Assembly (NCBI GenBank): GCA_030867685.1
Contig: JAQOWU010000007.1
Coordinates: 1,860,001-1,924,000 of the forward strand
DNA: 64,000 bases
Source of the DNA: Wickerhamiella versatilis
Taxonomy: Eukaryota
Direction of reading: 5' to 3'
Part shown: one piece after another, positions 1 through 64,000 of the stretch
Layout of the letters: each line of letters starts with the position of its first letter
How positions within the stretch are numbered: the first letter of the stretch is position 1
The notes under the pieces: model-generated
What the model was told of the DNA's origin: nothing
Databases searched by the model: none
What the model saw: only the letters and a program-made list of their open reading frames with translations
Made by a program: the position numbers and the translations under genes

Positions 1-1
1 G

Positions 2-517
2 GCCCCACAGGTGATGAAGTTGCGGTTTGATGATCTTCTACCGTTTTTGAAGGAACGTATTTTTGATGAGTTCGCAGAGAATCCAAATGAGCTGGTTGCC
101 AGAGCGAGCCAAGTGGAGCTGACACCTGCTATACTTGCTAAATACGAGCTCGAGCATAACGAAATCACAAGAATCGAGCGTGAGCGAAATGAGCAACTGG
201 ATACACTTCGTGCATCAAATGCCATTCTGGTTTCACAGCTGCGCCTTACGGAAACCAGTTTGGAATCTCTCAACATGGAACACATTGAAATTGCCAACAA
301 AATGGTAGAGACGGGACTTGAGAATGCCAGACTTCGAGAACAGAACGAGCAGCTGCATCACGAGTTGCTGCTTTATCGCGAAGCTGCTGGATCATTGAAA
401 ACTACAGCTGAGATTCTGCGCGAAAAAAATCAGCTTGAAGAGATTCGCAGTCGCCTGGAATCTCAGATTGCAAGCCTCCAAGACGCCTTGGGTGGCACCA
501 TAGGGTCACCTAGCTGA
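2..517 (+). CDS. 3' part of a probable Rab-GAP (TBC, Gyp5-like) protein, coiled-coil C-terminus; truncated by the window start
   Basis: Frame is open from the window edge. LRFDDLLPFLKERIFD...LAKYELE followed by a long heptad coiled coil resembles fungal Gyp5 C-termini. Confidence 0.55.
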   Translation, partial: APQVMKLRFDDLLPFLKERIFDEFAENPNELVARASQVELTPAILAKYELEHNEITRIERERNEQLDTLRASNAILVSQLRLTETSLESLNMEHIEIANKMVETGLENARLREQNEQLHHELLLYREAAGSLKTTAEILREKNQLEEIRSRLESQIASLQDALGGTIGSPS

Positions 518-704
518 TGCAGGCATCAGTTTTGCATAGCAATTCCGCAGATTCTGCAGCAAAGGGTTTTTTAAATACACAAATACCTTTTAAAATATCT
601 TACGGGTAATTTTATCCGGGGAGCTCTAGCAGCACAAGTCTAATATTTAAACAACAAAATGTCCATAATTAACCCATCATAGTAGATATTACTAATCGAT
701 AGGA

Positions 705-1409
705 ATGAGGCGGTTCTTCAGCGTCAGTGCACCAGCGGCACGAGAGTTCGCACATGTTGTGCGTAGGCGTTGGAAGCAACCTCGACAGCTACAGGTAGGC
801 GATCCTGATACTCTTCTGAAGCGCGAGGTATCAGATACTCCACCATATCCATATGGCGAGTCACATATCTACAAGCAGTCTAACCGTGGGCTCTATGGCG
901 GCAAAATCCCACAATATGGCCACAAAATAAGTGAATGGGGAAATAAGCATGTCCGAGTCTTTCATCCCAATGTCCAGCGTGTATCCCTATGGAGTGATGC
1001 ACTCAAACGAACTTTACGTCTCAAGGTCGTCACAAGCGTCCTTCGTACTATCAATAAGGAAAAAGGTCTCGATAACTACTTGCTTAAAGATACAAGTGCC
1101 CGAATTAAGGAGCTTGGCCCCACGGGGTGGCGTCTTCGCTTCTTGGTACTTAAGAAGATGGAGCTCAACGAGCAATTAAGTCCAAAAGCAATCGGCAACT
1201 TGAGCGACGGAAGCCCATATTATGCTGTAGTAAATGGCCAAGCCGTTTTTGTGGGCAGGTCACGGCTTGTCAAAGAGTTATCACGTGCAGTGGGCAAACC
1301 TCTACGCCAAGTATATGCGGAATATCGCGCGTCGACGCCAGAAGAACTATTAAAAGCATTGGGTGAAAATGGAGTAGATACTAGTCAGTATTTACGAGCA
1401 ATGGAGTAA
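705..1409 (+). CDS. MRPL24: Mitochondrial ribosomal protein bL28m
   Basis: PPYPYGE..YKQSNRGLYGG..ISEWGNK..PNVQRVSLWSDAL..KGLDNYLL; Arg-rich presequence. Confidence 0.9.
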   Translation: MRRFFSVSAPAAREFAHVVRRRWKQPRQLQVGDPDTLLKREVSDTPPYPYGESHIYKQSNRGLYGGKIPQYGHKISEWGNKHVRVFHPNVQRVSLWSDALKRTLRLKVVTSVLRTINKEKGLDNYLLKDTSARIKELGPTGWRLRFLVLKKMELNEQLSPKAIGNLSDGSPYYAVVNGQAVFVGRSRLVKELSRAVGKPLRQVYAEYRASTPEELLKALGENGVDTSQYLRAME

Positions 1410-1706
1410 TTGTATATAGAAGAAACAATAGTCGAGTAGTCGGTAATTAAGTTGAGAGATATGTAATTAGGGTGAAAGAGCATTGTGTTGCCTTTCAGAT
1501 AACTATGGAGTATTTGATTGTTCGACTACTCAGTAATTTACCACAGAGTGCCGCTAGCTGCTAATTGTCACTTCTTTATTCATATGACAAATATAGCGTT
1601 GATACTTACTCATATTTATTTCACGTTAGCTAATCATAGGGTACAGGGCGGTTGTGTGTTCATCGAGACTCACCTGCGCGCTGCCGCCGCTATTCGATCA
1701 ACGTCG

Positions 1707-2018
1707 ATGTCTGCCAACAGCGGAATTGCAGTTGGGTTGAACAAGGGCCGTAAGGTCACGCCAAAGCCTGTCCCTAAGAGGGCTTCCCACGCTAAGGGTG
1801 CACTGGCTCCCCGCACCAAGTTTGTGCGTGAGCTGATCAAAGAAGTCACTGGCCTTGCACCCTACGAGCGTCGCTTGGTTGAACTGATCCGCAATGGTCA
1901 GGAAAAGCGGGCGAAGAAGTTGGCCAAGAAGAAGCTTGGTACCCACGGACGTGCTCTTCGCAAGTTTGAGCATATGAACACCGTCATTGCAGAGGCTCGC
2001 CGTCACGGCCACCACTAG
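1707..2018 (+). CDS. RPL36: 60S ribosomal protein eL36
   Basis: GIAVGLNKGRKVT..GLAPYERRLVELIRNGQEKRAKKLAKKKLGTHGRA. ATG at 1707; the ORF-track start at 1518 is an upstream non-ATG extension. Confidence 0.95.
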   Translation: MSANSGIAVGLNKGRKVTPKPVPKRASHAKGALAPRTKFVRELIKEVTGLAPYERRLVELIRNGQEKRAKKLAKKKLGTHGRALRKFEHMNTVIAEARRHGHH

Positions 2019-2197
2019 ACGCTTATATCGTCGCAGAGCGTCGAGCATCTCTACTAATGTAGTTATATATTATACGTGCTGGCTAAATAAAGAAAAGAAT
2101 TAGGTCACTCTACGTAATGGAAGAAGCTCGGTGAAGTTTACTAGTCATATGATCCCTAAATAATTAGCCCGTGCCGCAACACGCACTTTCATTTGTA

Positions 2198-5134
2198 ATG
2201 TCCGATGCCGGCGTGGTGAGTGTGCGAGTAAAAACACCAGAGGGTGTTAGCCATAAGGTGGACGTTTCGAAGGAAGAGCCTTTGATTGCCGTTAAGCAAC
2301 AGCTTTTAAGCTTGCCTGTTGCAAAACAGCCGTATAGTTGTTTTAGCTTTGCTCTTGACGGTAAGCCGCTGGATGTCTTGTCAACCCTTTCAGAGTATGG
2401 TATAACTAGTGATGTTGATCTGGACCTCTCATTGAAACCATATACTTTGGCTGAAGTCAAAATTCACCTTGAAAGAGCCCAGGAAGCTCTCGGTTTTGTA
2501 ACTCCTGATGTGGAGTGGTCCGTGAACCTCGGTGCATCTGTTATAACATCTCTAGGGACTACCATGTTGAATGATGGTGAAATCCCCGAATCTTCTACTA
2601 CAGCAGTAGCACATCAAAATCTGTTGGGACCTCGTCCCCAAGCCCGATTTCTCGGATTCAGCAAATACCATCCGCCTGCTGCCGCTGAGAAATTTGCAGG
2701 TATTCTAGCGTATTTGAGATTCGAATCTAGCAACAAAAAAGTCAGTCATATTGTCGCTACCCCCAGTGGATTTAAATTCACTAGGACGACAGATGAAACT
2801 TATGATCCACGCCCTCAGGGAGATCACACTGAAGTATCTCTGCTGAAACTGCTCGGTCTGGTAAAAGTAACAGAACGTCTAGCTGCACGTGTCTCCAAAA
2901 ATCCAGTATTGTCGTGGGCACCTCTAGGTCAAGCTGCTGTATCTGCTCGTGCTAACTTCAGAGTTGAGGTCCCCACACCTTGCCCTAAACGCGGACCTAA
3001 CCCATTGGTCGGTGAACGGAGGGACTGGAACGAGGATTTCCAGAGCGCTCTTGAGCTGCCGCATGAAGAAATAAGGGATAGAGTTACCAGGGAGAAGCTT
3101 TCTGTTGGTATAGCTGCTGAATTTGCCCGTGCTGCAACTGAGGGAGCTGTAAACGCAATTGAAGGAAACATGCCTCCTCTAAACCCTGGTGAGTCTCGGG
3201 ACGCCTGGATATGGCTCAAAGACAACATCTTCTACACGATGGGTACGGACTTTGCTGGTGCTTTCGTTCATCTTGGGGGTGATGAGGCTGCACATCTGGC
3301 AGCGGCAAAGGATCTCCAGGGAGCTCAAAGTATCATGCAGCTGGGTGTTGATGGAGTTTCACCCGTTCTGACAACAATAGTAGACTATTGCGGACGTCGT
3401 GTTGTTGCCCAAGGGCCTGTTCCTGGTGTTTTTAGAGACAGTCCAGAACAACAAATCAAGTATGGATCCACAGAAGGTCGCGATCAAATTTTGAACGATT
3501 CAATTTTTCAACCGCCATTTGAAGAAATTAGAAAGGCTCTCCACCTCGAAAAGCACACGTTTGCTGGTGTAGAACTAGAGACAAGTGTTGACGTTAAGGG
3601 AATGCTTGGCCTCGACGGTCGTAAATACATTCTTGACACCTACCGTTTGGCTCCCCCTGACCTATCATTCGAGGTGCCTCGCGATTATCCGCACCGACTC
3701 TTCCTGCTACGTCCAGAGGCAGTTGTCTTATATGCCGCCGAGCATGAGGGCTTGGAACTAAATCCTGATGGTTGGCTGCCCGAGGCCTCAGAAGCTGACA
3801 CAAGAAAGTTGGTGGAAGTGAGTAAATTTGTTCAGAATGACCTCGTTCAGCGTTTGCTGAATGAAATAAAAGATTCTTTGTCCACGAATCCCTTGGATGG
3901 CACGCAACTCACACAAGCAATGCATAGAAAGGGTATTAATATGCGATACCTTGGAAAAGTGCAACAATATGCGAAGCAATTTAAGTTCCTTGAGACTTTA
4001 GTTCATCTATGCGCTGTTGAAGCCGCGGCTAGAGCGTTTAAACATATTGCTGCGCGCAACGTGAAAGTTTACTCCGATTTAGGTGATATTCGGACAAAGC
4101 TGGAGCATATGGTTCTTAATCCACCTCGCGAGGTAATTGAGGAAGCTGGTACACGATTCCCTGGAATTGATGTTGATGAGAACATCCTGAAAAGCTCGCG
4201 ATTTGTCAAAGAAGTGTCTCGCTTATTGGGGCTTCAATGGAATGCTAACGGCAACCTAGTTGCTGTAGTTCCCTTAGTTTCATATGCCTCTCCGCGTGCG
4301 CTGGTTGCAGAGGAGGCATTGACAGCATCTCGTATGACAGAAGACCCGCAGGTGAGCATTGAATTGGCGGCAGAAGGTGTAGCACTTATGGGTCAGGTCC
4401 ATGGACCAATCCACCCCGATACTGCGAGAGCTCATAATTCGACTGCTTTGGTCTACCATAAGCATGGCAAGAACAAAGAAGCTGCTGAAGCCTCAACACG
4501 TGCTGTAACAATCTCTGAACGTACGCAAGGACTCGATTCTGGTGAGACAATCGTCATGTACACTAACCTTGCATACTTCGAGCGGGCTGCTGGACGACCT
4601 GAAGTCGGATTGCGTCTGTCACAGTACCTGCTCAGTTTATGGCAAGGTGATCATCCTGACAAGGCAACAGCTTATAATCATGGTGGGTTGATGTTGGCCC
4701 AACTTAAAAAGTATGAAGAGTCGATTCCATGGTTTGAAGAATCGATAAGAATGTTGGATTATGCGGGTCAGTCTAAGAGTCTATCTGCTGCCGCTGTCAG
4801 CGTTGAACTTGCTCAGTCCCAGCTCCTGCTGAAAGACTATGGCCGTGCATCACGGACAATGGAGAAAGCTTGGTCGATCTACAAGGAGCTGAAAGGTGCT
4901 GACGATGAGCAGACTAAAGAATGCAAGGGGTGGCTTGATCAGTTGCTGGCAGCCACTGTGCAAGGGGCAAAGTACAATTTTGCTAAATTGGAAAAGCGTA
5001 AGCCTCGAGCAAAGGCACCGGAACCAGCTGCGCGTAAGAGCGATCCCAGCGCTCCCAAAGTTGGATCTGCGTCCATAAATGATGTAGTGGCATATATCAC
5101 CGGCGGAACCCAATCTAAAAAGAAGCGCTCTTAA
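2198..5134 (+). CDS. CLU1: Clustered-mitochondria protein Clu1/Tif31 (CLU domain + TPR repeats)
   Basis: RDWNEDFQSALELP, TIVDYCGRRVVAQ, KGMLGLDGRKYILD, MHRKGINMRYLGKV and C-terminal TPRs. First ATG at 2198. Confidence 0.93.
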   Translation: MSDAGVVSVRVKTPEGVSHKVDVSKEEPLIAVKQQLLSLPVAKQPYSCFSFALDGKPLDVLSTLSEYGITSDVDLDLSLKPYTLAEVKIHLERAQEALGFVTPDVEWSVNLGASVITSLGTTMLNDGEIPESSTTAVAHQNLLGPRPQARFLGFSKYHPPAAAEKFAGILAYLRFESSNKKVSHIVATPSGFKFTRTTDETYDPRPQGDHTEVSLLKLLGLVKVTERLAARVSKNPVLSWAPLGQAAVSARANFRVEVPTPCPKRGPNPLVGERRDWNEDFQSALELPHEEIRDRVTREKLSVGIAAEFARAATEGAVNAIEGNMPPLNPGESRDAWIWLKDNIFYTMGTDFAGAFVHLGGDEAAHLAAAKDLQGAQSIMQLGVDGVSPVLTTIVDYCGRRVVAQGPVPGVFRDSPEQQIKYGSTEGRDQILNDSIFQPPFEEIRKALHLEKHTFAGVELETSVDVKGMLGLDGRKYILDTYRLAPPDLSFEVPRDYPHRLFLLRPEAVVLYAAEHEGLELNPDGWLPEASEADTRKLVEVSKFVQNDLVQRLLNEIKDSLSTNPLDGTQLTQAMHRKGINMRYLGKVQQYAKQFKFLETLVHLCAVEAAARAFKHIAARNVKVYSDLGDIRTKLEHMVLNPPREVIEEAGTRFPGIDVDENILKSSRFVKEVSRLLGLQWNANGNLVAVVPLVSYASPRALVAEEALTASRMTEDPQVSIELAAEGVALMGQVHGPIHPDTARAHNSTALVYHKHGKNKEAAEASTRAVTISERTQGLDSGETIVMYTNLAYFERAAGRPEVGLRLSQYLLSLWQGDHPDKATAYNHGGLMLAQLKKYEESIPWFEESIRMLDYAGQSKSLSAAAVSVELAQSQLLLKDYGRASRTMEKAWSIYKELKGADDEQTKECKGWLDQLLAATVQGAKYNFAKLEKRKPRAKAPEPAARKSDPSAPKVGSASINDVVAYITGGTQSKKKRS

Positions 5135-5235
5135 GTGCTGTGTACATAGTATTATTAGCTCAATAATAAATATATGACGAAAACTATATGTGCAAATTCT
5201 TTGGGTATAAACCCTCTCCGGATTTCAGATATATA

Positions 5236-5898
5236 CTATCTTTCCGACCTAATCCAGCTATTGATATCATGGAATAAGGAGTCATAAACAACTTTTCCTG
5301 CAAGAAATTCATTTCTCGTCAACTGAGGCCGCACCACCGAACCTTTTGCTATCACACTGGCTCCTAAAAATGCATCAGCAGACGTAAACTCAGTAATGGG
5401 CTTTCTGTCTTGCAGCATCCCTCGCACATCCCTCCCGCAGCGGTCAAGAACTTTCTTGTCCGCTTCTCCAACAGACTGTTCTTCAGTGGACTCAATCAGC
5501 GTTGTCATCTCACGATAATCATAAACTGGAACTATCATTGTCTCACCACGGCTTGAAGTGTAATGGACGAGCCCCGAGGCAAGACCACTACCCACGACAA
5601 TACAAACGCTTAATTGAAGAAATGCAAGGCTGCGGACACGAAAGCCACCGAGAAGAATTCTGGACAGAGTCTTCTTCAATGGAAAAGGGAAGAGCGGAGG
5701 CTCCACAATCACGATATCCAAAGATGTTGGTGAAATAAGAAGCGACTTTATTGCTTTGGCAAGAGGTTTGTACATGTGATGTTCTTCAAAAGATTCATTC
5801 TCCCATGATTCACAATCAATCGCGCATTTTAGCCTACAGCTTCCTGCTAGGCCTGCCTCAATCGATTCAGAGGATATGCATATAATGCCCGTAGGCAT
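5236..5898 (-). CDS. Divergent actin-related protein, Arp10/Actr10 (dynactin)-like
   Basis: IEAGLAG, IVIVEPPLFPFPLKKTLSRIL..FRVRS, VVGSGLASGLV, IVPVYD and AFLGAS are remnants of the actin fold. Confidence 0.65.
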   Translation of the reverse strand: MPTGIICISSESIEAGLAGSCRLKCAIDCESWENESFEEHHMYKPLAKAIKSLLISPTSLDIVIVEPPLFPFPLKKTLSRILLGGFRVRSLAFLQLSVCIVVGSGLASGLVHYTSSRGETMIVPVYDYREMTTLIESTEEQSVGEADKKVLDRCGRDVRGMLQDRKPITEFTSADAFLGASVIAKGSVVRPQLTRNEFLAGKVVYDSLFHDINSWIRSER

Positions 5899-5928
5899 TA
5901 GTCATAGTGATATTTTGGAAAACCGGGA

Positions 5929-6381
5929 ATGTTACGGCTATTTAAACCTATTGTCCCGGCAGCAAGGTCCCTTTTACGGCCAAAAATTATTCCAGCAGTC
6001 CCTAAGCTTGTTAGAGGAAAGCGTACCCAAAGACTAGCGCCAGGAGCATCCCGTGTTATAACGATGTTGAGCGTCCTGAGTGCAAGAAAAAAGCAACCAC
6101 GGCGTCTTAAGCTTTGTCGTGAGGATCTAATTCGCCATCAGACGGTACAAGCTGCTTATAGACTATTTATGCGTGATGCAAAGTCCGAGCGCATGGAAAA
6201 ACTTCGTTCTCAGCATGCACAAATGGTGGAGGCTTGTTCGGAACTGGAAAAACTCGATAATGACCTCTTTAAGCTTGCTACTGAACGCCAGAAAGGTAAA
6301 AGGTTCCCTCTAGAACTTCGTGTCCCCACAGATACACCACCAAGGAAGAAGTGGCATGATGATTGGTCACCTCGAGACTAG
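5929..6381 (+). CDS. MRPL28: Mitochondrial ribosomal protein mL40
   Basis: LSVLSARKKQPRRLKLCREDLIRHQT..KGKRFPLELRVPTDTPP matches yeast Mrpl28. Confidence 0.9.
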   Translation: MLRLFKPIVPAARSLLRPKIIPAVPKLVRGKRTQRLAPGASRVITMLSVLSARKKQPRRLKLCREDLIRHQTVQAAYRLFMRDAKSERMEKLRSQHAQMVEACSELEKLDNDLFKLATERQKGKRFPLELRVPTDTPPRKKWHDDWSPRD

Positions 6382-6441
6382 GTAGAAAATTATGACCCAC
6401 AATGTATCCATGTATATATACTACTCTAAATAGTCGCTTTT

Positions 6442-7203
6442 TTAGCCATATTTTGCAACCATCATAGACATTGATCCTAAGGTTATACCACGAATGGGGA
6501 TAGTAACCTCTTCGCTTACATTAGTTGTACCAGCGACATAAAGTAAAGGAAGAAAATGATCTGGGGTGGGATTTGCCCGTATTCCTAGACTGGACTGGCG
6601 GAAGTTGATCAAAGCCTCTGGATTTTTGAGATTGTCAATTATATATTGTTCATATTCCTCTGCCCACCGTGAACTAACATCACCCATAGACATCTCTGCG
6701 AAGCTATGCACGATATTTCCTGAGCCCAATATAAGAACTCCTTGTTCCCGCAAGGAGGAAAGCTTCTGTCCAATGTCGTAATGATACTGTGGTGGCTTTC
6801 TTCTGTCAATACTGAGTTGGACAACCGGAATATCTGCTTCTGGATAAATGTGTTTTAGAATTGACCAGGCCCCATGATCAAATCCCCACTTATAGTCTAA
6901 TTCGCAATCTGGTGCCAAGAGACTAACTACCTGGCTGGCAAGGTCGAATGAGCCAGGTGCGGGATATTGCTGAGCATAAAGTTCGTCAGGGAATCCATAG
7001 AAGTCATGAATCGTATCAGGATGCATCGACGCAGTAACCCTTGTAGCTGCTATAAACCAATGTGCACTTATCACTAGTATAGCCTTGGGTCGAGGAAGCA
7101 TTTCACCTATTTTTTTCCAAGCTTCAGAGAATCTCGATACATCAATAGCATGCATTGGTGATCCATGACCAAAGAATAGAGCTGGCAGCCTCTCGAAGTT
7201 CAT
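6442..7203 (-). CDS. Extradiol ring-cleavage dioxygenase, LigB/4,5-DOPA dioxygenase (YgiD-like), 253 aa
   Basis: PALFFGHGSPM, PRPKAILVISAHW, TIHDFYGFP, YPAPGS, WGFDHGAW, YPEADIPVVQLSID, GSGNIVH, NPTPDHFLPLLY, GSMSM. ATG at 7203. Confidence 0.93.
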   Translation of the reverse strand: MNFERLPALFFGHGSPMHAIDVSRFSEAWKKIGEMLPRPKAILVISAHWFIAATRVTASMHPDTIHDFYGFPDELYAQQYPAPGSFDLASQVVSLLAPDCELDYKWGFDHGAWSILKHIYPEADIPVVQLSIDRRKPPQYHYDIGQKLSSLREQGVLILGSGNIVHSFAEMSMGDVSSRWAEEYEQYIIDNLKNPEALINFRQSSLGIRANPTPDHFLPLLYVAGTTNVSEEVTIPIRGITLGSMSMMVAKYG

Positions 7204-7529
7204 ACTACTTCTACGTTGAAAAGATAAATCTCGTTTGGTCACACAAATGTCTGTGGTTAGGGGAACACATGTAACATTAAAAGCTACATCTAGGTGTAAA
7301 TTTTCCAGGAAATATTCAGAGAGAGAGCAAATTAATTTCAATTTATGGAAATTCACATATAGCGATAGTAGCTGTGTCCCACCCTACAAGTATTAAATGC
7401 GGCTAAAATATCTCACCCTGTGTTATATATAACATGTTTGTCACTGACCGGAACTCCGAGAGTCGTCAAGTAATTCAGGTCACGTTGATTAATGTTTGTA
7501 TTTCTTCATTAGAATAATTGTAATGCAGT

Positions 7530-8171
7530 TTAAGGATTTGTGACCACACACCACCAGTTGTCTCTCTCATAACCTGAATCCGTGACCATGCCTCCGGCCT
7601 TTACAACATCCTCTTCGAGCTCACCTTTAGCATATAAATGGTAAAAGCGTTGGAATACCCTAGGAGGAACACTGTTGTCTTGCCATGGAACGAAAACATC
7701 TTGATCCATTCCCTCATTCCAACCTCTTCGTGAATTTTTCTGTTCCAATGCCCAGACGTAGAGAAGAGCGCTTCCCCCTCGGCGCAAATGGCCCAGTATT
7801 TCTATAATTGATTGGATCCTTCTTTCTCGAGTTGCAAAGTGATGTATAACAGCAATGCATATGGCAAAGTCAAGGCATCGCCCAGTAAATGGTAAAGCTA
7901 ACCCATCACAGCAAAACACATCGTCAGTTGATGTTTTCGCACGTTCAGCAGAAATATTGCATAGTTCTTTAGAACGTTCACCATTCATAATGTACACATT
8001 TGGATACATGAAATATTTCCCATTTCCTCCACCAACGTCGCCACCAATGGAACCGTAAGGTAATTCTCGTAAATATTGGTCGACCCGGGGCCAAGGTTTA
8101 TACCGTGTTAAGGAAAAATGGGATGCTATCTGCTCGTAAACATCATGAACGTGGGTCTGTTCAAGATCCAT
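7530..8171 (-). CDS. TRM9: tRNA wobble-uridine (mcm5U) methyltransferase
   Basis: EQTHVHDVYEQIASHFSLTRYKPWP, DVGGGNGKY, IAVIHH, VWALEQ, RFYHLY, YERDNW. Confidence 0.92.
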   Translation of the reverse strand: MDLEQTHVHDVYEQIASHFSLTRYKPWPRVDQYLRELPYGSIGGDVGGGNGKYFMYPNVYIMNGERSKELCNISAERAKTSTDDVFCCDGLALPFTGRCLDFAICIAVIHHFATRERRIQSIIEILGHLRRGGSALLYVWALEQKNSRRGWNEGMDQDVFVPWQDNSVPPRVFQRFYHLYAKGELEEDVVKAGGMVTDSGYERDNWWCVVTNP

Positions 8172-8363
8172 GGTTGATCTGCTTGATTACTTACCTAGAT
8201 CGGATAAAAAATTACTGCGAAATTTGATAGCCTTCAAGTCACATTCAAATGGACTTATTCCGTCATTTACTATTTAGCGTAGATTATTTTACAGGTGTGG
8301 TTAGATGAATTAAGTACATCAAGATACAAATTAAAATTATGGAATCTAATCTAATCACACAAA

Positions 8364-9104
8364 TTATTCTTTTTCAATTACCGCATTTTTTACGGTTGCA
8401 CATCTGTGGAAATGTCTCCGGAAAGAGTCTTGCCTAGAAAATTTCTGGCCACAGAAGCAGCATTGATATGGCTGTCCTATATGCGTGGTGAGATGGCGTA
8501 GTACCCCACGGGAATTTTTCACAATGCTCTCACACTTAGGACAGGTGAGCGAACCGTCTTCATTCTGGTTCATTTCATACTCATTGAGCTTGGCATCCAA
8601 AGCTATGGTCTGTTCAGTCATAGTATCCATGAACTTCGATCGCATGGAATCTGGCCCTTCCACACTTTTGAACCCTCGCAATCTACTACGCTTCAGAGCA
8701 GCAGGTCCCTGCTTGTCCAACAGTTCTGGTGAGTTATTAGCTGGCTTCAATTTATTCGGGGATGGGTTAGGCTTGTCAGTCGCTGTATTCTTCTCCTTAT
8801 CCACCTCATTTCTCTTATCTGCTTCTGGCTCTTTGCGTCTTCTCTTCCGCACCTGAGATACTGGAGGCAGCCAATTGGCAGGGAGAGATTGTGGTGCTAA
8901 TTGAATTTGAGAGGGTTGGAGAGAAAATACTGGAGCAATGGGACCCATATGAGGTGGAAGAGGTGACGGAATGGGTCCTATCATGCACGGAGACTGTGCG
9001 TCGTTTCTACGGGGAGGTCTCATGATAACTGGTGAGGGAATACAAAAGACAGGAATGCTATCAAGTGGCGTGATGGGACTCAAAATCCAGTTATGGCTCT
9101 CCAT
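8364..9104 (-). CDS. Putative zinc-finger transcription factor (C2H2 + C2HC fingers), Pro-rich N-terminus
   Basis: CPKC..RHLTTH-IGQPY-QCCFCGQKFSRQDSFRRHFHRC; basic NLS-like RKRRRK. Confidence 0.8.
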   Translation of the reverse strand: MESHNWILSPITPLDSIPVFCIPSPVIMRPPRRNDAQSPCMIGPIPSPLPPHMGPIAPVFSLQPSQIQLAPQSLPANWLPPVSQVRKRRRKEPEADKRNEVDKEKNTATDKPNPSPNKLKPANNSPELLDKQGPAALKRSRLRGFKSVEGPDSMRSKFMDTMTEQTIALDAKLNEYEMNQNEDGSLTCPKCESIVKNSRGVLRHLTTHIGQPYQCCFCGQKFSRQDSFRRHFHRCATVKNAVIEKE

Positions 9105-9336
9105 CGTCTCAAAGAGTGAATTGGCTTACTATGAACATGTAATTATCGCGTATTTAGGCCGGTTCCACCAGATGTTAGGGTCCATCTGACCGCTGACGCG
9201 TGACAATTAAACCCACCAGCTGACCAAACAGAGGAAGTAGCCGAAATAGAATACTAAGGAATATATCCCCTCAACGAAGAGCAGTCTAAATGCGTAAAAA
9301 AGATGTAAATGCTATCCAACTGGACTTACTCTGAAT

Positions 9337-9759
9337 CTAGTAGTTATCACGAGAACCATATGACCCGGTAGTTCTATTGCTGCCAAATGAACTGTCATTA
9401 CTTTGGCTGCCGTAGCCCTGGCTGCCCCCAAAAGAGCCGCTACCTCCACCACGAGTTGTGTTGGTAGAACTTTGAAATCCACCACTTCCGCTTGCATTTC
9501 CACTAGAGTATCCATCACCCGAACCATAAGAGTCTGAGTTGGACCGGTTGCTGCTGCCTCCAAGCGAGCTTCCTCCTCCTAATCCGAAAGATTCACCTTC
9601 ACTCCTGGAAGAAGAGTCACCGAACCCAGAACTGCCTTTATTGGAGAAATCATAAGAGTTGTTGGATGACCCGGAAGAGCTAAAGTCACCACTTTTAGAT
9701 GATTGGTGTCTGTTGCTGTCCTTTTCTTTGTCGTCTTTGTCGTGTCCGAACAAGGTCAT
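9337..9759 (-). CDS. Gly/Ser-rich hydrophilic low-complexity protein (hydrophilin-like)
   Basis: 140-aa ATG ORF built from SSG/GSS/DSYG/SFG motifs, typical of fungal stress hydrophilins. Confidence 0.65.
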   Translation of the reverse strand: MTLFGHDKDDKEKDSNRHQSSKSGDFSSSGSSNNSYDFSNKGSSGFGDSSSRSEGESFGLGGGSSLGGSSNRSNSDSYGSGDGYSSGNASGSGGFQSSTNTTRGGGSGSFGGSQGYGSQSNDSSFGSNRTTGSYGSRDNY

Positions 9760-10035
9760 AATCTCTCTGATGTTTTTGCTACCATTCTAACCTAGATGTT
9801 GTTCGCTTTAATAGCTCTCGAATTCATACCCCTGCAGGCCAAGGGTATTACAGCTTAAATATCTTGCATGTTCAAGGGTACGAGGTTTGCAGACAGGACC
9901 TGAGCCCTGATTGCGGTGAAATAATAAGTGTGAGGGGTATTCACGGTGGGTCACTGTATCTGTGATGAGGTGCTGTTTCTTTTACAATCTTCATCAGATA
10001 ACTTTTTGGAGGTAATCCAACTGATTCCTGTTCAT

Positions 10036-10233
10036 CTACTCCATCTCAGGCTGATGAGACACCATTTCAGTGGGCGGAGGCAAGCCTCGCAAGTCACGTT
10101 GCAGTCTCTGCAGCTGATGAGACACTGAATCTGGCAAGACAGAGTTGTCCAAGAATTCAGTAAGCTGCTTCAGCGCTGCATCATTGCTGATATGGTCCTT
10201 GAACTTCGCCTTTGAGAAGGCAGTACTCGGCAT
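10036..10233 (-). CDS. RPA14: RNA polymerase I subunit A14 (very short)
   Basis: HISNDAALKQLTEFLD..QLQRLQRDLRGLPP matches the two A14 helices (yeast HVSTDEVLQFLESFID..QLKRIQRDFKGLPP). Confidence 0.8.
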   Translation of the reverse strand: MPSTAFSKAKFKDHISNDAALKQLTEFLDNSVLPDSVSHQLQRLQRDLRGLPPPTEMVSHQPEME

Positions 10234-10617
10234 GAACTATCAACTAGACTTATGTAATATTTTTCATTTCTGGTACGAATGCTTCAAGCTTAAAGGAAGC
10301 GAACTGGGTTACAACTCATAAATAATTGCAGTTTGCGGCACGGTGCAGCAGAATTCTAATACCTATTCAGTTACAAGTCATAATCTATTAAAACATTAAT
10401 CCCTGGTAATTTATGCGGTAATTATTATATTCGAGACGTAGGCTGTCGCAGCATTCTTACCACGCTTCTTCTAAAAAGAACGTAATAAATCTAAGTCATA
10501 TTAACAGGTATTGAAGACAGGAGAGTCATAGTTAGCCTACTAGGTGGCTACGAAAGAAACACCTTCTGCCTCCGACTTAGCAGTTGTGCTTACGCTATCA
10601 CAATCATCTTCTGTGAC

Positions 10618-10920
10618 ATGCTGAGGTTCCACCGAACTTTCATGTCATTTGCGAGGCCTCTGTCTCGTCCCACACCGGGAGCTGCCCTCCCATCTGCGGC
10701 TATGGGGGCCCCTGTGGGAGTACCTGGAGCTGCTAGCAACCCAGCGGCTCTCACGTCACTCTTGGGACAGATGCGATTTAAATCACGCGGTAATACATAT
10801 CAGCCATCTATGTTGAAACGAAAACGACGTGCTGGTTTCTTGTCACGGTTGAGGACGAGAAATGGACGAAAGGTTCTCAATCGACGGCAGGAAAAGGGCC
10901 GCTGGTTCTTGACCTATTAA
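10618..10920 (+). CDS. Mitochondrial ribosomal protein bL34m
   Basis: [42 protein letters not shown] after a presequence. Confidence 0.93.
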
Positions 10921-11073
10921 ATTTGTACATATTCTTCATGTTACTATCGGAGATTCCATAGTTTATTATTTTTTCTTCAGGTTTTTCACTAGAAATTTCA
11001 AGTCAAATAAAGCGCTCGGTTCATATTAAATGTGATTTACCAGTGTCGTTTGATTACATTATCCAACTGAAAT

Positions 11074-11919
11074 ATGCTGCGAGGGCCGGCTAGATGGCCC
11101 AGGGCTTCTCAGGCTATACGTAGGTTTGCCACCAAGAAGGCAGCTGCAAAGACAGAAGCGCCAAAGGCCGATATGCGGCAGCTCGCGGCACAGCGTGAGC
11201 GTGAACAAAAACGACAGCATATCAAAAGAGAAAATGCCCGAGCTCTTCTACGACTCAAGGACGAGGCGAGAGAGTTTCAAAATCTCCCACATACCCTCGA
11301 TATTACTGATGCCTTGAGATACATTAGAGCAGCAGAAGTGGGGAGACCAGCACATGCAACAACACTTACAGTGAACATGCGAATAGTGGCGGACCGCGGT
11401 GTGCCAAAAGTTACCGGTGCCTGCAGATTGCCGAAGCCCCTTGATGAGGAACGCATCTGTGTGGTAACCAATAACACTGAACTTGCCGAAGAAGCCCGGA
11501 GAGCCGGTGCAGCCATGGTGGGTAGTGACAATATCATTAACGCTATCAGGGAAGGTGGTCCTATTGACTTCGATCGAATGTATGCAACTCCTGATATTAT
11601 GGGGAGAGTTACCCAGATTGCTCGGATCTTAGGACCTCGCGGTTTAATGCCAAACGTTAAGCGTGGCACGGTAACCACGAATATATACGATGCCATCGTT
11701 GCTGCACGCGGTGAAATGACATTCAAGCAAGTAGAGGACTCCTTGAACATCCCTGTTGCTCGGGCTTCATTCACGGATGCCGAGGTGGTGCGTAACGTAC
11801 TCTGTGTCACTGACACTGTGCGTTCACTCTTAGCAAATGTCCAATCGGCCAAGAAGGGAAGTATTGGGCGCACATTACTGTCTTCAACAGAGTCGCCCTC
11901 GATTGCGATAATTGTATGA
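11074..11919 (+). CDS. MRPL1: Mitochondrial ribosomal protein uL1m
   Basis: ALRYIRAAEVG, IARILGPRGLMPNVKRGTV (L1 signature); presequence. Confidence 0.92.
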   Translation: MLRGPARWPRASQAIRRFATKKAAAKTEAPKADMRQLAAQREREQKRQHIKRENARALLRLKDEAREFQNLPHTLDITDALRYIRAAEVGRPAHATTLTVNMRIVADRGVPKVTGACRLPKPLDEERICVVTNNTELAEEARRAGAAMVGSDNIINAIREGGPIDFDRMYATPDIMGRVTQIARILGPRGLMPNVKRGTVTTNIYDAIVAARGEMTFKQVEDSLNIPVARASFTDAEVVRNVLCVTDTVRSLLANVQSAKKGSIGRTLLSSTESPSIAIIV

Positions 11920-12007
11920 TGTACATAGCGGAAAATATATAGCTTATTGTTGATAATGCGTGATGCCTCTGGCTTACTTAAAACTACGTATAGGTGGGCC
12001 GTGTACT

Positions 12008-13396
12008 ATGCGCGCCACTGTCAAGGCTATTATTGCAATTACAGCCTTCTTGGGGCTAGCATTACCCCTATGGTATAATACATTGGCAGTGAAGCGGGCA
12101 AATATCAGTTTTGGGCAGTTGCGGAATATTGAGAAGAATGTCGACGAACTGGTAAAGACAACAGTAACCGTATGCCTTCATCCCGCACCTGAGACCCCAG
12201 ATCTTACACTTGCTACCCAGATGATAAGTGATAAGATGATTGGGAGCTCTGGTCTCAATAACTGGCGCATAAAATATCTTGAGGGAGATTGTAGAGACAC
12301 GGCCGACCTCGACATTGATATTCTTTCTGGTGAAGGAGATGATGCTATAGGGATCCCAACACAAGGAACTCAAATGGCAATAAAGTTTTCCCTCGAGTCG
12401 CTTGAATCAGGCCGAGTGCCAGAAGTCGTTGCTGGGATGCTTATCGATTCCATATTCCATGGTGAGCTTAGTGAATTGAATGTACGCAAGCCAGGTGTGA
12501 TATATGCCCCAGGATATCATATTACCTGGAGTTTGTTCTCTGAGGGGGGTGATCCTCGTGTATGGGATATAGAGCAGGCTTTGAAGGTGCACATGGGAGG
12601 TCTACTTGCAGGACTTGAGGATGCAGTGGGCCCTATAACTATGGACTCACAGGTTGAGTATTTTGCCAAACCTGGATGCCAGGGCCGCGAGCTAGAATCT
12701 AGAGATCTGGCAACATTTGTGAACTTTGCCGAGTGGAGTCTGGCTTCCAGCGCCCGAGTACCAACCCTTCACTTCGTACTCTGGCTACCTGAAGAACCTG
12801 TCACAATTATTGGAGCAAAGAGCAACTCATTTGTACTTCCGCAATGGGGTGGTGTTGTCATATTGAATGACGCCTCTCGGCATCTAACAGAGAGTGAGCT
12901 GGGTCCAGTTATGGATATATGGTCTGCACAGCTTCTGTCGCTTTTCGGCATGCCTCGTGAGCCGTTCAGTCCACAGATCAGAATGGATATTCTAGCTAGG
13001 CAGTCTGCAAGCCGAGGATTGCGGGAAGCAGCTGATTCATTGGGCTCGCTAGCAAGACTGGCAGACTCTATGCCTCATATTCCTATCCCTTCACAGGTAA
13101 GGAAGCGGGTACAAGAGGCCCTCGAGCAATTTGATGAAGGCTGTCGTCTATTGAACGCAGGTGGTAAAAATTCAAAAGCAGCAGTGCTCGCGGCGGGACG
13201 TGCCTTTGATAGTGCAGCGAGTGCTTTTTTCGATAAACATATGGTTGCCCAGGCTTACTTTCCTGATGAGCATAAACTTGCTGTTTATGCACCTTTGTTG
13301 GGACCAATGGCACTTGTGGTTGTAGGGGGTTGGCTGAGAATTTGGAAGCAAAGAAACTTGAAATTAGGATCTCCTCCAAAAGCCAAGGCGGAGTAG
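12008..13396 (+). CDS. GPI17: GPI transamidase subunit PIG-S
   Basis: N-terminal TM GLALPLWY, LATFVNFAEWSL, SFVLPQWGGVVILN, AFFDKHMVAQAYFPDEHKLAVYAPLLGP. Confidence 0.92.
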   Translation: MRATVKAIIAITAFLGLALPLWYNTLAVKRANISFGQLRNIEKNVDELVKTTVTVCLHPAPETPDLTLATQMISDKMIGSSGLNNWRIKYLEGDCRDTADLDIDILSGEGDDAIGIPTQGTQMAIKFSLESLESGRVPEVVAGMLIDSIFHGELSELNVRKPGVIYAPGYHITWSLFSEGGDPRVWDIEQALKVHMGGLLAGLEDAVGPITMDSQVEYFAKPGCQGRELESRDLATFVNFAEWSLASSARVPTLHFVLWLPEEPVTIIGAKSNSFVLPQWGGVVILNDASRHLTESELGPVMDIWSAQLLSLFGMPREPFSPQIRMDILARQSASRGLREAADSLGSLARLADSMPHIPIPSQVRKRVQEALEQFDEGCRLLNAGGKNSKAAVLAAGRAFDSAASAFFDKHMVAQAYFPDEHKLAVYAPLLGPMALVVVGGWLRIWKQRNLKLGSPPKAKAE

Positions 13397-13553
13397 ACAG
13401 GTTAGCATGGAGACTCTACCTTGTGAGGTTTCACTGGTTGCTGGACAATATTTCAACCATATAAAATATTTCAATTGACTATGGCTCGTATGTATATAAT
13501 TATGTAGCATTTAATTTGTTAGAAAAAATGTGTGATTTCTGCCACTACTGTAA

Positions 13554-15038
13554 TCACCTCTGAATCCACGCAGGCCTGACTGAATGTCCCTCTAAGACAC
13601 GGCATATTTTATCTACATGGTTACCTTGCACAAGGACACTTCCCTTGTCAGCAGAGGTGGATCCAGCACATGCAACTCTAAGCTCTTCAGCGAGCTCCTT
13701 GGGTTCAACATAGAACGCCTCCATACCCGTCACAATTGTAACCACTTTGTTACCTCCTCTCCTTTGTGTCTTGATATTAATTTTTGGAATTACACCTTTC
13801 TTGATTTTCTTGGAATTTTCGTCACCAGTGCGGAAAATTACATGGTGGACAGCGCAGTTCTTCAATACGGCAGGCATGATCTCATCACGCAGCACGAGAT
13901 CTTTCGCACCACCAATAATACTTTGAATGGCTGCATCAGGACGTATCTCACGGCCGGTGCCAAGATCATGGGAAGTCAAATAGTCTGCAACCTGCTTCTT
14001 CAATTCTGCAGCAGTCAAGTATTCGCCTACGAATCCCAACGGCTTCAGAGCACTCCGAGGACGATATAACTGGTATGCCTCAATCCCTGTGACCTTTTTC
14101 TTGGTCTTGCTGCTCTGACGAGGTGCGCCCTGGTCCTCCGATGGTGGTTCAGTTTGCTGGGCACTCATCACTACTATATCTCCGCCTTGTCGCTCTCTAA
14201 GGCTAAGCAATCCCTTTTTCTCTTGTTCTTTGAGAAACTTGGCCATTTTTTTCCAGGACGTCTGCTTGATCACGATATCCATCCCCAAGTTCTCCTTTAG
14301 AAGGGTTGCAAATGCAGCCATATCGATTGGATACTCATGATGAGTTGCTAGCACCCTTGAAAAAGCACTTTCAAAGGCAGCATCTGCTTCCTCCAGTGTG
14401 ATTTCTGCCATCTCAGCTTCTGGAGGAGCCGCTGCTGATGCTGCTGCTGGCTCGCTTGATTTGGCGTTGTCGGTCTTTGTTGGAGGCGGCGCCTCTTTCT
14501 TTTTCTTCCATATCAGATCACCGTTAAGGGTATCTCCATTCACATTTACCACCTCCACAGCTTTTCCCTTATCTGGAGGGTGAGCCAGATCAACCAGTGC
14601 GATTCCCACAGCCATGATTTCATTGGAATCAATGTCTCTGATCTGTACAGCAGATCCTGGAGATGCTTTCTGAGGAAGTTGACCGAATATTCCTGGCGCC
14701 ATAAAATCTGCACCATTCTGTAAATAGTCAAGCGTGTTAGGTACAGTGTAAATTGTTGGTAAGATATCCTGCGTATCAGAAACCAAATAAGCAGTTGGTA
14801 TAAAAGTATCATCGATCAATATCCATAGTGGATGTTTGGCATCAGATCCATATACCTGTGCTTTCTTCCCTGAATGCAATGAGACTTTGGCAGACTGCGT
14901 TGCTTTTGGCAGTAAATGTGTCTTGAGATCTGCATCAGCCTGGATCCCCAATTGCTTCTCGATGCGCGATAGAATATTCTTACGTTCAGAGCCCTTTATG
15001 GCCGAAAACGGCTTAAAGCTTGCTGGCTTCGCAAACAT
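13554..15038 (-). CDS. TMA64: Translation factor eIF2D/Tma64 (PUA + SUI1 domains)
   Basis: MFAKP..IKGSERK, LQNGADFMAPG, IKQTSWKKMAKFLK, RRGGNKVVTIVTGME, VLVQG. ATG at 15038. Confidence 0.9.
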   Translation of the reverse strand: MFAKPASFKPFSAIKGSERKNILSRIEKQLGIQADADLKTHLLPKATQSAKVSLHSGKKAQVYGSDAKHPLWILIDDTFIPTAYLVSDTQDILPTIYTVPNTLDYLQNGADFMAPGIFGQLPQKASPGSAVQIRDIDSNEIMAVGIALVDLAHPPDKGKAVEVVNVNGDTLNGDLIWKKKKEAPPPTKTDNAKSSEPAAASAAAPPEAEMAEITLEEADAAFESAFSRVLATHHEYPIDMAAFATLLKENLGMDIVIKQTSWKKMAKFLKEQEKKGLLSLRERQGGDIVVMSAQQTEPPSEDQGAPRQSSKTKKKVTGIEAYQLYRPRSALKPLGFVGEYLTAAELKKQVADYLTSHDLGTGREIRPDAAIQSIIGGAKDLVLRDEIMPAVLKNCAVHHVIFRTGDENSKKIKKGVIPKINIKTQRRGGNKVVTIVTGMEAFYVEPKELAEELRVACAGSTSADKGSVLVQGNHVDKICRVLEGHSVRPAWIQR

Positions 15039-15100
15039 TTCAGCTGTATGTGGTCTCGTCTGCTTAGTATTACCATCGCCGGAGGCGACTGTCCCCGGCC

Positions 15101-16540
15101 ATGTCCAAAAGTGTTCATACACTTCCAGCAAAAGTTCAAGGTTTTGTGAGATGGAGCACTACCATGCGTGTGGTGCTATTTGTATCATCCACACAGGTCT
15201 TGCTCTACCGTTTAACAGGAACCCAAGTATGGGCTCTCCCCGCCAAGCGCACAGCCGAGGCAATAAATGCAGAATTCGACAGTTCAGGAGAAAACGTAGT
15301 TGTCCTTTATGCTGATGGAAACTACCAAATAATTTCTGTGTTGCGTGGACGGATACTAACTAATGGTAAAGCACCGCCCAACTTTTCCTGGGTGGGATGG
15401 TCTGACGAGATGCTTGTGTGGGGGACTAACTCTGGAGAAATATCTGTTAATCTGTTTGGCGTACTAGATACTGGGCTATTTTCTGTCGGTAATGAGCCTG
15501 TGTTTGCCACAGCGAAGATAACTGAGGAATGCAAGAAATTAATATTTTGGGTAGTCGCCTTCAATACCCAAGCGGTTGTCCTGAGCGCAAATTTCTCAGA
15601 AAGCGATCGAAATATAGTATCTCTTTGTGCCGAGATGGATACGTGTGCAAAAAAGGTACAGGCTCTAGGAGCTAAAGTTGACACAGAGCGAGCTACATTT
15701 GCAAAGCAGATGTCACATTTCATGGATGGAATTACGGATCCCGTTTCAGAACTTTATACGGTGTTGCTGTCAGGAAATGCTTCTGTGGGGGTGATTGAAT
15801 GGATACGGGCCCGACATGAAACTGGCTTCAAAAGGTGGTACAAGGCATCAAGCCAGTCCTTGGATTATGCTATCGAAGCTCTAACTGCGATGTTGCCACT
15901 AGCTCAACAACTGATCGCTGGCATTGGAGATCTCGTACCGTATGGCGTTGGTTCTGAGAGCCTAAATCTGGCGGTAAAGCTGCTAGAGCTTGTTGTTAGT
16001 ATAGTAGGTGAGTACCAGACCCTCCAGCCAAAATTCGAGAGTTTTGCTACGTGGCTCGAGGTCGTATTCGTTGACGAGATTGACAGAAGCATTCAAGCCA
16101 CACGTAAAGATGTCGGTGATGGATACGATGCAGCGGAGTTCATTGGTATGGGCCTTGGTTTTCCAAAACCTTCAGACGACCTAAGTGCTAGTTGTGAGAG
16201 ACTTCTTTCTTCGTTCAGTCTTTCAGAAGATCAATTGAGGGATAGACTGAAAAGCAAGATTCAGGTTGTCGAACACACCACTCTTGGGACACCTACCACT
16301 GAATTGGTTACTGAGGGAAATATAGTGCATTTACTTACTCATGATAGGCATTATGTCTTCGGGCCTAAGTTGATATCTGAAGAACCGTGTAATGAGGGAA
16401 GTGTTCTTGCTGGTAGTCCATTGCAGATCGCAGCCCCATCTGTTAATTCCCCATTTGCAGTGGAAAGAAGAACAGGTACAATGTGTATATTGTCAAACGA
16501 CTGCCATCATTTCACTTTTGAAAACCTTGGAATAGCATAA
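15101..16540 (+). CDS. APC4: Anaphase-promoting complex subunit 4
   Basis: WSTTM..VLLYRL..QVW..DSSGENVVVLYADG (ANAPC4 WD40) and ELYTVLLSG..EWI..ETGFKRW (Apc4 helical domain). Confidence 0.8.
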   Translation: MSKSVHTLPAKVQGFVRWSTTMRVVLFVSSTQVLLYRLTGTQVWALPAKRTAEAINAEFDSSGENVVVLYADGNYQIISVLRGRILTNGKAPPNFSWVGWSDEMLVWGTNSGEISVNLFGVLDTGLFSVGNEPVFATAKITEECKKLIFWVVAFNTQAVVLSANFSESDRNIVSLCAEMDTCAKKVQALGAKVDTERATFAKQMSHFMDGITDPVSELYTVLLSGNASVGVIEWIRARHETGFKRWYKASSQSLDYAIEALTAMLPLAQQLIAGIGDLVPYGVGSESLNLAVKLLELVVSIVGEYQTLQPKFESFATWLEVVFVDEIDRSIQATRKDVGDGYDAAEFIGMGLGFPKPSDDLSASCERLLSSFSLSEDQLRDRLKSKIQVVEHTTLGTPTTELVTEGNIVHLLTHDRHYVFGPKLISEEPCNEGSVLAGSPLQIAAPSVNSPFAVERRTGTMCILSNDCHHFTFENLGIA

Positions 16541-16657
16541 GTATGAGCAATGATGTAAATCTAAAAATCGCATGTTAGGTGTGCATGACGCGTAGTGGTG
16601 AGAAATGCTGGGTAAAAATTATATGCAAATCTTATGTATTTATGATTGCTCTATATT

Positions 16658-17479
16658 TCAAATTATTTTCGTGAAACCTTTAGAAGACAGCGTCCAATAT
16701 GAGCGGGCACAGTCTTTAAGCCTCCGGCGCATCTTACGTGGCAACTCTCGCTTATCCATGCTTTTGTGAATATGTTCCAAAGTTTCTGGATGTACAGGAG
16801 TTGGTGCATCACGCAGAAGTCGGTCATAGCTCGTGAGAAGCACATTTTTTTGGCGAGAGAGCGCAACAACATCACCTAGCACTGTATGAGGCATTGGTGG
16901 ATCAATTTCCAGTTTTCTACGATTGCGTCCCGTAAATATGCGACCCTTTTTAAGAAAATAGCATAGAATAAAATAATCATGTGCTTGTTGTTCCAACGGA
17001 ATTTTTGCAGTCGCTATGTGGGACGCGAAATTCCGACATGGTGGAGGCTTTACATTATTGAGACGCACGACCAAATCTTTAATGTTAATACTACGAGGGC
17101 CCCCGCATAATTTTTGAGAAGGCAGCTCGCGAACCCTGTAGGTCCCATATGCTAAGTCAAGGCACTGACGAAGAGGCTTTGGCTGAAGCTCTGCAGCTTT
17201 AAGACATATTTCAAGATCTCCCCTTGCAACTCGTATTAAAGCCTTTATGCGATGCGGGTTTGTTACATATTTGTATCGTATGAAACAGGCAGTGGCCCAT
17301 TTCCGAAGCTGAGAAGATGCTAGCGGCTCAGGGATACGTCGTAAAGCACGATGGATCTGTTTAAATACATGAAGTACTTCACGTCTTGTTGATCCGTGAA
17401 TGTACCTAGGCCAATGTGCAGCTCGAAGAAGCCCAGACTGCATAGATCCTATACACCTAACCCCGAGATTCACAAGCAT
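16658..17479 (-). CDS. Mitochondrial LYR-motif-like basic protein (possibly Gep5-like)
   Basis: VLHVFKQIHRALRRIP..F..Y..IKALIRVA resembles a LYR helix bundle; LDLAYG motif. Start uncertain (ATG at 17479 chosen). Confidence 0.55.
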   Translation of the reverse strand: MLVNLGVRCIGSMQSGLLRAAHWPRYIHGSTRREVLHVFKQIHRALRRIPEPLASSQLRKWATACFIRYKYVTNPHRIKALIRVARGDLEICLKAAELQPKPLRQCLDLAYGTYRVRELPSQKLCGGPRSINIKDLVVRLNNVKPPPCRNFASHIATAKIPLEQQAHDYFILCYFLKKGRIFTGRNRRKLEIDPPMPHTVLGDVVALSRQKNVLLTSYDRLLRDAPTPVHPETLEHIHKSMDKRELPRKMRRRLKDCARSYWTLSSKGFTKII

Positions 17480-17779
17480 GGAAGAAGACGGCACTATTTT
17501 TGGCCAGGGGTAAAATCTGAATATAGCCTTGCAATATATCACAGAAAAATATAAAATAATTGATTTGCGAAGCTCAGTCACTATTAATTGTAAGTGACCT
17601 TGAAAAAGTATATATATTTGATAATATAAAAAAGTTCCTGTTGCTATCTTCGTAGAATCAAAATAAGCTGGCACTCTGTGACAGATGCATGTCGCATGTA
17701 AGATGTAACGGCCTATGTTGGTGCGTCCCCATAAAACAACTGGTGACGTCACACTAGATCTTTCTCTTTCCGCAATCAA

Positions 17780-18505
17780 ATGAGAGCTTTAGGAGTAAAG
17801 CATTCTCATTTGTATTTCCTCCTCCATTTATCTTTTATCTATGGCTTGAAGGATCTCGTGCCCCCCGTAATTCCTGGCTACGTGAATCTGCCTTCACAGC
17901 CTCCGCAAGGAGAGGTTTCTGGACAGCATGTCTACGAACCTATGGCAACAGACATAAAATCAGTAACTTTGAGCGGGGACTTACCAGAATCCTTGCTGAT
18001 TGATACCTCAACTCCAACAACAAAGGTAGCATCTGCTGAGGGTATTAGACCTCTAGAAACAAGTGGCACGGGGCATAAATCAAGCAATATTACAGGAACC
18101 AGCTCCGAAAATGCTATCCATTCACGCAGAGCAAGTGTGTCTACTCCCTCTTATCTGCAAGCAACTCCTAAGTTTGATCCAGTATTCCTAACAGGGCCCC
18201 TCCCTAATGTTCTTCTTATCGACTCATCGAGTCCTCCAGCTAATCAATTGGTTCACCCACGAGTTTTACCTTCGGCGAGTCTCAGATTATTTCATACCAG
18301 TAACCACACGACTACTTCCTTGCCTCACAGATTTGGGGCCATATCTGCTGCTCCACGTTCATCAACGCTTCATAAGTCCTCAACAAGAGCCATTAGCACA
18401 AGCCATATGATAAGTACTAATGCAATTGATACGATGATTGATTCTAATGGAGCTTTTGCTTGTCACGGTGACTTATGGCTTTTAATTCTTACTTTTTTAT
18501 TATAG
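17780..18505 (+). CDS. Secreted Ser/Thr/Pro-rich, probably GPI-anchored cell-surface protein
   Basis: Hydrophobic N-terminal signal, S/T-rich body, C-terminal SNGA + hydrophobic tail (LWLLILTFLL). Confidence 0.7.
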   Translation: MRALGVKHSHLYFLLHLSFIYGLKDLVPPVIPGYVNLPSQPPQGEVSGQHVYEPMATDIKSVTLSGDLPESLLIDTSTPTTKVASAEGIRPLETSGTGHKSSNITGTSSENAIHSRRASVSTPSYLQATPKFDPVFLTGPLPNVLLIDSSSPPANQLVHPRVLPSASLRLFHTSNHTTTSLPHRFGAISAAPRSSTLHKSSTRAISTSHMISTNAIDTMIDSNGAFACHGDLWLLILTFLL

Positions 18506-18811
18506 GTATGCAACGAGTAACTAGCTGCTGAGCTGCTGAGCTGCTACTTTATGTGACAAACTATGTGGTAAAGCGAATTATGATGTAAATATTTTGTCTG
18601 TTCATAAGTGGAGGACATCACTGTTCCCCATACTTGAGTTAAAACCGAAATTCTGGTTGGGAAACTCTCTCTCATCAGGTATACTTGGCATGTTCCAGCT
18701 TCAGTATTTCTGTATATGAGTACACTAGATATATTTTCACGTAACTAGTTGAAGCAACAATATAGAGGGATCACCAAAACAGAAATTATCGTATCACGGC
18801 TGATGTAATAC

Positions 18812-19264
18812 ATGAATTCCGAAGACCAGGTAGAGAACATCATTGACGAGGCCCTTGAGGACATAGATGTTGGCGAAAATGCATCTAAGGAAGATGCTGA
18901 TGAGCATGAAAAAATGAACTTGCTGCTGGCTCACTTTGACGATCAACAGATGTCACGTTATGAGGCATTTCGTCGGGCAGGAATTAACCGTAATGCCGTA
19001 CGGAAGTACGCAAATGCAATTCTTAATCAGAGCATAACTGCAAATGTATCTGTTGCATTAAGTGGTATGTCGAAAGTTTTAGTAGGCGAAATTGTGGAAA
19101 AAGCACGTGATTACCAGGCGGCTGAATGTGCGAGAACTGGCGAGGAACCCGGGCCCCTCACACCACAACAAGTCCGAGCAGCATGGCGACTTTATAAAAT
19201 GGAGCCTGGCGCATTACCTGGACCAAGGAGAAGGTTGGGTGATGCTGGCCATATATTTAAATAA
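18812..19264 (+). CDS. TAF11: TFIID subunit 11
   Basis: FDDQQMSRYEAFRRA..SGMSKVLVGEIVEKA..GPLTP histone fold. Confidence 0.93.
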   Translation: MNSEDQVENIIDEALEDIDVGENASKEDADEHEKMNLLLAHFDDQQMSRYEAFRRAGINRNAVRKYANAILNQSITANVSVALSGMSKVLVGEIVEKARDYQAAECARTGEEPGPLTPQQVRAAWRLYKMEPGALPGPRRRLGDAGHIFK

Positions 19265-19288
19265 GCTTTGTTCCCCTAGGATGATTAC

Positions 19289-20119
19289 ATGCTCGGTGAT
19301 GCAGCGCTCACAGTGGGTGGTTGCTGTGCGAATGTCTGGCTCCTCGAACGCGTAGTTCGCCTTCAACCACATTGTGGCGACGTTACGACTTTTGCACAGT
19401 TTGTATTTGTTGCGCTTGTGGGCCTCATCGCTCATAAGGGACATGTTCCAGAGTATAAGTCCTGGATAGTCCCTGCTCTGCTCTTTTGGTCTTCTTCAGT
19501 CCTCAACAACAAAGTGTGGGCTTTCAACGTTTCTGTTCAAGTCCACACTGTCTTTCGTTCTCTAGGGACTCTTGTGGCGTTGCTATTTGGGAGTATGATA
19601 GCAGGAAGGGAATACAGCGTTAAGCAAGTGATAGGGGTCGTCATAATAACACTGGGCGCATTATTTGCAACATTCGATCTACAAAATTCTGGTGAAACTT
19701 CCTGGAAAGGACTTGGCGTACTTTCGTTGTCACTTCTTCTTACTGGGTTTCAGTCTGTAGTATACGAACGCCAGCCTAAAAATTGGCATGATAGTGTCTT
19801 TATGACACATTTCCTTCCCTTGCCATTTTTCCTTTTTATGTCACGAGAGATCAAAAGCGAGTGGACAAATCATCCTGGCACATGGCTCTTACTACTCAAC
19901 GCGATGACACAGTACATTTGTATACTTGGTGTGAATAAGCTCGCCATGCATGGTGCTGTCACAATGAATGTCGTACTTACAATGAGAAAAATGATTACCT
20001 TAATTTTGAGTATGTGGCTCTACGGCTGGGACGTGAGGGTAGGAGTGGGTGCGGCCATAGTTGCTGTTGGCACGTTTATTTATGGTATGGGAACATCTAC
20101 AAAGAAAACTGAAACTTAA
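19289..20119 (+). CDS. YEA4: UDP-GlcNAc nucleotide-sugar transporter
   Basis: GGCCANV, TFAQF, NNKVWAFNVSVQVHTVFRS, NAMTQYICILGVN, LTMRK; multi-pass membrane protein. Confidence 0.9.
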   Translation: MLGDAALTVGGCCANVWLLERVVRLQPHCGDVTTFAQFVFVALVGLIAHKGHVPEYKSWIVPALLFWSSSVLNNKVWAFNVSVQVHTVFRSLGTLVALLFGSMIAGREYSVKQVIGVVIITLGALFATFDLQNSGETSWKGLGVLSLSLLLTGFQSVVYERQPKNWHDSVFMTHFLPLPFFLFMSREIKSEWTNHPGTWLLLLNAMTQYICILGVNKLAMHGAVTMNVVLTMRKMITLILSMWLYGWDVRVGVGAAIVAVGTFIYGMGTSTKKTET

Positions 20120-20244
20120 ATATGAGAATATAATAATGATGATTTATATTTTTATGCATCAATTCCACTGAGTGCTGCTGTATCGTGGAGGGGGGTATCC
20201 GGGTATCTATAAGGGATAACAGCAGGATAATAGGGATCAGTCGC

Positions 20245-21231
20245 TCAGTCAACTGTTACCTGTGCCGCTGAGGGGTATTCCTGCAAGTTTTCGAATTGTT
20301 GTTTAAACACTTCAGCTGAATTCTTCGTATTCTCAGACTCTAGATCTGTTTGACTCCGATATGAAAACCCATCCGGAATCAATCCCCAATCCGAGGTATC
20401 ACAGCTGCGAAGAAAGCTGAGAAAAGAAATATAATTCTCAAAAGTACAGCTCGAGTCATTCCATAAAGCTGACACTAGTATAGATATGGTTGAAAAAGAA
20501 AATAGAGTCAATGCGGGCTGCAAGATCGACCTTCCAAATAGGAACTTATTAGGTTGTGGGGTTGTATCATTGACCTCGTTCATAGGTATCCTCCATACAG
20601 GTTGAGATTTTTGCTTGATATCTTCGAATGAAATAGCAGGTCCAAGGTGCTTTGCAGGTTTCTTCACCACCGCAAACTCAGCGAGTGTTTTCGCAACATA
20701 GAGCTCGTCATAATTGTGCTTCAATTGGGAGAGCCGACTCGCTATATTAGCTTTTTCTCGAATTTTCATGGTCTTTGAAGGATTCTCATCTTGATCATCT
20801 TCAAACACTGTGCTGAAATTGCGCTTGCGTATCTCAGGCATCGGTTCTAGCTGAGACAAGCCACCGAAAGGCTCGGAATATGAGGAGCCTTTGGACTCAG
20901 GAGAGATTGGCTCCTGTTTAGGCACTGGCAGGTTCATTTGAGACTTTCTTGTTTTTACTTGAGCTTCCAATCTCTCTCTAAAATCAGAAATCATTCTCGG
21001 ATCAAGCCTGCAGAATGCAGAGCTGATGGGTGGTATATCGCTCTTTGACAGCCATAGTTTGGCTGTTTTACGACTATTTGAGACTTTGGCAACTGGTAAT
21101 GCATAGGAAGCTGTCCATCGCTTCTGCTGCTGGGCCAAATTGTTCCCCATTTGTCTCTCAACTTTCACTGTGAATGCATTCGTTGACGTTCCGGAATTTT
21201 TGAAGGGTATATTTGCTTCGTTTCCTGTCAT
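20245..21231 (-). CDS. Hypothetical protein (~328 aa), no recognised family
   Basis: Long ORF with plausible composition. Start is ATG 21231 or 21150. Confidence 0.65.
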   Translation of the reverse strand: MTGNEANIPFKNSGTSTNAFTVKVERQMGNNLAQQQKRWTASYALPVAKVSNSRKTAKLWLSKSDIPPISSAFCRLDPRMISDFRERLEAQVKTRKSQMNLPVPKQEPISPESKGSSYSEPFGGLSQLEPMPEIRKRNFSTVFEDDQDENPSKTMKIREKANIASRLSQLKHNYDELYVAKTLAEFAVVKKPAKHLGPAISFEDIKQKSQPVWRIPMNEVNDTTPQPNKFLFGRSILQPALTLFSFSTISILVSALWNDSSCTFENYISFLSFLRSCDTSDWGLIPDGFSYRSQTDLESENTKNSAEVFKQQFENLQEYPSAAQVTVD

Positions 21232-22076
21232 AATCAATATTTTTCGTGGAATTAAAGACTATGAATTCGTATTTGTCCAATTCCCGGTTGATCAATATAA
21301 TTACGTTATATATCATGTAATCAATTATCCCAATTCGGAGGAGTGCCTACCATAAGCGGAAGCCAGAATGGCGGGTAGTCGATATGGGGTGTTCCCAAAA
21401 ACGGAAGGTATAATGGCAGCTGTTAGAGTTGTGGACGAGGTACTATGTATTTTTTCTCGGACCCTTTCATAAGACCATATACCTTCAATAAATATTGATT
21501 TTAAATATGTTCATGGCCTCCCTAATGTGTTCCTAATATTTTCCATTACCAAAAAACCACTGATATCACCCTAACCCATAACATTTTATCCAAAACGGGG
21601 TTAAATGAAACCTAGTTTAGGTGGTTCCTGACCCAGCTCTATGCGGGTTGGTTCACGTGCCCCACCGTCTTGACACCATTATAATATCGTCAAAAATCCC
21701 TTGGATGGAAAATTAGAGCTATTTAAGTTTAATCATTGACCATATATACGACTATGAATCCGAATAGTCTGGTATCAGCTACTATACAGCCCGCATTGTG
21801 CTTAATAGAACCCCTGTACCCTAAGCCAAGTTGGATTCTCAGATTAGTGTAACCACACCTGGGTCGACGCTATATGGCTGACAACAATTATTCTCTAGTT
21901 GAGCAAAGACCGTAGTGGGCTTTTAAGAAATAAAAGCAGTAAGAATGTTTCCAGCTGCGTTTCTTTTCTTAGAGAATATATCTAGGTTGTGTCTGATGGG
22001 ACCAAGCTTTTTGAACAATGAGAGCCCTACTATTTTGAGGTGTTATAGTTTCAGCATCTTCTTCATCACAACAATT

Positions 22077-22150
22077 GGTTCGATGGTCTAGTTGGTTATG
22101 ACGGGTGCCTAACACGCACCAGGTCCCCAGTTCGATCCTGGGTCGAATCA
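22077..22150 (+). tRNA. tRNA-Val(AAC)
   Basis: Acceptor stem GGTTCGA/TCGAATC, anticodon arm GGTGC-CTAACAC-GCACC, T arm CCCAG-TTCGATC-CTGGG, followed by a T7 Pol III terminator. Confidence 0.96.
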
Positions 22151-22269
22151 CTTTTTTTGCTTGAATCCTTATTTTTTTTTAGCAATAAGCTCAATATGAT
22201 ACCGTAGTCCACCAACATTATAAATTTCTACATGCACAGGTTTTTGTTTACCACTATATTATATATTAA

Positions 22270-23217
22270 CTACTCTGGAGGAACGTAGGGGGTCACCAAC
22301 ATTTTCGAGAACTTTTCCAGATCTGCCACACCTCTGACTTCTGATGTCAACTGCGGTAACTTGACCAAGTGAAAGTCCTCATATAGTTCAGTTATTTGTT
22401 CAAGATATTTTGCCTGCATTTTGTGTCTGGCCTCACATTGCTCACAGTGTGAACCCTTGCGGGGATAGATGAGCTGGTTTACAATAATAGTGTTCACATC
22501 GATTCCAAAGTTATCAAGTTCCTGAATCATACGCTCAGTTTCATAAAGCGAGAGAAACTCGGAGATACAGACACAAACAAATGTTGTTAGGTCAGTATCT
22601 TGAAACTGCCGGTTGACTTCAATAATGGTTTCTCTTGTTGAATCCAGTTTAGAAAACACCTCATCCATGGATTTTCCCTGAGAGCCCAAGAGAGACTGTA
22701 GCATTGGGCCCATGTTGGCTGTCATCTGGCGAATCTTCCCTAGTGCTTTTTCTAAAATGGTTGGAAACTGAAGAAACCGAAGGGTGTGACCCGTAGGTGC
22801 TGTATCGAAAACCACCACACTAAAGTCTTGTGTTCTCACTCGCTTCATGATTTCGCTGAAACTAAGAGCTTCATCAATTCCAGGAATAGAGAATGCGAGG
22901 TCCTGGAAGAAATCAGCTATTTGACCACCTTGCTGATTTGACATAAATTCCTCAATAGAACCACTGGGATCAATCTCCATTGCACTTAGATTAGGTACAC
23001 CGTTCACGGGAGATGGGTCCTTGCCGAATTTCTGCCCAAATGCATCACTGAGATTGTGTGCAGGGTCAGTGGATATTAAAAGCACAGACTCTCGACGCTT
23101 TGCGAGCTGCAGCGCTATAGAACAGGAGTTTGTCGTTTTTCCTACTCCTCCCTTACCTCCAACGAAGATCCAACGCAAAGAAGTATGGTCCAGGATACTT
23201 TGAATTGTAGGTTCCAT
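22270..23217 (-). CDS. GET3: ATPase Get3 (tail-anchored protein insertion)
   Basis: [39 protein letters not shown]. Confidence 0.97.
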
Positions 23218-23311
23218 GTTTGGATTAGTCAGGTTCCGCCAGATTCCTTGGTATTCTATAGGAATTCTAAAGGACTTTTTTTGTGGTACACTAACTTGAG
23301 ATTTATAAATA

Positions 23312-26300
23312 CTAATTTACTACCGATTCAAAAAATGGAGTCTTCTGCTCTTGTCTTGCTCGGAAAGGGGATACAATATTGAAGGCGCCAGTGCCAACAT
23401 GCATGCTTTGCCCAAGAATAATGCATTCCGAGACACCCTCAATCTTATCTGTCTTCATGTAAAATGCAGCATCAAACAGATGGTCGGTAGTCTTTTCAAA
23501 TGAGGCGAGTTGTAGTACTGAGTCGCGCATTTTCGCCAGACCGAATCGAGTGATACCCAAAACTTCACCTTTAAACGTCATGACATCACCAAGTAGTTGA
23601 ACATGTCTAGGATCAACAGACATGCCATGGTTTGCCATTGTGTAATTAATCTCATTGATAATCGATGCACGAGCAGCTTCAATGCCAAGAACATCTCTCA
23701 TTTCAAGAACGTGATTGGTAGACGTCTTGTGTCCTAACACACCATCTGTGATCATAATATTTTGTAGACCATATCCCTCCACAAGAAGTTCCTTCCTATC
23801 ATCAGACGTGATATTGATTACAGCACGGTTGATCTCTGGAAAGCCCTCCACTACAACAGAAGGAAGCATACGGAGCAGTTGCTGCCCTCTGAAGTATATG
23901 TGTGCCGGCGAGCTCATCTTTTCGTCCGCTACAGTAGACTTCAGATCACTCCCTTTGATTGCGACGTGGATTTCCTGTTTCTTTGGCAAAACTCTGATGT
24001 CAGCGTCGCTCAGTTTTAGTTTGGGGTGGGCCTGGATTGCATTGGCAATACTGTTCAAAGATACATCTAGCTGTAGTCGCTCGATAGTTCTCTGATCCAC
24101 TTTAATGCCAATATATGCATGGTCATTGCAATAAACATCCTCTAGGTACTCAGCGATATCACTTAGCAGGGTCTTCTCCACACGGCCCTTAACAATTCGA
24201 GCGGTTCGTTCGTCACGGTCGTTTGCTAGGCACGCATTAATGATAGGAGTCGAAATTGTCTTAGAAGCATTGATAATTTCCTTAATGCGAGGAACACCCA
24301 ATGTTACGTTCATACTTGCTACACCCGCAAAATGGAACGTCTTGAGTGTCATTTGAGTTCCAGGCTCACCGATACTCTGAGCACCAACAGCACCAACAGC
24401 AGTTCCTGGTTCGACTTTTGCACGCTCATATTTAAGCATACATATGCGCAAGAACTCATCAATAAGTTGCGGGGTGATCTTTGACACCTTTGCTACAACC
24501 TCATCATTACCAAGGTTTTTACGGAGTTTCTCCAACTCAGTACATTTCCCACGAACAAATTCGCGAATAGAGGCGTAAAATTCTCGCTGAGGATCCAGTT
24601 CATCAACACATCTATCATCAGACGACTGAACCGCACGTGTGATACTCTTCTCCTTGGATTTGATAAGGTTATCAGAACGAGAATATGCCTCTTCCGGCAA
24701 GAGAGGCTTCGAACTTAGAGAGAATTGCTCATACGCACAGTGTGCCCAGGTACGGCCGAAGTCCACTGGCTGCGCATCTCCTTCCATATCAAATGGATCC
24801 AGCCCATCACCACCATAATTAAATTGAACCACCAGATTCGAGGATGTTCTTACGGTTTTATCGTAAAGGATACTCAGATCTTCCAGAGACTTCATGAGAC
24901 GACGTGACATATAACCTGTCTCTGCTGTCTTGACCGCAGTATCTACCAAGCCTTCACGACCAGAAATGGCGTGAAACATAAATTCAGCAGGATCAAGTCC
25001 GGTGAAAAAGCTGTTGCGTACAAACCCCTTCGATGGGGGTGTTTTTGAGAACTTAGGGAAATGTGGCAGAGTACGGTCTTGGAACCCATCAGCAACACGA
25101 CTTCCACTGATAATTTGCTGACCGACACAAGCCACCATTTGACTCACATTCAGAGTAGAGCCCTTTGAACCGCATGTGGCCATGATTAATGGGGCATTAT
25201 GAGGGTCGAGTTCACGAATACACACATCACCAACCGTACCCCGTACATTAGAAAGTATGCCGGAGATTTTCGCTTCTAAAGTTTGTTCTTCATCACATCC
25301 TGGTTGGGTTTCTAATTTTCCTGCAGCATAAATAGCGATAAGCTCATCACACTGTTGGTATGCATCCTCAACTAATCTATCCTTGAGGTTCGTAAGCTCA
25401 GCGTCTGGAGTGACATCAGATATACCAATAGAAAACCCACGGTTTCCTAACCAGCGAGCACTCATCTTAGCCATTCGATTCATAGCAGTAGCAGCCGCAT
25501 CCGGGCCATAATCTCGCAGAATAGCATAGAACACTGAGTTCTTGTTGTCATCTCCTAGCAGAGCTTTGTCCATTGTGCCTGAGAGGATCTGTGATCCACG
25601 AATCAGTACCCAGCCATCATTCGTCGAATATTGAGGATCCATACCGCTAGGAGGCTTGTGGAAAGCCTTATTACGGGTCTCAAGGTTGATGGATACCTGG
25701 CTTTGATCATTCGGTTTGATGAGCAGCGAAAAAACCTGTTTTCCGCTCCATAAACGCTTAGGTTTGAGAATCGCTGGTATGGGAATATCAAAGTGAGTCA
25801 TTGCATCTGACATGCTTGCCAGAATTTGTAGCAGCTCGGCGTGCGTGAAAAATTGATCCTTCTTCGTGACTAGATAACTTGCAGAAATGAAATCCTGGGT
25901 TGCCGCAATGATTGGTGCGCCCGACCTTGGGGTTACAATATTGTGCTTGACACCCATCAGGTTCATAGCTTCTGCACGCGCCTCCTCTGTTTGAGGAACA
26001 TGGAGATTCATTTCATCACCATCGAAGTCGGCATTGTAAGGGGTACACACACATTCATTGAGTCGTAATGTTCGCCACGGGCGTACTTTGACGAAATGGC
26101 TCAGAATTGACAACCTATGCAAGGACGGCTGGCGGTTGAAGAGCACAATATCACCATCTTCAAGATGTCGTTCCACAATGTCACCGATCCCCAGGCCCTT
26201 TGCAAGCTTATCTCTTTGACCAAATCGCAGGTTACGCCGGACTTCTTCACCCCGCTTAAGCACATAGTTTGCTCCGGGATATACAAAAGGCCCATTGGTT

Positions 26301-27505
26301 ACAAGAACCTTCAACTTCTCTCTATTATGTGTGGTCACGCGCTCAGGATAGGTCAAAATCTTTGCAATACGATCAGGTACGGCTACTTCATCGATCTTCA
26401 GATTGGGATCCGGTGAAATTACAGTACGGCCACTGAAATCTACACGTTTTCCGCTAAGGTTTCCTCTGAAACGTCCTTGCTTTCCCTTTAATCGCTGGCA
26501 CAACGCTCTGATCGGAGAAGAACTACCTGATCCTGTGGGAGTGTCACTGTTTATGTATAATGCCAAACTCAATTGCATGAATTCCCACTGGTTCATGAGC
26601 TCATGCAAGGCCATACCGTTTTCAAACCCCGACAATATCTGCGCATTTGCTTTAACTATTTCAGTCAGTTTTACGGTAAGATCATCCTCATTCGAGGCGT
26701 TGTCTTGCATGATCGACGGACGAATGCAAACTGGAGGTGCCGGAACTTCTTGCCAGAGGTAGAGTTCAGGGCGGCCACCGATATCTGGATCGATTCCTAA
26801 GAACTCACAATCCTCCATGCTAACCTGCTTAAATAGGTTGAATACCCTAAGTGGGTTGAGCTCCTCAGCACTCCGTTTCACCGTCTTCTCCATCTCAGGG
26901 TTTGCCTCGACGGCAGCCTCGAGCGAGGAGTCGTAGGCAATTTTCTCATCGGGAACCTTTTTGCCAACCCACCTAAACTTGTCGTGAACTACCCGCAGTG
27001 CTCCAGATTTTTTCACCACACCGTTAATCGCATTACAGTGAGGGCACCTACGGGACTTCTTGCATTGGTCATTTAGTTTTTTCAACACCGTCATACGGCG
27101 TAGATTATCGATATCGGGAACCCGAAGCTCTCGTAAAAATTGTTTTTTCTGGGAGGTGTCAAGCAAAATTGCACTACACTCTTTGCATATATTTTGCAGT
27201 ACCGTGATCACGTGGCGAAAATATCCCACGTGAAATACAGGAAGAGCCAGTTTAATACGTCCAAAGTGGCCCTGACATGTGGCAAGTCTTCCATGGCAAG
27301 TGTCGCACTCTGTAAAGTTGTCACTAACACCCATCTTCCGATCCAGCGGGCCGTGAGCCTGTGGTTGTCTCCCGTTCTCCAGATTATAGAGGTCTACACG
27401 ATTAACATCCACCACACTCAGTTTGTTAATCTCTTCTGGGCTCAAAGAGCTAAAAGAAAGACCCGAAATCCGTCGTGGTGGATTGTCGTCGACATAGTCT
27501 TTCAT
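23312..27505 (-). CDS. RPO31: RNA polymerase III largest subunit (C160)
   Basis: [46 protein letters not shown]; no CTD heptads. Confidence 0.97.
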
Positions 27506-28078
27506 TTGAACTAAAGGCAGCCCAAAAAATATTAGTCAGTATACAGCTTTTGTATGTGCTGTGTGAGGGAGTTCTTTTGGGGCTCCTAAAGACCTCTTTT
27601 CCATCGCATCTCGGAGAAAAAATGTCATAGATGTATCTCCTTAAAAAATAATGTAAAAAACGAGTAGAATCGAGTGTGTTCGGTGTGCCGTTTGAGGAAT
27701 TTCCTCGTGTATGGGGGCATCGAGAAGGAATAATCTGGTGTATCACATTCAAAATTTGCCTAATACACACTTGAATGTCACTTTTTACTGAATTGTAAGA
27801 GGGGGATCTGTAATCTGTGATCAGAATGTCAATAAGGAGGTTGTGTATTTCACACCCGCATATAGGGTTCGGGGGGACCACCTGCTGGTAGAAAACAAGC
27901 TTTTTTTACTCAGAAACCCAAACTTTCGCATATTCTTCATCTTCAAATGGATTTTCGAGCTATTTATATTTCTGCTGTGGCACAAAGAAAGCCATTACAC
28001 CATAATTTATCTGACTAGCGTCAATGTTTGGTTGACCTTTTCATGCGACCCGCTTAGAGTCTATTAGTAAGCGGCCTC

Positions 28079-29980
28079 ATGTACAACAATCCGTATAGCG
28101 GGGGAGGCATACGTCGAGAAGACAGTCCTGAAAGGGGTAGGTATGGCATGTATGCTGCCTATCAAGGTAATGGGATCTTGCAACCGCCAGCTCCAATTGC
28201 TCAGCCCTCCGCAGCTATGGGATCGGGGCCGTACGGTTACTTCGGCTACCAGCAGCAACCAGGCTCCCAGGTTAGTCTAGCATCTGCCAACTCTTGGAAC
28301 GATATGTCTCAGGTTCAGGTGCCTAGTCCTTCGCAGGCCTCGCTTCTCGCACGTCAGCAACCTCAACAGCAAGCACAAATGGGGTGGGTACCGGACCTTC
28401 ATTATCCAGAGCCTATTGCTCGTGCAGAATCGCCAGGTTCGCGAAGTTTTGTCTCTCAACATTCACAGCTATCATATCGTGATAGCTCTCCATCCCGCTA
28501 CCCGCCAAGTGGCTCACCTGTGCGCAGCCGAAGTCCTGTGAGACATGGTGACGGCGGGTCAATGGTTCTCCCACCACAGCCTTTCGAGCGGCGTCCAGAG
28601 AGTCTGCCACAGTCAGTACAGGAAAAATCAGCAATCACGAAATTGAGAATTGAGCACTTCTTCAAATTGAATGTGAATCACGCGATCGAAAGGAACCAGC
28701 GACGGGTGCAAACAGAACAGTCGCTTGCAGGAGCATCAGAGGAACGCAAGAGGCGCCAGCTGATTAGTCTGGGTCGCAAGGAATCAAACTTCCTGCGACT
28801 GAGGCGTACCCGCTTGTCCCTGGAAGATTTCATCACGGTGAAAGTTATCGGAAAAGGCGCGTTCGGTGAGGTGAGACTTGTACAGAAGCGCGACACTGGG
28901 CAAGTTTATGCTATGAAGACGTTGTATAAATCAGAAATGTTTATGAAGGATCAACTTGCACATGTCAAGGCAGAACGAGATGTACTGGCTGGCAGCGATA
29001 GTCCCTGGGTCGTAAGTCTATATTATTCGTTTCAAGATGATGACTATCTTTATTTAATTATGGAGTTCTTACCGGGTGGAGATCTGATGACAATGCTCAT
29101 CAAGTATGATGTGTTTAGCGAAGATATCACACGTTTCTACATCGCTGAGTGTGTTCTCGCCATAGAAGCTATACACAAGCTGGGTTTCATCCATCGAGAT
29201 ATCAAGCCTGATAATGTCTTAATCGATAAAACAGGCCATATCAAAATCTCGGATTTTGGCTTGTCTACCGGTTTCCATCGAACCCATGACAGCAATTATT
29301 ACAAGCAACTACTTGAAAAAGACCGGCAGGCCGGCAGGTTGCCGAACAGGAATTCCACCATGGTCGATGCAATCCATCTCACGGTGTCAAATCGGCAGCA
29401 AATCTCTACATGGCGTAAGTCACGGCGTGTTATGGCCTACTCCACGGTAGGTACTCCCGATTATATCGCTCCCGAAATCTTCATTCGCAAAGGATATTCA
29501 CAGGAATGCGACTGGTGGTCTTTAGGTGCCATTATGTTTGAGTGTCTAGTGGGATGGCCACCATTCTGCTCGGAAACGCCGCAAGAAACTTATCGAAAAA
29601 TTCTCAATTGGCAGGAAACCCTGCAGTTCCCTGATGATATCCACCTGAGCCCAGAGTCTGAGGACCTTATCCGCAGACTACTCACTTCGCAGGAGTATCG
29701 CCTGGGACGTGGCGGAGCCGATGAGATCAAAGCTCATCCCTTTTTCCGTGGTGTGGACTGGTCCTCTATAAGGTCCTACAGTGCGCCATTTATCCCGAAA
29801 CTGAAGTCCATCACTGACACGACGTATTTCCCCACGGAAGATCTAGAGCAAGTACCCGACACACCAGCATCAAAACAAAAGCAGCCACAACGGCACGCGA
29901 AAAACGTTCGCGAAGATCTGCCGTTCATCGGTTATACTTTCTCGCGTTTCGACTACTTGACAAGGAAGAATGCAATCTGA
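28079..29980 (+). CDS. CBK1: NDR/LATS kinase of the RAM network
   Basis: [56 protein letters not shown]. Confidence 0.96.
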
Positions 29981-30029
29981 ATTGGCTCGCTTTCTTTTTA
30001 GATCTATACATTAAATTATCCCACGTATT

Positions 30030-30644
30030 CTAGAAGCTCACTCTATTTAGTTTCCCCGGACCTGAAGGAGCCACAGCATCCACAGCCTCCCATATTCTGG
30101 CAGCAACATCAGCCTGGTCCGTATCTGCGGAAATCCAGTTCCATTTTGTCGTTCTCAATGCTGTAAATATCTCCCTAACTTTCCGCTGAATATCCCGCTT
30201 TTCATAACGCTCGTTTCCAAATCCCCCACGAGACTCGGCCACTGCCTCAGAAACATCGAGAAAAATCACAGCATCTGGCTCGGGCAGACCAGAATCGGGC
30301 ATGGCACACCACTTGAGATCCAAGCCCTTGGCCGCGGAAAACGCGATACCTGAATACACGTAACGATCACACACCAAATTAATACCAGCATTCAATTTCT
30401 CCTCCAAGGAAGAAGCTAGCTCCCAGCGGTTTGCACTGAAGAGTAAGTGAATGGCTTGGTCCGAGAGCTCAGCGGTGGACTGGAGGTACGCGTTGATCAT
30501 TTGGCCAATCGCGGTGGTGCGGTCGGGAAAGCGTATGCACTCCACGGGCCCTTTCTTCGCGAGCTTTTCTGCCAACAAGCGGCATTGCGTGGATTTCCCT
30601 GCACGGTCAAGGCCCTCAATCACGATAAACAGGCCCCGCGACAT
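30030..30644 (-). CDS. CDC8: Thymidylate kinase
   Basis: IVIEGLDRAGKSTQ, FPDRTT, HLLFSANRWE, DRYVYSG. Confidence 0.96.
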   Translation of the reverse strand: MSRGLFIVIEGLDRAGKSTQCRLLAEKLAKKGPVECIRFPDRTTAIGQMINAYLQSTAELSDQAIHLLFSANRWELASSLEEKLNAGINLVCDRYVYSGIAFSAAKGLDLKWCAMPDSGLPEPDAVIFLDVSEAVAESRGGFGNERYEKRDIQRKVREIFTALRTTKWNWISADTDQADVAARIWEAVDAVAPSGPGKLNRVSF

Positions 30645-30660
30645 CACTCGATCTCGAATG

Positions 30661-30672
30661 TGTCACGTGACA
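30661..30672. promoter_or_regulatory. Palindromic E-box (Cbf1/Tye7-type) TGTCACGTGACA just upstream of CDC8
   Basis: Perfect 12-bp palindrome containing TCACGTGA. A similar GTCACGTGA lies at about 43385, upstream of MRP8. Confidence 0.5.
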
Positions 30673-30999
30673 TTTGTCCCGTCGAATCAAAACTCTTCCT
30701 AACCCAAGTTTTTTCTTCCAACAGTCAGTCTCCTAGGACGGAAAAATCAAGCCAAAAGCCTGGCCCACTCGGCTGGAGGCAACACGCCTAGGAGTAGATA
30801 AAACACATAGCTGGGCACCCGGTTCCGAAGTCTGACTTTCCGGAAATCAGCAGTGGAACAAATACAGATATGGATATGGATATGGATAGAATATTTAGGG
30901 GCAGGAAATGCCCTAGGTTTACAGGATAACTTTAAAATATATGACAATCTAATAGATAAGTTTGAAAGGAGCGAAAGTGCTGGTAAACACACAATGAGC

Positions 31000-31779
31000 C
31001 TAAATCTCTATTGGGGTAATGGTCCTCTCGCGGACCATGGCCCAGCGTCCATTGTGAAGAAAAACCTTCCTTTCCCACGAGGCATCGAGCCCCAAATGAG
31101 GATAATCGCGGTTGGACACATGTCTCCCGCGTGGTGGTCGCCGTTTCTCGTTTGCTGTTAATAAAGTCTGCGATACTGAGGAGGGTGGGTCCAGGTTGTA
31201 AACCCGCTTTTCCTCAGCACCACTACGTAAAGTTGCGGAGTTACGCAGGCCATTTCTGTCAAGAAGCCTGCGATTCCTTCGGCGTATGCGGCGGGTGTCT
31301 TCGGGGAGTGTTCGAAGCTCAAGTGGTAGGGCCAGAGCTATTCCCTGCAAAATGGCCATTAGCCAGTCATAACATGCACGTTGGGATTTAGTGTCTACGA
31401 TGAACTGTTTCCCCTCACAACGAAGCCGCAAGATCCAGGGTCGCTTGAAATAATCAAAAGCAAGGCCGACATCGGCATACTGGAGGGAAAAATATCTGGT
31501 CTTGCGCAACATCCTGCTACGCTGAACAACTATCAGCTGAGTATTATTGACCTCAATCTTCGCTTGAGACCACCGTCGTCTCGTTGCTCGCCTAAACGGA
31601 GAGGTTAATTCGGGCTTCCACTCCAAAACGGCACTTTTCGTCACCACCGGACTATACTCCGGTGGCCTTTCATTATCCTCATAAGGCGGTAATTCTTCCT
31701 CCCTAAAATGCTTCAATCCTGCTTTCCGACTGCCGCGGCCCTCCATATTGTCGGGTGCAGCTAAATTATTTGCTAACAT
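31000..31779 (-). CDS. PH-domain protein (YHR131C/YNL144C-like)
   Basis: PPEYSP..KPELTSPF..RRRW, FSLQYADVGLAFDYFKRPWILRLRCEGKQF, IALALPLELR. Confidence 0.8.
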   Translation of the reverse strand: MLANNLAAPDNMEGRGSRKAGLKHFREEELPPYEDNERPPEYSPVVTKSAVLEWKPELTSPFRRATRRRWSQAKIEVNNTQLIVVQRSRMLRKTRYFSLQYADVGLAFDYFKRPWILRLRCEGKQFIVDTKSQRACYDWLMAILQGIALALPLELRTLPEDTRRIRRRNRRLLDRNGLRNSATLRSGAEEKRVYNLDPPSSVSQTLLTANEKRRPPRGRHVSNRDYPHLGLDASWERKVFLHNGRWAMVRERTITPIEI

Positions 31780-32175
31780 AATAACATGCGGATCACACTA
31801 TTGATGATAAGACCTCTGCGCCTACATATCCAATAACAGGCTTGCGAAACTGTTGTCTATTCCATACACTTACAGTAATTACTGAGTCTCTACTTCAGTA
31901 AGAGCTCTAAGTTCATATTAAAATCCTCGCGAAGTTCCGATGTCAAAGTCATGGTTACTATATAACTGGTCTAGGGTTCATTTATATGCATTTAATGGGT
32001 AGGTTGCAGGGTAATAATGAGCCTTACGAGCCAGATCCCTGGATTATGACCAGGGTATGAAGCCAATAGCAAGCATTTAATCACACTAAAAATTAATCTG
32101 TAAAATTTTTTATAGACATTGCTCGTGAGTACCCACGAGGTAAGGATATACCCACTACGCTATAGCAAAAAAGGC

Positions 32176-33048
32176 TCATAGTTGCTCCTCCAGCCAGCCT
32201 AGTACATCTGTTCTAAACTTTTGGGCGTCCTGAGGTAAGTTGTGCGCTAGGTCATGAGGCAAGCCGTCGTACAGAATAATTTTTTTGACAGTTAGTTTAA
32301 GTTCCTCAAAGACCTTCCTGGACGATTTCCAATCACACACAACATCGTTGGTACCCTGACAGAGAAGCAGCGGCTTATCCACGAACAATTTCTGGAATTC
32401 GGGGTCAAGCAGCCGTTCACCACGAGTGACCGCTCCGTGGAAAAGAGCCGCCGTGGTGATACCATGGCATAATGGGTCATTGGCAATTTTCGCTTGGAAT
32501 TCGGGGTCATTAGATATTAGCGACGGATCAAGCCCTGTATCCTCACGAAAAGTTGGCCATACGCGGACTATGACAGGCAAGAGTCTCAACTTGACCCTCT
32601 GTACAAACGTCATGATCTCTGGTGGATTGCAAACCATAGGACTGCAGCTAATATACGCATCGAAACGCTCACGCTGTTTTCCAATGGCCATGTAGTTCAA
32701 ACATACACCACCGCCCATGGAAAATCCCCATAAAACTGCCTTGCCGTCCCAACCATTTAAGGCGTGAGAAATAACAATCTCCAAATCACCCATAACATAA
32801 TCTTCATTCGACTTCCCAAACTCCGAAGAGTCCTTAGCCGTATGTCCATGGCCTCTAGCATCATACATTGTTATATCGTACCCCTGGCTGGCGAAAGTGG
32901 GAAACCACTCATCATACAGGCCAATGTGCTCTGAAAAGCCATGAACATACACAATCTTTGCCTTGATGTCCTTGCTGTCGTCCGGTGACCACCTGCGGCA
33001 CACTAAAGTGGCCTTAGGAGCCGAGAGTGTGAAATCTGAACTCACCAT
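32176..33048 (-). CDS. Monoacylglycerol lipase-type alpha/beta hydrolase (Yju3-like)
   Basis: VHGFSEH, YDARGHG, nucleophile GFSMGG, GTND, LPHDL. Confidence 0.85.
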   Translation of the reverse strand: MVSSDFTLSAPKATLVCRRWSPDDSKDIKAKIVYVHGFSEHIGLYDEWFPTFASQGYDITMYDARGHGHTAKDSSEFGKSNEDYVMGDLEIVISHALNGWDGKAVLWGFSMGGGVCLNYMAIGKQRERFDAYISCSPMVCNPPEIMTFVQRVKLRLLPVIVRVWPTFREDTGLDPSLISNDPEFQAKIANDPLCHGITTAALFHGAVTRGERLLDPEFQKLFVDKPLLLCQGTNDVVCDWKSSRKVFEELKLTVKKIILYDGLPHDLAHNLPQDAQKFRTDVLGWLEEQL

Positions 33049-33495
33049 TGGCTTAGTAATGACTATAGGCCAGCTACATCTTATACGGCCCCATCCCGCC
33101 ATACCACATAGTAATAATACTAATATTAGTGTTCAATCTCCCTTAACTGTAATCTCAAAGACTCTTTTCACAGTATCATTTTATGCCTTAGGCTCGACTC
33201 ACCTGCTTTTTTTTTCTTGTTTTAGGCACATCCGACCGTTTAGGACAATTATAAAATAGGGTGCATGGATCTTGCCGGACTATCCAGCCAGCCATGTCAC
33301 ATCAAGTATAGTAAATAATATTATTCTACGCAAAATATCGCTATTATTGATCATTTACCATGATTAGTATTTCTACTGAGAGCAGGTTTGCGAGGACCTA
33401 CCTTTTTAGGAACTTCCTAACCCTTGATGGGACCTACCCGAGCTATCTCTCTTACCTATACACGAGAAACGGACGACGCGAGGGCAGTGAATGCA

Positions 33496-34253
33496 ATGAG
33501 CGCGGCAACTGTGCATTCTGTGCAGGTGAAACGGCGCCGCGACGAAGACCCGATGCAGGCATTGGTAGTTCGTCAAGCCAAGCGGAAGAAGGTTGATCGA
33601 CTGTCAGCGGAGGATGTGGTGTTCCGACTAGCGACTACTCGTGCTGCACCAGCGCATGGAAAGGTGCTTGAGACAAGTGGAAGTAAAGAGGACCATATCT
33701 TCAAATTGCAGCGAAAACGACGACGTTCTTCTGAGGAAGCTCCTGCGGACCACCCACCCACATCAGCATCGGTGCCACAAGATGCTACTTCTGCATCAAA
33801 AGAGCTGGAGCCACAGCTTCAAAGTATGATTTCAGAATACATGCGAGAATCATTCAGCAAAGACGGTATCTGTGATGCCGTTGAGGACGCAGATCCTGAA
33901 ACTGAGGAATATGTGTGGGATGTATATTATTCGGAGCCAGCGGCTTCAGGCCCTCTGGAAGGGCCGCATATCGGTTATATGTAAGTTTTATTATTTTCAT
34001 ATTTTGAATTCTGCAGCTAACTAATAGAGAACTCGAGCAGGGGCAGGACCTATTAATTTTTGGTTCCGACAGTGATGATTCTGAGAATCACCTTGTTGAC
34101 GACGAAGACTCGAACGCCGAAGATTTTTACCAAAACGACTATCCAGAGTCAGATACCTCTTCCAGCTCTATACTTAGTTTAGAGGAGCGGCTTGGTGACT
34201 TGCACGTAGACACTAATAGTGTGGTTTGGAGCGACTCTGATGACGACATGTAA
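33496..34253 (+). CDS. IWR1: RNA polymerase II import factor Iwr1; two exons 33496-33980 + 34028-34253 (236 aa)
   Basis: Exon 1 has VKRRRDEDP and YVWDVYY. Intron is GTAAGT..GCTAAC..TAG. Exon 2 in frame gives the Iwr1 signature DEDSNAEDFYQNDYPE. Confidence 0.9.
33981..34027 (+). other. 47-nt spliceosomal intron in IWR1
   Basis: GTAAGT donor, GCTAAC branch at 34016-34021, TAG acceptor; removal restores the reading frame. Confidence 0.9.
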
Positions 34254-34295
34254 ATAAATTCGACCAGCTTAAAGTATTTTTTTTAATCCTTCCTA

Positions 34296-36869
34296 TTATA
34301 ATAACTCTGCGTCTCCTCTAGGAAAAGATCCAGGCATTGGCGACCTTGGCCCCGACAAATTTTCACTGTCGCTGCTCCCTGCCTTAGGACCCGAATTCTG
34401 GTCTGATGCAGCTTCCTCAACATCAGCCTCTGTGATTGCAAGATTCTCAATTCCCAACCCACTTGTTTGAGATTTCTTCGGCGTTACAGGGTCGTGTGGT
34501 TCTGTAATTTCCGTGGTGCTAGGTGCTTCAACACGGCTATCTTGGTCATTAGTTTCCTGGCCGGAGGAAGTCTCTTGTGGTAAGCTCACTGCGTCTTGCT
34601 CTTGCGAGGGGTTCTCCTCTTCCTTCAATTCAGCCTTGGCAGTCGTGCCATTAGATGCTGCGTCCTCTGTCACCTTAGTGTCTTTACTTGCTAATGGCTC
34701 TTCATCAGCTTCATTGCTTCCGGTGTCTGCATCTTTACCAGTCTCTGTCGTGGTAGATAGCGCAGGCACATCTGTATTCTTGCTCGTTTCTTTCGCAGCG
34801 GGTGAAGGGGGCACATCTTTACTGTCGCTACCCTCTTTTGTGGCGCTTGTTTCTTCTTTAGCGGGCAAAGCAGATGTCTTCTCACTCGCCTCATCAGCCG
34901 CGAAAGGTGCGGGTGTTTTGTCACTCGTCTCTTCGGTCGTAAGTGGTACAGGTGTCCTCTCACTTGTCTCTTCGGTCGGCACCGGTGTGGACGTCTCCAC
35001 CTTCTTCTCATCAGTCTGCCTGGCTGGACTAGGTGCGGATACAACATCCGGTGATTCGTGGACATAGTCTTCGTTTTCATCCTCCATGAAAATAGACCTT
35101 CTTCTGGTCGAACCCGCATCTTCATATTCTCCGAAATCAAATGGGACACTTAACTTCCTGTCCTCTGCCTCACTGGAAGCGGGAGTTTCCGGATTCTTCG
35201 TCTCGCTTGAGGTGCTCGGCTCTGGCTGAACAACTCTGATTGTTCCTTTGTCCAATTTCGGGGATTTAATGGCTGCATCATTCACATCAGTTGTCATATG
35301 GGTGTCTTTACTTGAACTGGTGATAGGGGATACCGCAGGGTTATCGCTAGCTGCTGCCGCAGCTCCTGCCGTAGCTCCTGCCGCGCCAGCAGTCGCGGCA
35401 ATTGTCTCTTGTTCGTGTTCGGGACGTGAAGGAAGCCGGGGAACCAGCCGTGATGCGGCCGGTGTATCTTTGGCCTCTTCGTTTTCACGATGGTCGCCCA
35501 GCTGGGGCTTTTCAGTCTTCCCTTCATGCGATGGGGTCTCTTGACCATGTGCTGCGTCATTACCCTTAGGAACATATTCCTGGAAACCTTCAACTTTCTT
35601 GTGTGATTCCTCCGTTTTCTGCGCTGGCTCCGCGGGATCCACGGACTCGACATAATTCTTAGGAAATAGACCCACTTTTCCATGCACATCTCCTTTCCAC
35701 CAATTCTTATCATCCACGGTACCATGATCATGTATGGTTATGATATCACCCTTCTTAAAGCTCAGGTCTCCCTCATGCTCGCCATCGAAATCATAGCGTG
35801 CTCTGACCTTATCATGGTGAAGCGCATGTTTGAACGATTCCAATGGGTCACCAAACATACCCTTGTCCTTAGAATAGAGGGTAATGTTATGTACCTGGAA
35901 ATGCGACGAGGCGTTCTGGTAAAAGTTGGGTATGCTTGATGGAATAGCTGCGAATTTGGCAGCTGTTGAGTTAGCAGCCCTCCTTGGCGACTTGGGGGAT
36001 TTTGGTAGGGATGATGGTGTCTTTGGTGGGGAAGATATTCCCTCGGAAAGCTGTGTGGACCTGCCATCTCTCACGATGTCTAAAGCTTCCACAGCAGGCA
36101 TAATGGCCATGAATTGCTCAACCCATGCAGACTTTATTTCATCATAACTTTCAGGCCTCAGCTGGAAGACATCCATGAGCTCCACCGTCACGGTCCGCCA
36201 CTGATCATAAATCTGGAGCGTGGTTCGAGATAGTCTCGCTACCGTGGTGGAAAGAAATGTGTCAAAAATAGCCAAAAAGTCGGGGATTCGCTGTTTCACG
36301 AGATCGTCGTATTTCAGAAATACCATTTTCGCCTCCTCAAGCTCCCTTTCCGCCTTCTTGGCATTATCAGGAGCCTTCTGCTCGTCGCGTTCATAGCTTC
36401 GCAAACAACGCTCGTAGTCAATCTTCTTATGGCCACGTTTTGTGATCAGGCGTTCTATGTTCTTCAGCGACAAGGATGCAGAGTCCAAATGCTCCTTCAA
36501 TTTCGTTGACTGCTCGTTTGCCAATGCTTCTATGGCATGCGCAGCAGGGGTCAGGCGGTCCAGCGCCGATTTAATACGATCTAGCAAGTTCTGAGGAGTT
36601 TCTGCCACTGACTGCAAGCTTTCATCCCCTATAGGATCATATATTACTCCAAAATCTTTCACAAATTCCCGTTGAGTTTCTGCGAGGCGTGACCATGCCT
36701 TACAGAGAACATTCGAGTAAAACTCCACGTTGTGAAGGGCTTTTCGTGCAGCACCGAAATCCTGGGTCCATACTGTGATTTCGGGATCCTCCGCAAGCCT
36801 CTGACCGGTCAGCAAATGCGGTGTTCGCTCAATGGCCTTGCGAGTTCCTCGAATCCATTTCAGGTCCAT
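34296..36869 (-). CDS. BAR + SH3 protein (Rvs167/amphiphysin-like) with a long acidic C-terminal extension
   Basis: RKAIERTPH N-terminal helix, KRGHKKIDYER (BAR), ARYDFDG..DLSFKKGDII..WWKG..GLFPKNYV (SH3). Confidence 0.85.
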   Translation of the reverse strand: MDLKWIRGTRKAIERTPHLLTGQRLAEDPEITVWTQDFGAARKALHNVEFYSNVLCKAWSRLAETQREFVKDFGVIYDPIGDESLQSVAETPQNLLDRIKSALDRLTPAAHAIEALANEQSTKLKEHLDSASLSLKNIERLITKRGHKKIDYERCLRSYERDEQKAPDNAKKAERELEEAKMVFLKYDDLVKQRIPDFLAIFDTFLSTTVARLSRTTLQIYDQWRTVTVELMDVFQLRPESYDEIKSAWVEQFMAIMPAVEALDIVRDGRSTQLSEGISSPPKTPSSLPKSPKSPRRAANSTAAKFAAIPSSIPNFYQNASSHFQVHNITLYSKDKGMFGDPLESFKHALHHDKVRARYDFDGEHEGDLSFKKGDIITIHDHGTVDDKNWWKGDVHGKVGLFPKNYVESVDPAEPAQKTEESHKKVEGFQEYVPKGNDAAHGQETPSHEGKTEKPQLGDHRENEEAKDTPAASRLVPRLPSRPEHEQETIAATAGAAGATAGAAAAASDNPAVSPITSSSKDTHMTTDVNDAAIKSPKLDKGTIRVVQPEPSTSSETKNPETPASSEAEDRKLSVPFDFGEYEDAGSTRRRSIFMEDENEDYVHESPDVVSAPSPARQTDEKKVETSTPVPTEETSERTPVPLTTEETSDKTPAPFAADEASEKTSALPAKEETSATKEGSDSKDVPPSPAAKETSKNTDVPALSTTTETGKDADTGSNEADEEPLASKDTKVTEDAASNGTTAKAELKEEENPSQEQDAVSLPQETSSGQETNDQDSRVEAPSTTEITEPHDPVTPKKSQTSGLGIENLAITEADVEEAASDQNSGPKAGSSDSENLSGPRSPMPGSFPRGDAELL
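34843..35000. repeat. Degenerate 39-bp (13-aa) coding minisatellite
   Basis: TCACTCGCCTCATCAGCCG / TCACTCGTCTCTTCGGTCG / TCACTTGTCTCTTCGGTCG start at 34882, 34921 and 34960. Confidence 0.75.
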
Positions 36870-37773
36870 TGATTAGTCAACGTGTACCAAGCACCGGATT
36901 ATTTTTCCAATTCATTCAGTCACACGCCAGTCCTTTCCGTGGAGGACCACACGATCGTTTCTAAATCTATGTGAAAGTAGCCCCATACCTATTAAACCCT
37001 AACAGCCAATGTGGCAAATTTTCAACCCAAAAAAAATAGATGACAGCTTATCTAAGTCCTGGGTTTAACATCTGCCGAACGGTGATGTAACATATGCATG
37101 CCCGCCTCATTCAGTGCCCTATCTCTTCCTAGAATATTTGTCAACCCTCGAAGTTTCTATCTTAATTCTAATATGCCATGCCACACTAATTGATCGCATA
37201 ACTTACAGTACATGTCTGCGCGGCGAAGACCGAAACTTTGATCCTCAGCAAACGTGGAGGCTTACCTATTTTTTTGGGGTAGGGGCACAAGTCTTGCTGC
37301 ACGATCCCTCGTAAATGTGGCTCAGCCCAGCAGCAATTTTAGAAAATATCCCGGGCTTCACTGTGGTGTGGTGTCGCTAGGCTCCTCGAATTAACCTTAA
37401 CGTTTCAAGGCCGCCACGTTTTGCAGCATCTCAAACCTTACAATACAGCACGCAACGTCATAATAGTCGCATTGCCGGTATTGGTAGGGCAAGGGTACTG
37501 AAGAAAATACTGTTTTGTTTGTAGACAATACACGAGCATAGCGACCCCAAGTGCAGCATAATTGAAGTAACATTCAGCCTGTGATAATTTTAATAAAATA
37601 AATTCCAACAATCTTTAATGTGGGTCTGAAAGTAAGTATCTGGAGCGCAAAATTAAAAGGGTAACTGCAAGTCATGCAGCTTACGAAATGCGTAAACAAC
37701 TCTGTAACGCATAAGGAAGACGCCTTTTCCACTTAACGGGTTCCTCCTCTGTCGTAATCAACTTTTTTTGATA

Positions 37774-38571
37774 ATGGCTCTAGCTGCTTTGCGAGTCTCT
37801 TCGAATATAGTGACAACCCTCTTCACGATGGGCTCTGTCCTGCTTTTGTTCTTCATTGTCCTGGCGGGGTCGAAGCCATCAGGCGTCCTTCAGAAGTGGT
37901 ATTTCCTGTCTGCCGACACCTCTGACATTGACGGATGCCCGTATCCTGTGTCTCGTTGGTCTATGTATGGCGTTTGCGGTTACAAAGGTAGCCCCAGTGA
38001 CCTTGGTGACTTCATTAACTGTACTTCCAACAAGGCGGACTACCCATTCGACCTTGTGCACAACTTCGGTGATAACGTTCCTGACACTTTCAAGCAGCAC
38101 TCTCATGCCCTCTACTATGAGACCCGGTTCCAATTCCCATTCTACCTGATTGCTCTGACCTGCCAGGTGGCCGTGCTGTTCATCACTGTCTTTGCCGGTA
38201 AGGTTCGCAGTATTGCGCATGCTGGCGGTGGTCTGAACGTGGGCACTGCGTTGTTCATTATCCCTGCCGCATCCTTGACCACTGCCGCCTACGTCCGTGG
38301 CCGCAACCTGTTCCATCAGGAGCAGCGCGAGGCCAAGCTCGGCCCAGCTTTGCTTGGTTTCGCCTGGGCTGTCGTTTTCATGGTTCTCTACAACTCCATC
38401 GTATTCTTCTTCAACGGCCCGGCCAAGTCTGAGAGTGGTGGGTCCAATTTCGCTTCTCCTTCCAACAATGGCAAGGGAAGATTTAGTGGAGGCTATAAGT
38501 TCGGCATCGGTTCCAAGAAAACCACTGAAGGTCCTGCCAAGGGCGAGACCTCAAGCTTTGTGCGTGCATAA
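37774..38571 (+). CDS. Sur7/PalI-family eisosome/MCC tetraspan membrane protein
   Basis: ADTSDI..SRWSMYGVC..C, YYETRFQFPFYLIA, AASLTTAAYV; four TM helices. Confidence 0.88.
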   Translation: MALAALRVSSNIVTTLFTMGSVLLLFFIVLAGSKPSGVLQKWYFLSADTSDIDGCPYPVSRWSMYGVCGYKGSPSDLGDFINCTSNKADYPFDLVHNFGDNVPDTFKQHSHALYYETRFQFPFYLIALTCQVAVLFITVFAGKVRSIAHAGGGLNVGTALFIIPAASLTTAAYVRGRNLFHQEQREAKLGPALLGFAWAVVFMVLYNSIVFFFNGPAKSESGGSNFASPSNNGKGRFSGGYKFGIGSKKTTEGPAKGETSSFVRA

Positions 38572-38820
38572 TACCTGTTCATCTATAGCTACTGTAATTT
38601 TCTACCCTTTTTAATTTTTACCGTTCTTTGAGTGCAAAGAAAGAAGAAGGCCCTAAGCAAGGCAATTTGTGAGGCGCATTGTGTGATTTGTGATGCTGCA
38701 GCTGCCGCTGCATCATTATTATATTTTCGCAATTGCAGTAGTTAATGCTAATGTTTATTACGCTAAAATTAACTTTTATCAAGAAGAAAACCGGGATACG
38801 GGGGGGTAAGTGCGAGACGT

Positions 38821-40140
38821 TTATTTTGTTCGGCTGGAACGCACGCCAAGAGGATTCTTAGAATATGACAACCGAATGCCCCCCTTGACCGAGTTAGATA
38901 GTCCAAATCCATATAATTCTCTTAGGGCTTCACCAGCGAAGTGCTCGTCTTCGAACTCAACAAAACACATTGGGCCGTTTTGTTTCGTGCGGAAACAGAG
39001 CCTCTTGTAGCCGGGTCGGACACTGAAGATTTCTTTTAACTCCTCCTCCTGCGTGTCGGGTGGCAGATTTCCCACATAGAGGGTATTACATGGTGGGTTC
39101 TGGTCAGCTGGATTAGCAGGAGGAAGCACGCGTCCACCCTGTTGCATTATGGACAGCGCCTTTGCACTATTAGCTGGGGTGTATGACATGACAACCTTCG
39201 ACATTTCGGGAACAGAATCATGACGAGAAGTTCTGCGTTGACCAGAAGCCGAAGATGATGCAGCGGATGCAGATCGTGGAGCCGATGAAGGTTGAACCGC
39301 GCTGTAGCTGCCCTGAGATGCTGCAGAAAGTGGGGGCGACTGGGGGCGCTGCTGCAAATGACTATGCGTGCTATTACGCAGATGCGACGCTCCGTGGAAG
39401 AGACTATGAGTTGCTGCGGGTGGCTCGAGCGAGAGAGATGCGACGCCATCATGAACGCGTTGGGATGGCTGTTGTCCAAATAGCGATAATGGGGAGGCTA
39501 TGTCTGGCGGGGAGTCATCGCGGGGTGACTCCACACTAGCAAATTGAAATCGCGACTTTTTCGCTCCAATTTGTCTTACCTCGCATCTAAGAAGTGTCCC
39601 AAAAATGTCTGTGCGACGCTCCAGGGTGGCCTGGGCACTCTTTGCCCCAGAATGAGTCCTGAATCGCGCTGTGAGTGACCCCTCCCCCTCGTGAACGTCG
39701 CAAGAAATATAATCCGTCGCGAACGTGAACATTAATGCAGCGTCTCTGGGTGAAAATGTTTCGGGAAGACCCTGTATCACGAGGAGGGCATCACTGAATG
39801 GCTGGAAGAAATTCGATCCGAGCGATGGTGCACGTTCGGACTTACCCGGCGGCGAGCTACTGGGGGGCTCATCATCGTCGGTCAGTGAGGACGGAGTTGG
39901 CAACGAGTTCGTGTGATGAAGGCGACTGACGCTTGGGAGCGTTCCCACTGGACTGAAAGATGCACTACTGGGCGCGCTAAACGGGGCACCTGATCCGTCC
40001 ATATCCGTGCGAATTAGCAGACTTCGAGCTGCGACTGAGGCAGTGGGTGATCCACGTGAAGGTACATCCCAAGGCGAGAATGGAACGCCTGACGATATCG
40101 ATTGAGACCCCGACCCGAGGCGCGACACCAAAGGCGGCAT
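38821..40140 (-). CDS. WHI3: Whi3/Whi4/Scw1-family RRM RNA-binding protein
   Basis: [59 protein letters not shown]. Confidence 0.88.
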
Positions 40141-40754
40141 TCCCAATACTTTGACGTTACAGACACTAGGGTGTTGATCACAGAATATAGAAGTATCTGT
40201 GACTAATCTATATGCGCAGCTTCTCCCAGATTATGATATAGAAAAAGAAAATTTCACTTAAGCACGAGATATTGGTGCTATTATTTCAGAAACCCCTGAT
40301 ATAAAATCTTTGGTTTGCCCTAAATCTTTTCATCGCCATCGGGCACTATCCAATGCAAGATCCCGTTAGAGTAAGATTTACGCACTTATTTATATAGTAT
40401 TATGTAAAGATGCATGTCCCTTCCAGACATAATATGCACGTCTAGCCACCGTCTCAGAGATCGGTCAGGTTGAAGTTTCACTTACCACTTTTTTTCGTAG
40501 GGCAGACTTATTCGAGGCTATTAAGTCCAGAGGAGGGAGGAGGGTCGCACCAAGGCCCTAACCCTGCTCCAAATCGGTTCACACAAGCTCAATAAACCCA
40601 ACCCATACACAGCTAGAAAACTGTGCGGTATTTTAGATTTTTATATGGGGAAGAAACATATGACCTGATCCCGATGGTACTAAGCTTCACTAATGGTTTA
40701 TAGTGTGAATTTTCTATGACTAACTGTTTTTAATTCGCATAAATTTCTCTAGGA

Positions 40755-42476
40755 ATGGGCCAGACCAGAGGAAGACGCCGTGAGAAGAAAAATAAAAAGG
40801 AAGTGGAGCCCTCCGAGGAGTTCATCCCGTTGGAGGAGGAGGATTTTCCGGTTGAGCATGCTGATGCGGGGGGTGACGAGCTGCCTACTCGCAACCAGGC
40901 TGCGTTCTTCGGCCTACTTGATCGTGAGGAATTAGAATATTTTAAGACTGCTGAGTCCACCTTGTCAGCTAATGCCCTACTTCCTGACGAGCGTGGCCCG
41001 TTTGTGGATAATGTTTTTGCCGAAGCTCGAGGAAAAGAGCTGAAACTGGTCACCAACCAAGTCTGCTCAAAACTGGTGGAGAGACTGATTGCCACCGCTT
41101 CAGATGAACAGCTAGTTTCGCTATTGAATGCATTCAAGCCGCATTTTTATCCGTTGTGTATCCAGAAGTTCGCCTCCCATTGCGTTCAGTCGTTACTTTG
41201 CCGACTGCCAGAGGTCGTCAACCGGGAGATGCTTGAAAAAACATATACTTGTGCGGAGACTATCGCAGTGATCGCGGAAGACCTTGCCCCGAATTCCCTT
41301 CTTATGGCGAAGGAAAAATATGCATCGCATTGCTTGAGAACTCTGTTGTTGTTGGTTGGCGGGCTCCCAGTAGCGGCTGTGCGGTCACGAAAGAGCAAAG
41401 TGGCCCGCAAGCACACGGATATTTCGACAGATAACGAGGAAACTTTGGTAATTGAGCTACCGGAGCCTCTCAAGAAGGCCAGGGGCGATTTAATTCGAGG
41501 TCTGACAGCTCCCTTGGATGCCGTGGAGTCCCGGCGATTGGCGATTGACCCCATAGCCTCGCCTGTGTTGCAGGTAGTGATTCGCATACAGGCTAAACGA
41601 TCCAATTTTGACCTGGTTCAAGAGATAATGGACTCTGAATCATTTGTGTATCACTGTCTTGAGGATTCGGTCGGTTGCCACTTCATGGAAGCTTGTCTAC
41701 TCTCCTTGCCTAAACGAGCTGCAACAAAATTTTACCAGAAGCACTTGAAGGGGCATCTTGTGGATTACGCAAAGAGAGATCCCGCCAATTATCTAGTCCA
41801 GGCCGCCCTCGCGTCCCAGATCCCGCATGAATCGAAGCTCGAGGCCCTGAAGGAGCTCGAGCCGCATATCCGAGATCTCCTTCCTTTCCTGGGGGTGGTT
41901 AAAAGCATGTTGACATGCTGTCCTGTGGACTCTGCACAGCGTCACACCGTGGCCAGGATCATTGCGGCTGAATTGGGTAAGGACCTTGTTTCTCAGGCTA
42001 CCGACCTGCAGCATACTCTTCTGGTTGAGGAGCTTTTACAGGACCCTGCAGTGGCTGAAAAGGCTGCCACTGAGTTCGCTGAATCGGCCACTGAGGATAT
42101 GTTGAAGGAAATGGCCTGTGATCCTATGAAGTCACACGCTTTACAGGCCCTGTATCGCCCTGACCTACCGATTGTGGTTCGGCGAAAACTTCTGAATGCA
42201 CTCGTGCCCTGTGTGGCCACTATTGCGCCCAATGTATATGGTAGTCACATTGTTGACAAGGTATGGACAATGTGCGATAAGCTCAAGTTTCTGCGTGAGA
42301 GAATTGCGGATACGCTGGTTAAGAATGCCGACGTGGTAAAGGCTTCTGTTTATGGGCGTCGTGTATGGCGTAATTGGCATTTGGACAAGTATCTGCATGC
42401 CCGCAAAGATTGGGTGGATGTTGTACCTGCTGTTCGGCCTGCTGCATTACCATCTTCGAAGCGACAAAAACGTTAG
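40755..42476 (+). CDS. NOP9: Nucleolar Pumilio-like repeat protein
   Basis: FFGLLDREELEYFK, EARGKELKLVTNQVCSKLVE, FASHCVQSL, GSHIVDK, YGRRVWRNW. Confidence 0.93.
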   Translation: MGQTRGRRREKKNKKEVEPSEEFIPLEEEDFPVEHADAGGDELPTRNQAAFFGLLDREELEYFKTAESTLSANALLPDERGPFVDNVFAEARGKELKLVTNQVCSKLVERLIATASDEQLVSLLNAFKPHFYPLCIQKFASHCVQSLLCRLPEVVNREMLEKTYTCAETIAVIAEDLAPNSLLMAKEKYASHCLRTLLLLVGGLPVAAVRSRKSKVARKHTDISTDNEETLVIELPEPLKKARGDLIRGLTAPLDAVESRRLAIDPIASPVLQVVIRIQAKRSNFDLVQEIMDSESFVYHCLEDSVGCHFMEACLLSLPKRAATKFYQKHLKGHLVDYAKRDPANYLVQAALASQIPHESKLEALKELEPHIRDLLPFLGVVKSMLTCCPVDSAQRHTVARIIAAELGKDLVSQATDLQHTLLVEELLQDPAVAEKAATEFAESATEDMLKEMACDPMKSHALQALYRPDLPIVVRRKLLNALVPCVATIAPNVYGSHIVDKVWTMCDKLKFLRERIADTLVKNADVVKASVYGRRVWRNWHLDKYLHARKDWVDVVPAVRPAALPSSKRQKR

Positions 42477-42720
42477 ATGCTAAACATATTTTAGCTAGTT
42501 TAATTATTGCATTATATGGTATCGACTTGCGAGTCGATCTAGGTGAGTTAATAGTCACCTGCTGTTACACATGCTATTTGGAGAGCATATGGTACCATGT
42601 CTGTCTGGGAACATCCACTATGCATATCTGGCAAATCTCAATGGGAATATATATAGCCAGAAAGGAGCTAAAACTAGATTAAAATGCAATTACCATTCGA
42701 CTCTATTGATTAAAGAGCGC

Positions 42721-43323
42721 CTACCAGACACCATCAGTCCTACGAGCCCTCAAGCCCATAAACCTCGCAAGCGAGTCAAAGAGTTCAGTGAGCAGAGGGT
42801 CAGATGGGTCTCGAGGGTTGCCCTGCTCATCCTTGAGAAAACTATCCGCGCCGATATCCTCGGGAACGATCTCATAGTACTGACACAATTGGATTACCTC
42901 TGGCCATTCCAGAGACACAAATTCGCGGACAGTCTTGGGAAACTTTCGGGGAAATTCTCCAACCGAGTCAGGGAGAGGTGCAATGCATTGATCAGGCTCA
43001 GTGCGATGACTGTTAGCTATCCGACGTATATTACGCTCATCCAGGATCTGAAGCTGCCCACTCAACTCAACAGTCATATCTTGCAGGTCATTCATACCAA
43101 CATAGTCCCCCGATATTGACGATTGCTTATTCTCTTGGGGAAGACCAGCGGCTGCCTGCAATTCACGGGTCTTGTCACCAATTTCGTTGATACCTGTCGA
43201 CCTTTGTGAAAGTTGGAGAGACATAACCTGCTGGCCGGTCTGAGACAGCACCTTCTGTGTTTTTTTAAGCTGCTCGGCCAGAGTCGCTACCTGCTGCTTT
43301 AGATCAACTTCCTCCGCTGCCAT
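42721..43323 (-). CDS. MRP8: Mrp8 homolog
   Basis: LKQQV..LSQTGQQVMSLQL, DLQDMTVELSGQLQILDERNIRRIANS, FDSLARFMGL..RR..W. Confidence 0.85.
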   Translation of the reverse strand: MAAEEVDLKQQVATLAEQLKKTQKVLSQTGQQVMSLQLSQRSTGINEIGDKTRELQAAAGLPQENKQSSISGDYVGMNDLQDMTVELSGQLQILDERNIRRIANSHRTEPDQCIAPLPDSVGEFPRKFPKTVREFVSLEWPEVIQLCQYYEIVPEDIGADSFLKDEQGNPRDPSDPLLTELFDSLARFMGLRARRTDGVW

Positions 43324-43469
43324 GATGTGTTATGCCAGATAGCTACAACAAGACAGCACACTGACTACGCACTGACATAACACAGTCACGTGATTGGAAC
43401 CTGTTTTCCAGAATTCTGTGGTCATTCATACATACATATATACATACATAAATTCGGTCATTCAATCGT

Positions 43470-44381
43470 TTATTCGAAAATATCGTGGAATGCAGGTCCT
43501 ACGTGTGATGTGACATCCGTGGTCACCATTGCCCGTCCATTTTCTTGATATGCCTTTTTACTGGCCAACCGGGTAACTGTACTCGCCGCCATGGCAGCCA
43601 AAATAGTGAGGTCCATAGAGACAGGCTCTGTATCCCATAGATGGTCCTTGTAAGCCTGCGACCATGCCATGAATGTTGCCAAGGTTCCACTAAGTGTATC
43701 ACCCTGGCCACTTACCCGGCGGTGGCTCCCTTCAGAGTCATTTTCTACCGTGGTCTTCCCGTTGGTCACCAAATCGGACGGACCCTTGACAAGCAGAGTC
43801 ACTCCAAGAGTGGATGCTAATTTCTCGGCCAATTGAGTGCGATTATCCTTCTCGTCTAATTCAGCAGCTTTCACCAGACGTGCAAATTCAACAACATTTG
43901 GTGTCAGGATGACCGGGGACTTCCATCCCCGAATGAGGGAGATCTGCTGCTGCACGAGCCACAGGCCATCCGCATCGACCACCAATGGTATCTCGCGCTC
44001 ACGAATGTCTTTCAAGAGGGTTGATATTTGCTCCAGCAACGCAGGGTCTCTTCCAAGACCGGGACCGACCACAACGACATGCATTCTCGTGAGAAGATCC
44101 CGAGCTTTCTGGGGCAGGGGAGTCTTAATATTTTCCCGCAGGTAGGGGTGGACCATAAGGTTCGGGGAGTACGACTTTATAACCGTGGCTGCTCCTTCGG
44201 TACAAAGGATATGGGACATATCTGCCCCGACGAGGGCAGAGGCTGCACAGGAGAAGTAAGGTGCTCCTGTGTAGTCCTCAGATCCACCCACCACGAGAAC
44301 TCTGCCCAGCTGGCCCTTGTGGAAATGCGGTAGTAAAGGTGGCACTAATTTTCTCGCTTGTGCGATCAAATCCTTCCTCAT
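43470..44381 (-). CDS. NNR2: ATP-dependent (S)-NAD(P)H-hydrate dehydratase
   Basis: HKGQLGRVLVVGGSEDYTGAPYF, GPGLGR, VVDADGL, LTPNVVEF, RRVSGQGDTLSG. Confidence 0.94.
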   Translation of the reverse strand: MRKDLIAQARKLVPPLLPHFHKGQLGRVLVVGGSEDYTGAPYFSCAASALVGADMSHILCTEGAATVIKSYSPNLMVHPYLRENIKTPLPQKARDLLTRMHVVVVGPGLGRDPALLEQISTLLKDIREREIPLVVDADGLWLVQQQISLIRGWKSPVILTPNVVEFARLVKAAELDEKDNRTQLAEKLASTLGVTLLVKGPSDLVTNGKTTVENDSEGSHRRVSGQGDTLSGTLATFMAWSQAYKDHLWDTEPVSMDLTILAAMAASTVTRLASKKAYQENGRAMVTTDVTSHVGPAFHDIFE

Positions 44382-44744
44382 GATTCTGTCTTAAATCTTT
44401 GAAAAGCAGCAAATAACAAAACGCAAAAAAACCTAAAGACAAGCTTAAATGTCGGACTTGTCGAGATATGGCTTACATATGATTCGGGGGCTATAGCGGG
44501 ATATATAACCTGATCCGGAGCAAACTCGACGAGATTAGGATTTACGAAAAAACCGACGGTTACTAGCTATCATCTCCCTAAATTCCCAATTAACCATAGA
44601 AATCAATTTTGGCAAAAAGAAATTGTTTAATACTAGGTAATGTGTAGTTAGAATCCCATCAACGCGAACAAAGCAACGATGTGAGCGTTAGTACCATGAT
44701 GACGTGACAAACCTTACCCAGATCACTCCGCCTTAGGCATATAT

Positions 44745-45665
44745 ATGCTCCAGAAAGTAGCAAATCGCGGATTGGCCAATAAATTGACTGGAATGAGTTT
44801 CATTTTCCGTCACAGATACGCAGTTACAGGATTGGCGCTGGGAGCAGCGGCAGCCCTATACCTTACCAGGAACACTATTCCTCTTAGGGCTGAAGCATCG
44901 GGCATCCTTGACCCAGAGAAGTTCGTGAGCCTTCCCGTCCAGTCCTCAAAGTACGTCTCTCACGATACGAAGGAGATCGTCTTCAACCTCCCTGAGGACC
45001 ACACCTTGGGCGGTAGTACTGCCTTTATGGTCCTCTTTAAGCACATTGTTGATGGCAAAGCAGTCATTCGTCCTTACACCCCAGTATCGACACCAGACAC
45101 TGAGGGCCACGCCACTTTTGTGATTAAGGCTTACCCCAATGGTAAGATGTCACAGCACCTTCATTCGTTGAATGTCGGAGACAGCGCAGAGGTCAAGGGT
45201 CCTATCACGAAGTACCCCCTGTCCCCCAACCAGCACAAGCAAATTGCTCTGCTTGGTGGTGGTTCAGGTATCACCCCACTTTACCAGGTGTTGCAGGATA
45301 TCGCTAATGACCCTAAGGACAAGACCAAGGTTTCTCTGTACTTCGCCAACAAGACCCCCGATGATATTATCCTAAAGAAGGACATTGACCGTCTGGTTGC
45401 TAAGAAGCCTGATCAGCTAAGTGTCACGTACTTTGTTGATGACCCTGAGGGAGACTGGAACGGCGAGGTTGGCTACATCTCAGGGGATTTCCTTAAGAAG
45501 AACATGTTCAAGCCGTCGGATGAGAATGTCAAGGTCTTCGTGTGCGGTCCTCCGCCTATGTACAAGGCCCTTTCAGGCGGCAAGAAGAGCCCCTCTGACC
45601 AGGGTGAGTTGGACGGCGCTCTCAAGGATCTAGGCTTTACCAAGGAGCAGGTCTTCAAGTTCTAA
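44745..45665 (+). CDS. MCR1: Mitochondrial NADH-cytochrome b5 reductase
   Basis: IRPYTPVS, GKMS, GGSGITPLYQ, VCGPPPM, QGELDGALKDLG..QVFKF. Confidence 0.93.
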   Translation: MLQKVANRGLANKLTGMSFIFRHRYAVTGLALGAAAALYLTRNTIPLRAEASGILDPEKFVSLPVQSSKYVSHDTKEIVFNLPEDHTLGGSTAFMVLFKHIVDGKAVIRPYTPVSTPDTEGHATFVIKAYPNGKMSQHLHSLNVGDSAEVKGPITKYPLSPNQHKQIALLGGGSGITPLYQVLQDIANDPKDKTKVSLYFANKTPDDIILKKDIDRLVAKKPDQLSVTYFVDDPEGDWNGEVGYISGDFLKKNMFKPSDENVKVFVCGPPPMYKALSGGKKSPSDQGELDGALKDLGFTKEQVFKF

Positions 45666-45816
45666 GCACGGCAAACAAAAGGATGCAAATATAAAGTTGT
45701 GATAGAAATGGGTAAAGATAGATATAGGGATATAAACCCTCGGACAAAAGATGCTGCGTTCTTAGTGCGATACTAAACTAAACTACATCAGGACATAGAC
45801 CCAGGGTTAGGGTGAC

Positions 45817-46650
45817 ATGAGGGTGGCCGTTATCGGCTGCTGTCATGGTCTTTTGGATGCCGCCTTCGCATCAATATCGCGCCTCAATCCACCTGTGGAC
45901 CTCATAATAATGTGCGGGGACTTTCAGGCTGTGCGTGACACCGCGGATCTGGACTCTATGTCGGTCCCTCCCCGGTACCGAATGATGGGGGACTTTCCTG
46001 ACTATTTTTCAGGCAAAAAGCGGGCACCTGCCCTCACACTGGTGATAGGGGGGAACCATGAGGCTAGCCGCCATTTTGCCTCGTATCCCCGGGGGGGATG
46101 GCTCGCCCCGAACATCTGGTATCTCGGCTATGCGGGATGCGTGCAGGTACGCGGGGTTCGAATTGCTGGCATTTCGGGAATATGGCGTGCCGAGGACTAT
46201 GAAGAGCCCCATTTTGAATCGCATTTTGGGGGAGAGGAGCTCTTCTCAGCATACCATGTCCGGCGTTGTGATGTGCAGCAGCTGGTGCGTCTTGGTGCAG
46301 GCTACGTGGATATATTTGTGAGCCATGACTGGCCTGCAGGCATTGAGAGATGTGGCAATTCCGCGAAACTACTTGCCCAAAAGCCATGGTTCAAGCGTGA
46401 TTTTTATACCGGTAATCTAGGCTCACCCGCTGGTCGTGTGCTTCTGGAATCTTTGCAGCCGCCATTATGGCTTGCAGCACACCTTCACTGTCGATATGAG
46501 GCCGAATGGAAGAATAAAACTCGCTTTCTGGCCCTCGATAAAGTAGGACCGAAGCGCAAATTTCTCGAGGTCATAGATGTCCCAGACAAATCCCCAGCTG
46601 GCTTTCAGCTCGACCCGGTGTGGCAAAATATCGTGATGGAGAATGGATAA
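45817..46650 (+). CDS. DBR1: RNA lariat debranching enzyme
   Basis: GCCHG, CGDFQAVR, IGGNHEAS, YHVR, SHDWP, AAHLH, TRFLALDK. Confidence 0.95.
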   Translation: MRVAVIGCCHGLLDAAFASISRLNPPVDLIIMCGDFQAVRDTADLDSMSVPPRYRMMGDFPDYFSGKKRAPALTLVIGGNHEASRHFASYPRGGWLAPNIWYLGYAGCVQVRGVRIAGISGIWRAEDYEEPHFESHFGGEELFSAYHVRRCDVQQLVRLGAGYVDIFVSHDWPAGIERCGNSAKLLAQKPWFKRDFYTGNLGSPAGRVLLESLQPPLWLAAHLHCRYEAEWKNKTRFLALDKVGPKRKFLEVIDVPDKSPAGFQLDPVWQNIVMENG

Positions 46651-46732
46651 TATTATCATAGAATAACATCCCTCATCTCATCTCATCTCGGTGTATATTG
46701 ACTTATATTATTATATTTAGAGTACATAGACT

Positions 46733-47185
46733 TCAGATAGAAATTGGAGACGGTGGTGATACGGGTTCTGCCGGCAAACTGGTCGCCGGACGGGATCGCG
46801 GGGAGGATTGAGCTGCAACAGGTGGCCATTCATTCTCCAATGGCACATGTTTAGGGCGTACGTAACTGGCATAGGGCACGTAGAGTGGTATTAGACATAG
46901 CCACACCATGAATGCTAAGGCACTAAGGGCAATGATCAAGGGGGCAACCATGAATAGAGCTCCAGTAGACACTAAGATAGCGGCACCCAAAAGACCAAAG
47001 CTCCCCATAATGACCGTGATGGTCATAGGCCACGTGAAGGTGAGCCATAGTAGCAAAAACAGTAAACCTAGAGGGTGACGCGCCAGGGTGGTACTAAGAC
47101 TTTGAAATATCTGCTTGCCCGCCACATAGAGAGCGATTATAGCTCCTTCAGCATATCCTCGAGCGGTAACGAGTGCAGAGGACAT
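46733..47185 (-). CDS. Small hydrophobic hairpin protein, promethin/Ldo16-like lipid-droplet organiser (tentative)
   Basis: Continuous hydrophobic stretch of about 70 aa after HPLGLLFLLLW, then a Pro/Ser-rich tail. ATG at 47185. Confidence 0.5.
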   Translation of the reverse strand: MSSALVTARGYAEGAIIALYVAGKQIFQSLSTTLARHPLGLLFLLLWLTFTWPMTITVIMGSFGLLGAAILVSTGALFMVAPLIIALSALAFMVWLCLIPLYVPYASYVRPKHVPLENEWPPVAAQSSPRSRPATSLPAEPVSPPSPISI

Positions 47186-47447
47186 GAGGTGTCGAGTTCC
47201 CAAGTCGCGAGTGTTGTTTTGTTTTTGCGACACAGGTCCGGACCCACCATCCACGCATGGCTCACCCTTCCCCTCCTTTTCAGGGTCAGATCAGATCAAT
47301 TTAGGGATGCAGCCGCCATTTTAAAAGACAAGCACAACGAAAAATAGGCAGCAACAGCAGAACCAACACAACACCCAAGTTCTAGCATCCTGGCATTCAT
47401 ACCTACACTATATCTCTCTATATGACATCTACTTATGTTAAACATGC

Positions 47448-49373
47448 TTAGTAGACACGCTTTCCTGGCGGAACAGTCTTGCACTCCTCCTCGTCGAGAG
47501 TCTCGGTAATGACATGGCGGAATTTAAGCTCGACCTTGTCACCAGACTTCTGCTGGTAGGACAGGGTGTGCTTAGACCAGTTCACGTCATCTCTCTCGGG
47601 GAAGTCCTCACGTGCGTGGGCACCACGAGATTCTTGACGAGCGGCAGCGGAATGAGCAGTCTGCGAAGCACAGGTAAGAAGGTTCTGCAACTCAAGCGAC
47701 TCAGTAAGGTCGGTGTTCCAAATCATTGATCTGTCGGTTGTGCGGAGGTCCTTAAGGGAGTTGTCAACACGCTCGATTTCCTTGACACCATTATCAAGTG
47801 ATTCCTGCATACGGAAAACGGCCACATCCTTCTGCATAACAGCCTGCATGTCCGCCCGGATCTCCGCAGTGCTGCGGCTACCGTTGGCATTACGGACTGC
47901 ATCGAGATTCTCAATGGATCCGAGACCAATGTCCTCAGGAGAAGGCTTCTGGGGTTGACCCGGGGACTGGGTATCGCGGATGTGATGCGAGATACCACGG
48001 CCAAACACAATAAGATCCAGGAGCGAGTTGGCACCTAGACGGTTCGCACCGTGCACACTGGAGCATGATGCCTCACCGCAAGAGTACAAACCTGGCACAA
48101 TCTGGTCTTCGCCCTTTTCGTCCAACTTTATGACCTCTCCGAGGTAATTGGTGGGGATACCACCCATATTATAGTGGACGGTAGGGATCACAGGAATAGG
48201 CTCCTTGGTTACGTCGACACCGGCAAAGATAGAAGCAGTCTCACTGATACCTGGAAGACGCAATTGCAAGGTCTCAGCGGGCAGGTGAGACAATTGGAGG
48301 AAAATATGGTCCTTCTTGGGGCCAACACCACGGCCTTCCCGGATCTCCATGGTCATTGCACGGGCGACAACATCACGAGATGCAAGGTCCTTTGCAGTTG
48401 GTGCATAGCGCTCCATGAAACGCTCACCCTCCGAGTTGACGAGGAAGCCACCCTCACCACGGCAGCCCTCGGTAATCAGACATCCAGCACCATAGATACC
48501 GGTGGGGTGGAATTGCACGAACTCGAGATCCTGGAGAGGAAGTCCAGCACGGGCAACCATTGCATTACCGTCACCAGTGCAGGTGTGTGCACTGGTTGCG
48601 GAGAAGTACGCACGGCCGAAGCCACCGGTAGCGATCACAGTGTTGTTGGCGAAGAACCGATGGATGGTACCGTCTTCCATGTTATAGGCAATGATACCAC
48701 GGCACTCACCGTCCACCATCAACAGATCGAGAGCGAAGAATTCAATGAAGAACTGGGTATTGTGACGCAAACTCTGGCCGTACAAGGTGTGGAGCATCGA
48801 GTGCCCGGTACGGTCAGCCACACAGCATGTTCGGTAGGCCTGGCCACCCTTACCGTAGTCGTAGGACTGGCCACCAAATGCACGCTGATAAATACGACCC
48901 TCTTCGGTACGCGAGAATGGCACGCCGAAGTGCTCAAGTTCAATGACACTATGGGGAGCCTCCCGTGTCATGTAGTGGATAGCGTCCTGGTCACCCAACC
49001 AGTCAGAACCCTTGACAGTGTCATACATGTGCCATTTCCAGTTGTCTGGATGCACAGAACCGATAGCTGCGTTGATACCACCCTGAGCGGCCACGGTGTG
49101 CGACCGGGTTGGAAACAGCTTGGTAACGCATGCCGTAGAAAATCCAGCCTCTGCCAGTCCAAAAGCAGCGCGCAAGCCGGCTCCACCTGCACCCACAACA
49201 ACAGCATCATATTCATGGTCGATCACATGATATTTTTCGCTAAGAGCTTTTGATGCATCCTTGCCCTTTGGTACATCTTGAGAAACAACCTTTCGTGCTG
49301 CCGCTGTCACGGAGAACGCACGTCCTAGGCCGCTATGAAAGCGGATCCAAGGAACGCTCTGAAGCCTGAGCAT
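47448..49373 (-). CDS. SDH1: Succinate dehydrogenase flavoprotein subunit
   Basis: [54 protein letters not shown]. Confidence 0.98.
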
Positions 49374-49805
49374 TGACAAAATGGGAGAGATACTATTGGT
49401 AGGTTAAGGGGCATGTTCCGCTCTCACTAATAAATTACAAATCAACCGCCGTCCGCTTACTCACATTTACTCGGAGAAGACAGTAAGTGGCAGTGGTGGA
49501 CCATTAAAGAAATTCTAGGCATGTAAATAATAGTAAGTCGGTCGTGGGACTCTGAATATCGTCTTAATTACCTGTTATTAGGCCTCACTCAGGCCAAAAA
49601 CTGCGACATTAATACTTTATACCCGAGACAGATTTAGTGACGGTGTGGTTGTAGGCACATATTTTATCATATCAGGCTAGCAACATATGATTGAGTTTAA
49701 GATGGCAATGCAGCCGCTATTTAAGTTTTAGAACCTATCAGTGAAGTCTGCGTCGTCAACCGTGGAAAGGCATCTCGCCAAAAAAATCACATAAGCTGCT
49801 GTGTG

Positions 49806-50339
49806 ATGTTCACCCTGGCGAGGGTCGAGGATACGATTAGGCTCGACCCGAGCGCCCTGGAGTACCGTGGACCACAGCATTTGGCTTTAGAGCAGGAAAT
49901 CAATCGCAAATATGCCAACCATATTCTCCCAGATGTTGGTCTTTGCATAGCGCTTTACGACGTTCAGAAAGCCAGCGACGGCATGCTCCAGCCTGGGGAT
50001 GGCGGAGTGTATGTGAAATGTAAGTTTCGCATGCTGGTGTTTGCCCCCTTTGACGGCGAGATCTTGGTGGGGTGGATTTCCAGCTGTACATCTGAGGGAA
50101 TAAATGTACGCATGGAGTTTTTTGACGACGTGCACATACCCAAGTCAATGCTTTTCGAAGGCTGCGAGTTCGTGGCAAAGGAACAGGCCTGGGTGTGGAA
50201 AACCAGCGATTACGAGTTGTTTTTGGATACTAATGAAAAGATACGATTTCGTGTGGAAGGACGCAAATTTAGCAAGAGCGGCCTGCAAATAATCGGGAGC
50301 TGCCAGGTGGATGGTATGGGCCTACTCTCTTGGTGGTGA
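49806..50339 (+). CDS. RPC25: RNA polymerase III subunit C25
   Basis: INRKYAN..VGLCIALYD, FRMLVFAPFDGEILVG, FFDDVHIP, GMGLLSWW. Confidence 0.93.
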   Translation: MFTLARVEDTIRLDPSALEYRGPQHLALEQEINRKYANHILPDVGLCIALYDVQKASDGMLQPGDGGVYVKCKFRMLVFAPFDGEILVGWISSCTSEGINVRMEFFDDVHIPKSMLFEGCEFVAKEQAWVWKTSDYELFLDTNEKIRFRVEGRKFSKSGLQIIGSCQVDGMGLLSWW

Positions 50340-50391
50340 GGAAAAAACAATTTTTTTAATGATATAGGTAGCTATACGCCGGTCCTGCGGC

Positions 50392-51702
50392 CTAGTTATA
50401 TTGCATATATTGCGAGGTAGAGGAAAATTTGAGGTTCCCTTTGATAACCTTGTCAACTGCGGCCAGAAAGTCCTTTTCCGTGGCCATCTTCCGGCGGGCC
50501 CGGATGGCAAACATTCCCGCCTCGGTACAAACCGATCGCAACTCTGCACCAGTGGAATTAGGGCAGAGTCTCGAAATAAGCTCCCATCGAATGTCCCGCT
50601 CAACGCTCATAGACTTGGAGTGAATGCGGAAGATGTTCGCACGGCCATCAACGTCAGGTAAGGAGAATTCGACCTTTCGGTCGATACGACCCGGGCGGAG
50701 CAGCGCAGGGTCAAGAGTATTAGGCCTGTTAGTGGCAAACATGACCTTGATGTTGCCCCGAGGGTCAAACCCATCTAGTTGAGTGATCAATTCCAACATT
50801 GTTCGCTGAACTTCGTTGTCACCACCCGCACCGTCATCAAACCGGGCGCCTCCTATGGCATCAATCTCATCGAAAAAGATAATGCAGGCCTTCTTCGTAC
50901 GAGCCATCTCAAACAGCTCCCGGACCATTCGAGCACCTTCACCAACGTACTTCTGCACCAGCTCACTTCCAATGACCCGAATGAATGTCGCATCCGTACG
51001 GTTAGCCACCGCCCGGGCCAAAAGAGTCTTACCAGTTCCAGGGGGGCCATAGAGAAGGATACCCTTTGGTGGATCAATACCAAGGCTGGCAAAGCGTTCG
51101 GGACTTAGCAGCGGGAGTTCGACGACCTCCCTCAGTTTTTCGATTTGCTCCTTAGAACCTCCCACATCTCCATATGTAATGTCTGGCTTCTCCTCAACGG
51201 TCATCATGGTGACACTGGGGTCAATGCGTGGTGGGAGGGGCAGCATGATTCGATACTTATTGCGCTCTACACCTACTCGCATACCCTCCTCGATATCTGT
51301 AGGGGACACACGGTCTCCGAGAGCGACAACAAACTTCGCAATCTGCTTGATGTCAATACAATAGCTTGCCTTGTCGGGATCCTCCTCGTCCTGTATGATC
51401 TTGGTGCACCGCGCCACTTGAAGCGGGAGGTCCTGCTGAATGCGCTGCTTGTCAGCCATGAGATCCCACTGCGATGGTGGTGCCAATCCTGTATCGCTTT
51501 CCGTTATTCCCACCTTCTCGCTTATCTGTTTCTCAAGTTGTTGGATGTCCTTCTCGATAGATTTAAGCGTCGACTGATATGGAGCCGCTCCATATGTCTT
51601 TAAAACATCGATATCACCCTCACTGAGAGGAACTATCTCCTTCTCCTCTTCTTTTTTACCTTCGGCAGGCTGATACTTCTCCCAGTCGGCCTTAGGGGGC
51701 AT
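50392..51702 (-). CDS. RPT1: 26S proteasome AAA-ATPase Rpt1
   Basis: [28 protein letters not shown]-terminal [11 protein letters not shown]. Confidence 0.97.
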
Positions 51703-51926
51703 GTGGCGTGTGTGAGAGTGCTTACGTCACCCAATTGCTGGCAAGTACTAGCAAGAAAAGGGCTTCCTATTCATTGTAAAAGATGTTTAACTATTCAAGG
51801 AAACAGTTGGACTATAGTAAAGGAAAAAAAAACTATTGCAAGAATCCTGATGTTGATGGAATCCACAACTGTTTGTACGAATTTATGGTTCTATAGTTCC
51901 AGAAAGGCCAAAGTACCAGCTCTTAA

Positions 51927-51998
51927 TCCGTTATAGTCTAGTGGCTAGGACGTCACGCTCTCACCGTGAAGGCCTGGGTTCAATTCCCAGTAACGGAG
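51927..51998 (+). tRNA. tRNA-Glu(CTC), copy 1
   Basis: Acceptor stem TCCGTTA/TAACGGA, anticodon arm TCACG-CTCTCAC-CGTGA, T arm CTGGG-TTCAATT-CCCAG, downstream T-run. Confidence 0.96.
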
Positions 51999-52076
51999 TT
52001 ACTAACTTTTTTTTTCACATTCTCTCAAGAGAGGTAGTGGATTTATATGCACAAACTTTAGGGTAAGTATAAGAAA

Positions 52077-52148
52077 TCCGTTATAGTCTAGTGGCTAGGA
52101 CGTCACGCTCTCACCGTGAAGGCCTGGGTTCAATTCCCAGTAACGGAG
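52077..52148 (+). tRNA. tRNA-Glu(CTC), copy 2 (identical)
   Basis: Identical 72-nt sequence 150 bp downstream with its own T-run. Confidence 0.96.
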
Positions 52149-52367
52149 TATTACTATTACTTTTTCCTCAGCCCGAGAAAAGTACTACATCATTTTTTTT
52201 CTTTAAATTGGGGTTTGGAGTACTTGTTTATACCTATATTATTAGTCTAAAGGTATATTATCAGCAGGCAGGCAATTAAAACGTTTATTTTTTCAACTAC
52301 ACACCTAATCTACAGGAAGTTCGGTAATCTAGCAATAGCTTGCTGACAAGTTGACAACATATAAGAT

Positions 52368-53048
52368 ATGCCGAAACCTGTGATTGCGCCCTCAATTTTG
52401 AGCGGAGACTTTAGCGAGATGGCCGTGGACTGGAAAAAAATGGTCGACAACGGGGCCGATTGGTTGCATATTGATGTCATGGATGGTCACTTCGTGCCGA
52501 ACCTGACACTAGGTCCCCCTATTGTGAAGGCAGTAAGACGCAAGATTCCTAAAGGTGAAGCATTTTTTGACTGTCATATGATGGTTCAAAACCCACAGCA
52601 GTGGATCAAACCAATGGCGGATGCAGGCTGCGACCAGTATACTTTCCACTATGAAGCGGATGGTGACCGTGCTCAAACAATCAGCCAGATCAAGGCTGAG
52701 GGGATGAGAGTTGGCCTTGCAATTAAACCAGGAACCCCTGCCGAGGCTATCTACCCTTATCTTGACGATGTTGATATGATTCTTGTTATGACTGTTGAGC
52801 CCGGGTTCGGCGGACAAAAGTTCATGCCTGACATGATGCCAAAGGTTGAGGACATTCGCAAGAGAAAGCCGGAGTTAGACATTCAGGTTGACGGTGGATT
52901 AGGCAAGGACAATGTGGGATGCGCAGCTTGTGCTGGAGCAAACGTAATTGTAGCTGGGACCGGCATATACAAGGCAGAGGACCCTAAATCAATGGTAACA
53001 TTGCTGCGCAATGCAGTTTCCAAGGCATTTGCCGAGAAAGGCCACTAA
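52368..53048 (+). CDS. RPE1: Ribulose-5-phosphate 3-epimerase
   Basis: IAPSIL, HIDVMDGHFVPNLTLG, MTVEPGFGGQKF, QVDGG. Confidence 0.97.
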   Translation: MPKPVIAPSILSGDFSEMAVDWKKMVDNGADWLHIDVMDGHFVPNLTLGPPIVKAVRRKIPKGEAFFDCHMMVQNPQQWIKPMADAGCDQYTFHYEADGDRAQTISQIKAEGMRVGLAIKPGTPAEAIYPYLDDVDMILVMTVEPGFGGQKFMPDMMPKVEDIRKRKPELDIQVDGGLGKDNVGCAACAGANVIVAGTGIYKAEDPKSMVTLLRNAVSKAFAEKGH

Positions 53049-53239
53049 AATAGTAGTGCTCCACCGCGGAGTGGTAAAATGCTGAAACTCTGGTGGTGGT
53101 ACCTAATATAGGGAATAAAAGGACCACTAGGTAAGACTAATTAAGATCGGTTCTCTTTTAGGCTCATTCTCGTATAATAAGGGTTGATTCTACTTTACCT
53201 ATATAGCATTTCTGATTTTGCAGTGTGTCAGCAGTATCA

Positions 53240-55456
53240 ATGTTAAATGTGCTTCGGAGAAGCACCTGCCGGCTGGTTCGGCTTGGTGTACGTCTCCAAA
53301 GCACAACTGCCCCTGTTGTAAAGCCTCTTCATCAGATTCTTGCTGAGATGGCCGCTAGAAAGCCACAAGGAGATGTTAAGCGGTCTGCAACAGGTCCCCT
53401 TCTTCATGCGAAAATGGCAAACGATGACCTCTTTTCTCCCATTCAGTTGGGGGATATTGTTCTAGTAGGGTTGAATCCTTTTGTTGTAGTTGGGGTGCCT
53501 TCTGCTCTTGGTGAACCGCTAGTTGTGGCCGATGCAGGTGGTTCGGTCCGAGAAGTCCCAATTCCCGCAATAGAGGCACGTCTAGGACGCTTTTGCCAGA
53601 TGAAGAAACTTGGTGATACTCCAATATTTGCAGATCCCGTGCTCAAGCGATCGTTGAGTCACGAAATGTATGCCCGGGTCTCGGGACCGCTCCGGCGATT
53701 TTATACGCAGGCTTCCAAAATGAGTTCGAGAATTCTTCCCAGGGTCAGGCAGTTACTGTGTGACTATCAGAAGTATGATAGAGCTTCTACATTACCATAT
53801 ATCGACTTTGTTGCCAAAGTATGTAGCCATGAACTTGGCAGCGAGATTCCGATAAGAGATTTCTATGCTGTGCGTCTCGCTATGGAGCACTATAAATGTT
53901 CGAGCAAGTATCTTCTCGAATTTCATTACTTCTCTCGATATACCCTTACCGTACTTCCTCTTTGTACAGAACAACGCAATCTTTCTATCATGATGGCATC
54001 TGAACCGCTGACGGACAGGAAAGAGGTTCAGAAATTTTTCAAGGACTACGCTGTGGGAAATATGCGTGGAATGGGGAACACAGAGGTGGAAGGATGTGCA
54101 ATTGAGTTGCTACGTCGATTACCGTATTTTCAGAATCTTAATATCGAAGAGTCAATAGCCGCTGAGCGTGCTATTGAGAACTGGGGTGATAATCCTCCGG
54201 GCTTGCAAGCTTATGCCTATGAGTGGTTCACAAAGGATACGTTACCGAATTTTGAAATAGGAACTGATCGCCTTTCAGGTGTACGAGCGGACTTTGAAGA
54301 TCCTGTATATTGCATTGATGATGCCGACGCAAAGGAAATCGATGACGGCATTTCATTTCGGGAATTATCCTCTGAGGTGGCTCAGGTTGGTATTCACGTT
54401 GCTGACCCTACATCTTTTTTTGAAGCTGGCGAGGTTTTACCAACCCTGAGAGGCAGGCCCACCTCTGTATACCTTAATGATATGGTATCTAGAATGTGGC
54501 CTGAACAAGTTTCTCAAAAATGTGGGCTCATTGAGGGCGGGAACCCTCCGGCAATATCTGTCCTTTGCGACATTAATATGCATACTGGGGAAGTGAGAAG
54601 GACTCGTATCGCGGCCCACCGACTTAAAAACGTTAAGCAAATGAATCCGGAACAGATTACACCACTTCTTGATGACACTCACAGTATTTTTCGAAAATTG
54701 GCGCAACTCGCGAATATCTTGGCAAAATCCAGACTAGTGGATGGCGGAGCTTTCACACTTAGAACGAATGAAGAGCCAACACTGGATACTCTGAACAGCA
54801 AAAGATTGGTGGCAGAAATGATGATAATGGCCAATCGGACAATAGGCTCCTATTGCCTAAAAAACCGAATCCCAACGATATACCGCTCTCAGATGCTGCA
54901 ATTTTGGTCGCCAGAGCAGCGCGAAGAATTTTATGATGATATAAAGAAAAATAATGGTGTCGCAGGCTTTCGTTGGAGAGAAGCACTGCAACGTTCCATA
55001 CCTACTGTCCGCGTAATGCCACATGCTGGACTGGGAATCCCATTGTACACACGGTTCACAAGTCCTCTTCGTCGGCTCGAAGATACCCTGGTGCATTTTC
55101 AACTAGTAGCTCATTTGGCTAAGCAAAAACTCCCTTTCAAAATGCGAGATATTAATGCCGAGTTACCGTGGATCACCTGCGCTCAAGTGACTGCACGAGA
55201 GGGAGAGCGGGTTTCCAGGAGATTCGCCACGCTTCGTCATATGGAACTAAATATAAACAAAAAGGATCCCATATTTGGCATATTTGCTGTACCTGGTGAT
55301 GATGCTGTGGCAGCGCAAGTTTACCTACCAAAATATGATCTAATGGCGTCTTTTAGTGGTGAGCAACAGTCAGTGGTAGTAGACTCGCAATCCTACTTCC
55401 AAATAGTAGGCATCAGCTCCGTTGGCGATCGTATTGATGTAAAACTTTGTACATAG
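53240..55456 (+). CDS. DSS1: Mitochondrial degradosome RNase II-family exoribonuclease
   Basis: Presequence; YCIDDADAKEIDDGIS, IHVADP, LVAEMMIMAN, HAGLG..YTRFTSPLRR. Confidence 0.88.
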   Translation: MLNVLRRSTCRLVRLGVRLQSTTAPVVKPLHQILAEMAARKPQGDVKRSATGPLLHAKMANDDLFSPIQLGDIVLVGLNPFVVVGVPSALGEPLVVADAGGSVREVPIPAIEARLGRFCQMKKLGDTPIFADPVLKRSLSHEMYARVSGPLRRFYTQASKMSSRILPRVRQLLCDYQKYDRASTLPYIDFVAKVCSHELGSEIPIRDFYAVRLAMEHYKCSSKYLLEFHYFSRYTLTVLPLCTEQRNLSIMMASEPLTDRKEVQKFFKDYAVGNMRGMGNTEVEGCAIELLRRLPYFQNLNIEESIAAERAIENWGDNPPGLQAYAYEWFTKDTLPNFEIGTDRLSGVRADFEDPVYCIDDADAKEIDDGISFRELSSEVAQVGIHVADPTSFFEAGEVLPTLRGRPTSVYLNDMVSRMWPEQVSQKCGLIEGGNPPAISVLCDINMHTGEVRRTRIAAHRLKNVKQMNPEQITPLLDDTHSIFRKLAQLANILAKSRLVDGGAFTLRTNEEPTLDTLNSKRLVAEMMIMANRTIGSYCLKNRIPTIYRSQMLQFWSPEQREEFYDDIKKNNGVAGFRWREALQRSIPTVRVMPHAGLGIPLYTRFTSPLRRLEDTLVHFQLVAHLAKQKLPFKMRDINAELPWITCAQVTAREGERVSRRFATLRHMELNINKKDPIFGIFAVPGDDAVAAQVYLPKYDLMASFSGEQQSVVVDSQSYFQIVGISSVGDRIDVKLCT

Positions 55457-55544
55457 AATATTGTTTGAAATCTTATTTTTTATATTGAAAAGGAAAAGGA
55501 TTTAACTATATAGATATGGTATTTCCACCTATATACAACAAGAA

Positions 55545-55615
55545 GCATTGGTGGTTTAGTGGTAAAATTGGTCGTTGCCATCGACTAGCCCCCGGTTCGA
55601 TTCCGGGTCAATGCA
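55545..55615 (+). tRNA. tRNA-Gly(GCC)
   Basis: Acceptor stem GCATTGG/TCAATGC, anticodon arm GGTCG-TTGCCAT-CGACT, T arm CCCGG-TTCGATT-CCGGG, T-run terminator. Confidence 0.96.
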
Positions 55616-55722
55616 TTTTTCTTTTTTGTCTTTTTCAAATTGAAAGTTGTATAATTTTTGCTTTTAATTGTCGTTATAAAGAATATAACTATGAATTAGG
55701 CCCTAATGTTGTTTTTTTTGGA

Positions 55723-58700
55723 CTATAGCTCATTATGTTCAATGGTGTCCGTTGGATCAGCACTCGATGATGATTTCGAGAGGGCCTTGTGCCTTAGTTC
55801 TGCAACGGTGTCATCGTATCTAGTCCACTCTGGAATTTGTCTTCGTGCACGATCAAGTTTTGGCTCTTTAGTCAAAGGATTGTTGCAAAGGTCGATAGTC
55901 TTAGCTGTTTTAAGACCCTCGTCTGAACACCAAGTTTCGCACCAGAGCCAGTCCTTATCTAGGGAATGTATCGGCACATGGAATTGCAAATTGTTAGGAA
56001 GATCCTGATCGAGGTTTGATAACGAGCTAGGGTCTGAAGATAATTGTTGATAGTGTTGTCGCAGTCGATCACCAGCCCCAATTTCCCTGAACCTGTCGAG
56101 GTCAATAACATACAGGGCACTTATGTGATATGGACGACGTCCTCCGAGGAATCGCTTCCAATATCCTTGCTTCCAGAATCGGAAGCCCTCCATTTCTGGC
56201 CGGTCATCACCCATTGGGGTGTATCCATATGGAGCTCCCTCTAGGTCTTCATTGACCAGCTCTATCAGATCAGTTCGCACGATTTGATCGCTATCGACAA
56301 AAATAACCTTATCAAGCTTCTGTGGGAACAGCGTATCTAGAAATAGGATTTTATAACCCCAGATCTCTCTCTGCTTCTCAGATTGAGGACGTAGCCAACG
56401 TGGCCACTTGTACGTAACAAACTCATACTCAAAGCCAGCGTACTCCGCAAGTGTTGGTAAAAACTGCTTGAAAGACGGACTCAAGAAGCTTTCAATCAAC
56501 CAAAACTTAACAGAATGCTTCGTGTGTTCCATGACACTGAGAGTCATAATTGACAAAAAGCGCTCATAGAGATGGCCACTAGCCACCGTAAATATATTGA
56601 CATCTGCGTTGGAATTTTTCTCTTTGCCTCCCCATTTCGGCAAATTCCATTTTTTGTGCTTAGGTGCAGGAACTATACGGGGGCGTGAAATCTGTCCAGA
56701 CATATCACTGACCCACAACACTTGTTTCGTCATCTTATGAGGACTTTCGGGATCCAGTTTAATCTCATAGAAGCCGGGATGCCTGGGTTGGAGCTGGAAA
56801 TATCCAAGGTTTGACATGACCATAGTATCTCCCACCAGTTCACCATGATTGTAAAGCTGGAGTTGTGCACCTATTCCTTTCGGCGCGTATCCCTCGATTA
56901 GTATGCTACGAAGCTCATATTTTGCCGATACCTTTTCGCCATGTAAAATCAAGTTATCAAGATCCTCTGAACATTCGCGTGCCATCACCACCCAAGCGGG
57001 GGGCTCCTTAACCCCAACAACATATAGAACATCATCCTCCAGATCGTCAAAAACGGCCTTTTTCTGCTCGAAAATAGGTTTGAGGTACCGATTTGGTGGA
57101 GAATCCAAGTCAGAGGGAGACATGTGAACCGTTATATTCGCACCAATCTTCTTAGCCAGGCCCAATAGAGCAACAATCTCTTGACCACGTTCTGATGCTG
57201 GATCAACTACGGAGATAATATCAATGAGAGCTCCGCGGTGGGTCTCACGGACAGCAGGAATACCACCAAGCGGGAAGCGATCACCAGCAGATGCAAGCAA
57301 ACTTACTAGCACGTCTGAAGCGGCCGGAACTGCTTTTCGGACGCGGTCTAATCTTGGCTGCTCCCGATTTAATAGAAGCTCCAGCTCTTCATAAGACAAA
57401 GGTCCTTTGACTGATCTTCCACTAAGGATTACACCTTCACGCGGTATTTTTGGGGAGAGAGTTGATATTAACGCCGAGTACTGATCAATGTTAACGATAT
57501 CTGGAGGCGATGCACCATAATCTTTTTTGCTTAAAATAGCATTCACTACCTTACTATCGCGTGAGGTAGGAATTACTCTTAAAGTTCCAGGTAAAGACTT
57601 GGCTTTCTCAAGACGATCCCAAGCATCTGTGTCGGAAAATTCGCTCAAGTACCATATCACAGGACCATCATCATGGGTATACTCCGCATAAGGCAGCATT
57701 TCAAGTCTGGAAGTGGCAACGAAATTGACATTATCAGGATTTGCAGGTGTGATTTTATCGCTTCGCGTAGGCATACCGTATGACAATAAAAGATCACGTA
57801 TATTTGTCGATTCGTCTTCCTGATCCAGCTCTCCTTCTTCCACCATAGTTTGAAGTAACTCATTGTCAGAACTGAATATTCTTAAAACTCCGGTACGCCA
57901 ATCATCAATTCCAAAGGCTATACCATTAGCGAAAACAACCGGATCAGTAATGTCGAATTTTTTAGCGAAGCTTCTTCCCTTGTCCTGTGTAGCATTCGTC
58001 GGCTCGAGTATCGACTGACGGGCATCGGATTCAGCTATCTCCTTAGCCGCATCAAGTGCTTCAGAAGTATCCAAACCATTTAGCAGTGCCAGGATATATG
58101 CTTGCGATGGGGCTCTCCCGAGCTCTGCTGCATTATAAACACCCGCCGTCTGCTCGCTTTCGCCAACAGGTATAAAACCCACTTGTATTGGCACCCTTTG
58201 AGCCACTATGTGAATTGCTTGCGTTAAAGTGGCCAGTGTTTGGGGTAGCGCCAGGTCACCAGATAGTACAAGGGAATGAATATTACGACGAGCTTGTGGG
58301 AAGCGTCCCGGCAGAGCATGTAGCAATGGCTCTAATGTTGGGTTCCAGTCTTCGAATGTGCTGTCATTTTCTATATCATTGAGCCATAAAACTGAATCAC
58401 TTGGTACGTTGTAGCGAAGTTCATATTCCGAATCACCACCTATTCCTTGGCCTAGTAACTCAGGTGTACCTCCCAATTTAACAACTTCAGCATTGAGACG
58501 GGATTCCTCACGCAATAGGTCAATAAAACTAAAGGCATCAAAGTCTGTCACCGGTTTGCCATTAACTAGAACAATATTCGCGCCAGGTGGGAATTGTCTT
58601 GATGGGGTTGCAGGTTCCACCCCACTCAAAAGATGAAGACGGCCGGGCAAATTGAGTGTCATATCCACAAGGTCATCAACGGTTCCCTTAGACGACACGT

Positions 58701-59508
58701 ACTCAGATAGCTTACGTCCAATTGCTGGTATTTCGTCCTTCGGAACTCTATTAGGCGCGTCTAGGTCAATTTCGTCCGAGGACTTCGAGCTAGACCGGTC
58801 ATCGATTACAAGATAGTCTGTTCTTTTCACTTGAACCTTCAAATTCCATCCAGCCAATAGCTTTCGACTGTTAACGTTATCTTGAGGAGGAGCCCACCGC
58901 AAAATGTACGTCAGCTTATGCTCCATCGCTGCAGCCAAAAGATGAGAATGCCACATAGCAAAATCAGGATTATCGAGAGAGCCATAGAAAACTGCCCACG
59001 GAGCCTTCAGTGCACCACCAATGACATGTTCCTCGAGTCCCAAGTCAACTGGGGGCTTATCAGAGGCTGAAGTTTTGAGGGCAAAAACATCTGTGAAATC
59101 GCACAGAATCTCTCCATCATAAATCAAGGCTTGCGAACACTTTTTGTCCAAGGAGTCAAACTGAGAAAATTGGGATTCAAAGAATGCATCACGATGCCCC
59201 AAATCTATTTCGGCTTGAACCAAAGAACTCTCTTGGTTGGATATAAATTCGCCTTCCACTGCTTTACCGATTAGCCACTTACCAGCTTCAAGAGGTTCAA
59301 TAGGATCCTCCTCTTGGCGTGCAAGATAGAGTGAAAGTAATGGAAAGAAGGCCGACGAGTTATGGACACTGAGAACTTCCAGCGTTTGTGCAACATGAGG
59401 CGCAGAGCGCCAATCCGTGTCTACGGAAACCTCTAATGGTGTGGCAACTGATGCGACCACCAGAGACAGCCAGCGCAGCAGCATTGTCAGCTTGCTTAGG
59501 CTTACCAT
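55723..59508 (-). CDS. UDP-glucose:glycoprotein glucosyltransferase (UGGT, GT24; Kre5 family)
   Basis: Signal peptide (second ATG at 59484 may be the real start), KRTDYLVIDDR, NIFTVASGHLYERF, WGYKILFLD, FVDSDQIVR, NLDQDLPN, WLWCETWC, C-terminal HNEL. Confidence 0.95.
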   Translation of the reverse strand: MVSLSKLTMLLRWLSLVVASVATPLEVSVDTDWRSAPHVAQTLEVLSVHNSSAFFPLLSLYLARQEEDPIEPLEAGKWLIGKAVEGEFISNQESSLVQAEIDLGHRDAFFESQFSQFDSLDKKCSQALIYDGEILCDFTDVFALKTSASDKPPVDLGLEEHVIGGALKAPWAVFYGSLDNPDFAMWHSHLLAAAMEHKLTYILRWAPPQDNVNSRKLLAGWNLKVQVKRTDYLVIDDRSSSKSSDEIDLDAPNRVPKDEIPAIGRKLSEYVSSKGTVDDLVDMTLNLPGRLHLLSGVEPATPSRQFPPGANIVLVNGKPVTDFDAFSFIDLLREESRLNAEVVKLGGTPELLGQGIGGDSEYELRYNVPSDSVLWLNDIENDSTFEDWNPTLEPLLHALPGRFPQARRNIHSLVLSGDLALPQTLATLTQAIHIVAQRVPIQVGFIPVGESEQTAGVYNAAELGRAPSQAYILALLNGLDTSEALDAAKEIAESDARQSILEPTNATQDKGRSFAKKFDITDPVVFANGIAFGIDDWRTGVLRIFSSDNELLQTMVEEGELDQEDESTNIRDLLLSYGMPTRSDKITPANPDNVNFVATSRLEMLPYAEYTHDDGPVIWYLSEFSDTDAWDRLEKAKSLPGTLRVIPTSRDSKVVNAILSKKDYGASPPDIVNIDQYSALISTLSPKIPREGVILSGRSVKGPLSYEELELLLNREQPRLDRVRKAVPAASDVLVSLLASAGDRFPLGGIPAVRETHRGALIDIISVVDPASERGQEIVALLGLAKKIGANITVHMSPSDLDSPPNRYLKPIFEQKKAVFDDLEDDVLYVVGVKEPPAWVVMARECSEDLDNLILHGEKVSAKYELRSILIEGYAPKGIGAQLQLYNHGELVGDTMVMSNLGYFQLQPRHPGFYEIKLDPESPHKMTKQVLWVSDMSGQISRPRIVPAPKHKKWNLPKWGGKEKNSNADVNIFTVASGHLYERFLSIMTLSVMEHTKHSVKFWLIESFLSPSFKQFLPTLAEYAGFEYEFVTYKWPRWLRPQSEKQREIWGYKILFLDTLFPQKLDKVIFVDSDQIVRTDLIELVNEDLEGAPYGYTPMGDDRPEMEGFRFWKQGYWKRFLGGRRPYHISALYVIDLDRFREIGAGDRLRQHYQQLSSDPSSLSNLDQDLPNNLQFHVPIHSLDKDWLWCETWCSDEGLKTAKTIDLCNNPLTKEPKLDRARRQIPEWTRYDDTVAELRHKALSKSSSSADPTDTIEHNEL

Positions 59509-59556
59509 ACTAAGCTCTAAATATTTAATGTTTCCATATTATAAAACGTATATAGA

Positions 59557-60375
59557 TCAAAATACTTGCGATAGTACATTTGAAAGTTCTTTTGGATGTT
59601 TTTTGGTTGGATTTGAGGACTTTTGTTCGAAGTGCCGGCTCGGTCTCTCTTTAGCACTGGCTTGTCCCTTCTTTGCCTGAATATTATCCAGCATAGTCTT
59701 CTGTTCCACATTAGTCTTGAAAAGATTATTCTCCCGCGTTGCCTGAGCAATTTCGGCCTTCATGCGCTCCTGACGCTCTTGTTCCTCAAGGGCCAACTGC
59801 TCTGTGAGATCGGTCCATTTGAATCGCTTCAGATATTTCATGTTCAAGATGTCATCGTGATAGTAGGATCCCTTTTTACCGCCAATTGGATTACCATTTA
59901 GTGTCTCAACAGCGAGCTTGGCATCTGACTTACGCTTGAATTCGACCCATCCTTCTGTGAATTTCTTCTTTCTATTTCCACCCGACTTAACTCTCCGTGA
60001 ATATGCTTTGATATCTTCTCGAACCAAATAAATCCGACCAATTTCGCCAAAACGTGATAATATATGCTTGAGTGTGGTGGGCTTCATATAAGGCGGAATT
60101 GAAGACAGATAAACTACCGCTGATTTCTTAATTTCCCGCATCTTATTTTCAAGCTCTTGCTTTCTCAATACTTCTTTCTTGGGTTTATTGCTCGCTTCCT
60201 GGTTCTCTTCTTCCTCTGGTTTGGCATCGTCATGGTCAGAATTGTCACTTCCAGGACTACGAGGCGCAGCATTTCGTGTCCCAATCACATTGATTCGACT
60301 TTCTTCGGGCTCCTCAACACCGGAGTCCGAAAGTTCGTCATCTTTCAGACCGAGCAGATCATCCTTTACGCTCAT
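59557..60375 (-). CDS. ESF2: Pre-rRNA processing protein Esf2/ABT1
   Basis: VVYLSSIPPYMKP, FTEGWVEF, IGGKK..DDILNMKYLKRFKW. Confidence 0.95.
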   Translation of the reverse strand: MSVKDDLLGLKDDELSDSGVEEPEESRINVIGTRNAAPRSPGSDNSDHDDAKPEEEENQEASNKPKKEVLRKQELENKMREIKKSAVVYLSSIPPYMKPTTLKHILSRFGEIGRIYLVREDIKAYSRRVKSGGNRKKKFTEGWVEFKRKSDAKLAVETLNGNPIGGKKGSYYHDDILNMKYLKRFKWTDLTEQLALEEQERQERMKAEIAQATRENNLFKTNVEQKTMLDNIQAKKGQASAKERPSRHFEQKSSNPTKKHPKELSNVLSQVF

Positions 60376-61222
60376 TGTGAAGCCGGACAAAAAGATTACA
60401 GCATGCTTATATCATATTTAGGCAGAAAAAGTCATTTCCAATAGCACACTTTCGAGGTGCATTTTCCAGGTTACTGAGGCTATAAAAAATAATATATACT
60501 ATGCCAGTTATTTAGAACGTTGTCCAAGCGAACTTACCTAGGCTATGATGCAGCCACCATGGCTATGATGATAAGGTTTAACTATAACGCGCGAATTTTG
60601 GTGGATCCGACTAGATTAATCCTCTTAAACCACCATCTCTAAAATATTTGAATGTGTGGCTTTCTTTTTCGGTGACAATGTGGTTCTATGTAAAGTCATT
60701 AAATACCCCAACCCATACATGCCTCATTCTGCATATCTGCCGCTTGTCTGTCTTGAAATATTATAGTTTTTTAGGTGAATATTTTGGGAATATAACTAGC
60801 ATTGTTGGTGTAGAATATCTATAGCTTTTATAACATATTGAATATCGATAAGACTCACCATTTTTATTTCTTCTATGTCGATAAGACTCTTTATAACATG
60901 CTTGACCGGCATATATCCAAAAATTGATTGTGGGCCTCTTGAAGATATTGAGCAAGGACTACTATGCGTAGAGCCGATACCGCTCCTGCTTTCTTTTTAT
61001 TTAATGTAAAGTACCAATAGGACTAAAGCCTGAGATATACCACTCATGTTAGATCACATTAATCTCCAGCTTACTTAAAACAGCCAATGTGCTATGAATC
61101 ATGAACTGTGGTACCGATATTAATGATTGTTAGTAAATGCAGGTGAATGCATGTTGCCTAATGTAGTAGTATCCAATGAAACATAAAGACGGACAATTGG
61201 ACGGCATTTACACATATCGTCT

Positions 61223-63082
61223 ATGGTACCATTTCGCTATTTTTTGGCAGTCTCCTTCTTTTCTATCCCAAGCATTAATGCGCAGAAGACTCACTACTGG
61301 TCTTCCACACTCGCCACATGGACATCAACATTCGAATTTGTTACTCCTATTGTAGAATCCACATCTATACCGGGAACAACAGACCCAGGAAGTACAGATA
61401 TTGAGGTATTTACTTGGCCAACTGAAGGCGATGTTTTAACTTCGACAGTCTCGTCTACTTCAAGCCCTTCTACTTCTACAATTTCCTCCACTTCTAGCAC
61501 ATTAGATTCAAAATCGGTGACTGAACTGTCAAAGACAGTACAAACGACGTCTACCACACCCACTTCCACTTCATCGAGTGTTACGACATCTCTTGGCACT
61601 ATACATGCTGTCACAAAAGAGCCACACTGTGCCCATATCTCCACAGTGACCTCGAAGGGCTCAAAGTACGTCACAGCAATTGACAGCACATGTGGCCAAT
61701 GCCCGTCGATGTCTATTACCACATTGACTACCATGAACGGGAACCCGCCAACTACAACTTATGAAGTAGTCTCTTTCTGTCCGTCTATCTCCTCGACATC
61801 ACTTTCCTCGAGTTCTCCTAGTGCCCCAGCTCCCACCACTTCAAGCTCTTCCCGTACTCTTACTTCTACGTCTACACCAGAGGGGACTACTTTATCGTCA
61901 ATTCCAAGCTCTTCTGGTACTCCAGTCTCTACCTCCACCTCAAAAGCAACTACTTCCTTGTCAACGCCGAACCTCTCTAGTACTTTTGTCCCTACCTCTA
62001 CTTCAGAAGCGCCTACCTCCGCGTCAACTTCAACTTCTATTAGTAGTCCTCCTTCCACTTCTAGCTCAAAGCCTATCACCTATGTTTCGATTTCAAGTGC
62101 TTCCAGCTATCCAGTTCCTGCATCAAGCTCGAAACATACCACCAAAGCTTCAGCCTCGAGTACCTCTAGCAAGACTGTATCAACCTTTATTCCGGAAGCG
62201 AGCTCTTACACTTCAGGTTCAAGCCTCTACAGTATTCAAACTACGAAATGGATTTCTAGTGCGAAATCTGCTACCCAGACCACACCCAATACAGTTACGG
62301 GAAGCTCGTATCATACTATTTCGAAGAAAAGCTCAGTTACATCTTATTATTCTCCCTCTAACAGCTTTTACAGTGAAACGGGTAGGGTTGCGGCGAGCAG
62401 TGCTGTCCAAAATACTTTGACTATTTCAACATTGATAAGTGTTCGATGCAGCTCATGTCCTTCCCCAGAAACTACCACTATTGCTCTGCCAGATACAACG
62501 ATAGATCTAACCAGCACCGAACTATTAACATGTACCAATGTGAGTACTATTCCTTCACAAACGGCTTCAACGACTTCGACTCACAGCACAGCAGTCTTAG
62601 CCGCCTCTTCAGATACTTCTTCTACAACGGCTAAATCTGTCGAAGGACCCAACACTTCAAAAAACGACATTTATTCATGCCTGAAAACGTCCACTCTCAC
62701 GACAAAGGATTCCACTGGAAGTGAAAGTCTCGTCACCTCCATTGTTAATGCTCCGTATTGTGACAGCACCGACCATTATAGCTCATATATTAGCGCAGTC
62801 AGCACGGAATCTGATACAACTGTCACATTGTGGAATACCAAGAGCATCTTCGCAACAGACACCACGAGTGGTAACTGGGGCGTTGTACGGAATGCAACCA
62901 TTCCTACTCCCGTGTCGCAATCTTCCACACGGATTTCATTAACAACTTCATCTACACATGAAATATCTCCTCAGCAACCGTCCTCAACAAGTATATCTTA
63001 CCCTATTGCAAACGCTGCGCAAAAATGTAGCATTCCAGTCCTAACCATGCTGGTTTCTTTCCTGCTTACCTTTTTTTCATAA
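61223..63082 (+). CDS. Ser/Thr-rich GPI-anchored cell-wall glycoprotein (adhesin/mucin-like)
   Basis: Signal peptide, very S/T-rich body with Cys pairs, C-terminal NAA + hydrophobic tail. Confidence 0.85.
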   Translation: MVPFRYFLAVSFFSIPSINAQKTHYWSSTLATWTSTFEFVTPIVESTSIPGTTDPGSTDIEVFTWPTEGDVLTSTVSSTSSPSTSTISSTSSTLDSKSVTELSKTVQTTSTTPTSTSSSVTTSLGTIHAVTKEPHCAHISTVTSKGSKYVTAIDSTCGQCPSMSITTLTTMNGNPPTTTYEVVSFCPSISSTSLSSSSPSAPAPTTSSSSRTLTSTSTPEGTTLSSIPSSSGTPVSTSTSKATTSLSTPNLSSTFVPTSTSEAPTSASTSTSISSPPSTSSSKPITYVSISSASSYPVPASSSKHTTKASASSTSSKTVSTFIPEASSYTSGSSLYSIQTTKWISSAKSATQTTPNTVTGSSYHTISKKSSVTSYYSPSNSFYSETGRVAASSAVQNTLTISTLISVRCSSCPSPETTTIALPDTTIDLTSTELLTCTNVSTIPSQTASTTSTHSTAVLAASSDTSSTTAKSVEGPNTSKNDIYSCLKTSTLTTKDSTGSESLVTSIVNAPYCDSTDHYSSYISAVSTESDTTVTLWNTKSIFATDTTSGNWGVVRNATIPTPVSQSSTRISLTTSSTHEISPQQPSSTSISYPIANAAQKCSIPVLTMLVSFLLTFFS

Positions 63083-63225
63083 AAAGCATAACAAAAAAGG
63101 AAGATACACACAATTTTTGGAAGCACATAGTCTATGTATTGTATTGTATAGTACTACTTAAAACTAGGTCATGGTATACAGCGTCTTATTAGAAAACAAA
63201 CTGGATACTCTCAACTATGACGTCT

Positions 63226-64000
63226 CTACAGCGAAAGTTCCTTGAATTGTTTTTCAATTGCCGCGACAGCACCATCCACACCCTGGGGCTCAGTTCCAAC
63301 ACCTTGCACGGTCTGGCCTTTTCCACCTGCTCTTCCACCAATGAATTTGCTGACACTTTGAGCAAGGTCTTGTGCCGATGGTGCAGCACTTGAGATGAAA
63401 CAACCATGTGCAATTTTATCCCCATCTTTTCCGAACAAATAAACAGTCTTATTAGCCTTCTTAGCAGCATTAAGGCCCTCTCCTAATGCCTTTGCATTAC
63501 CTTCGAGAACAATGACAGCACCCTGCTCTGCATCCGTGACCGCCTGGACAAAACGCTTGCCAGCTGCCTTCTGGGCCTGTTTAGCAGCATCCGTTATTTG
63601 CTTATGAAGTTTTGAGAAACGCTCATTTAACTTCGCCTTGTCAACGACAGAAATAGACAAGGGCTTCAATTCCGCACCGAGTTTCTTGGCATGAGCTTCA
63701 GAGGGATCACGCTCTAGCTCGTCAATTTTTTCTTCCCAAGCTTTAGCGAGACGTTGAATCTCATGAGCATCACTGCCAGTGACTGCAACAATACGACGGA
63801 TTCCCTTAGCAATACCAGACTCTTCGATAATAACGAGATCTCTGATATCATTAGTAGATTTAACGTGTGTGCCACCACAGAATTCAATAGAATATTCATG
63901 CCATTTAGGGTTTTTCGGATCAGCTAGCATGTCTTCCACCGTTGCACCAATGGCTACTACACGCACAGGATCTGGGTATGTCTCTCCAAATACTGCTCGA
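63226..64000 (-). CDS. ALA1: Alanyl-tRNA synthetase, 3' part (truncated by the window end)
   Basis: [38 protein letters not shown]-Ala GGRAGGK. Confidence 0.96.

Follow-up and report, generated by a model that had tools for sequence, protein, structure and literature searches.

How does a yeast chromosome come to carry a bacterial-type gene for opening catechol rings, set between two housekeeping genes? The gene lies within the window, by which we mean the whole 64,000-nucleotide stretch of Wickerhamiella versatilis DNA analysed here. An earlier, sequence-only reading of the locus had seen in it an intronless 253-residue LigB-family gene, placed between MRPL28 and TRM9 and a candidate for acquisition from a bacterium.

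A YgiD-type gene flanked by yeast genes

The gene and its two neighbours are positioned as follows.

5929–6381, plus strand: MRPL28 (mitochondrial ribosomal protein L28), native flank; Pfam MRP-L28, E = 4e-28; GC3 0.364
6442–7203, minus strand: coding region for a class III extradiol dioxygenase (LigB family, YgiD type); 253 residues, intronless, stop codon included, ATG at 7203
7530–8171, minus strand: TRM9-type tRNA methyltransferase gene, native flank; PDB 5cm2_Z, E = 1e-56; Pfam Methyltransf_11; GC3 0.364

The dioxygenase frame is unbroken from start to stop in the ORF listing, and its product runs from LPALFFGHGSPM to TIPIRGITLGSMSM. These termini and all of the histidine motifs quoted in the sequence-only reading are found in the translation (GHGSPM, residues 12–17; SAHW, 46–49; DHG, 109–111; GNIVH, 162–166; PTPDH, 212–216), and the E. 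coli YgiD termini that it gave agree with the 2pw6 alignment. Profile matches confirm the predicted protein as a member of the bacterial-type YgiD family. The NCBIfam equivalog NF007914 (4,5-DOPA-extradiol-dioxygenase, YgiD; cutoff 233, E = 3.3e-97) matches it at 324.9 bits over residues 1–251 of 253 and profile positions 1–260 of 262, and Pfam LigB PF02900 matches at 81.3 bits (cutoff 26.3, E = 8.1e-23). E. coli YgiD itself (PDB 2pw6) matches residues 2–251 with E = 9.6e-79, and tblastn of the yeast protein to E. coli ygiD gives 47.7–48.1% identity over 100% of the query. With the frame intact, both profiles above their cutoffs and RNA reads free of splice joints, the proposed intronless LigB-family gene is borne out. 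A tblastn search found no second copy within the 64-kb window.

MRPL28 is convergent with the dioxygenase gene across a 60-bp gap, and the TRM9-type gene lies upstream in tandem, 326 bp away; the MRP-L28 and 5cm2_Z matches uphold the setting as first described. The dioxygenase gene has eukaryotic genes to either side, and the contig otherwise consists of ordinary yeast genes. [quoted passage not shown]

Linkage, composition and transcription

Two assemblies bear on whether the gene is joined to its neighbours, the linkage that the sequence-only reading had named as the check on contamination. A 30,344-nt isolate contig covers 4800–9300 with 0 differences, although the window DNA may itself derive from that run. 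The other contig, 1,531 nt long, comes from the metagenome of a food fermentation in a different study; it spans 6246–7776 and therefore crosses both gene–neighbour junctions. The contigs thus join the dioxygenase to both flanks and show it to be an integral part of a W/S-clade yeast chromosome. In a sequencing-run index, 20 runs from 12 studies contain half or more of the sampled words, and 7 of these runs are a possible source of the DNA; none of the runs so listed is registered as RNA. A search for an insertion footprint returned only short, chance-sized matches as flanking direct or inverted repeats.

Base composition gives no hint of a foreign gene. GC3 is 0.362, against 0.364 and 0.364 in the two neighbours, and the synonymous-codon likelihood (z = +0.69) ranks 29 of 37 ORFs; the Erwinia and Pantoea homologues have GC3 of 0.64–0.68. 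GC3 and codon usage, which the sequence-only reading had picked out for comparison, thus match those of the neighbours, and no compositional anomaly of the dioxygenase gene was found within the window. We therefore take the composition to reflect amelioration and do not count it against transfer.

Transcription was followed over 4800–9300 in two raw-read RNA runs (X23 and X24) from another strain with the same species label, 1–5% divergent. Mean depth over the dioxygenase ORF is ~78 in X23 and ~65 in X24 (about 40–116 per bin), compared with ~49 for TRM9 and 2–8 in the spacer upstream of the dioxygenase. No splice joints occur in the reads over this interval. Coverage collapses upstream of ~7233, defining one further feature.

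7204–7233, minus strand: approximate 5′ untranslated leader

With both directions summed, depth is 2–8 in bins 7216–7366 and 7367–7517 and 53–58 in bin 7065–7215; five read ends fall at 7233 in X24. Since the library behaves as unstranded, the strand of the transcript is taken from the ORF. The dioxygenase gene has a separate, unspliced transcript of its own, about as abundant as those of the housekeeping genes beside it.

Active site and fold

Five histidines of the protein are assigned to the predicted active site, by alignment to 2pw6 and 8in2 and by conservation in alignment A1 (20 sequences).

7165–7167, minus strand: His13 codon, predicted first metal ligand (YgiD His22, BvDOD His15)
7060–7062, minus strand: His48 codon, predicted second metal ligand (YgiD His57, BvDOD His53)
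6874–6876, minus strand: His110 codon, predicted catalytic histidine (BvDOD His119, LigB His127)
6700–6708, minus strand: His166-Ser167-Phe168 codons, His166 being the other predicted catalytic histidine (BvDOD His175)
6556–6558, minus strand: His216 codon, predicted third metal ligand (YgiD His234, BvDOD His229)

The metal-ligand and catalytic numbering for YgiD and BvDOD follows PMC13263728 and PMC11926856; the latter gives the catalytic pair as His127 and His195 in LigB and as His119 and His175 in BvDOD. The three-histidine metal site is present, H13, H48 and H216 aligning to the YgiD and BvDOD ligands, and both catalytic positions near the diol are kept (H110 and H166). The H13 column is at least 90% conserved in A1, and H48, H110, H166 and H216 are invariant there.

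Across 91 bacterial sequences, 70 columns are strongly conserved (at least 90%), and the yeast protein retains 66 of them. It departs from the bacterial pattern by N18H, N23S, N167S and L168F, each replacing a residue that is 99–100% conserved in the bacterial set. All four replacements are common to a second yeast protein (P0002), which is 80% identical. The last two fall directly after the catalytic histidine, where all 91 bacterial sequences have Asn-Leu and both yeasts have Ser-Phe; beside H166, they could alter or reduce activity. P0002 begins at the equivalent of M17 and therefore lacks H13 as called.

An AlphaFold2 model (pLDDT 94.6, pTM 0.93) has its top Foldseek matches in the PDB to 2pw6 (TM 0.88), 8in2 (0.91) and 9j2l (0.89–0.91). 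The fold of the dioxygenase, as modelled, is that of a class III extradiol dioxygenase. Because the alignment behind the model contains YgiD relatives, this evidence is not independent of that from the sequence.

Relatives and phylogenetic placement

The best 120 matches in a search of 5.8 billion proteins are headed by two yeast-type clusters, at 99% and 80% identity, which rank above a plateau of bacterial matches. Every organism-named match among them is bacterial (48–55% identity), many matches carrying no name, and no named match is fungal. Among the matches listed, the three nearest ESM Atlas clusters are 96–100% Bacteria. Of ten top cluster representatives checked, the one that carries an organism name is a Bacteroidia MAG. 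In bacterial genomes we counted 590 relatives, with identity flat at 44–51% across many phyla. A ‘longer’ protein search returned 18 matches, comprising bacterial fusions and one plant tandem protein at 38% identity; neither a fungal protein nor a fused yeast form is among them. A related-locus search of metagenome contigs with the single protein gave 32 pattern stretches and 0 relatives. By tblastn against plasmids, 168 records carry ygiD-type genes, all below 60% identity and several of the top rows chromosome-sized, and no specific plasmid vector is indicated.

Trees were built from the yeast pair and bacterial sequences, in one case with a plant outgroup; the putative absence of the gene from other fungi is drawn from the protein search and its best 120 matches. 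In a careful IQ-TREE analysis (63 rows) the yeast pair forms a clade with 17 Enterobacterales rows (support 90/88). When a plant LigB outgroup is added, the yeast plus Enterobacterales grouping stands at 75/88, beneath nodes of 88/84, 94/82 and 93/87, and a 100/100 branch splits the outgroup from the yeast and bacterial part. A protein search and maximum-likelihood trees, checks of the kind that the sequence-only reading had put forward and here covering yeast, bacterial and plant sequences in the trees, thus find the yeast pair among bacteria, and these sequence data support its nesting there.

The exact position is less stable, the yeast stem branch being long (0.83–1.12 changes per site). 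Two quick IQ-TREE runs put the yeast pair with Steroidobacteraceae and Armatimonadota sequences, weakly (82 and 84), a placement that an AU p of 0.051 does not clearly reject, and FastTree support for the position sister to Enterobacterales is 5. The best placement, with moderate support from the sequence trees (UFBoot 75–90), appears to be as sister to the Enterobacterales YgiD clade, outside crown Enterobacterales. A donor inside Erwinia/Pantoea, the genera of the top search matches, was rejected (AU p = 0.027, for a group defined after seeing the first tree). In one careful tree the representative P0222 joined the yeast pair (52/28), which we treated as long-branch attraction: P0222 is N-terminally short, is closest to a Sodalis row and has lost the H166 equivalent. 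Both P0222 and the long row P0144 were dropped before the 63-row and plant-outgroup trees.

Alternative explanations and proposed origin

Bacterial affinity of the protein is the single point in favour of contamination or a chimeric assembly. Yeast genes 60 and 326 bp away on either side, another study's metagenome contig across both junctions, host codon usage, and RNA reads from a 1–5% divergent strain that cover gene and flanks alike leave that reading with almost no probability; it is effectively refuted. Descent from an ancient fungal gene, lost in nearly all other yeasts, is very improbable. LigB-family proteins are reported from Ascomycota (PMC13263728), and both the host-like composition and the sharing of the gene by two yeast lineages would suit such descent, but the plant-rooted tree puts the yeast pair several supported nodes deep in bacteria, only two yeast-type clusters appear among the best 120 of the 5.8-billion-protein search, and the protein passes the bacterial equivalog model NF007914. 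It is improbable, too, if less strikingly so, that the gene came from another eukaryote, for example a member of the Pezizomycotina with a bacterial-like YgiD gene, and not directly from a bacterium. Neither any named match in the best 120 (none is fungal), nor the sole eukaryote of the ‘longer’ search (the plant protein at 38% identity), nor the native ascomycete DODA, reported as 25.2% identical to YgiD (PMC13263728) against ~48% here, points to such a donor. In its favour are the Pezizomycotina-derived genes that W/S yeasts are reported to hold (133, 47 and 27 in three species; PMC13376923), the restriction of the trees to yeast, bacterial and plant sequences, the chance that a closer eukaryotic relative ranks below the best 120 matches, and the yeast pair’s long stem, along which unsampled intermediates could lie.

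A further alternative accepts transfer but supposes functional decay, the gene being transcribed and its product no longer a working dioxygenase. N167S and L168F, at bacteria-invariant columns beside H166, would fit this, as would N18H, N23S, the long stem branch and a P0002 that, as called, is without its first 16 residues. We give decay little credence, as the frame is intact, all five catalytic and metal histidines and 66 of the 70 strongly conserved columns are kept, expression is similar to that of the neighbours and the structure model is confident; the four changes, being common to both yeasts, fit fixation followed by constraint.

The probable explanation, in our view, is that a gene for a functional Fe(II) extradiol dioxygenase passed long ago from a bacterium to a yeast, where it is now host-like and transcribed. 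The horizontal transfer proposed by the sequence-only reading gains support from the bacterial named matches, the bacterial nesting in trees and the chromosomal linkage. An ancestor of this W/S-clade yeast would have received a bacterial ygiD-type gene as a single insertion between MRPL28 and TRM9, before the split from the second yeast with its 80%-identical copy. The transfer would lie far enough back for base composition and codon usage to have become entirely those of the host. As its donor, a gammaproteobacterium related to, yet outside, the sampled Enterobacterales has the best support.

By homology, the product would be a cytosolic non-haem Fe(II) enzyme with its metal held on H13, H48 and H216. 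H110 would deprotonate and position a catechol hydroxyl and H166 would act as the acid, with O2 inserted beside the diol to open the ring. L-DOPA would in this way yield seco-DOPA, which would cyclise to betalamic acid or muscaflavin. From these relationships we infer L-DOPA cleavage or phenolic detoxification as the putative function; in the yeast itself, a plant phenolic of the catechol or quinol type would be a likelier physiological substrate than L-DOPA. More doubtful is a re-tuning after transfer, in which Ser-Phe after H166, together with N18H and N23S near the metal loop, might have opened a substrate range beyond that of bacterial YgiD, such as plant or soybean-phenolic catechols in nectar or food fermentations, or betalamic-acid/muscaflavin-type chemistry new to Saccharomycotina.

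Comparison with characterized enzymes and yeast xenologs

E. coli YgiD (2PW6) shares with the yeast protein a single-domain LigB fold, the three-histidine metal site, the two catalytic histidines and ~48% sequence identity, whereas the yeast gene has a yeast chromosome, yeast codon usage and a eukaryotic mRNA. At 253 residues the yeast protein is shorter than most bacterial relatives (about 255–262), because small deletions have shortened the loops that follow residues 174 and 190. E. coli ygiD is a member of the hydroquinone-induced YhaJ regulon (PMC5031710); the yeast gene is not known to be under such regulation.

Plant DODAs of the betalain pathway (Beta vulgaris BvDOD, 8IN2; Mirabilis jalapa, 9J2L) have the same fold (TM 0.89–0.91), and BvDOD H15, H53, H229, H119 and H175 are equivalent to the five yeast histidines. 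They are more distant in sequence, with 34–37% identity and E values of 1e-42 to 1e-39 against 1e-78 for YgiD. BvDOD positions L-DOPA with Thr17, Asp254 and Tyr260; position 15 of the yeast protein is Ser, as in YgiD, and the yeast is not known to have the setting of a betalain pathway. A native ascomycete LigB-type enzyme, NiDODA from Neolecta irregularis, is described as having three conserved metal histidines and demonstrated L-DOPA cleavage (PMC13263728), and is reported there to be 25.2% identical to YgiD and to cluster with other Ascomycota sequences. Compared by description, NiDODA and the yeast protein have the LigB superfamily in common, but the latter groups with bacterial sequences and shares ~48% identity with YgiD.

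Bacterial xenologs are reported to number in the hundreds in W/S yeasts, with identity to the presumed donor in no case above 70% (PMC13376923), in agreement with the earlier view of this lineage as rich in bacterial acquisitions. For one of these, the enterobactin operon, an Enterobacteriaceae donor is reported (bioRxiv 10.1101/399394). Like the alcohol dehydrogenases, SUC2 and the enterobactin operon as described, the dioxygenase gene is bacterial in type, apparently old, below 70% identity to donors, metabolic and present in more than one species. W/S xenologs are said to accumulate in AT-rich, low-expression chromosome-end domains (PMC13376923); by contrast, the dioxygenase is a single gene amid housekeeping genes, expressed at about their level. 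In the W/S-yeast literature, the main texts searched mention neither a DOPA dioxygenase nor an extradiol one, and literature on horizontally acquired DOPA dioxygenases in yeast yielded nothing concerning this gene.

Implications

Nowhere among eukaryotes is gene gain from bacteria on a large scale better documented than in W/S-clade yeasts, and interest in their acquisitions has so far centred mostly on the metabolism of sugars, alcohol, vitamins and iron. The gene described here would be one more bacterial acquisition for a lineage already known for many, and a ring-opening catechol dioxygenase would extend the set to aromatic and phenolic chemistry. The host yeast occurs in food fermentations, whose flavour is influenced by the turnover of phenolics. 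YgiD-type enzymes are used for betalain pigment production in microbes, and a yeast-adapted version could therefore have practical use. To our knowledge, the physiological role of YgiD in bacteria is not settled; a eukaryote that has long retained and expressed a ygiD-type copy would therefore be a second, independent setting for studying what purpose YgiD serves.

Identity, expression and setting of the dioxygenase gene

The gene encodes a LigB-family protein in a frame of 253 codons, open throughout from an ATG at 7203. Its product matches Pfam LigB (E 8.1e-23), the NCBIfam equivalog NF007914 '4,5-DOPA-extradiol-dioxygenase' over its whole length (324.9 bits; curated cutoff 233) and the E. 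coli YgiD crystal-structure sequence 2pw6 (E 9.6e-79). These three independent references bear out the YgiD-type assignment of the sequence-only reading, and the motifs that it listed (GHGSPM, SAHW, DHG, GNIVH and PTPDH) and both termini are all found in the translation. E. coli ygiD is 47.7–48.1% identical over 100% of the window-protein length (tblastn), and for plant DODAs with PDB structures the E values range from 1e-42 to 1e-39. As had been described, the gene lies wedged between MRPL28 and TRM9, with gaps of 60 bp and 326 bp.

5236..5898, minus strand: 220-aa ORF between CLU1 and MRPL28, without a Pfam match
5929..6381, plus strand: MRPL28 (Pfam MRP-L28), convergent with the dioxygenase gene across the 60-bp gap
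6442..7203, minus strand: dioxygenase gene
326 bp upstream of the dioxygenase gene: tRNA methyltransferase gene TRM9 (match to 5cm2_Z, E 1e-56; we take PDB entry 5cm2 to be Trm9–Trm112)
7421–7434: perfect palindrome TGTTATATATAACA, TRM9–dioxygenase spacer
8364..9104, minus strand: 246-aa ORF with weak C2H2 zinc-finger matches
22077–22151: tRNA-Val(AAC)
23312..27505: RPC1, RNA polymerase III largest subunit
51927–51998 and 52077–52148, plus strand: tandem pair of tRNA-Glu(CTC), 150 bp apart start to start
55545–55615: tRNA-Gly(GCC)

The RNA depths come from about a quarter of the raw reads of runs X23 and X24. Summed depth over five bins of the dioxygenase ORF is 40–116 in X23 (mean ~78) and 39–87 in X24 (mean ~65), compared with ~49 for TRM9, ~240 for MRPL28 and 2–8 in the spacer upstream. 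Coverage collapses upstream of ~7233, which fixes the true product at 253 aa and rules out P0121, a 304-aa call of the same gene in the protein collection that is read from an upstream GTG. No splice joints over the gene were seen in the reads of either run and it is thus without an intron, as claimed from the sequence. We take the strand of the transcript from the ORF because the library behaves as unstranded. The palindrome, ~190–220 nt upstream of the start codon, may be a TATA-type promoter element. Among the nearby ORFs, 5236..5898 has RNA at ~55–105 per bin (directions summed) over most of its length and only ~8–10 in its 3′ part (5253–5403); 8364..9104 reaches a depth of ~1–12, unlike its neighbours.

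The remaining window genes are ordinary eukaryotic ones (CLU1, eIF2D, PIG-S, RPC1, a GET3-type ArsA, UGGT, NOP9, thymidylate kinase and SUR7). The best named relatives of RPC1 are from Wickerhamiella domercqiae (73%) and Starmerella magnoliae (70%), then Trichomonascus (66%); the window therefore derives from a Wickerhamiella/Starmerella (W/S)-clade yeast distinct from the first two. Bacterial contamination or a chimeric assembly is excluded for practical purposes by bridging contigs and by RNA. A 1,531-nt contig from a 2018 food-fermentation metagenome spans 6246–7776 and so crosses both dioxygenase junctions into the yeast neighbours; a 30,344-nt isolate contig, which may be the source of the window DNA, spans 4800–9300 with zero differences. 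At least half of the sampled words of the 2.8-kb MRPL28–dioxygenase–TRM9 stretch occur in 20 public runs from 12 studies (isolates as well as metagenomes from food fermentation, sediment and elsewhere; seven of these runs are possible sources of the window DNA). The RNA reads, which bear the same species label, cover gene and flanks alike; they are mostly 95–99% identical to the window and hence come from another strain.

Relatives and age of the probable transfer

A word-indexed search of 5.8 billion proteins gave, among the 120 best matches, one 99% cluster from the same species and a second yeast-type protein, P0002 (80% identical, 237 aa); the rest lie at 48–55%. Many of these are unnamed, and all that carry organism names are bacterial, mostly Erwinia and Pantoea, with Rouxiella, Providencia, Xenorhabdus, Paramixta and Zophobihabitans. 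An exhaustive cluster-representative search returned 7,105 relatives (best 53% identity), and the three clusters listed by the ESM Atlas are 96–100% bacterial. Scanning one genome per prokaryotic species with a pattern yielded 590 relatives, and the 80 loci retained come from many phyla, with identity varying little among them (44–51%). The only eukaryotic protein contributed by the 'longer' protein search is from a plant, a tandem LigB protein of Prosopis cineraria (38% identity); the search found no fungal protein. A native ascomycete LigB-type DODA is described in PMC13263728 as only 25.2% identical to YgiD and clustering with other Ascomycota. Bacterial and metagenomic proteins P0417–P0428 fuse a YgiD-type LigB domain to an ABC ATPase, short-chain dehydrogenase, MarR, GGDEF or amino-acid permease; such natural fusions might hint at physiological partners of the family.

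The proposed composition check shows the dioxygenase gene matching its neighbours: GC3 is 0.362 against 0.364 and 0.364, and it ranks 29 of 37 ORFs (z = +0.69) for the likelihood of its synonymous codons given the remainder of the window. Erwinia and Pantoea homologues have a GC3 of 0.64–0.68. The closest bacterial protein is about 50–55% identical, the second yeast copy 80%. Together, these host-like values, the contrast with Erwinia and Pantoea, and the two identity levels point to an old transfer, before the two yeast lineages split. The same low donor identity and sharing between species are seen in W/S xenologs in general, none of which is >70% identical to its putative donor and many of which are common to several species, according to PMC13376923. 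In the window, coding GC3 is ~0.47–0.62 in ORFs at 28–53 kb versus ~0.35–0.44 up to ~27.5 kb and after ~53 kb, and bulk GC is 0.48–0.50 in 28000–52000 versus 0.42–0.47 elsewhere; the shift resembles a boundary between compositional domains, with the dioxygenase on the lower-GC side.

Phylogeny and probable donor

Trees were built from the window protein, P0002, translations of the 80 bacterial loci, 11 named proteins and a selection of unnamed proteins, a set without fungal LigB proteins. The window protein and P0002 (the yeast pair) group with support 100 on a stem of 0.94 in a quick IQ-TREE (PMSF) of 113 rows, outside a 32-row Enterobacterales clade (99) and grouped weakly, at 82, with rows of Steroidobacteraceae and Armatimonadota. 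A quick IQ-TREE of 65 rows, hand-picked to represent each clade, gives weak support (84) for joining the pair to a Steroidobacteraceae row, a group of three rows led by an Armatimonadota one, and P0144. FastTree on 235 rows, with 122 of 150 representatives added (the others were already present, <235 aa or >320 aa), makes it sister to Enterobacterales with support 5. Careful IQ-TREE on the same 65 rows joined the pair with P0222 (52/28), adjoining Enterobacterales (56/85). P0222 is a short YgiD homologue from a Logan record, closest to a Sodalis row among Enterobacterales; it has lost the H166 equivalent and the DHG glycine and, as called, lacks the N-terminal metal loop. It seems to be a degenerating gene, perhaps of symbiont origin, and it pulled the long branch of the yeast pair towards itself in this one tree.

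P0222 and the other long row, P0144, were dropped before the two further careful trees. With 63 rows, the pair is sister to the Enterobacterales, here 17 rows, with 90/88 for the two together and 86/80 for Enterobacterales by itself. With both domains of the plant protein P0416 as outgroup (65 rows), it again joins Enterobacterales (75/88), under nodes of 88/84, 94/82 and 93/87, the plant being split from all other rows by a 100/100 branch of length 2.41. In AU tests on groups defined after sight of a first tree, forcing the pair with six Erwiniaceae-type rows lowers lnL by 13.0 units (p 0.027), and forcing it with the Steroidobacteraceae/Armatimonadota group by 10.2 (p 0.051). A recent Erwinia/Pantoea origin is rejected by the former, despite the top similarity matches. 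In our reading, the gene is nested within the bacterial YgiD radiation, as the earlier proposal of transfer anticipated; the best donor, with only moderate support, is a lineage related to Enterobacterales but lying beyond their sampled crown.

Active site and predicted function

Residue roles were taken from residue-by-residue alignments to 2pw6 and the Beta vulgaris DODA BvDOD (8in2), with published roles from PMC13263728 and PMC11926856. On this basis, H13, H48 and H216 would form the three-histidine Fe(II) site and H110 and H166 would be the two catalytic histidines, consistent with the intact motifs noted from the sequence. Alanine mutants of the two catalytic histidines of BvDOD lose activity. 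Across a 20-sequence alignment the columns of H48, H110, H166 and H216 are invariant, and that of H13 reaches at least 90% conservation. In 91 bacterial sequences, 70 columns show conservation of 90% or more, and the window protein has the conserved residue in 66 of them. An AlphaFold2 model on the 20-sequence alignment (pLDDT 94.6, pTM 0.93) superimposes on YgiD with TM 0.88 and on plant DODAs with 0.89–0.91. The histidines, conserved columns and model lead us to predict a functional non-haem iron dioxygenase of the extradiol type, able to open catechol rings. The protein begins directly at the conserved core, without an extension, and is expected to be cytosolic.

Both yeast proteins carry the same substitutions at the four positions not kept (N18H, N23S, N167S and L168F). 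N18H and N23S come just past the metal loop; N167S and L168F immediately follow catalytic H166, at residues invariant in 91 of 91 bacterial sequences. They could reflect a change of the substrate pocket after transfer, or merely drift fixed on the long stem. P0002 as called starts at the residue equivalent to M17, which leaves it without the first metal histidine.

Transfer from bacteria to W/S yeasts is well documented, as the sequence-only reading stated (PMC13376923). In the literature searched, no paper combines Wickerhamiella with an extradiol dioxygenase, and none of the main texts of PMC13376923, PMC5897096 and PMC12461148 was found to mention a dioxygenase of the DOPA, extradiol or LigB type; the gene-by-gene xenolog lists are supplements, where the gene may already appear. 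E. coli ygiD is induced by hydroquinone via YhaJ, and its product has been suggested to act in the breakdown of quinols and aromatics (PMC5031710). In the yeast, handling of plant-derived catechols or quinols would be a more likely role than pigment synthesis.
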